From positions 53,706-73,705 of the IMG/VR virus record IMGVR_UViG_3300027541_000721: a stretch of DNA of 20,000 bases. The stretch is one strand, 5' to 3'. This stretch comes from an uncultured virus (IMG/VR IMGVR_UViG_3300027541_000721). Its lineage: Duplodnaviria; Heunggongvirae; Uroviricota; Caudoviricetes. The position numbers were made by a program, and so were the translations under genes. The stretch's first letter is position 1. Each line of letters starts with the position of its first letter. Positions 1 to 20,000 of the stretch are shown here, one piece after another. The notes beneath the pieces were generated by a model. It did not search any database. It was not told the origin of the DNA and was given only the letters and a program-made list of their open reading frames with translations.

Positions 1-87
1 TTCCACCTCAGTCAAAGAGTATTTATGATACTGCATGAGTGCAAAATTAATTCGATAATAACTCTCCAACTCCATATACGACATCAT
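1..87 (-). CDS. gp51: Baseplate hub assembly catalyst gp51, 5' part (runs off the window edge)
   Basis: Hand translation from ATG at 87: MMSYMELESYYRINFALMQYHKYSLTEVE, matching the cyanophage gp51 N-terminus (NFALMQxHKYSLTE). The start overlaps the gp26 stop (TGATG). Confidence 0.85.
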   Translation of the reverse strand, partial: MMSYMELESYYRINFALMQYHKYSLTEVE

Positions 88-815
88 CAACCGAAAAAAC
101 TTGTCAATCCCTCCAACTTAACAGTATTTTCAACTTTAGTTTTTGGATTAATGACTGTTATAGTATGAGATAAAACAGGCATAGTTTCAAAGAATTTTTC
201 AATTTCTTTGAATTGTTGAGTATTCATACTATCAATAAATTCAAAAAGTTCTTTTTTAGTGCAGTCTGATGCACTCCAAGAATCTTCTGAATTGAAAATA
301 ATATCAATACATGAAGCAATAATATCAAATGATTTTTCAATGTTTGAAGAACTTTGCTCTGAAGTAAAATCGAAATTGTTTTTAATGAATTGCTCTAAAG
401 ATGGATACTTCATTCTAAGAACTAGGTTATCATCTAGTTTAATATCTTTAGAATGTTCTGGAGATTTCTCCACCTTTATTTCATCAATGTATATTGTTAC
501 TGGAACTTGAGTTTCTCCATCATCACTACAAGTTATTATTAGATCTAAAGATTCACCTACAGATTTTCCTCTAACATTTAAGAAAATATATTCAATGTCA
601 AAGGTAGGAAGTTCTTCTACTTTAATACCTTTAGTAATAATACATTCTTTTAAAATTTGTTTTATAGCATTAGTAATTTGTTTATTATCTCTACTTTCTA
701 ATGCAAGAAGTAATATTTTTTCTTCTTTAACTAAAAATGGTCTATATTTAATTGTTTTTTCAGTTGATGGCAAAATCAACTCAAATATTGGAGTACTAAT
801 CTTAGGTAATGGCAT
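87..815 (-). CDS. gp26: Baseplate hub subunit gp26
   Basis: MPLPKI..P.FELILPS...IKYRPFLVKEEKILL, FDIEYIFLNVRGKSVGE and C-terminal LEGLTSFFG are T4-like gp26 motifs; adjacent to gp51. Confidence 0.92.
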   Translation of the reverse strand: MPLPKISTPIFELILPSTEKTIKYRPFLVKEEKILLLALESRDNKQITNAIKQILKECIITKGIKVEELPTFDIEYIFLNVRGKSVGESLDLIITCSDDGETQVPVTIYIDEIKVEKSPEHSKDIKLDDNLVLRMKYPSLEQFIKNNFDFTSEQSSSNIEKSFDIIASCIDIIFNSEDSWSASDCTKKELFEFIDSMNTQQFKEIEKFFETMPVLSHTITVINPKTKVENTVKLEGLTSFFG

Positions 816-837
816 ACTTTACAATAATAAGTAATGA

Positions 838-845
838 TATTTATT
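838..845 (-). promoter_or_regulatory. T4-type late promoter (AATAAATA) for gp26/gp51
   Basis: NATAAATA box 22 nt upstream of the gp26 ATG. Confidence 0.65.
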
Positions 846-853
846 TCTTTTAT

Positions 854-1624
854 TCAAAGTAAATCGTCAGTTCCTTTATTGTATTCGATAACATATCTAT
901 TGTAATCGAAAGTAACTGTTGTTTTTGTGATTGTACTTCCTTCATATGTAACTGGAATAGCAGTAATATTTGTAGGGAAAGCTTCAATCATTCTATAAGT
1001 TAATGATGGAACATTGCCAAGTTGATTAGAAACATTAGTAAGATTTCCTGGATTTTTTAAAAAGTTTCTTTCAAATTTTACTATAGATATAGTTCTTTTA
1101 TATGTGTTTGGATATCTAAATCTGAAAAAATCTGTTCTATCTTTTGCATCACCTTGACCACTTCGAGTTCCAGGATAAACACCATTTTTACCATAAATTG
1201 GATTGATATAATTCATCCATTCTTCAAATAATCTCAACATTCTATAGTCTTTATCAACATAAAAAGTCATGGTAAATGGAGCATAAACTCTTCTATTTGG
1301 AAACCTTTCCAAAACTCCCTGACGACTTCCTATTTCTTCAATGGTATCAAAAGTTGCACCAGGTAATGCAGCATCAGAACAATAAAAATTATAGTACTCA
1401 TTTATTTCTGCATTATCAGTCAATCCAACTTGATTTAAATATTGACTTAAAAAGTCTCCAGCATTTGTCAAGTGTAAAGCAACTTTAAATTGACTTGTTA
1501 CCGATAATGCACCAAAAATTTCTAATGCACCTGGAAGATTAACACTACCATCAGTTCTTCCAGTAGTTTGCTTTATGTATAATGGTCCTATATCTGGTTT
1601 ACCTTTGCCTTGCTCCTGAGCCAT
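854..1624 (-). CDS. Tail tube-like baseplate protein (gp54-type tail tube initiator)
   Basis: YCSDAALPG, FTMTFYVD..Y....LFEEWMNYI, YRMIEAFP..I and TVTFDY motifs of the gp19/gp54 tail-tube fold; sits between gp26 and gp4 as in cyanomyoviruses. Confidence 0.7.
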   Translation of the reverse strand: MAQEQGKGKPDIGPLYIKQTTGRTDGSVNLPGALEIFGALSVTSQFKVALHLTNAGDFLSQYLNQVGLTDNAEINEYYNFYCSDAALPGATFDTIEEIGSRQGVLERFPNRRVYAPFTMTFYVDKDYRMLRLFEEWMNYINPIYGKNGVYPGTRSGQGDAKDRTDFFRFRYPNTYKRTISIVKFERNFLKNPGNLTNVSNQLGNVPSLTYRMIEAFPTNITAIPVTYEGSTITKTTVTFDYNRYVIEYNKGTDDLL

Positions 1625-1625
1625 C

Positions 1626-1657
1626 TATAAATACAATAAACCTTTTTAGTATTTATG
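1626..1657. promoter_or_regulatory. Pair of opposing late promoters: TATAAATA (+, 1626-1633) and CATAAATA (-, 1650-1657)
   Basis: T4 gp55-type late boxes between the divergent structural operons. Confidence 0.7.
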
Positions 1658-1687
1658 GTGCATAAGGAAGATCGGTCATATTTTTAA
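1655..1687 (+). pseudogene. Mini-ORF MVHKEDRSYF*, probable orphaned original N-terminus of gp4
   Basis: ATG lies 21 nt after the late box. Its Tyr codon (1679-1681) is in the same frame as gp4 Tyr4 (2393-2395); joining them gives MVHKEDRSY-IQGRYSPK. Confidence 0.45.
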
Positions 1688-1696
1688 AAAGTTAGA

Positions 1697-1704
1697 TATA
1701 AATA
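1697..1704 (+). promoter_or_regulatory. Late promoter TATAAATA of the GIY-YIG endonuclease
   Basis: Perfect consensus 23 nt upstream of the ATG at 1728, followed by an AAGGGAG Shine-Dalgarno-like sequence. Confidence 0.75.
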
Positions 1705-1727
1705 TAAGGGAGATCCTACACAACAAT

Positions 1728-2387
1728 ATGTTTGTTTATCAAATAGTCAATAAAATCAATAATAAAAAATATATTGGCATAACATCTAGATCATTGAATA
1801 AAAGATTTAATGAACATAAAAAACAATTAAATTGTGGGATAGCATCAGCACTGGTAAAATACGGAGAAGAAAATTTTTATATAGAAAAACTAGAAGAATG
1901 TAAAAATTGGGAAGACTTGTTGGAAAAAGAAAAATTATGGATTAATAAAATAAATCCAGAATATAATAAAACTTTAGGTGGAGAAGGATTATTAGGATTT
2001 AAACATTCAAAAGAAACTAAAGAAAAAATAAGTTTAAAAAATAAAGGAAAACCTACTCCAGATCCAAATGGTGAAAGATTAAAAGAATATAGAGAATTAC
2101 ATGGAAATTTTTGGGTTGGAAAAAAACATACGGAAGAATATAAAAAATTAAAATCTATAGATAGATTAAATTACTATAAAACAGAAAAAGGAATAAAACA
2201 AAAAGAACAAATATCAAAAACTTTAAAAGAAAAAGGAATAAAACCTCCCAATAATACTTTAGGAATAACAAAAGGGACATCCTGGTGGAATAATGGAAAA
2301 ATTAATAAAAGATCAGTCGAAAGTCCAGGAGATGATTTTATGCCAGGAAGAATAAAAGGTAAATGGAAATGGAATAAAAAGAAATGA
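1728..2387 (+). CDS. Free-standing GIY-YIG homing endonuclease (Seg-like) with NUMOD3-type repeats
   Basis: N-terminal FVYQIVN...KKYIGIT...RFNEH, E..WI, YN...GGEG; NUMOD3-like KHSKETKEKIS and GKKHTEEYK; C-terminal WWNNGK...PGR motif. Confidence 0.9.
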   Translation: MFVYQIVNKINNKKYIGITSRSLNKRFNEHKKQLNCGIASALVKYGEENFYIEKLEECKNWEDLLEKEKLWINKINPEYNKTLGGEGLLGFKHSKETKEKISLKNKGKPTPDPNGERLKEYRELHGNFWVGKKHTEEYKKLKSIDRLNYYKTEKGIKQKEQISKTLKEKGIKPPNNTLGITKGTSWWNNGKINKRSVESPGDDFMPGRIKGKWKWNKKK

Positions 2388-2830
2388 AAAATTATATTCA
2401 AGGAAGATATTCACCAAAACTACCAGAAAAATATAATGGAAATCCATGTGAAATATATTATAGAAGTTCATATGAACTCAAAATGTTTCAATATTGTGAT
2501 TTAAATGAAAATATAATTTATTGGGAAAGTGAAGAAAAAATCATTCATTATCTTGATCCAATTACTGGAAAATATAAAAGATACTTTCCAGATATATTCA
2601 TCAAATATAAAGATAAAACTGGAAATATAAGAAAAGCACTTATTGAAATAAAACCAGCTAAAGATTTAATAGAACCTGAAAAAAATCCAAAAAGAAAAAC
2701 CAAATCATGGGTATATAAAGTTCAAACGTGGGTGAGGAACAATGCAAAATGGGAAGCAGCTAAAAAAACATGTGAGCAAAATGGTTGGGAATTTCGTGTA
2801 TTTACTGAAAAAGAATTAGGAATAAAATAA
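2384..2830 (+). CDS. gp4: Head completion nuclease gp4
   Basis: KY.GNP..IYYRSSYELKM..YCD, WESEE, RYFPDI, IEIKP, N.AKWEAAK and FRVFTEKELG are gp4 (TnsA-like) motifs. Confidence 0.92.
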   Translation: MKNYIQGRYSPKLPEKYNGNPCEIYYRSSYELKMFQYCDLNENIIYWESEEKIIHYLDPITGKYKRYFPDIFIKYKDKTGNIRKALIEIKPAKDLIEPEKNPKRKTKSWVYKVQTWVRNNAKWEAAKKTCEQNGWEFRVFTEKELGIK

Positions 2831-3345
2831 TGATCTCAGAAGATATAACAAAAAGAACTGGTGGAAAATATCAAAGTGGAAATTGGTGGACCAATGCACT
2901 TATGAATGAATTGAGTTCATATCAAAAAAAGAATATAAATGAGTTAGATACCTATTTTATATCACCGGGAGATCTAGTATTCTTCTTATATTCTGCACAA
3001 TATCCACAAAAATATCAATTCTGGGATCAACATCCATTAGTCTATGTGATTGAAGTAAATCCAAGAAAAGGTTTATTTTTAGGATCAAATGTTCACTACT
3101 TAAGTCCAGCATACAGAGGTGCTGTCACTAAATCTTATCTAAATAAAAAAGGAACTGTAAATGCACCCAGAAAAACATTAAAGAATTACCTTTTTGGTAA
3201 TGTAGTTACTGATTTCTATAAAGTTCCCGAAGAAGATTGGGAGGGTGTTTCATTATTACCAACTGAAAGTTTTGTTGATAAAAAAGGACAAAAAGTTCCC
3301 AAATATAAAGTTTGGGATTATCCAGATTCACTTTCTTCCCCATAA
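2830..3345 (+). CDS. gp2-like DNA end protector protein
   Basis: PGDLVFFLYSA, FWDQHPLV, G.NVHYL...YR and W..VSLLPTESF resemble T4 gp2 family motifs; lies between gp4 and gp48. Confidence 0.65.
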   Translation: MISEDITKRTGGKYQSGNWWTNALMNELSSYQKKNINELDTYFISPGDLVFFLYSAQYPQKYQFWDQHPLVYVIEVNPRKGLFLGSNVHYLSPAYRGAVTKSYLNKKGTVNAPRKTLKNYLFGNVVTDFYKVPEEDWEGVSLLPTESFVDKKGQKVPKYKVWDYPDSLSSP

Positions 3346-4817
3346 TGGCATATCAATATCTAAATGACAATCGATATAGATGTGAAACATGTGGTCCACT
3401 TGGACTTCAACTTGCATTGCAATATGACCCCAAAACTGGAGACTATAGGTTAGTAGAAAAAAATCTATTGGGAACTGGGTCAGCAGTATTCTATCAGAAT
3501 GGTGTATGGTACTCTGATGCAATAAGAGATCCAAAATTATTTGAGGATGGGGATCCAAATAAACCAACAGCATTATCTAGACAACTAAGTGAAAATCTTA
3601 GAAAAGAAGTGTATTCTGCATATCAAGCTTATGGTGGACAAAATAAAGGAAATAAAGTAAACAACTCTGCATTACCACAAAATCAAAAAGCAGATCCTGG
3701 AGTAACAAATGCATATCCTGGAACTTCACCTACAGTCCCAGGTCCACTTTCTGCTCCACCTGGACAAGGAAATTTATTAGATCCAGGATTGTCTATAGAT
3801 GTTACAGAATATTTTGGTGGTGATAATTTAAAAACTATAGTAAAAGATAAAGCAAATTTATTATATCCATTAGATATTTTAAAGACACAACAAGATACAC
3901 TTCAAATCACACAATTTACATATAAAGCACCAAGGGGTGAAACATTTTTAACTAATAAACCAATAGATACTTTAACTCAAGGAGTTCAAAGGAATTCTGC
4001 GTTAAGAGATCTAATTGGTACTGTAGTATTACCAATACCAAATAATGCTATGGATAGTAATAACGTGAGTTGGGGTTCTGATCATATGAACAATCTTACT
4101 GCTGCAGTTACTGCTTCATATATTCAAAATCCAGGTGCAGCTTTAACTGGAACAATGGCAGCACAAATTCCACAACTTGCCGGATTACCAATTCCACCTG
4201 CAGCACTAGCACAAATAGGTGCCATTATGGGTGCAGGTGGACTTCAAGCATTAAATAATCCTCAAGCAAAAACTGCATTATTATCATTATTATTAAACCA
4301 AGCAAACTTCCAAGTTTCTCCAGAGAGTATTCTTGCAAGAGGATTTGGTGTTATTCCAAACTCAAATCTTGAATTATTATTCAATAGTCCAACTATAAGA
4401 CAATTTTCGTTTGCTTATAGATTAAGTCCAAGAAGTGAAGAGGAATCTAGGAATGTTAGAAAAATTATTAGATTTTTCAAGCAAGGAATGGCACCTAGAA
4501 AAATAACATCTCAAGCAGGAGGAAACTCCCTTTTACTAGGAACTCCAAATGTATTTAAATTACAATATAAAACTGTTGGAGATCAAGAAATTGAAGGTAT
4601 GAATAAATTTAAAATATGTGCTTTAGTAGGATACTCAGTAAATTATAGTCCAGATGGACAATGGGCAGCATATGATAAAGGACAACCAGTGTCTGTAACT
4701 ATGAACATGCAGTTTGAAGAGTTGGAACCAATTTACAATACCGATTATCAAGAAAGTGGACCACTGATCACCAGTGGAGATCAATCAAAAGTAGGTCCAA
4801 ACGACGTAGGATACTGA
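3345..4817 (+). CDS. gp48: Baseplate tail tube cap gp48
   Basis: LLYPLD, GTVVLPIP...DSNNVSWG, NSNLELLFNSPTIRQFSF, IIRFFKQGM, KFKICAL and F.ELEPIY..DY. Probable start is ATG 3345 (TAATG overlap), not TTG 3312. Confidence 0.9.
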   Translation: MAYQYLNDNRYRCETCGPLGLQLALQYDPKTGDYRLVEKNLLGTGSAVFYQNGVWYSDAIRDPKLFEDGDPNKPTALSRQLSENLRKEVYSAYQAYGGQNKGNKVNNSALPQNQKADPGVTNAYPGTSPTVPGPLSAPPGQGNLLDPGLSIDVTEYFGGDNLKTIVKDKANLLYPLDILKTQQDTLQITQFTYKAPRGETFLTNKPIDTLTQGVQRNSALRDLIGTVVLPIPNNAMDSNNVSWGSDHMNNLTAAVTASYIQNPGAALTGTMAAQIPQLAGLPIPPAALAQIGAIMGAGGLQALNNPQAKTALLSLLLNQANFQVSPESILARGFGVIPNSNLELLFNSPTIRQFSFAYRLSPRSEEESRNVRKIIRFFKQGMAPRKITSQAGGNSLLLGTPNVFKLQYKTVGDQEIEGMNKFKICALVGYSVNYSPDGQWAAYDKGQPVSVTMNMQFEELEPIYNTDYQESGPLITSGDQSKVGPNDVGY

Positions 4818-4818
4818 T

Positions 4819-5655
4819 ATGGCATACTTTAACGAACTACCAAATTTACAATACGTTTCAAGATTTCCAAATCAATCTTCAAACGAAGATGTTACTCTGA
4901 CAAAAAATCTTTTTAAAAGAGCAAAACTTCGTGAAGATATTGCCAATGTAGCAACTGCTTTCGATTATTATCAAATAAAAGGAAATGAAAGAGCAGATCA
5001 AATAGCAGAAAGAGTTTATGGTGATTCCGAATTAGATTGGGTAATATTAATTACAAACAATATCACAAATGTTCAAGATCAATGGCCTTTAGATGATGTA
5101 AGTTTCAGGAAACATCTTTTAGAAAAATATGGTTCTGAAGACAATTTATATAAAAGAAAGCATTATGAAACTATTGAAAGTCGTGATGAATATAATCGTG
5201 TAGTAGTTCCTGGAGGACTAGTCGTAGATGATGATATTAGTCAAGAATTTAAAACTACGGAAGAAAAGACTACATATAATCTTACATCATTCCCAAACAC
5301 TACTCAACCATTAACTGTAAGTATAAATTTAAATCAAAAGATAAAAGTTACAAGTAGAGGAAATAAAACTAGTGATGTAATTATTGATGATATTAACATC
5401 ACAACTTCAGTAATTTATGTAAGAGGTAAAGATAGAATTAGTAAAAGATCTGTAGTATTCCCAAATACTTTAAATGAATGGCCTAGAAGTTGGGGTGGTT
5501 CATTATCAATTAAACAAAGAAATGGAAATCAAATAAAAATTGATGTAGATGATATGATTGGAACTAAGGACATAAATATAGATACTCGATTATATGAAAT
5601 TGTAGGAGAAGAATCTCCTACAGGTGGCATCACACCAGCATTCAGATTTAAATAA
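4819..5655 (+). CDS. gp53: Baseplate wedge subunit gp53, N-terminal part with an extra C-terminal segment
   Basis: MAYFNELPNLQY, KNLFKRAKLREDI, ERADQIAERVYGDSELDWVILITNNI...QWP and KHYET are gp53 motifs. Confidence 0.88.
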   Translation: MAYFNELPNLQYVSRFPNQSSNEDVTLTKNLFKRAKLREDIANVATAFDYYQIKGNERADQIAERVYGDSELDWVILITNNITNVQDQWPLDDVSFRKHLLEKYGSEDNLYKRKHYETIESRDEYNRVVVPGGLVVDDDISQEFKTTEEKTTYNLTSFPNTTQPLTVSINLNQKIKVTSRGNKTSDVIIDDINITTSVIYVRGKDRISKRSVVFPNTLNEWPRSWGGSLSIKQRNGNQIKIDVDDMIGTKDINIDTRLYEIVGEESPTGGITPAFRFK

Positions 5656-5657
5656 AA

Positions 5658-5945
5658 ATGTCAACTCCATTACCAGGACTAACGATTAAAATTACATCTG
5701 AAACAGAATTAGAATATTTGAATACACAATATCAAATTATTCAAATTAGAAATCAAATTAAAGAAGTTACTAATTATGAATATGAATTAAGAGAAAGAGA
5801 AAATAAAAGACAAATTTTAATTTTAAAACCTGAATATCTATCAGTAATGCTAAGTGATATGAGAAACATTATGAAGTATGGTCCATCATCTCAATACATA
5901 GATGATAAAACTAAAAAAGTATATAATCCTAAATTAAAAAGTTAA
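5658..5945 (+). CDS. gp53 C-terminal domain encoded as a separate ORF
   Basis: VTNYEYE...ENKRQILILKPEYL....DMRNIMKY..SSQYID is the typical C-terminus of cyanophage gp53. Confidence 0.75.
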   Translation: MSTPLPGLTIKITSETELEYLNTQYQIIQIRNQIKEVTNYEYELRERENKRQILILKPEYLSVMLSDMRNIMKYGPSSQYIDDKTKKVYNPKLKS

Positions 5946-5972
5946 AAAAAGACCCCCAACTGGGGGTCTTTT
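5944..5972. terminator. Bidirectional rho-independent terminator
   Basis: AAAAGACCCCC-AACT-GGGGGTCTTTT perfect stem with A/T tracts on both sides, between convergent genes. Confidence 0.9.
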
Positions 5973-5979
5973 AATTTAA

Positions 5980-6909
5980 TCACATCTCAGCAAGTTTCGA
6001 GAAATAATCTAGTGCATTATCTTCATCCTCATCTTCATCATCTTCAATGACAGTTGGTTTAGAAGATTTTGTTGGTGAAGATTTTTTCTCCATGAGTTTT
6101 TCATACTCATCTTCAACTTCATCTTCAACCTCAGGATCAATTTGCTTACGATTATTAGAACTCTTAAGTCCAAGAACCAGGTCTAGACGATTCTTCAAGT
6201 CATCATAAGATTTAAATTTCTCGGGATCAACAAAATCATTCAAGTTGTAGAGTGTATCATAAACTTTCTTAAGTTCATCATCATCTCCATCAAGAAACTC
6301 CGAGGGTGTAGAAAATTCAGATTTATCATAGTTCCAATAACCATCAACCTTACAGATCTTCAGTTTAAAATCTGCACCTGACCAGAAATCAAATGGGTTG
6401 ATTGCTTCTTCATCTTGAAACTTAGGACGAAGTGCGGCATCAATCTTTTCAAAGATTTTTTTACCGTACTTAAAGATTTTAACCTTACCTTCATTTTCAG
6501 GATTAGCAGGATCTTTAATGATATAAACGTTAGAGTAATAAGAAAGTTTCCTCTTACGATCCCTTACAATGTTCTGTTTTTCTTTGCTACCAGTATTCCA
6601 GTCTTCCCTATTATGATCACAGACTGGACATTTACGACTAAGTGTAGTTGGACAATTATCAATTAACCATTGTCCACTAGGACCCTGGAAAGCATGATTG
6701 AATACTTGCACATACTCATCATCCCAATCACCCCCAGCAGGCATAAAACGAATTACTGCATACCCTGTGCCACTCTTATCCATGGAAGGTTTCCAAAACC
6801 TTTCATCATCAGATCCCCCACCACCATCATTAAGCTTTTCAACTTGTTTAATGAGTTTCTCAGTAAGAGAACCCATTTTAGATTGCTTTTTAAGATTAGC
6901 AAAGCTCAT
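5980..6909 (-). CDS. gp32: Single-stranded DNA-binding protein gp32
   Basis: MSFANLKKQS, DERFWKP.MDKSGTGYAVIRF, NCPTTL...CPVC, RKRKLSYYSN, FKYGKKIF, NPFDFW.GA.FKLKI and an acidic tail. Start at ATG 6909 with a GAGGT SD. Confidence 0.96.
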   Translation of the reverse strand: MSFANLKKQSKMGSLTEKLIKQVEKLNDGGGGSDDERFWKPSMDKSGTGYAVIRFMPAGGDWDDEYVQVFNHAFQGPSGQWLIDNCPTTLSRKCPVCDHNREDWNTGSKEKQNIVRDRKRKLSYYSNVYIIKDPANPENEGKVKIFKYGKKIFEKIDAALRPKFQDEEAINPFDFWSGADFKLKICKVDGYWNYDKSEFSTPSEFLDGDDDELKKVYDTLYNLNDFVDPEKFKSYDDLKNRLDLVLGLKSSNNRKQIDPEVEDEVEDEYEKLMEKKSSPTKSSKPTVIEDDEDEDEDNALDYFSKLAEM

Positions 6910-6979
6910 TGTTTTACCTCGTATTAAGTGTATTTGGCCTTTTTGACTTAGCTTGGATGCGGATTGTCTAGCCGCAATC

Positions 6980-7008
6980 ATCATATCACAGTTCCAATCC
7001 TTCTTCAA
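6980..7008 (-). promoter_or_regulatory. Sigma70-type promoter upstream of gp32
   Basis: TTGAAG-17 nt-TATGAT with an extended -10 (TGn). Confidence 0.6.
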
Positions 7009-7318
7009 GTTTATTGATGGTCCCCTGAAGAAGCTCGAAAAATTCGTCCATCCCCTGTCCCTCTAGTAAACCAAACATTCGTGCAGATTGCAAGATTTTA
7101 TCTCGGGTCTCTTTAGCCTCGGGATCATCAGAAAGAGACATTCTAAAGAAAAGCAATTTTTGCTTCTCAAGAAAATCTTTCATCAATTGAAGATGTCCTC
7201 TCTTCTGTTCCTTTGCCATATAAGGAAGATATAAAACTTGCCGAACCAATTCCTTTTGCATTTCAGCAAGTTCATTAAGTGTTTCTCTCACTATTTCTGA
7301 ACTAAAAAAATCACTCAC
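6986..7318 (-). CDS. Conserved cyanophage protein (DUF1825-like)
   Basis: MSDFFSSEIVR...LEKQKLLFFRMSLSDDPEA; conserved position between gp59 and gp32. Confidence 0.75.
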   Translation of the reverse strand: MSDFFSSEIVRETLNELAEMQKELVRQVLYLPYMAKEQKRGHLQLMKDFLEKQKLLFFRMSLSDDPEAKETRDKILQSARMFGLLEGQGMDEFFELLQGTINKLEEGLEL

Positions 7319-7904
7319 AAATGGTCTCCTTCAAAATCTTTGAATACTTCTTAATATCTATATTTAGAAATGGTTTATACTTTTTAATTTTCATTCCCAA
7401 AACATCCCAAACTGGATCGTCTAAAATCTTATCGTAGTTATCTACGTAATTTAAAATATAATCAAGTATTACTAAAGTTTCAATAGATAATGCACCTTGC
7501 AAGTGTTTTTTAATTAAATCTGAATGGACTCCATTTTTACAAAGAAAAAATTCATTAAAATTTTCTTTGTGAATAAAAACTGAAGATTCAGTTTGAAATG
7601 CGTAAGACATACTTTGCATTCTTTTTTTCCATTGCAAATATACTTCTTCTCCGTTTCTTATTATTTCAGAAATGTATACTTGCTGCGGATTGTCACAATT
7701 AACAAAATTGGATACAAAAAAATCTCTTATGTCTTGTTCTGATTTTTTTCTAGATAACCTTTCAAAAAAATACTTGTCTGTCCTTTTATTGAAAGATTCT
7801 ACAGAAGCTCTAGACTTACCACAATACTTAAAGTAATCATATGTATCTTTAGTAAAATGATTTTTTAATGCTAAAAATAATTTATAAACTTCAAAAGGTG
7901 TCAC
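7311..7904 (-). CDS. gp59: Helicase loader gp59
   Basis: FEVYKLFLALKNHFT...YDYFKY.GK, F.KR.DKYFFE.LS and ETLVILD motifs; GTG start. Confidence 0.9.
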   Translation of the reverse strand: MTPFEVYKLFLALKNHFTKDTYDYFKYCGKSRASVESFNKRTDKYFFERLSRKKSEQDIRDFFVSNFVNCDNPQQVYISEIIRNGEEVYLQWKKRMQSMSYAFQTESSVFIHKENFNEFFLCKNGVHSDLIKKHLQGALSIETLVILDYILNYVDNYDKILDDPVWDVLGMKIKKYKPFLNIDIKKYSKILKETICE

Positions 7905-7905
7905 A

Positions 7906-8166
7906 TCAAATTACCATTTTAGTTTTTGTAGTTTTTTTCAAGAAATTTAATTGAGTTGCATTGTGTCTAAGTTTTTCTTTTAATGGTTTAGAAATTAATT
8001 TAGGAATTGTTTCTATCTCAATATTGTTTTGCTCGCAATAATTTATAATTCCTTCAATGTAATCGCAATTATTTTCATGGACATATTTTTCAATGTCCAG
8101 TGCAAACTTTTCAGGAGATAAAAATTTTGTTTTTATAATTTCATCTACAGTAGTTGTATTGATCAT
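7906..8166 (-). CDS. gp33: Late transcription co-activator gp33
   Basis: F..DIE, YIE.II.YCE.N.IE.E...KLISKPLKEKL...A..LNFLK. Confidence 0.9.
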   Translation of the reverse strand: MINTTTVDEIIKTKFLSPEKFALDIEKYVHENNCDYIEGIINYCEQNNIEIETIPKLISKPLKEKLRHNATQLNFLKKTTKTKMVI

Positions 8167-8834
8167 TTTGTATTTTCTTTTACGAAATGTTTGATGTATC
8201 TTACCAGAAGTTTGATGTATTTTGCAAGGTCTCTCTCCTCATAAACTACAAGTTCTCCATTTTCACAAGCCATAATTATAACTAATTTTTTTGCTTGAAT
8301 GCCTGTGAGTTCATAAAGCATACATGCATATGCAGTTGCTTGTACAAAATAGTTTTCAATCCACTCACGAGGTTTTGGTTTTTTAGAAGACTTGTAATCT
8401 ATAATAGAAATTTCACCGTCGAATTCTGCTATTGTATCAGCAGTTCCTGCAATACCAAGATATTTACTATAAAGACCTATTTCAATTCCATAGATCTTTC
8501 CAATTCTATCCAGAGCAGGTTTTATGATATTGAACAAATTAGTTGCAATTTCTGTGGTGTCTTTAGGCAAATCCTCATTTGAAATATAATGTTCAACTAA
8601 GGTGTGCATATCAGTTCCACGAGTAGTTGCTGCTTTTGTAATGCGATCAGCTTCAGCATTTCCTACTCGTCTTCTCCAATTTTCAAAAATCAAACGATTA
8701 TAGAAACTAGTAACAGATGTAATAGAAACTAAACGAAGAAGATCATCTTCGTCTGGAACTTTATAATATCTAACTCCATCAATCATCTCCCTCTCTAATG
8801 GAAGGAGATCTAATTTAACATGTTCAAATTTCAC
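8163..8834 (-). CDS. PD-(D/E)XK (RecB/Cas4-like) exonuclease
   Basis: SITSVT, WR.RVG..EA, RGT.MH, AGTAD.IAEFDG..SIIDYKSS and YFVQ..AYA; usual neighbour of phoH in cyanophages. Confidence 0.88.
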   Translation of the reverse strand: MKFEHVKLDLLPLEREMIDGVRYYKVPDEDDLLRLVSITSVTSFYNRLIFENWRRRVGNAEADRITKAATTRGTDMHTLVEHYISNEDLPKDTTEIATNLFNIIKPALDRIGKIYGIEIGLYSKYLGIAGTADTIAEFDGEISIIDYKSSKKPKPREWIENYFVQATAYACMLYELTGIQAKKLVIIMACENGELVVYEERDLAKYIKLLVRYIKHFVKENTK

Positions 8835-9592
8835 AATCCAAGTTCTCTTTTTGCTAAAATAAATTCTTTCACTAGACCGGAACGTACAATATCTTCTACT
8901 CCGAATTCAACAATATCCACTGATGGCATAATTTGCAAAACTCGAATAAAATCGTGGATTCCGTTCTTTTCGTTTGTTTTAATTAAATCACTTTGCTCAG
9001 CATCACCACTAAACATAATCTTACAGTTTTCACCAACTCTAGTAATTAGTGAAGACAATTCATGGAAATTACAGTTTTGCATCTCATCAATAATAAGAAT
9101 GCAATTATCAAAAGTAGTTCCACGTAAGAATGATGTGCTCCAAAAACTGATAGTCTCTTGTGCTTTCAAATTTCCATAAAGCATTTCAAAATCTGCTTCA
9201 GATGGAAGTTGGAACATGTATTTTACCATATTCTTATATGGTATTTCAAACAATTCGGATTTATCTTCATGCGATCCTGGAAGAAATCCGATTTCACGAG
9301 TTTGAACCAGAGATCTTATGATATAAATTTTATCATAAGATGAAACTTCATTTAAAACTTCTCTTAGTGCTTTGTAAAGAAGAACAAATGTTTTTCCACT
9401 ACCAGGAACACCATGTGCAACTATATGTTTACCCTCATCGTAAGAAGAAAATAATCTTTTTTGATTATCAGTCAATGGTTCAATATCTAAAAGCAAATCC
9501 AAATTAATTGGTTTTTTTCTTTTCATTTGCTTTGCAGTCATACCAGATCCGATTCCAGTATAATCACCACTAGTTCTTTTTCTTCTTGCCAT
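8831..9592 (-). CDS. phoH: PhoH family ATPase
   Basis: Walker A GVPGSGKT, REIGFLPG, FLRGTTFD, IIDEMQN, GD..QSD and DIVRSGLV. Likely start is MARRKR at 9592 (alternative 9607). Confidence 0.95.
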   Translation of the reverse strand: MARRKRTSGDYTGIGSGMTAKQMKRKKPINLDLLLDIEPLTDNQKRLFSSYDEGKHIVAHGVPGSGKTFVLLYKALREVLNEVSSYDKIYIIRSLVQTREIGFLPGSHEDKSELFEIPYKNMVKYMFQLPSEADFEMLYGNLKAQETISFWSTSFLRGTTFDNCILIIDEMQNCNFHELSSLITRVGENCKIMFSGDAEQSDLIKTNEKNGIHDFIRVLQIMPSVDIVEFGVEDIVRSGLVKEFILAKRELGL

Positions 9593-9599
9593 AAAATTT

Positions 9600-9851
9600 T
9601 TATCCAATTGGTTTTACTTTTGATCCAGGAACCTGAGAAACTTTACTTAGAACATCATTCCATCCAGGTTTGGATTTAACTAATTTATCTTTCCATTCTC
9701 CAACTTCACCTGGAGTTGCACATCCTTCAGACCAATCCCTCTTCCATTCAGGATTCTCTGAATACCATTGCATAATATCATTGACACTCATCTCAATGAC
9801 TTTTTTTTCACCTGTTTCTTTATGAATTATTGGATAAATTGCCAAATTCAT
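9600..9851 (-). CDS. Conserved cyanophage hypothetical protein
   Basis: YPIIHKETGEKK...MSV....W...NPEWKRDWS...PGWNDVL.KV...PGS.V. True start may be TTG 9845, after a GGAGG SD. Confidence 0.8.
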   Translation of the reverse strand: MNLAIYPIIHKETGEKKVIEMSVNDIMQWYSENPEWKRDWSEGCATPGEVGEWKDKLVKSKPGWNDVLSKVSQVPGSKVKPIG

Positions 9852-9871
9852 TCCTCCATAGTACGTAAGGA

Positions 9872-9879
9872 TATTTATT
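9872..9879 (-). promoter_or_regulatory. Late promoter AATAAATA upstream of the hypothetical-phoH operon
   Basis: NATAAATA box 20-26 nt before the start codon. Confidence 0.55.
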
Positions 9880-10033
9880 CAATGCAAATGGATGGTGCAT
9901 CATCACATTCAACACAATTTATGCACTCATCCATATCTGGATTTTCTTTAAGAAATCCTTGAAATTCTTCTTTGGTCATAAGAATTTTAAAAACATGACC
10001 AGTAAGAGTATCTTTAATACAATAAGATTTCAT
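9875..10033 (-). CDS. 52-aa Cys-rich hypothetical protein (not in the ORF track)
   Basis: Hand translation MKSYCIKDTLTGHVFKILMTKEEFQGFLKENPDMDECINCVECDDAPSICIE; fills the gap after thyX. Confidence 0.7.
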   Translation of the reverse strand: MKSYCIKDTLTGHVFKILMTKEEFQGFLKENPDMDECINCVECDDAPSICIE

Positions 10034-10058
10034 ATGATTTAATTCAAATAAACTTTAT

Positions 10059-10811
10059 TTATGGAGAAAGTCTTGCTTTATGAAGTCTCTTTTCTTCATA
10101 ATAATCCCATACATTAGGTGCCCATCTTTTAAGAATAGGTGCAATTTGTTCAGTAAGTGCTTGAATCTCAAGTTGAGCATCTAGTTTTGCTCTAAGATCC
10201 ATTAGGTGAAGAGCAGATCTGAGATTAAATGATACTACAAAATTTTGTCGGATTGCTTGTGCAAGATAATCACGAATGTGCTCTTCGCACATACCCTTTT
10301 CATACTTTACAGCATACCTTTTACAACCCTCTAAAATCCAATTAAGTTCATCATGATAATCTTCTTCTGTCCAATCATATTTTTTACCATAACGATTTAC
10401 ATAAAACCCAGGAGGACGAACGTAAAAAACATCTTCAGTATTAAGTTCCCCACTTGCAACTTTTACAACTCTTTTTCCAGTATAACGTTGTGATTGAACA
10501 TCAAAACTTACTCCCACTCTGTGAGTCCTTGCTTGCATCGCAACGTTATGGACATACCCAGAGACCGAAACGGTAATGCCAGGGTGCTCCAGAGGTCCCC
10601 AGTGACCCTTATCATTCGATAGGAGACGTTCTACAATCCATTTGCCACACCCAGATGAATTTGGAATGTCTTGAGTATGAATAGGTGTCTCAGAGTAATC
10701 ACACTTTGCTGCCTGATAAATGACTTGTTCTGGAATTGGATAGCATTGTAGCATTACTACTTCCAAATTTTTATCAAGTTCAAGAAGATCTTTTGCTTTA
10801 ATTGGTTTCAT
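10059..10811 (-). CDS. thyX: Flavin-dependent thymidylate synthase ThyX (cyanobacterial type)
   Basis: GHWGPLEH, RTHRVGVSFDVQSQRY (ThyX motif), NLRSALHLMDLR...AQLEI. Confidence 0.93.
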   Translation of the reverse strand: MKPIKAKDLLELDKNLEVVMLQCYPIPEQVIYQAAKCDYSETPIHTQDIPNSSGCGKWIVERLLSNDKGHWGPLEHPGITVSVSGYVHNVAMQARTHRVGVSFDVQSQRYTGKRVVKVASGELNTEDVFYVRPPGFYVNRYGKKYDWTEEDYHDELNWILEGCKRYAVKYEKGMCEEHIRDYLAQAIRQNFVVSFNLRSALHLMDLRAKLDAQLEIQALTEQIAPILKRWAPNVWDYYEEKRLHKARLSP

Positions 10812-10969
10812 TTTGTTCCAAATCCTTTACTAGTTTTTTTCTTATTTTCTTTCAGAAGACTTTCAATATTAATCATTTCCTTTTTCATGTACGAAAGTTC
10901 TTCATCACTATAAAGATGATCTTGCTTCAATGCTTTTTTGATCATCTTCAATATTGCCTTTTCTCTCAT
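10808..10969 (-). CDS. 53-aa hypothetical protein
   Basis: MREKAILKMIKKALKQDHLYSDEELSYMKKEM...SKGFGTK; ATGA overlap with thyX. Confidence 0.75.
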   Translation of the reverse strand: MREKAILKMIKKALKQDHLYSDEELSYMKKEMINIESLLKENKKKTSKGFGTK

Positions 10970-10975
10970 TTTTAA

Positions 10976-11128
10976 TTACTCATCGAAGATTTCATCATAG
11001 TCCATAATAGAAGAATCTACAACATAATTATCTTTTACAGTTGTTTTATCTTCAATCATTTCAAGTTTTAATTGGTTAAGTAACAACTCCATATTTTTTA
11101 TAATGAGTTTTATACGTTCTTTATCCAT
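10976..11128 (-). CDS. 50-aa hypothetical protein
   Basis: MDKERIKLIIKNMELLLNQLKLE...DYDEIFDE; directly downstream of a strong promoter. Confidence 0.75.
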   Translation of the reverse strand: MDKERIKLIIKNMELLLNQLKLEMIEDKTTVKDNYVVDSSIMDYDEIFDE

Positions 11129-11145
11129 AAATAAATGTTTTTTTA

Positions 11146-11174
11146 ATTTTACATAAAAAAAGGGGGGAAGTCAA
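11146..11174 (-). promoter_or_regulatory. Sigma70-type promoter overlapping a terminator
   Basis: TTGACT (11174-11169)-17 nt-TAAAAT (11151-11146). Confidence 0.7.
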
Positions 11175-11183
11175 GTCCCCCTT
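11155..11183 (-). terminator. Rho-independent terminator ending the riboswitch/DUF4278 unit
   Basis: AAGGGGGA-CTTGACT-TCCCCCCT followed by a T tract. Confidence 0.85.
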
Positions 11184-11187
11184 CATA

Positions 11188-11289
11188 TTATTTTGCTGCT
11201 AACAAAGTAGCAAGAGATGCTTGATGACGACGTTCTTCTTTTTGTTTTTGTTCTTTAATCAATTGAAGTACATTAATAGTTTTAATCAT
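11188..11289 (-). CDS. 33-aa basic helical peptide, translationally coupled to the DUF4278-like ORF
   Basis: MIKTINVLQLIKEQKQKEERRHQASLATLLAAK; ATGA overlap and an upstream GGAGG SD. Confidence 0.7.
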   Translation of the reverse strand: MIKTINVLQLIKEQKQKEERRHQASLATLLAAK

Positions 11290-11423
11290 TTATGTCCCTC
11301 CTTTACAAACTTAACCCCACGATAGGTCTCGTTGTATTGTTGAGGTTGTTGCATCATTTGTTGTTGATACTCAAGACGTTTTTGGGTATCATACTCGACA
11401 CCACGATAAACTACTTTAGACAT
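11286..11423 (-). CDS. DUF4278-like YRG-motif peptide (45 aa)
   Basis: MSKVVYRGVEYD...QQQMMQQPQQYNETYRGVKFVK with two YRGV motifs; AAGGAG SD; downstream of a glnA-type RNA. Confidence 0.85.
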   Translation of the reverse strand: MSKVVYRGVEYDTQKRLEYQQQMMQQPQQYNETYRGVKFVKEGHK

Positions 11424-11456
11424 TAGGGTTGCTCCTTTACTTTTTAAGGTTAGGTG

Positions 11457-11797
11457 GCGTTCCTTCCGTCGGCTTTTGCGTCCCTTAGTAGGATGAACGA
11501 CCTACTCTTTTTCCACAATAGGTATAGAAAAACATAGGCATTCCGTTCCGAGTCGGCGTACTTCCGTCCTATTTAATTTTAGCACTTTTGAATAAAATCC
11601 TTTCGGAGTTCTAATAGCAATCGGTCTTCTGTTCTTTGATTAACTACATCGTCGTTTTTAACGATGTCCATTAGTTCCCACACAGTATCACAACTAAGTT
11701 TAACTGCATATTCAGTTGCAGTTAGTTGTGAAGTAGAAAAAGAAAGAAATGGAACCCATGCTAAAAGCAAAAGTGCTTTAGCCATAGGATGAACGAT
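11457..11797 (-). ncRNA. glnA-type glutamine riboswitch, tandem or interlocked, with an ORF inside the first P2 loop
   Basis: ATCGTTCA-TCCTAT...ATAGGA-CGGAAGTA-CG...GAACG, then TCGTTCA-TCC..GGA-CGCAAAAGCCGACG-GAAGGAACGC. Shows P1 CGTTC/GAACG, E-loop AGTA/GAA, and the location upstream of a DUF4278-like gene. Confidence 0.8.
11579..11785 (-). CDS. 68-aa putative secreted or membrane-anchored protein nested inside the riboswitch
   Basis: Hydrophobic N-terminus MAKALLLLAWVPFLSFS and two Cys; the ORF nearly fills the P2 loop. Confidence 0.65.
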   Translation of the reverse strand: MAKALLLLAWVPFLSFSTSQLTATEYAVKLSCDTVWELMDIVKNDDVVNQRTEDRLLLELRKDFIQKC

Positions 11798-11803
11798 AAT
11801 TGC

Positions 11804-11832
11804 AGTATACTACCTACAATATATCTAGTCAA
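11804..11832 (-). promoter_or_regulatory. Sigma70-type promoter of the riboswitch unit
   Basis: TTGACT-17 nt-TATACT; predicted +1 at about 11797, coinciding with the 5' end of the aptamer. Confidence 0.75.
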
Positions 11833-11848
11833 TTATTTTGTAACAAAT

Positions 11849-12103
11849 TTATTTTTTCTTTTTATTTTCTTTTACTTGATATCCGTATGTTTTAGGATTT
11901 ACCGTACCAGAAGTCCAATCAATGCTTTTTACATTTCTATAATTATCATAATAATAATCAAAAATTTCTACTCTAGATCCAGATTGCACAATATCATAAA
12001 CAGGATGTTGAGCATCATCTAGATATGAAACTAAGTATGAATTTCTAGGTAACTCTTTATTTTTTGCGTAGGTTGGATCGCAATCTCTGTGAATAATGTT
12101 CAT
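11849..12103 (-). CDS. Conserved cyanophage hypothetical protein
   Basis: IIH.DCDP...KELP.NSYLV.Y...YDIV....VEIFD.YYD...WT.G..NPK; in operon context. Confidence 0.75.
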   Translation of the reverse strand: MNIIHRDCDPTYAKNKELPRNSYLVSYLDDAQHPVYDIVQSGSRVEIFDYYYDNYRNVKSIDWTSGTVNPKTYGYQVKENKKKK

Positions 12104-12110
12104 TTAAATT

Positions 12111-12728
12111 TTATCTATTAACTTCCCATGTAATATCAGGATAGGCTTCAGATACAATTTCTTTTGTAATGTTATACTTAGATTGTAATTTTTTATCTTT
12201 AACTAGACACATGATCTCTGCATCCAATGGATGTAAACCTTCTAGCATTTGAATAAACATACTTTCACGACGAAGTTTAGGAACTCCTGCATTTCCAGGA
12301 ACACCATTCTTAGACATTACAAAATTAATTAGTTTTTCATATTCAGTTCTTAATGTTGTATGTCCTGTTCTAATTTTTTCAGTATAGCTTACAGAAGAAC
12401 TTTTTTCTACTTCCATTTTTTCAACTTCTTTTCCAATCCTTTCTGAAATTGATCCAGTTTTTACTAGATCATCAGAAACTGTTCCATATGGAACTTCACC
12501 TTCAGGTAACATGGAAATTACATTATCATCAAAATTCCAAATAAAAATAGCCTTCAATGAAGGATGTTCATGTTCTTTAAGAATTTGAACTTTTTTTGCA
12601 TTCGTTCTTTGCTTACTTACCAATTGAAAAACTTCAAAAACAAAAGGATTATTTGGAAGTTTTTCAATTTTATCTACTGTTGCTTTTGTAGTAGTACTAG
12701 TTTTTTTTCTAGTTGTTGTAGAAGTCAT
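12111..12728 (-). CDS. Conserved T4-like hypothetical protein (DUF6433-like)
   Basis: LPNNPF.FEV, LKAIFIWNFD...SMLPEGEVPY, RRESMFIQMLEGLHP.DAE. Confidence 0.8.
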   Translation of the reverse strand: MTSTTTRKKTSTTTKATVDKIEKLPNNPFVFEVFQLVSKQRTNAKKVQILKEHEHPSLKAIFIWNFDDNVISMLPEGEVPYGTVSDDLVKTGSISERIGKEVEKMEVEKSSSVSYTEKIRTGHTTLRTEYEKLINFVMSKNGVPGNAGVPKLRRESMFIQMLEGLHPLDAEIMCLVKDKKLQSKYNITKEIVSEAYPDITWEVNR

Positions 12729-12763
12729 AATTGTTTCAATTCATTTGTACTATCTAGTCTAAC

Positions 12764-12997
12764 TCAATCGTCATCATCGTCATCATCTTCATTCTCAAAA
12801 TATCCATTTTCAAATCTTACTGCAAGTATTTCATCTGGCATGACGTTTCCATTTTCATCAAACATCTCAGGGTGCATGAAAATTCTTTGAGGTTGCGTCT
12901 CGTAGGAGTGTGTCTTTGCTAACCAGCCAATTACCGACCCTACACATAAAAACAAAATACTAATTAAACAAAAAATAGTGAGTTCTGCTGCTAACAT
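12764..12997 (-). CDS. Small membrane protein with an acidic tail
   Basis: N-terminal TM segment, HPEMFDENGN..PDEILAVRFEN, poly-Asp tail. Confidence 0.75.
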   Translation of the reverse strand: MLAAELTIFCLISILFLCVGSVIGWLAKTHSYETQPQRIFMHPEMFDENGNVMPDEILAVRFENGYFENEDDDDDDD

Positions 12998-13197
12998 CTT
13001 TTTTCTCCTGAGATGTTGGTTTTTCTTTTAATAAAGAATTCTATTTGAAAATTAAATTCCCATCTTAAAATAGAAAATTTTTTTTTCAAACTAAATTTCT
13101 TACTTTTATTTTGTTCCCTTTTAGTTTTCTCCCTATGAAGCAGTAGTTCGACTCCACGATTTCTTTCGTGAATACTATTATTTAGATCTATCATCAA
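12991..13197 (-). CDS. Hypothetical protein
   Basis: 68-aa ORF (NRGVELLL) overlapping both neighbours. Confidence 0.6.
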   Translation of the reverse strand: MMIDLNNSIHERNRGVELLLHREKTKREQNKSKKFSLKKKFSILRWEFNFQIEFFIKRKTNISGEKRC

Positions 13198-13445
13198 AGA
13201 AGATTATTTTCTTGCAGATATTTAACCGTATCTACACATCCACCAAGATGCTCAGTATCGTTCATAATAATTTGTGGGAAAGTAGATCCTTGTCCAAATT
13301 CTGCATAAAACTCTTCTGCAGTAAAATCTGTACCCAATTCATAACAAATTACAGGAGTTCCTCTCTTAATACTTAAATCTCCAAGAACCATTTTAATTTT
13401 GTCACAGAATGGACATCCAAGTTTTGAATAAATTGTAAAATTCAT
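13194..13445 (-). CDS. nrdC: Glutaredoxin (NrdC-like)
   Basis: YSK.GCPFC active site, TFPQI, LGGCVD. Confidence 0.9.
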   Translation of the reverse strand: MNFTIYSKLGCPFCDKIKMVLGDLSIKRGTPVICYELGTDFTAEEFYAEFGQGSTFPQIIMNDTEHLGGCVDTVKYLQENNLL

Positions 13446-13452
13446 AGTAATT

Positions 13453-13827
13453 TTAAATTGCTGTATTGTTTTTACGTGGTCTATAAACTCTCAATTCTTG
13501 TTTAGAAAGTTGAGTCCTCCATTCTACTATATCACTGTATCTTTGCAATGTAAAGAACTCCTGTCTGCGAAACCAAGTTTCCCAATTTTCATGTGCTTTA
13601 GATCGATTACACTTTTCACATGCACATATAACATTCGTTAAATGATCAGTTCCACCTTTAGATTGTGGAATTATATGATCCATTGTTAAATTTTCATCAG
13701 ATTTACAATAAGCACATTTGTACTCCCATTTTTCTTTAATTGAATTTTTCCATAATCTTCTAGATTCAGATGTTGAAGAAGTTTCAAGATTATACAAATA
13801 ATCTTCTGAAGAATTGTAGAGTTGCAT
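13453..13827 (-). CDS. HNH endonuclease family protein (McrA-like)
   Basis: CAYC...LTMDHIIPQSKGG....NVICACEKCN.SK. Confidence 0.9.
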   Translation of the reverse strand: MQLYNSSEDYLYNLETSSTSESRRLWKNSIKEKWEYKCAYCKSDENLTMDHIIPQSKGGTDHLTNVICACEKCNRSKAHENWETWFRRQEFFTLQRYSDIVEWRTQLSKQELRVYRPRKNNTAI

Positions 13828-13851
13828 TCTTTATTATAGAACTTGTAATAT

Positions 13852-14055
13852 CTAGTGAGATTTTTTAGTAGTATTTTTCCTTTTACATGCATCTCTTGCC
13901 CAAGCACGAGAAAGACTATTCACATACGAACAGGATGTATTATCTTTCCCACAATATGGACATTTAGAATCTGGTGGATCTGAAAGATATCCTTCAGGTG
14001 TATACATCCTTTTCTTCTTTTGATTCTCTGCTTGTTTTTTCTTTCTGTGATTCAT
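13852..14055 (-). CDS. Small basic Cys-containing hypothetical protein
   Basis: DPPDSKCPYCG....CSYVNSLSRAWAR.AC; ATGA overlap with the upstream ORF. Confidence 0.65.
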   Translation of the reverse strand: MNHRKKKQAENQKKKRMYTPEGYLSDPPDSKCPYCGKDNTSCSYVNSLSRAWARDACKRKNTTKKSH

Positions 14056-14369
14056 ATAATCACAGGTTCCCCTTGACCTTCGGGAAGTTTGATCTGAGAT
14101 AATTGCCTTCCAAATGCCATAGATTCTTCTATTTCCAGAGATCCACCAAAACCACTAGTCTTGTTTACTACAATTTCTGTTGTTGGAAGTGCTTTTGGAA
14201 TTTCAATATCAATAACATCACTCATCAACATTTTATTTACTCTATACTCACGATTTTGTGGATCCATGGAGATCAACATCCTTGCATCTTCCCTAGTACC
14301 ACAATCTGCAATTTTTTTTCCAGTTCTTTTGTGAAATACTGAAAAATACTCTTCGTTATACTTTTTCAT
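14052..14369 (-). CDS. Hypothetical protein
   Basis: 105-aa ORF downstream of a promoter and coupled to the next ORF. Confidence 0.65.
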   Translation of the reverse strand: MKKYNEEYFSVFHKRTGKKIADCGTREDARMLISMDPQNREYRVNKMLMSDVIDIEIPKALPTTEIVVNKTSGFGGSLEIEESMAFGRQLSQIKLPEGQGEPVII

Positions 14370-14478
14370 TTTTTAAAATCTTTTGATTACTATAGGTTTT
14401 TATGGGAATCCTGTAAAGTCCAGGCCAAGTATCACGGATAATTTCTGAAAGTTTATTCGGTGTAGTAGATGATATCAT
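14356..14478 (-). CDS. 40-aa hypothetical protein (not in the ORF track)
   Basis: MISSTTPNKLSEIIRDTWPGLYRIPIKTYSNQKILKNEKV; ATGA overlap with the upstream gene. Confidence 0.55.
   Translation of the reverse strand: MISSTTPNKLSEIIRDTWPGLYRIPIKTYSNQKILKNEKV
14389..14417 (-). promoter_or_regulatory. Sigma70-type promoter
   Basis: TTTACA-17 nt-TATAGT, 19 nt upstream of the ATG at 14369. Confidence 0.55.
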
Positions 14479-15029
14479 ACTAATATAAAATTAGACTTAC
14501 GTTGTTGAGATAATAGCATTAGAATTTTAGGATCTTTTGCACTCTTTTTTACAGATTCATAATAATCATAATATCCATTATGGAGAATAATTGCATCTTT
14601 CAATGATCCAGTTTGGTTTTGCAAACGTCGAAGTTTACTTGACAATAACCAAACTGTTACTTCATCGTCATCCAATAGTTCTTTTTTTGGAGGAAGTCCT
14701 TGTATTACCAATTCATTTATCCCCAATTGTGCAACTCCAAAAGTTTTTAAATCTACTGGTTTGCGGTGAATAATCTCTTCATAAAGAATTGCAGAAATTA
14801 CATTTTCTGGAATATTAAATTGTTTACTAGAAACTTTAATGTATGGAATTAGAGTTTCTAGTTTCCTATAAGCAAATTCTCTAGTCACAGGGACATTTGA
14901 TACAACCTTACTAATCACTGTTGGAGTGATTGTTCGGTCTTTTACTCCATAATTACTAAGAGTTTTATTTTGACTCTTAATTGGAATAAAAGAAAAAATT
15001 ATAATACTCAATAAAAAAAGTCTTTTCAT
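14475..15029 (-). CDS. Secreted lysozyme-fold / lytic transglycosylase-like protein
   Basis: Signal-peptide-like N-terminus; FNIP..VISAILYEE (motif I Glu), FGVAQL (GLMQ-like), AIILHNG (AYNAG-like). Confidence 0.6.
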   Translation of the reverse strand: MKRLFLLSIIIFSFIPIKSQNKTLSNYGVKDRTITPTVISKVVSNVPVTREFAYRKLETLIPYIKVSSKQFNIPENVISAILYEEIIHRKPVDLKTFGVAQLGINELVIQGLPPKKELLDDDEVTVWLLSSKLRRLQNQTGSLKDAIILHNGYYDYYESVKKSAKDPKILMLLSQQRKSNFILV

Positions 15030-15100
15030 AAATCTTGAAGTATGGACAGTATGAACATAAAAATTCCGAAGAGTTGAAATAGGACTAAGATGAGTAACAT
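15026..15100 (-). CDS. 24-aa hydrophobic peptide
   Basis: MLLILVLFQLFGIFMFILSILQDL; ATGA overlap with the transglycosylase-like gene. Confidence 0.45.
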   Translation of the reverse strand: MLLILVLFQLFGIFMFILSILQDL

Positions 15101-15126
15101 TTTAATCTTTTACTAGTAATTTGAAT

Positions 15127-16161
15127 TTATCTAACGTGATGTCCACCGAACATATATCTCATACCATTAAGGATTTTAGATCCGAATGAACCGAGATTTC
15201 GAGAGTTAAATCTTTCAAATAGTGCCGTGGTAATAACAGGAGCAGGAACTCCAAGATCGACAGCAGCAGAAACAGTCCAACGTCCCTCACCACTATCAGA
15301 TACCCCACCAGAGAACTTTTTAAGATCACCATCCTTGCGTAGTACATCCGCAGTAAGATCAAGTAACCAAGAACCAACTACACTACCACGACGCCATAAT
15401 TCAGCAACCTCTGCAACATTGATATCATAACAGTAACTTTCAGGATCTGCCATAGGTGCAACTTCAGCATCACCTTCTTTAATGTATTGAGATCCATTAT
15501 TTGCATTCTTGAGAATATTGAATCCTTCGGCATATGCCTGCATCATTCCATATTCAATACCATTATGCACCATCTTCACAAAATGACCTGCACCAGGTCC
15601 ACCACAATGCAACCAACCATATTCTGCAGAAGTTAGATCAGATGTTGGATCTGTTCTATGGCAGGAGTGAATGTCTGGGGAGAGTGCAGAGAATATTTTT
15701 GAACAAGTGGAGACCGCAGTATTTCCACCACCAACCATAAGACAGTATCCACGATCCAAACCGTAAACACCACCGCTAGTACCACAATCAATATATTGGA
15801 TGCCCAGTTTTGCCAGACGTTCTGCTCTTTTCCGACTGTCTTTAAAATTGCTATTGCCATGATCAATAATAATATCTCCTTCACTACAATATCGTAGTAA
15901 CTCATTGATCGTCTCCTCTACAGTTTCAGCAGGCACAACCATCATAAAAATTCCTGGTTGAGTTTCACCCTTTTTATTTTGTTTAACTACTTTAACAAGG
16001 TTTTCAATATCATCTACAATTCCATTAACATATCCTTTTTCAAATGCTTCTTGTGCTTTTTCATAATTCCTACGATAACCCCAGACTTCGATATCTGCTT
16101 TCATCATACGACGGGACATTCCTTCCCCCATCCGACCAAGACCAATTAATCCTACTTTCAT
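15127..16161 (-). CDS. gnd: 6-phosphogluconate dehydrogenase (short type)
   Basis: GLIGLGRMG Rossmann motif, IDHGNS, DCGTSGGV, GAGHFVKMVHNGIEYG, DSGEGRWT, MRYMFGGH. Confidence 0.97.
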   Translation of the reverse strand: MKVGLIGLGRMGEGMSRRMMKADIEVWGYRRNYEKAQEAFEKGYVNGIVDDIENLVKVVKQNKKGETQPGIFMMVVPAETVEETINELLRYCSEGDIIIDHGNSNFKDSRKRAERLAKLGIQYIDCGTSGGVYGLDRGYCLMVGGGNTAVSTCSKIFSALSPDIHSCHRTDPTSDLTSAEYGWLHCGGPGAGHFVKMVHNGIEYGMMQAYAEGFNILKNANNGSQYIKEGDAEVAPMADPESYCYDINVAEVAELWRRGSVVGSWLLDLTADVLRKDGDLKKFSGGVSDSGEGRWTVSAAVDLGVPAPVITTALFERFNSRNLGSFGSKILNGMRYMFGGHHVR

Positions 16162-16368
16162 TTAATCCTCCCAAGTTTCGTATTGTTCTTTAAAATAAGC
16201 ATCAACTTTTTTTAAATCGTCTAAATGAATATTACAAACATAATCATTCTCATCGCACCATTCTAATGCAAATGCATGTATTCTTTCATCACTTTTTGTT
16301 TTATTAACACCATAAATTCTAGAGAAAGATGACATTACAAAATGCCAACATTGATGTTTCTCTTTCAT
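16162..16368 (-). CDS. Hypothetical protein
   Basis: 68-aa ORF filling the gap between talC and gnd. Confidence 0.7.
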   Translation of the reverse strand: MKEKHQCWHFVMSSFSRIYGVNKTKSDERIHAFALEWCDENDYVCNIHLDDLKKVDAYFKEQYETWED

Positions 16369-16377
16369 TTTTCCTTT

Positions 16378-17037
16378 TTACTTTTTACTTTTAAGAACTT
16401 TTTCCCAATCATTCTGGAAAAGTTCCAGACCCTTATCAGTCATAATGTTCTTATACATTCCCCAGAATACAACTGGTGGAATAGTAACTACATCAGCACC
16501 AGAAAGAGCAGATTGTTCTACTTGCCTTACGTCACGAAGAGATGCAGCAAGGATTTGTGTTGATGTACCTGAATAATCAAATGCATTACGAATATTTTTA
16601 ATCAACTCAATCCCATCAATTGAATTATCCATCCAACGACCTACGAAAGGTGAGATGAATGTTGCCCCTGCTTTAGACGCAAGAATTGCCTGAGCAACTG
16701 AGAATACTAATGTTACGTTAGTTTGAATTCCCTTATCAGAAAGGAATTTACAAGCTTTAAGACCCTCTACTGTGCAAGGAACTTTAATTGTAACTGCAGG
16801 TGCAATTGTGTAATATTTTTGTGCCTCAGAAAGCATTTCTTCTGCAGTATCTGCGACAACTTCTGCGGAAATGCTCTGTAAGTTTGAAAAGTCTGTTGCA
16901 ATCTCGTGGATGACCTGTAAAAGTTGTCTTCCACTTTTAAGAATTAATGATGGATTTGTGGTAACACCATCTAATAATCCTGTTTCATATGCAGGTTTAA
17001 TTAAGGAAACATCTGCAGTATCTAAAAATATCTTCAT
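16378..17037 (-). CDS. talC: Transaldolase TalC (MipB/FSA family)
   Basis: MKIFLDTAD, DGVTTNPSL, Schiff-base Lys in TIKVP, NVTLVFS..QA, SPFVGR, ILAASLR. Confidence 0.96.
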   Translation of the reverse strand: MKIFLDTADVSLIKPAYETGLLDGVTTNPSLILKSGRQLLQVIHEIATDFSNLQSISAEVVADTAEEMLSEAQKYYTIAPAVTIKVPCTVEGLKACKFLSDKGIQTNVTLVFSVAQAILASKAGATFISPFVGRWMDNSIDGIELIKNIRNAFDYSGTSTQILAASLRDVRQVEQSALSGADVVTIPPVVFWGMYKNIMTDKGLELFQNDWEKVLKSKK

Positions 17038-17112
17038 AAAAAAAGAAAGAACTTATAACTAATTATAATAAATTTTATCTAGGTTTTTATGAATTGTTAT
17101 GAATTAAATATA

Positions 17113-17673
17113 TTACAATCTTTTTAGATTTTCTACTAACAATTCCAGTTCTTGTAGAGATGCGTCGTTTTTAAGTGTGTTTGCTCTATTACTGATGACC
17201 CATACATTGCCTTTTATGTATCCCTTTTCTGGAATGATTTTATCCAATGAAGGACTATTTGGATGATATCCTTTCTTTGGTTGTATCTCAATAGGAATAC
17301 CAAGCAAAGGGCAAGTTTCTGGAATGACTATATCAGTAAGTTCAAGATTAAATGGAATATTATTTTGTTTTGCCCTACTCTTTGCTCTTGTTAACATCCT
17401 ATATTCAACTGACTTTGATACTGCGTTTGGGTCAAATCTTTTTTTATTTGTCTCAACAGATCTTTCAGTTCTTAAACATCCACAAGATTGAGTTTTACCA
17501 CTCAATAAACACTCCCTTCTTGTAGATTTGGTTTTACCACCACAAGAACAAGAACACTCACATAAAATATATTTTGGACCAGAACGATATTCATTTTCAA
17601 CAGTCAATCTTCCAAAAGTTTTTCCAATTAAACCACCACACGGAATTGATTTTTTATTTAAAGTCATACTCAT
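17113..17673 (-). CDS. HNH-like (His-Me finger) free-standing endonuclease
   Basis: N-terminal GKTFGRLTV...C.CSCG...SCGCL domain; C-terminal CPLLG...PSLDKI.P.KGY..GNV.VIS.RAN..K. Confidence 0.8.
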   Translation of the reverse strand: MSMTLNKKSIPCGGLIGKTFGRLTVENEYRSGPKYILCECSCSCGGKTKSTRRECLLSGKTQSCGCLRTERSVETNKKRFDPNAVSKSVEYRMLTRAKSRAKQNNIPFNLELTDIVIPETCPLLGIPIEIQPKKGYHPNSPSLDKIIPEKGYIKGNVWVISNRANTLKNDASLQELELLVENLKRL

Positions 17674-17688
17674 TAACTACTCTATTAT

Positions 17689-17724
17689 TATTTATATAAT
17701 ACCATAGTTAGGGTCATAAGTCAA
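17689..17724 (-). promoter_or_regulatory. Overlapping sigma70 promoter and late box for the HNH gene
   Basis: TTGACT-17 nt-TATTAT (17724-17696) and TATAAATA (17696-17689). Confidence 0.65.
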
Positions 17725-17725
17725 T

Positions 17726-17748
17726 AAAAAAGACCCCGAAGGGTCTTT
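17726..17748 (-). terminator. Rho-independent terminator after psbD
   Basis: AAAGACCC-TTCG-GGGTCTTTTTT with a C(UUCG)G tetraloop. Confidence 0.9.
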
Positions 17749-17775
17749 GCGTTTCCGCAGGGTATTATATTTTTA

Positions 17776-18837
17776 TCACAAGGCATTGCCTCGTGGTAAT
17801 ACCTCTTCGGGTAGCACAAAATTTTCATGTGGTTGGTCTACTGGAGCCATCCAGGCACGCAAGCCTTCGTTTAATAATATATTTTTTGTGTAAAATGTCT
17901 CAAATTCGGGATCTTCAGCAGCACGAATCTCCTGAGAGACAAAATCGTAAGCACGAAGGTTAAGGGCAAGACCAATAATACCGATACTGGAGGTCCAGAG
18001 ACCCATAACAGGCACAAACAACATAAAGAAATGAAGCCAACGCTTGTTACTAAAAGCAATACCAAAAATCTGAGACCAGAATCTATTAGCAGTGACCATC
18101 GAGTAGGTCTCTTCTTCCTGTGTAGGTTCAAATGCTTTGAATGTATTTGATTGATCACTGTCTTCATAAAGTGTATTTTCTACTGTTGCTCCATGAATTG
18201 CACAGAGCAGTGCTCCACCAAGAATACCAGCAACTCCCATCATATGGAAAGGGTTGAGGGTCCAGTTATGGAAACCTTGAAGGAACAAAAGGAACCTGAA
18301 GATTGCTGCCACCCCAAATGATGGAGCAAAGAACCAACTGGATTGACCCAGTGGGTACATCAGAAACACAGAAACGAATACTGCAATAGGACCAGAGAAT
18401 GCGATTGCATTATAAGGACGGATACCCACTAGACGGGAAATCTCAAACTGACGAAGCATGAAACCGATCAGACTAAAGGCCCCGTGGAGTGCCACAAAAG
18501 TCCAGAGTCCCCCAAGTTGGAACCACCTGACGATATCCCCTTGAGCCTCAGGACCCCAAAGTAGAAGAAGAGAATGACCCATAGAATCTGCAGGCGTTGA
18601 CACAGCTGCTGTTAGCACATTACAACCTTCTAAAAAACTTGAAGCAATACCGTGTGTATACCACGATGTCGTAAATGTAATGCCAGTCAACCAACCACCA
18701 AGAGCAAGATAGGCACAAGGTATAAAAAGTAATCCAGACCATCCAATAAACACAAACCTATCTCGTTTCAACCAATCATCAACTAGGTCAAATAAACCTC
18801 GTCGTTGATTTTGTAAAGAAATTGTAGATGAAACCAT
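17776..18837 (-). CDS. psbD: Photosystem II D2 protein
   Basis: [60 protein letters not shown]. Start at ATG 18837 after a GGAGG SD; intronless. Confidence 0.99.
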
Positions 18838-18860
18838 CAAACCTCCGTAATGATTTGTAA

Positions 18861-18894
18861 TATTTATTTTATCACTTCTTAACAAAAGGGGCAA
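18861..18894 (-). promoter_or_regulatory. psbD promoters: sigma70-type plus an overlapping late box
   Basis: TTGCCC-17 nt-TAAAAT with a TGn extension; AATAAATA at 18868-18861. Confidence 0.6.
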
Positions 18895-18903
18895 TAGAGA
18901 TTT

Positions 18904-19542
18904 CTACTTACTCTTCTTTTTCATAGGAGTATCTGGGTCAAGTCCTCTTTCTATTCTATATTGTCTCCATCTTTCCTTTGCTCTTTCACTACATTTATTT
19001 TTACCTTCTTCTGTTTTAGGTCCTTGGACTTCTGGTTTTTTTCTATTTCCTTCATCCCAAGATTTCTTACAACCTTCACTTAATTTTTTCTTATGTTCTT
19101 CTGTTTTTGGAGCATAAGAAGCACCAGGAATAAATGTCCCTTCTTGGAACTTTCTTTTTAGAGTTTCACTTCTTTTCTTATTACTTTCTTCTGTTTGAGG
19201 AACACCAGTTTTTGTTTTCCTCATCTTTTCAACTGCTTCTGGTTTTTTAGGTTTTCCTAAATGAAGCAATCTTAATTTTTCCTTACTTTCTTCACTCATA
19301 GGTCCTCTATTTTCTCTTCCCCTTTCTTGTCCCAACTTCATAAGAAGAGAAATAACTTCTTCTTTACCTATCATACCAGATAGACCCATCCAAGCAATTC
19401 TATCCTCCTCCTTTCCATATTGTTCCCACAATTTTTTATGTGCCTCTGCGTGTTCCTCAATAGTCATTTCAACAAGATTAGAAGGGTCATCAGTTCCTCC
19501 CATATGTCTTGGAATAATATGATGCTTGTGAGTAAGGGTCAT
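18904..19542 (-). CDS. HNH homing endonuclease with NUMOD3-like repeats
   Basis: HKHHIIPRHMGGTDDPSNLV.MT.EEHAEAH catalytic domain; repeated MSEESKEKL, QTEESNKKRSE, KTEEHKKKLSE and KTEEGKNKCSE. Confidence 0.88.
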   Translation of the reverse strand: MTLTHKHHIIPRHMGGTDDPSNLVEMTIEEHAEAHKKLWEQYGKEEDRIAWMGLSGMIGKEEVISLLMKLGQERGRENRGPMSEESKEKLRLLHLGKPKKPEAVEKMRKTKTGVPQTEESNKKRSETLKRKFQEGTFIPGASYAPKTEEHKKKLSEGCKKSWDEGNRKKPEVQGPKTEEGKNKCSERAKERWRQYRIERGLDPDTPMKKKSK

Positions 19543-19564
19543 ATCAAGTATGTTTAACTAATAC

Positions 19565-19572
19565 TATTTATA
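19565..19572 (-). promoter_or_regulatory. Late promoter TATAAATA of the HNH endonuclease
   Basis: Perfect consensus 22 nt upstream of the ATG. Confidence 0.75.
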
Positions 19573-19617
19573 CCAGTAGGTATACTAACAGGTATAAATG
19601 TTAAGAAATGCTGATAC

Positions 19618-19641
19618 AAAAAAGAGACCTTCACAGGTCTC
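19618..19641 (-). terminator. Rho-independent terminator
   Basis: GAGACCT-GTGA-AGGTCTC-TTTTTT with a GNRA loop. Confidence 0.88.
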
Positions 19642-19649
19642 CTCTTTAC

Positions 19650-19856
19650 TCATTTTCTAAAAAGTCGTTCAAGTTTTTCTTTGTTCTTGAAGAGTTCATA
19701 AGATTTGATTTGCTCTCCATAATACTTGCTGATATGCCTACACAAATCTTCTTCTTGTTTAGTAATATCCAGATTATGTTTGTCTTTCAAGATAAGGATA
19801 GTTTCAATATCTTTGAGAGTACTATATGGAATATTCAAAAATTCTTCGTAAGTCAT
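19650..19856 (-). CDS. Hypothetical protein
   Basis: 68-aa ORF, ATGA-coupled to the upstream ORF and followed by a terminator. Confidence 0.7.
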   Translation of the reverse strand: MTYEEFLNIPYSTLKDIETILILKDKHNLDITKQEEDLCRHISKYYGEQIKSYELFKNKEKLERLFRK

Positions 19857-19999
19857 TTTCTAATCACAGCAATTACTTTACGGTTTGGATACTTCTCTAC
19901 AATTATATCACGAGCACTCTCATAATCAATAGCATCCTTTACGGTTTCATAATACACAGTTTTATCTGCGTCATCCCAAGTTTGAACTTCGTAAGTCAT
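19853..19999 (-). CDS. 48-aa hypothetical protein (not in the ORF track)
   Basis: MTYEVQTWDDADKTVYYETVKDAIDYESARDIIVEKYPNRKVIAVIRK; the start is at the window edge and could lie further upstream. Confidence 0.6.
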   Translation of the reverse strand: MTYEVQTWDDADKTVYYETVKDAIDYESARDIIVEKYPNRKVIAVIRK

Positions 20000-20000
20000 T

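Follow-up and report, generated by a model that had tools for sequence, protein, structure and literature searches.

Organization of the transcription unit

The window analyzed here is a 20,000-nucleotide stretch of the uncultured virus record IMGVR_UViG_3300027541_000721, derived from a freshwater cyanophage in which a hairpin of a predicted glutamine-sensing leader encloses a conserved 68-codon gene on the minus strand. Reading along that strand, the order is a promoter-like site, the 5' half (11797-11784) of a type-1 glutamine aptamer, the nested open reading frame (11785-11579; ORF68), and the 3' half of the aptamer, which begins at 11572. Re-reading of the letters bore out all sequence statements that an earlier note had made on this layout: ATCGTTCA occupies 11797-11790 and TCCTAT 11789-11784, and ATAGGA (11572-11567) is followed by CGGAAGTA (11566-11559). 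The promoter-like element (TTGACT-17-TATACT; 11804..11832, minus strand), with 10 of 12 matches in a consensus scan, predicts a transcript start near 11797-11799. This start lies about 12-14 nt upstream of the ORF68 ATG, in agreement with the leader of about 12 nt that had been proposed, and no purine-rich Shine-Dalgarno (SD) sequence precedes the ATG, as had also been claimed. In relatives, a -10-like box lies a few bases 5' of CGTTCA.

The presumed regulated gene (11286..11423, minus strand) encodes a 45-aa IF17-like protein and is preceded by the SD sequence AAGGAG (11432..11437, minus strand), read directly from the letters. Its earlier description as DUF4278-like is supported; the product matches phrog_5049 at 1e-10 and Pfam DUF4278 (PF14105) over residues 3-38 at 19.1 bits (E 0.0017), below the cut-off of 25.3. 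The leader thus has the location expected for RF01739, upstream of a DUF4278/IF17-like gene with an AAGGAG SD, an association of glutamine riboswitches that is described in PMC6212724. In most relatives, CUCUUUA beside P1 is complementary, as judged by eye, to UAAGGAG. A 33-aa open reading frame (11188..11289, minus strand) overlaps the stop of the DUF4278-like gene; no family was found for it in Pfam or PHROG, and it matches an annotated CDS in S-SRM01. The unit ends at a terminator-like hairpin with a T run (11163..11181, minus strand; 7 such sites found against 0.5 expected) and measures about 635 nt from promoter to terminator. The stretch is present in assemblies of six RNA-labelled runs; in the four runs compared with it, the contigs also span neighbouring genes, so that neither transcript ends nor strand are visible and an origin from DNA is possible.

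A conserved gene lies inside the P2 helix

ORF68 (11579..11785, minus strand; 68 aa) is a real, conserved protein-coding gene. Its database relatives form at least 250 clusters of 66-69 aa, and the median dN/dS is 0.31 in a codon alignment, with 187 of 188 pairs below 1 (a value of 0.43, obtained with indels unaligned, was set aside). Gaps within the reading frame are multiples of three, and 27 residues are invariant across 18 homologues, in which the Cys pairs are conserved. The earlier observation of a complete gene within the P2 helix of a glutamine aptamer is confirmed. The hydrophobic N-terminus and the two cysteines (Cys32 and Cys68) agree with the signal-peptide-like, two-Cys product described earlier, and from this N-terminus the product is predicted to be a small secreted-type protein. 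Searches of Pfam and PHROG found no family for ORF68, and a search of the protein Atlas returned its own viral cluster only. The AlphaFold model is poor (pLDDT 60.9) and contains two helices, at residues 32-44 and 55-67.

The gene and the RNA helix overlap. The ATG (11785-11783) contributes its A and T as the final two bases of the P2 5' strand, and the coordinates uphold the claim that the start codon lies within that strand. The AUG is likewise part of a P2 strand in all 20 split units of hairpin 1 (P2 of the first core) and all 91 gene-bearing units of hairpin 2 (P2 of the second core).

The split aptamer core

The features of RF01739 are present on both sides of the gene. The P1 5' strand of the outer core (P1a), CGUUC (11791..11795, minus strand), matches the consensus and is unchanged in 20 of 20 split units; its possible partner GAACG occurs at 11548-11544 and 11462-11458, and P1 is 100% paired in the alignment A4. 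P2 starts directly after CGUUCA and closes before ACGGAAGUA. Its strands, UCCUAU (11784..11789) and AUAGGA (11567..11572, both minus strand), can be read from the sequence and are paired in the minimum free energy (MFE) structure, in the centroid, and in A4 (100% of cells). Conservation of this pairing in homologs, on which the earlier reading depended, was found in 20 of 20 split units, and P2 covaries freely, by eye, among compact relatives. The J2/3 junction CGGAAGUA (11559..11566, minus strand) agrees with the glnA consensus and is invariant in A4; with the preceding base it forms the conserved sequence ACGGAAGUA at 11567-11559. P2 in the window spans 211 nt, compared to the usual loop of 3-9 nt.

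The split core was compared with compact orthologues after in silico deletion of 11575-11781, using an nhmmer profile built from 59 unique natural compact orthologues. The loop-deleted core scored 46.2 bits (E 2.4e-14; profile positions 2-50), within the orthologues' own range of 44.3-61.8 bits, and the best of 200 shuffles reached 1.5 bits. Thus, the match is not due to chance. Folding of the loop-deleted core gives a P1 of 5 bp, a P2 of 6 bp, and a third, small hairpin. The split layout was found again in 20 unique sequences, with both aptamer halves invariant in all of them, whereas the linker from the stop codon to the P2 3' strand differs among them in both length and sequence. Standard scanning misses this arrangement: in the window, Rfam gave no match at the gathering level (35 bits), which neither core reaches, and no match at all to the split core. 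The compact orthologues themselves score 28.9-35.6 bits against RF01739. The same scan of the window returned no credible family other than Glutamine and no intron or ribozyme core.

Two cores joined by a shared helix

A second, compact core (11454..11501, minus strand) matches RF01739 at 27.8 bits (E 7.7e-4; gathering score 35). On the minus strand it consists of CGUUC (11499-11495), a P2 hairpin (11493-11481), ACGCAAA (11481-11475), the strand AGCCGACG (11474-11467), GAAG (11466-11463), and GAACG (11462-11458). The first core continues beyond J2/3 with CGCCGACU (11551..11558, minus strand), which pairs antiparallel with 11474-11467 of the second core, and with GAACG (P1b; 11544..11548, minus strand). 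The latter would be an inner P1 strand in a shared-helix model, or the partner of 11795-11791 in a side-by-side model. Between the cores lies a 44-nt, hairpin-forming spacer (11500..11543, minus strand), compared with 3-4 nt in relatives; it was seen in this phage lineage only, where five more contigs show no difference over the 345-561 nt that were compared.

Several lines of evidence indicate that the "tandem" cores are not independent and share one P3 helix. Two cross-core pairs covary: the one at an end of the helix is A-U, G-U, or C-G, the one inside is G-C, G-U, or A-U, and neither is mismatched in any of 108 unique loci. Riboswitch loci with C in the 11558-11551 strand have G opposite in 16 of 17 cases, and those with G at the 3' end of the shared P3 have C opposite in 6 of 6; the C-G change may be a single event. 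Additionally, the RF01739 alignment spans both cores at 44.9 and 51.3 bits in two of the five scanned loci in which both units are compact (L047 and L048). J3/1 GAAG is present only before the second GAACG, and the first core has CUCG at that position, so the junction pair ACGGAAGUA plus GAAG is present in the composite and in neither core alone. The earlier picture of the first core as a simple compact three-way junction therefore needs correction. With a shared P3, the P1 partner of 11795-11791 is most likely 11462-11458 rather than 11548-11544; P1 itself never varies, and its covariation is thus uninformative as to the choice of GAACG.

Nearest-neighbour energies do not separate the two models (shared-helix, -93.7 kcal/mol; side-by-side, -95.9 kcal/mol). 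The MFE of the window (-103.4 kcal/mol) uses neither full sensor fold, as the spacer hairpin captures the second CGUUC (11499-11495), and enforcing the folds costs about 10 kcal/mol for the shared-helix and about 8 kcal/mol for the side-by-side model.

Pairing between the gene ends

The P2 helix extends into the gene. Codons 3-6 contain AGCACUUUUG (11768..11777, minus strand), a 10-bp perfect complement of CAAAAGUGCU (11581..11590, minus strand) in the last codons and first stop base. This extension is present in both the MFE and the centroid, as is P2, and corresponds to helix 3 of A4, which is 97.9% paired; the RNA of the window folds with a z of -4.70. A further hairpin within ORF68, ACAUCGUU / AAAAAC / GACGAUGU (11646..11667, minus strand), is present in the MFE. 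In A4 it corresponds to helix 7, with 97.5% pairing and two pairs changed on both sides, and it is nearly invariant, third codon positions included.

Codon choice favours the pairing of the gene ends. The extension duplex of the window has an energy of -18.3 kcal/mol, compared to -9.1 kcal/mol in synonymous resamples (p 0.003). Among hairpin-1 genes, the end-to-end duplex is at -15.8 kcal/mol against -10.2 kcal/mol after codon resampling, all 20 genes lie below their resampled mean, and p is at most 0.05 in 17 of them. Likewise, 88 of 90 hairpin-2 genes lie below their resampled mean.

RNAalifold recovered P1, P2, and the rod of paired gene ends unprompted from the split units (59 pairs). The A4 consensus structure has 97.1% of cells paired, compared with 33-55% when partners are slid, a lead that is inflated because the structure was derived from the same sequences. 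Compensatory changes on both sides occur at seven pairs; shuffles gave 2.1 ± 1.0 such pairs, and none of 500 reached seven, although the sequences are related and these counts are not independent events. The paired segments of ORF68 are also its best-conserved protein segments, with reduced variability at codon positions 1 and 2 as well, which confounds the third-position signal. In 91 hairpin-2 units, RNAalifold found P1 and did not find P2, and a fixed-column count gave only 62.8% pairing of the P2 extension, since the pairing register differs among subfamilies; energy-based resampling was more informative for these units.

Distribution among relatives

The riboswitch element occurs widely in cyanophage contigs, with at least 120 loci in a first scan. 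Across 124 related records, all four combinations of gene and no gene occur at hairpins 1 and 2, with one gene family in hairpin 1 and a different single one in hairpin 2. The nested open reading frames have 50-73 codons. The hairpin-2 gene has a dN/dS of 0.15 (95.7% of 1228 pairs below 1); in relatives it runs through the 3' half of the aptamer to a UGA stop in GACUGAAGG that lies some 10 nt upstream of the anti-SD. Comparison of the two families revealed no convincing homology (hhalign probability 0.4%, E 0.16; marginal hmmsearch matches). A PF09075 match of one hairpin-2 protein (E 0.09) was below the cut-off and was disregarded. A pattern scan of genome contigs returned two records only, both from non-cyanobacterial MAG or single-cell contigs, which says little on hosts.

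When mapped on a tree built from the 420 nt downstream, the presence of a gene changed 16 times at hairpin 1 and 8 times at hairpin 2, compared to 20.8 ± 1.4 and 13.3 ± 0.8 changes in shuffles. Of the 101 loci in this tree, 78 have no gene in hairpin 1, so the riboswitch functions, or is at any rate maintained, in its absence. The earlier suggestion that P2 is a landing site for small gene cassettes is only partly borne out: presence is patchy, yet each hairpin holds a single family in the 124 records.

These patterns bear on whether ORF68 is simply a passenger, i.e., whether the P2 tip is a tolerated site, much like the peripheral loops in which group I introns accommodate homing-endonuclease genes, at which the gene rides on the riboswitch promoter, with its ends pairing only so that the sensor can fold and with no coupling to glutamine. 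The occurrence of all four combinations and the scattered presence on the tree would fit such a passenger, as would the identity of the cores in compact and split versions and the acceptance of a 44-nt insert at a third hairpin tip, the inner P1 cap, in the window. However, a neutral passenger need not have its AUG built into P2, as it is in every split hairpin-1 and hairpin-2 unit above, nor would it readily explain why each hairpin holds one family. Moreover, for whatever reason the layout was selected, a translating ribosome physically has to open up P2. We regard the passenger explanation as a serious but less likely one.

It is quite unlikely that the split core is a relic, destroyed by the insertion, with decaying half-sites flanking the gene and only the compact core (11501-11454) sensing glutamine. 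Rfam indeed detects only the second core in the window, and the first lacks GAAG before its own GAACG. Nonetheless, the halves are invariant in 20 unique split units despite diverged synonymous sites and linkers, and the rod pairing is kept by compensatory changes. Under the covariation-supported shared-helix model, GAAG would be supplied by the second core, which on its own departs from the consensus (ACGCAAA) and scores 27.8 bits only. Finally, a leader-peptide attenuator, in which the translation rate of the nested frame rather than its product sets the downstream structure, is highly improbable: the frame does lie within a regulatory leader and overlaps switching helices, and the hairpin-2 gene of relatives stops close to the anti-SD, but both proteins are under purifying selection, the frames are long for this role at 50-73 codons, ORF68 has a signal-peptide-like N-terminus, conserved Cys pairs, and 27 invariant residues where an attenuator would leave the sequence free except for sensing codons, and inspection by eye showed no run of glutamine codons or of other sensing codons.

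Proposed competition between translation and glutamine sensing

The best explanation, which we consider fairly probable, is a composite type-1 glutamine riboswitch whose P2 closes around ORF68, such that translation and sensing compete. In this composite, the outer three-way junction would carry the full glnA consensus (P1 CGUUC/GAACG, J2/3 ACGGAAGUA, and J3/1 GAAG), its P3 would be an 8-bp helix to which each "core" contributes one 8-mer, and a second, circularly permuted junction would form at the far end of this helix. The outer P2 would be the long-range helix around ORF68. As the first ~45 nt of the gene pair with its last ~50 nt, a ribosome-free gene would fold into a rod of about 40 bp that joins the two aptamer halves and buries the ORF68 AUG. 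Ribosomes on ORF68 must open P2, and the sensor would thus be unable to form during translation. Conversely, the folded RNA, more so when bound to glutamine, may block fresh initiation on ORF68, and the bound state may free the ribosome-binding site (RBS) of the IF17-like gene, by analogy with the ON-switch and anti-RBS logic of Synechocystis gifB described in PMC6212724.

The earlier proposal that translation of ORF68 and folding of the aptamer are mutually exclusive therefore stands as an expectation from the layout, in which a ribosome has to open P2 and the rod. Since one stretch of letters is both coding sequence and scaffold of the sensor, translation should compete with nitrogen sensing, and glutamine-dependent reciprocal control of the two genes is plausible. 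That the leader works as a two-way translational toggle, selecting ORF68 or the IF17-like gene by glutamine level, is a more speculative step that we think rather doubtful. At high glutamine, the outer junction would close, burying the ORF68 start in P2 and freeing the IF17-like RBS; at low glutamine, or on nascent RNA, ribosomes on ORF68 would keep P2 open and veto sensing. If so, the phage would make either a secreted small protein or an inhibitor of the host's glutamine synthetase, depending on host nitrogen status, the gene's own codons would be the switch helix, and hairpin 2 and the inner P1 cap would be further plug-in sites with the same logic.

Comparison with known systems

Group I introns of the phage T4 td/I-TevI type carry homing-endonuclease genes in peripheral loops. 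Here, too, a structured functional RNA of a phage harbours a protein gene in a helix's terminal loop, and folding and translation have to be reconciled. In contrast, the Rfam scan of the window found no ribozyme core, there is no endonuclease or sign of homing, and the gene's own codons form the helix. RNAIII/hld, SgrS/SgrT, and SR1/SR1P are dual-function regulatory RNAs that encode a small protein and act in trans by base pairing. They too combine structural regulation with a small open reading frame in one RNA, in which translation and RNA function can compete, whereas the RNA described here is a cis-acting, predicted ligand-sensing leader with its reading frame inside an aptamer helix. In trp-type attenuation, translation of a leader peptide remodels alternative RNA structures. 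A short leader frame whose translation remodels the RNA is common to both, but the nested genes are conserved as proteins, lack sensing codons, and lie inside the sensor rather than ahead of a terminator/antiterminator pair.

Close relatives are the known type-1 glutamine riboswitches (glnA RNA, RF01739), such as the Synechocystis gifB/IF17 leader (PMC6212724), and tandem copies of these riboswitches are already known (Weinberg 2010, PMC2864571). The core elements CGUUC/GAACG, ACGGAAGUA, and GAAG, the placement at the 5' end of a transcript encoding a small DUF4278/IF17-like protein, and a P1-adjacent sequence able to pair with the SD are alike. In the phage leader, however, the short P2 hairpin gives way to a long-range helix that encloses the 68-codon gene, the cores appear to share P3 with half of the consensus junctions each rather than standing side by side, and the split core is missed by standard Rfam scans. 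A literature search of openly available full texts returned no account of a glutamine aptamer with a gene inside it.

Riboswitch aptamers are usually treated, and scanned for, as compact non-coding domains. Here, a conserved protein gene forms one aptamer arm and two cores are apparently fused via a shared helix, which hides the element from Rfam-based annotation although the element is frequent in cyanophage contigs. The locus provides a natural example of a sequence selected as both protein and RNA helix, and it offers a directly testable model of how ribosomes compete with ligand-dependent folding. It also points to possible phage control of host nitrogen metabolism via an IF17-like factor. 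For engineering, the split units indicate that an aptamer helix can hold hundreds of nucleotides when the ends of the insert pair.

A gene nested in a glutamine aptamer

Re-reading of the minus strand, on which all features described here lie, found every coordinate of the earlier note correct. A promoter-like site (TTGACT-17-TATACT, 11832-11804, 10/12 consensus matches) is followed by ATCGTTCA (11797-11790), directly thereafter by TCCTAT (11789-11784), and by the 68-codon ORF68, with its ATG at 11785-11783 and its end at 11579. ATAGGA (11572-11567) begins seven bases 3' of the ORF68 stop and leads into CGGAAGTA (11566-11559), CGCCGACT and CGGAACGG, completing the split aptamer (core 1). A 44-nt spacer separates CGGAACGG from a compact aptamer (core 2, 11501-11454) recognized by RF01739 at a loose threshold. 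AAGGAG (11437-11432) then lies 5' of a 45-codon gene (11423-11286), the presumed riboswitch target, which matches phrog_5049 (1e-10) and, below threshold, DUF4278 (19.1 bits; cut-off 25.3), and a 33-codon ORF and a terminator-like hairpin (11181-11163) follow. The neighbourhood is of the T4-like cyanophage type (Kyanoviridae relatives), with a phrog_485 protein (11849-12103), a DUF6433 protein (12111-12728; 121 bits) and a 250-aa ORF (10059-10811) in the same position as the annotated thymidylate synthase of S-SRM01.

Rfam gave no match anywhere in the window at gathering level, and at a loose threshold only the compact core 2 was matched (RF01739, 27.8 bits with E 7.7e-4; gathering score 35). 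We therefore scored the window, after script removal of 11575-11781, with an nhmmer profile built from 59 unique natural compact orthologues. The loop-deleted core 1 reached 46.2 bits (E 2.4e-14, profile positions 2-50); the orthologues themselves score 44.3-61.8 bits, and the top of 200 shuffles was 1.5 bits. In the intact window the match falls into two parts, a 3' half of 34.5 bits and a 5' half of 2.8 bits. The predicted fold of the loop-deleted core has a 5-bp P1, a 6-bp P2 and a small third hairpin. Together with the conservation of ORF68 as a protein, this score upholds the earlier claim that a complete gene sits inside P2 of a glutamine aptamer. The feature is real: a known class of riboswitch in a structural form that is new. 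Glutamine riboswitches of cyanophages, tandem copies included, are described in PMC2864571 and PMC9964418; neither a gene within an aptamer nor cores sharing a helix was reported in the openly available full-text literature searched.

Distribution among cyanophages

The isolated freshwater Synechococcus myophages DSL-LC02, S-SRM01 and DSL-LC03 carry the same leader before the same small gene. Their core 1 is compact (35.6, 28.9 and 34.2 bits, respectively), and the P2 of their core 2 encloses an annotated hypothetical gene of ~50 codons. A pattern for the 3' half of core 2 matched at least 120 IMG/VR loci, and 124 records were classified (the 120 IMG/VR loci listed, the three isolates and the window). 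The P2 hairpin of core 1 (hairpin 1) is compact and that of core 2 (hairpin 2) holds a gene in 71 records; both hold genes in 19, both are compact in 10, and only hairpin 1 holds a gene in 4 (the window, L017, L086 and L112), with core 1 beyond the contig end in 18 and the layout unclassifiable in 2. The nested-gene riboswitch is widespread in cyanophage contigs and unseen by routine annotation. Five more contigs are identical to the window across the 345-561 nt compared and so add nothing independent. Contigs X1, X17 and X19 from RNA-labelled runs diverge into other sequence at the aptamer half-sites (window 11567 and 11795), one of them running on into a compact core 1, so the same samples contain relatives that have the nested gene and relatives that lack it. 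Among 185,579 reference prokaryote genomes the core-2 pattern was nearly missing, with two matches, both in non-cyanobacterial bin contigs (L125, an Acetobacteraceae MAG contig of 3.8 kb; L126, a Paracoccaceae single-cell contig of 79 kb), which are probably phage DNA in bins rather than host copies.

Nested ORFs as protein genes

Among the matches listed, the ORF68 family is the sole hairpin-1 gene (20 unique units, 66-73 aa; ATG 10 or 11 nt past the C of CGTTCA), and hairpin 2 holds one other family throughout (91 unique units; ATG 9 nt past that C). ORF68 shares 51-79% identity with 17 homologues, with 27 residues invariant, both Cys among them, and it is represented in the protein collection by 250 or more clusters (66-69 aa), none of which carries a function. 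The median dN/dS was 0.31 for ORF68 in a codon alignment (188 of 190 pairs usable, 187 of those below 1) and 0.15 for the hairpin-2 gene (1228 pairs, 95.7% below 1). Gaps inside ORF68 are multiples of three, unlike those in the linker between its stop and P2. Neither family matched Pfam or PHROGs, and a comparison between the two did not demonstrate homology. The N-terminal sequence suggests a putative signal peptide; the structure model of ORF68 has low confidence. An in-frame stop leaves 20, 25 and 41 codons in 3 of the 91 hairpin-2 units (L044, L116 and L119) with the aptamer halves intact, and these may be decaying genes inside a preserved RNA.

ORF68 as an RNA helix

The two ends of ORF68 also pair with each other. 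In the window AGCACUUUUG (11777-11768) is perfectly complementary to CAAAAGUGCU (11590-11581), and the 263-nt RNA has a folding energy of −72.2 kcal/mol (z −4.70; equalled by 0/200 shuffles), its MFE and centroid both containing P2 and this extension. Across the 20 split units, RNAalifold predicted unprompted P1, the P2 pairing that the earlier note had read from the window, the extension, two internal hairpins and more long-range helices in which the first ~45 nt of ORF68 pair with its last ~50 nt; 7 of the 59 pairs in total show compensatory changes. In this structure 97.1% of cells were paired, compared to 33-55% with partners slid, and 7 pairs changed on both sides, compared to 2.1 ± 1.0 in shuffles (0/500 reaching 7); these counts are biased towards the structure, which was derived from the same sequences. 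When synonymous codons were redrawn in the first and last seven codons, with peptides and P2 held fixed, the natural duplex of hairpin-1 genes was stronger than the resampled mean (−15.8 vs −10.2 kcal/mol; 20/20 below the mean, 17/20 at p ≤ 0.05), as was that of the window (−18.3 vs −9.1 kcal/mol, p 0.003) and of hairpin-2 genes (−13.2 vs −9.6 kcal/mol; 88/90 below the mean, 28/90 at p ≤ 0.05). Third-codon-position entropy was lower in paired than in unpaired columns (0.33 vs 0.78; MWU p 0.0003), a test confounded by the same trend at positions 1 and 2.

An 8-bp hairpin with loop AAAAAC (11646-11667) lies within the most conserved stretch of ORF68, MDIVKNDDVV. It is near-invariant across the 20 units, synonymous sites included, with two compensatory changes, and may be an element of the RNA itself, located where the P2 rod has its tip. 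Some hairpin-2 genes (L067; L044/L099/L116) have extra 3' codons whose bases complement the invariant 5' strand UCUAUGGAA, e.g., ...UUUCCAUUAGA; by eye, hairpin-2 subfamilies with differing C-terminal peptides each pair with this strand in a different register.

Possible regulation by glutamine

The anatomy, coding status, pairing and conservation of both aptamer halves are observed; the regulatory reading is a proposal that lends itself to direct testing. Initiation at an AUG requires that it be single-stranded, and an elongating ribosome unwinds the RNA being read. The folded leader would conceal the ORF68 start codon, and ribosomes on ORF68 would keep the outer junction from forming. Transcription yields the 5' strand of P2 ~210 nt ahead of its 3' partner, so most ORF68 translation may take place while the RNA is being made or soon afterwards. 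Glutamine would tilt the leader towards its closed form, and hence expression towards the downstream IF17-like gene at the expense of ORF68. In Synechocystis, according to PMC6212724, a type-1 glutamine riboswitch switches on IF17 synthesis, the proposed mechanism being that glutamine melts a helix masking the ribosome-binding site adjoining P1. A passenger gene occupying a tolerated loop is the chief alternative, consistent with the lack of a gene in hairpin 1 at 78/101 loci and with patchy gene presence across a short FastTree built from the downstream 420 nt (16 changes in hairpin 1 vs 20.8 ± 1.4 in shuffles; 8 in hairpin 2 vs 13.3 ± 0.8). However, the AUG forms part of P2 in 111/111 unique units, which argues against a mere passenger.

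Two cores and a probable shared P3 helix

The consensus junctions are divided between the cores: ACGGAAGUA is present in core 1 only, core 2 having ACGCAAA there, and GAAG ahead of GAACG occurs in core 2 only. When the Rfam model was run on five loci with both hairpins compact, the best alignments of L048 (51.3 bits) and L047 (44.9 bits) started at the first CGUUC and ended at the last GAACG, placing 46-47 nt inside P3, and L038, L079 and L093 were matched in core 2 alone (37.2-40.1 bits). The core-1 8-mer 3' of ACGGAAGUA pairs antiparallel with the core-2 8-mer 5' of GAAG, and both covary. Over 108 unique loci, the terminal cross-core pair is A-U in 95, G-U in 4 and C-G in 9 with no mismatch, and an internal pair is G-C in 95, G-U in 5 and A-U in 8 with no A·C. 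In a targeted scan, G at the core-2 position met C in core 1 at 6/6 loci; conversely, C in core 1 gave 21 pattern matches, 4 in unrelated DNA and 17 in riboswitch loci, with G opposite in 16/17. The sole exception to the covariation, L141, has a different 3' strand, …GAGCCGAAGG, near the Rfam consensus gCcGAAGG. P1 never varies, and the covarying changes possibly represent few events.

Given the split consensus, the spanning alignments and the cross-core covariation, the simplest fold would make the two cores one composite nested sensor. Its outer P1 would pair 11795-11791 with 11462-11458, P2 would close around ORF68, and the shared P3 would pair 11558-11551 with 11474-11467; past P3, an inner junction would comprise GAACG (11548-11544) paired with CGUUC (11499-11495) and a small hairpin (11493-11481). 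Two separate cores side by side, each with its own small P3 hairpin, would leave the C/G lineage, window included, with a mismatch in both hairpins, and nearest-neighbour energies (nested −93.7, side by side −95.9, unconstrained −103.4 kcal/mol) do not choose between the folds.

Under the nested fold, the 44-nt spacer would be inserted where the inner P1 is capped, at a third hairpin tip tolerating extra RNA. In the unconstrained fold of the window leader, the spacer captures the second CGUUC. Among the matches listed the spacer is confined to this phage lineage, and it is identical in the 5 other contigs. In this region (window 11485-11543) it forms a strong hairpin; the outer arm of the hairpin, GAAUG, resembles GAACG and is paired in the MFE to the second CGUUC. 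A 16-codon ORF within it starts at 11535-11533, with CCU before the ATG as at the ORF68 start, and terminates at a TAA within the P2 loop of core 2.

Follow-up and report, generated by a model that had tools for sequence, protein, structure and literature searches.

The window, i.e., the whole 20,000-nucleotide stretch of viral DNA analyzed here, includes a typical T4-like cyanophage region (8831-13827) in which the genes are all on the minus strand and code for PhoH (128.6 bits), ThyX/Thy1 (121.9 bits), a DUF6433 protein (121.1 bits), a glutaredoxin (35.0 bits) and an HNH endonuclease (51.5 bits). Within this region lies a unit of about 670 nt, running from a promoter-like site to a terminator-like hairpin, which comprises a leader RNA with approximate outer bounds 11797-11455 (-). 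The earlier note had given the interval 11572-11457 as the whole feature; the element is larger, its true 5' boundary being at 11797, and the 5' half of its unit 1 (CGUUCA-UCCUAU, 11795-11784) is outside that interval. Unit 1 had seemed to be devoid of a 5' half because the interval starts at the P2a 3' strand; a 68-codon ORF lies between UCCUAU and AUAGGA. The leader is present as a single copy in the 73.7-kb record of this virus, and its features are as follows.

11832-11804 (-): promoter-like site, TTGACT (11832-11827), 17-nt spacer, TATACT (11809-11804); 10 of 12 consensus matches
11795-11791 (-): CGUUC(1), outer P1 5' strand, the same in 98 of 98 compact relatives; predicted partner GAACG(2), 11462-11458
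between CGUUC(1) and the P2a 5' strand (-): single A, junction base
11789-11784 (-): P2a 5' strand UCCUAU, partner AUAGGA (11572-11567); overlapped by the AUG (11785-11783) of the 68-codon ORF
11785-11579 (-): 68-codon ORF within P2a; its N-terminus is hydrophobic and resembles a signal peptide, and two Cys are conserved
11572-11567 (-): P2a 3' strand AUAGGA, read from the sequence
11566-11559 (-): J1 CGGAAGUA, contributing the outer linchpin G (11564) and AGUA, one half of the E-loop; matches RF01739 consensus positions
11558-11551 (-): S1 CGCCGACU, the 8 nt after AGUA; shared-helix strand, antiparallel to S2 from covariation
11550-11544 (-): CG and GAACG(1), inner P1' 3'-type strand; predicted partner CGUUC(2), set by inner linchpin covariation
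11543-11500 (-): 44-nt linker capping the inner P1'; G11543, its first base, completes the inner linchpin, and the remainder is a 16-bp hairpin insertion
11499-11495 (-): CGUUC(2), inner P1' 5'-type strand
11493-11481 (-): P2b hairpin, UCCU, loop ACUAA, GGGA; aligned to P2 of RF01739
11480-11475 (-): J2 CGCAAA, with the inner linchpin C (11478) and no AGUA; covaries with the first linker nucleotide
11474-11467 (-): S2 AGCCGACG, the 8 nt before GAAGG; second shared-helix strand, from covariation
11466-11457 (-): GAAG, GAACG(2) and linchpin C (11457); GAA half of the E-loop and outer P1 3' strand
11459-11423 (-): putative expression platform, in which GC..CCU (11459-11452) could pair with AGG.GC of the Shine-Dalgarno AGGAGC (11437-11432)
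11423-11286 (-): 45-codon ORF with two YRG motifs, DUF4278-like (IF17-like), the likely regulated gene; PF14105 at 19.1 bits, E 0.0017, below the Pfam cut-off of 25.3
11289-11188 (-): 33-codon ORF, starting 1 nt before the end of the DUF4278-like ORF (overlapping ATGA)
11181-11163 (-): terminator-like hairpin and T run, 3' of the 33-codon ORF

The observation made in the earlier note was partly confirmed. AGUA (11562-11559) and GAAG-GAACGC (11466-11457) are located precisely as it claimed, and the two GAACG strands that it counted are present (11548-11544 and 11462-11458, both (-)). It had also placed two CGTTC strands inside 11457-11572, where only one is found (11499-11495 (-)); the second (11795-11791) is 215 nt upstream and the count of two is valid for the whole element only.

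Promoter-like sites of the quality of that preceding the leader number five in the region for 3.8 expected, which makes this site weak alone. In relatives, TATAAT-type boxes are found equally far from CGUUCA, and a start about 7 nt downstream of TATACT would put the RNA 5' end beside the outer P1. Short palindromes are also centered on the TATAAT boxes of relatives. The consensus of NtcA boxes is GTA-N8-TAC; the search for such a box in the window returned only GTA-N7-TAC (GTAGGTAGTATAC, 11817-11805 (-)), a palindrome-like site one base short which overlaps the -10 box. RNA-library contigs from two studies cover 11147/11166-11672, libraries which may hold DNA, so that these contigs show neither transcript ends nor expression. 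Environmental RNA-library contigs also carry alternative versions of the leader at 11482-11543 (linker and P2b) and at 11678-11751 (inside the P2a ORF); their presence within the same libraries indicates that related phage variants co-occur in those samples.

Downstream of the aptamer region, the pairing of the anti-Shine-Dalgarno is weak in the window (-4.8 kcal/mol), and the common relatives have a 7-bp anti-Shine-Dalgarno helix in which the 7 nt from the linchpin C pair with the Shine-Dalgarno. By analogy with characterized members of the class, we infer that glutamine-stabilized closure of the outer P1 and of the linchpin would free the ribosome site. The leader is thus likely a glutamine ON switch for the DUF4278 (IF17-like) peptide, the leader of the IF17 gene (gifB) being described as such a switch (PMC6212724). 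Directly 5' of the start codon, CCUAAUG (11430-11424 (-)) is nearly invariant in relatives and pairs with the AGG of GAAGG in minimum-energy folds.

Relatives of the leader and ORFs enclosed by P2

Relatives were collected by a scan for the unit 1 pattern, which retrieved at least 120 viral contigs, and by three variant-enriched scans, which retrieved 85 loci (about half of them unrelated), at least 120 loci, and one unrelated match, the only match given by a scan dedicated to a variant at the second S1 position. Unrelated coding DNA, i.e., about half of the 85 loci and three of the six matches in a genome collection, was dropped, as no CGTTCA followed. Altogether, 291 tandem-positive locus records were obtained, both halves being parsed in 280 of them (some contigs were fetched twice) and 189 being distinct, and 98 distinct compact leaders were aligned (alignment A1). 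As these scans were enriched for variants, the class frequencies given below are not natural ones.

The same architecture recurs in at least 280 viral-contig locus records and in 151 named phage records. The latter, all cyanophages matched by a compact-leader query, include S-PM2, S-CREM1, Bellamy, P-TIM68, P-SSM7 and S-CAM7; the S-CREM1 record annotates the leader as one glnA riboswitch. A BLAST search of the window's own leader against named phages matched four records, over the 3' half and the ORF only. The three genuine matches in the genome collection come from small MAG contigs assigned to bins that are not cyanobacterial, and no leader was found in a cyanobacterium of this collection. 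These MAGs (L330, L331 and L334), labelled Acetobacteraceae, Bacteroidota and Acidimicrobiaceae, carry a cyanophage cassette on contigs of 3.8-12 kb and are probably phage contigs wrongly binned.

In compact relatives, the leader is about 90-100 nt long, and the linker of most relatives is reduced to GAU (3 nt). The linker of the window was found unchanged in five viral contigs, and two further loci (L028 and L091) have a different hairpin at the same spot. The P2 hairpin module UUCGCUAUUCGCAAAUAGCGAA is the P2 of unit 2 in most leaders and that of unit 1 in others (e.g., L046 vs. L004), which suggests, as judged from these sequences, an exchange of hairpins between the two cores. The motif CGCAAA is also present in the common P2b loop of relatives.

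The 68-codon ORF has no match in Pfam. It belongs to a family of 37 distinct proteins of 66-69 residues with conserved motifs, encoded at the unit 1 position in 51 loci, which start with MTKALLLLAWVPLLS... (signal-peptide-like) and share the motif SCD..WELMDIVKNDDV...EDRLLLELRKD..KC; CGTTCATCCTATG, in the region of the P2a 5' strand, is identical in 51 of 51 ORF-carrying relatives. A second family, of 86 distinct proteins of 50-57 residues, is found inside the P2 of unit 2 in other phages; its last residues (IDAKAD) are specified by nucleotides of the aptamer core, and its stop codon lies in S2. Both families occur together in some leaders, with start codons within the P2 strand. Judging from this conservation, the ORFs inside P2 are real genes.

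The shared helix and the pairing of the P1 strands

The two 8-nt segments S1 and S2, which follow AGUA in unit 1 and precede GAAGG in unit 2, could pair within their own units or with each other. In the commonest class, S1 and S2 are both AGCCGACU, which is compatible with 2-bp hairpins (CCGA loop) as well as with S1:S2 pairing. The variant classes are the following.

Window's class: S1 CGCCGACU, S2 AGCCGACG
Large class: S1 AGCCGACG, S2 CGCCGACU
Other class: S1 GGCCGACG, S2 CGCCGACU
Other class: S1 AGACAACG, S2 CGUUGACU
Other class: S1 GGUUAACG, S2 CGUUAAUU

In all of them, the cross-unit pairs are kept and the within-unit pairs are broken (A.G, C.U, G.G). Across the approximately 280 related leaders compared, which come from viral contigs as well as from named cyanophages, the cross-unit pairs covary (U:A/G:C/A:U and A:U/C:G/G:U). 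Among the 98 compact leaders, S1 position 8 and S2 position 1 form G:C in 59 and U:A in 39, none being unpaired, and S1 position 1 and S2 position 8 form A:U in 83, G:U in eight and C:G in six, with one other combination. In this alignment, the cross-unit structure pairs 79.3% of cells, with a covariation score of 0.158 vs. 0.046 in shuffles (reached by 0 of 500), and sliding the partners by one to three columns lowers the score to 0.013 or less. The within-unit 2-bp P3 hairpins pair 46.1% of cells, are unpaired at the outer pair of each unit in 65 of the 98 leaders, and have a covariation score of 0.006, equalled by 500 of 500 shuffles.

Independent contrasts were drawn on a tree built with FastTree from the 220 nt that follow the leader in the 189 distinct records. 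A change at S1 position 8 is matched at S2 position 1 in 18 of 19 contrasts and opposed in none (p = 7.6e-6), and one at S1 position 1 is matched at S2 position 8 in five of six; within-unit partners changed in the same way in none of the contrasts. The tree is limited to these 220 nt, and recombination could raise the number of contrasts counted. Divergent marine phages provide further variants, with A:U at position 8 with position 1 in P-TIM68, U:A at position 4 with position 5 in S-CAM7, and 5-nt segments in Bellamy (AGUCG and CGACU) which are perfect cross-unit complements and cannot form hairpins alone. One viral locus (L142) has a perfect 8-bp helix (GGUUAACG/CGUUAAUU), and two exceptions have one mismatch each (C.C at the first pair in L162, A.C in L214).

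Overall, six of the eight positions of the shared helix pair in 276-280 of the 280 records. Positions 3 and 6, paired in eight and 24 of the 280, are conserved C.A and A.C mismatches. These mismatches (11556, 11553, 11472 and 11469 in the window) are kept in about 255-263 of the 280, and Watson-Crick variants exist; the middle of the helix may be an internal loop, and the conserved C.A/A.C may be a tertiary or protonation-dependent feature.

The earlier note had proposed that the neighbors of the E-loop pair between units, and CG 11558-11557 is indeed complementary to CG 11468-11467. Its TCGG:CCGA register (11551-11548 with 11472-11469) has to be replaced, as the pairing supported by relatives is shifted and uninterrupted, joining 11558-11551 to 11474-11467. 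The former register would create a G.A mismatch in the large class, in which S1 ends with CG, and is impossible in Bellamy.

As both CGUUC and both GAACG strands do not vary at all among the 98 compact relatives, the choice of P1 partners rests on the linchpins and on the E-loop and not on P1 covariation; the partner of CGUUC(1), in particular, was assigned by this logic. Both solved classes require the linchpin as a defining pair, G23-C60 in type 1 (PMC6212724) and C19:G41 in type 2 (PMC6698751). Unit 1 carries CGG at its junction and unit 2 CGC. GAACG(1) is followed by G in 251 of 280 records, and GAACG(2) by C in all 280. In the nested assignment, all 98 compact leaders have G:C as the outer linchpin (G11564:C11457 in the window) and the inner linchpin (C11478:G11543 in the window) is G:C in 85, C:G in four and otherwise in nine. 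In the side-by-side assignment, the two linchpins are paired in 5% and 4% of the leaders and mismatched in 93 and 94 of the 98.

Compensatory changes are found at both linchpins. In six loci the inner pair is switched, J2 being CGG and the linker starting with C, and the inner linchpin covaries in four of four independent contrasts, which are too few for significance; the outer linchpin is C:G in the marine phages Bellamy, P-TIM68 and S-CAM7, with J1 CGC and G after GAACG(2). Exceptions at the inner linchpin are a 4-nt linker with A or U as its first base and G as its third (23 of 280 records), and a J2 CGA (two of 280). In sum, the aligned sequences support an outer P1 formed by CGUUC(1) with GAACG(2) and an inner P1' formed by GAACG(1) with CGUUC(2).

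Folding energies support the nested pairing in nearest-neighbor models and do not decide it. Unconstrained minimum-energy folds have the nested P1 topology in four of five leaders, including the window, and enforced side-by-side folds are 2-3 kcal/mol below the nested ones. A feature counting against nesting is the 3-nt loop of most relatives, sterically tight with its first base in the linchpin. In the window, the linker had been proposed to cap a permuted GAACG/CGUUC helix, and it does so in the predicted fold, in which 11548-11495 forms one extended hairpin (-17.8 kcal/mol, z = -3.91) whose energy is equalled by 0 of 200 shuffles.

The probable nested fold and its alternatives

At gathering thresholds, the window has no match in Rfam. 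In an E-value search, unit 2 alone was matched in the leader, by RF01739 (Glutamine) with 27.8 bits for a cut-off of 35 and by RF01704 (Glutamine-II) with 15.2 bits for a cut-off of 33. The other matches of this search, to the AilA thermometer and to NmsRb, were attributed to chance. Among five compact relatives searched with RF01739, unit 2 alone scores 34.6-40.1 bits in four and unit 1 alone 22.8-24.4 bits in the three reporting it. In the locus L043, the best alignment (39.6 bits) joins the 5' half of unit 1 to the 3' half of unit 2 across a 57-nt P3 insert, so that it is the combined halves which best match the consensus CGUUCA-P2-CGGAAGUA-P3-GAAGGAACGC.

The hallmarks of RF01739 were compared with the leader. 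P1 CGUUC/GAACG, the helix that makes the ligand pocket in this class, is present with two copies of each strand, and the long-range G:C linchpin, which joins J23 to the nucleotide following P1, corresponds to G11564:C11457. The AGUA (11562-11559) and GAA (11466-11464) strands of the E-loop come together across units only, neither unit having both, and the local P3 hairpin of the consensus (3 bp and a tetraloop) is replaced by the inter-unit helix; the score in the window stays below 35 bits. As for RF01704, its pseudoknot between a 5' CGUUC and a GAACG in the loop of the second hairpin is absent, since GAACG(1) is 5' of CGUUC(2) and would form a plain hairpin with it, although the inner core has CGC.

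Covariation in the alignment thus shows a nested secondary structure, and it is probable that the locus encodes one leader RNA with two glutamine-sensor cores, one folded inside the other around a shared helix. The outer core would be a canonical type-1 (glnA) three-way junction made of CGUUC(1):GAACG(2), P2a, the cross-unit E-loop and G11564:C11457. Its P2a would close around the 68-codon ORF, and its P3 would not be a hairpin but the 8-bp helix S1 (11558-11551):S2 (11474-11467), with the inner core on the far end. This inner core would be a circularly permuted type-1 junction in which P1' is capped by the linker, P3 is open and the E-loop is missing, with the predicted strand order P3-3', CG, P1-3', loop, P1-5', A, P2, CGCAAA, P3-5'. 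Glutamine binding is predicted to lock the outer P1 and the linchpin C, which would otherwise help to sequester the Shine-Dalgarno, and to turn on, as extrapolated from the gifB riboswitch, the translation of the DUF4278 peptide. Closure of the outer P1 would have to await the formation of both the inner domain and the shared helix, which would couple the two sites structurally.

The interpretation at the core of the earlier note, an interlocked composite fold, is supported by these comparisons: cross-unit covariation is present and within-unit pairing fails, which favors one nested, domain-swapped fold over two independent aptamers, and the E-loop is predicted to be built across units, with AGUA in unit 1, GAA in unit 2 and S1:S2 joining them. 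The second pocket that it suggested is probably not one for a variant ligand, as the inner core retains every glutamine-contacting nucleotide of the type-2 structure. These contacts are made by C1, G2, C39, G40, G18 and the long-range pair (PMC6698751), and the corresponding nucleotides are present in both cores. Glutamine binding by both is accordingly what we infer from conserved contact nucleotides, and for the inner core a second glutamine site appears more likely than a site for a different ligand.

Other arrangements would account for part of these data. The leader could be a two-state switch in which S1:S2 remains constant and glutamine selects between side-by-side and nested P1 pairings, for which it can be argued that both pairs of P1 strands are identical in sequence, that the enforced folds differ by only 2-3 kcal/mol and that GAACG(1), transcribed before CGUUC(2), can pair first with CGUUC(1). 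However, with the side-by-side linchpins mismatched in nearly all the compact leaders, the known pocket would be impossible in that state, which could only be ligand-free, and no sequence feature specifically conserves it; such a switch is unlikely. Two independent side-by-side aptamers, each with its own P1 and with kissing P3 regions (a pseudoknotted, dimer-like contact), are quite improbable. S1:S2 covariation alone is silent on which P1 strands pair, a domain exchange occurs in the type-2 crystal (PMC6698751), and surveys class such leaders as tandem (PMC9481103), but the linchpin pairs fit the nested assignment only. Moreover, unit 1 has no GAA strand and unit 2 no AGUA strand beside its own P1, and the linker is reduced to 3 nt in most leaders, its first base being the nearly constant G (251 of 280 records).

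It could also be argued that the outer type-1 aptamer is the sole glutamine sensor and the inner element a structured P3 insertion, i.e., a decayed duplicate without ligand, given that it has no E-loop, that only a very short loop closes its P1' and that the P1' loop of the window tolerates a 44-nt hairpin. A decayed element should drift, whereas CGUUCA, the CG of J2 and GGAACG are invariant in 98 of 98 leaders and the inner linchpin covaries (in all the contrasts and in the six switched loci), which counts against decay and leaves this reading very improbable.

Relation to known glutamine riboswitches and significance

The outer core resembles RF01739, as represented by the Synechocystis gifB/IF17 leader and the Synechococcus crystal construct, in its CGUUC/GAACG P1 with an A between P1 and P2, its CGGAAGUA...GAAG E-loop, its G:C linchpin, its downstream DUF4278-type gene and its linchpin C overlapping the anti-Shine-Dalgarno. 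In the type-1 structure, the E-loop is formed by 23-GAAGUAA-29 with 50-UGAAGC-55, and P3 begins in the crystal construct with AG...CU beside the E-loop (PMC5393176). In contrast, the P3 of the leader is a helix with a nested second core, and its P2 encloses a 68-codon ORF. With RF01704 (type 2, Downstream-peptide), the inner core shares CGC, a long-range C:G pair like C19:G41 and the absence of an E-loop (PMC6698751), as well as a position ahead of DUF4278-type peptides. Unlike RF01704, the inner core has no pseudoknot between the 5' end and a hairpin loop, and its strands follow each other as in a circularly permuted type-1 junction.

Of tandem glutamine riboswitches, a 2022 review counts 157 doublets and four triplets, which it calls pseudo-cooperative (PMC9481103). 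As in the leader described here, two aptamer-like units succeed each other in one leader, and the phage leaders are probably among these counts. Published tandems are filed in this review under multiple expression platforms, i.e., as independent units (PMC9481103), whereas the phage leader would have a shared helix, exchanged P1 strands and a single expression platform. Another parallel is the tandem glycine riboswitch, in which two structurally interdependent amino-acid-binding domains are likewise found in one leader with one expression platform. Its domains are complete, side by side and docked by tertiary contacts. In the phage leader, unlike in the glycine riboswitch, the domains would be nested and have a Watson-Crick helix in common.

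In the accessible literature, no prior description was found of a nested, permuted or shared-helix glutamine riboswitch. Nor was a natural riboswitch with a circularly permuted core in the P3 of a canonical one found described there. A 2017 survey mentions only two glutamine aptamers in phage genomes (cyanophages) and states that phages rarely use riboswitches (PMC5473149). With 151 named cyanophage records and hundreds of viral contigs, the nested leader is common in phages.

Glutamine riboswitches are a solved and well-studied class, in which the frequent tandem arrangements have been regarded as pairs of independent switches. The compact form of the nested leader (about 90-100 nt) offers a small system for studying coupled ligand sites in RNA, and an ORF inside an aptamer hairpin is an unusual overlap of coding and sensing. 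With the P2 of one core covering a start codon, ribosomes on the enclosed gene and glutamine might compete for the RNA. Tentatively, the two cores at the ends of one helix might form a natural, cooperative (digital) two-site glutamine sensor, the product of a circularly permuted aptamer having been nested in its parent, in which, through this competition, one leader would set the ratio of two phage micro-proteins according to the nitrogen status of the host.
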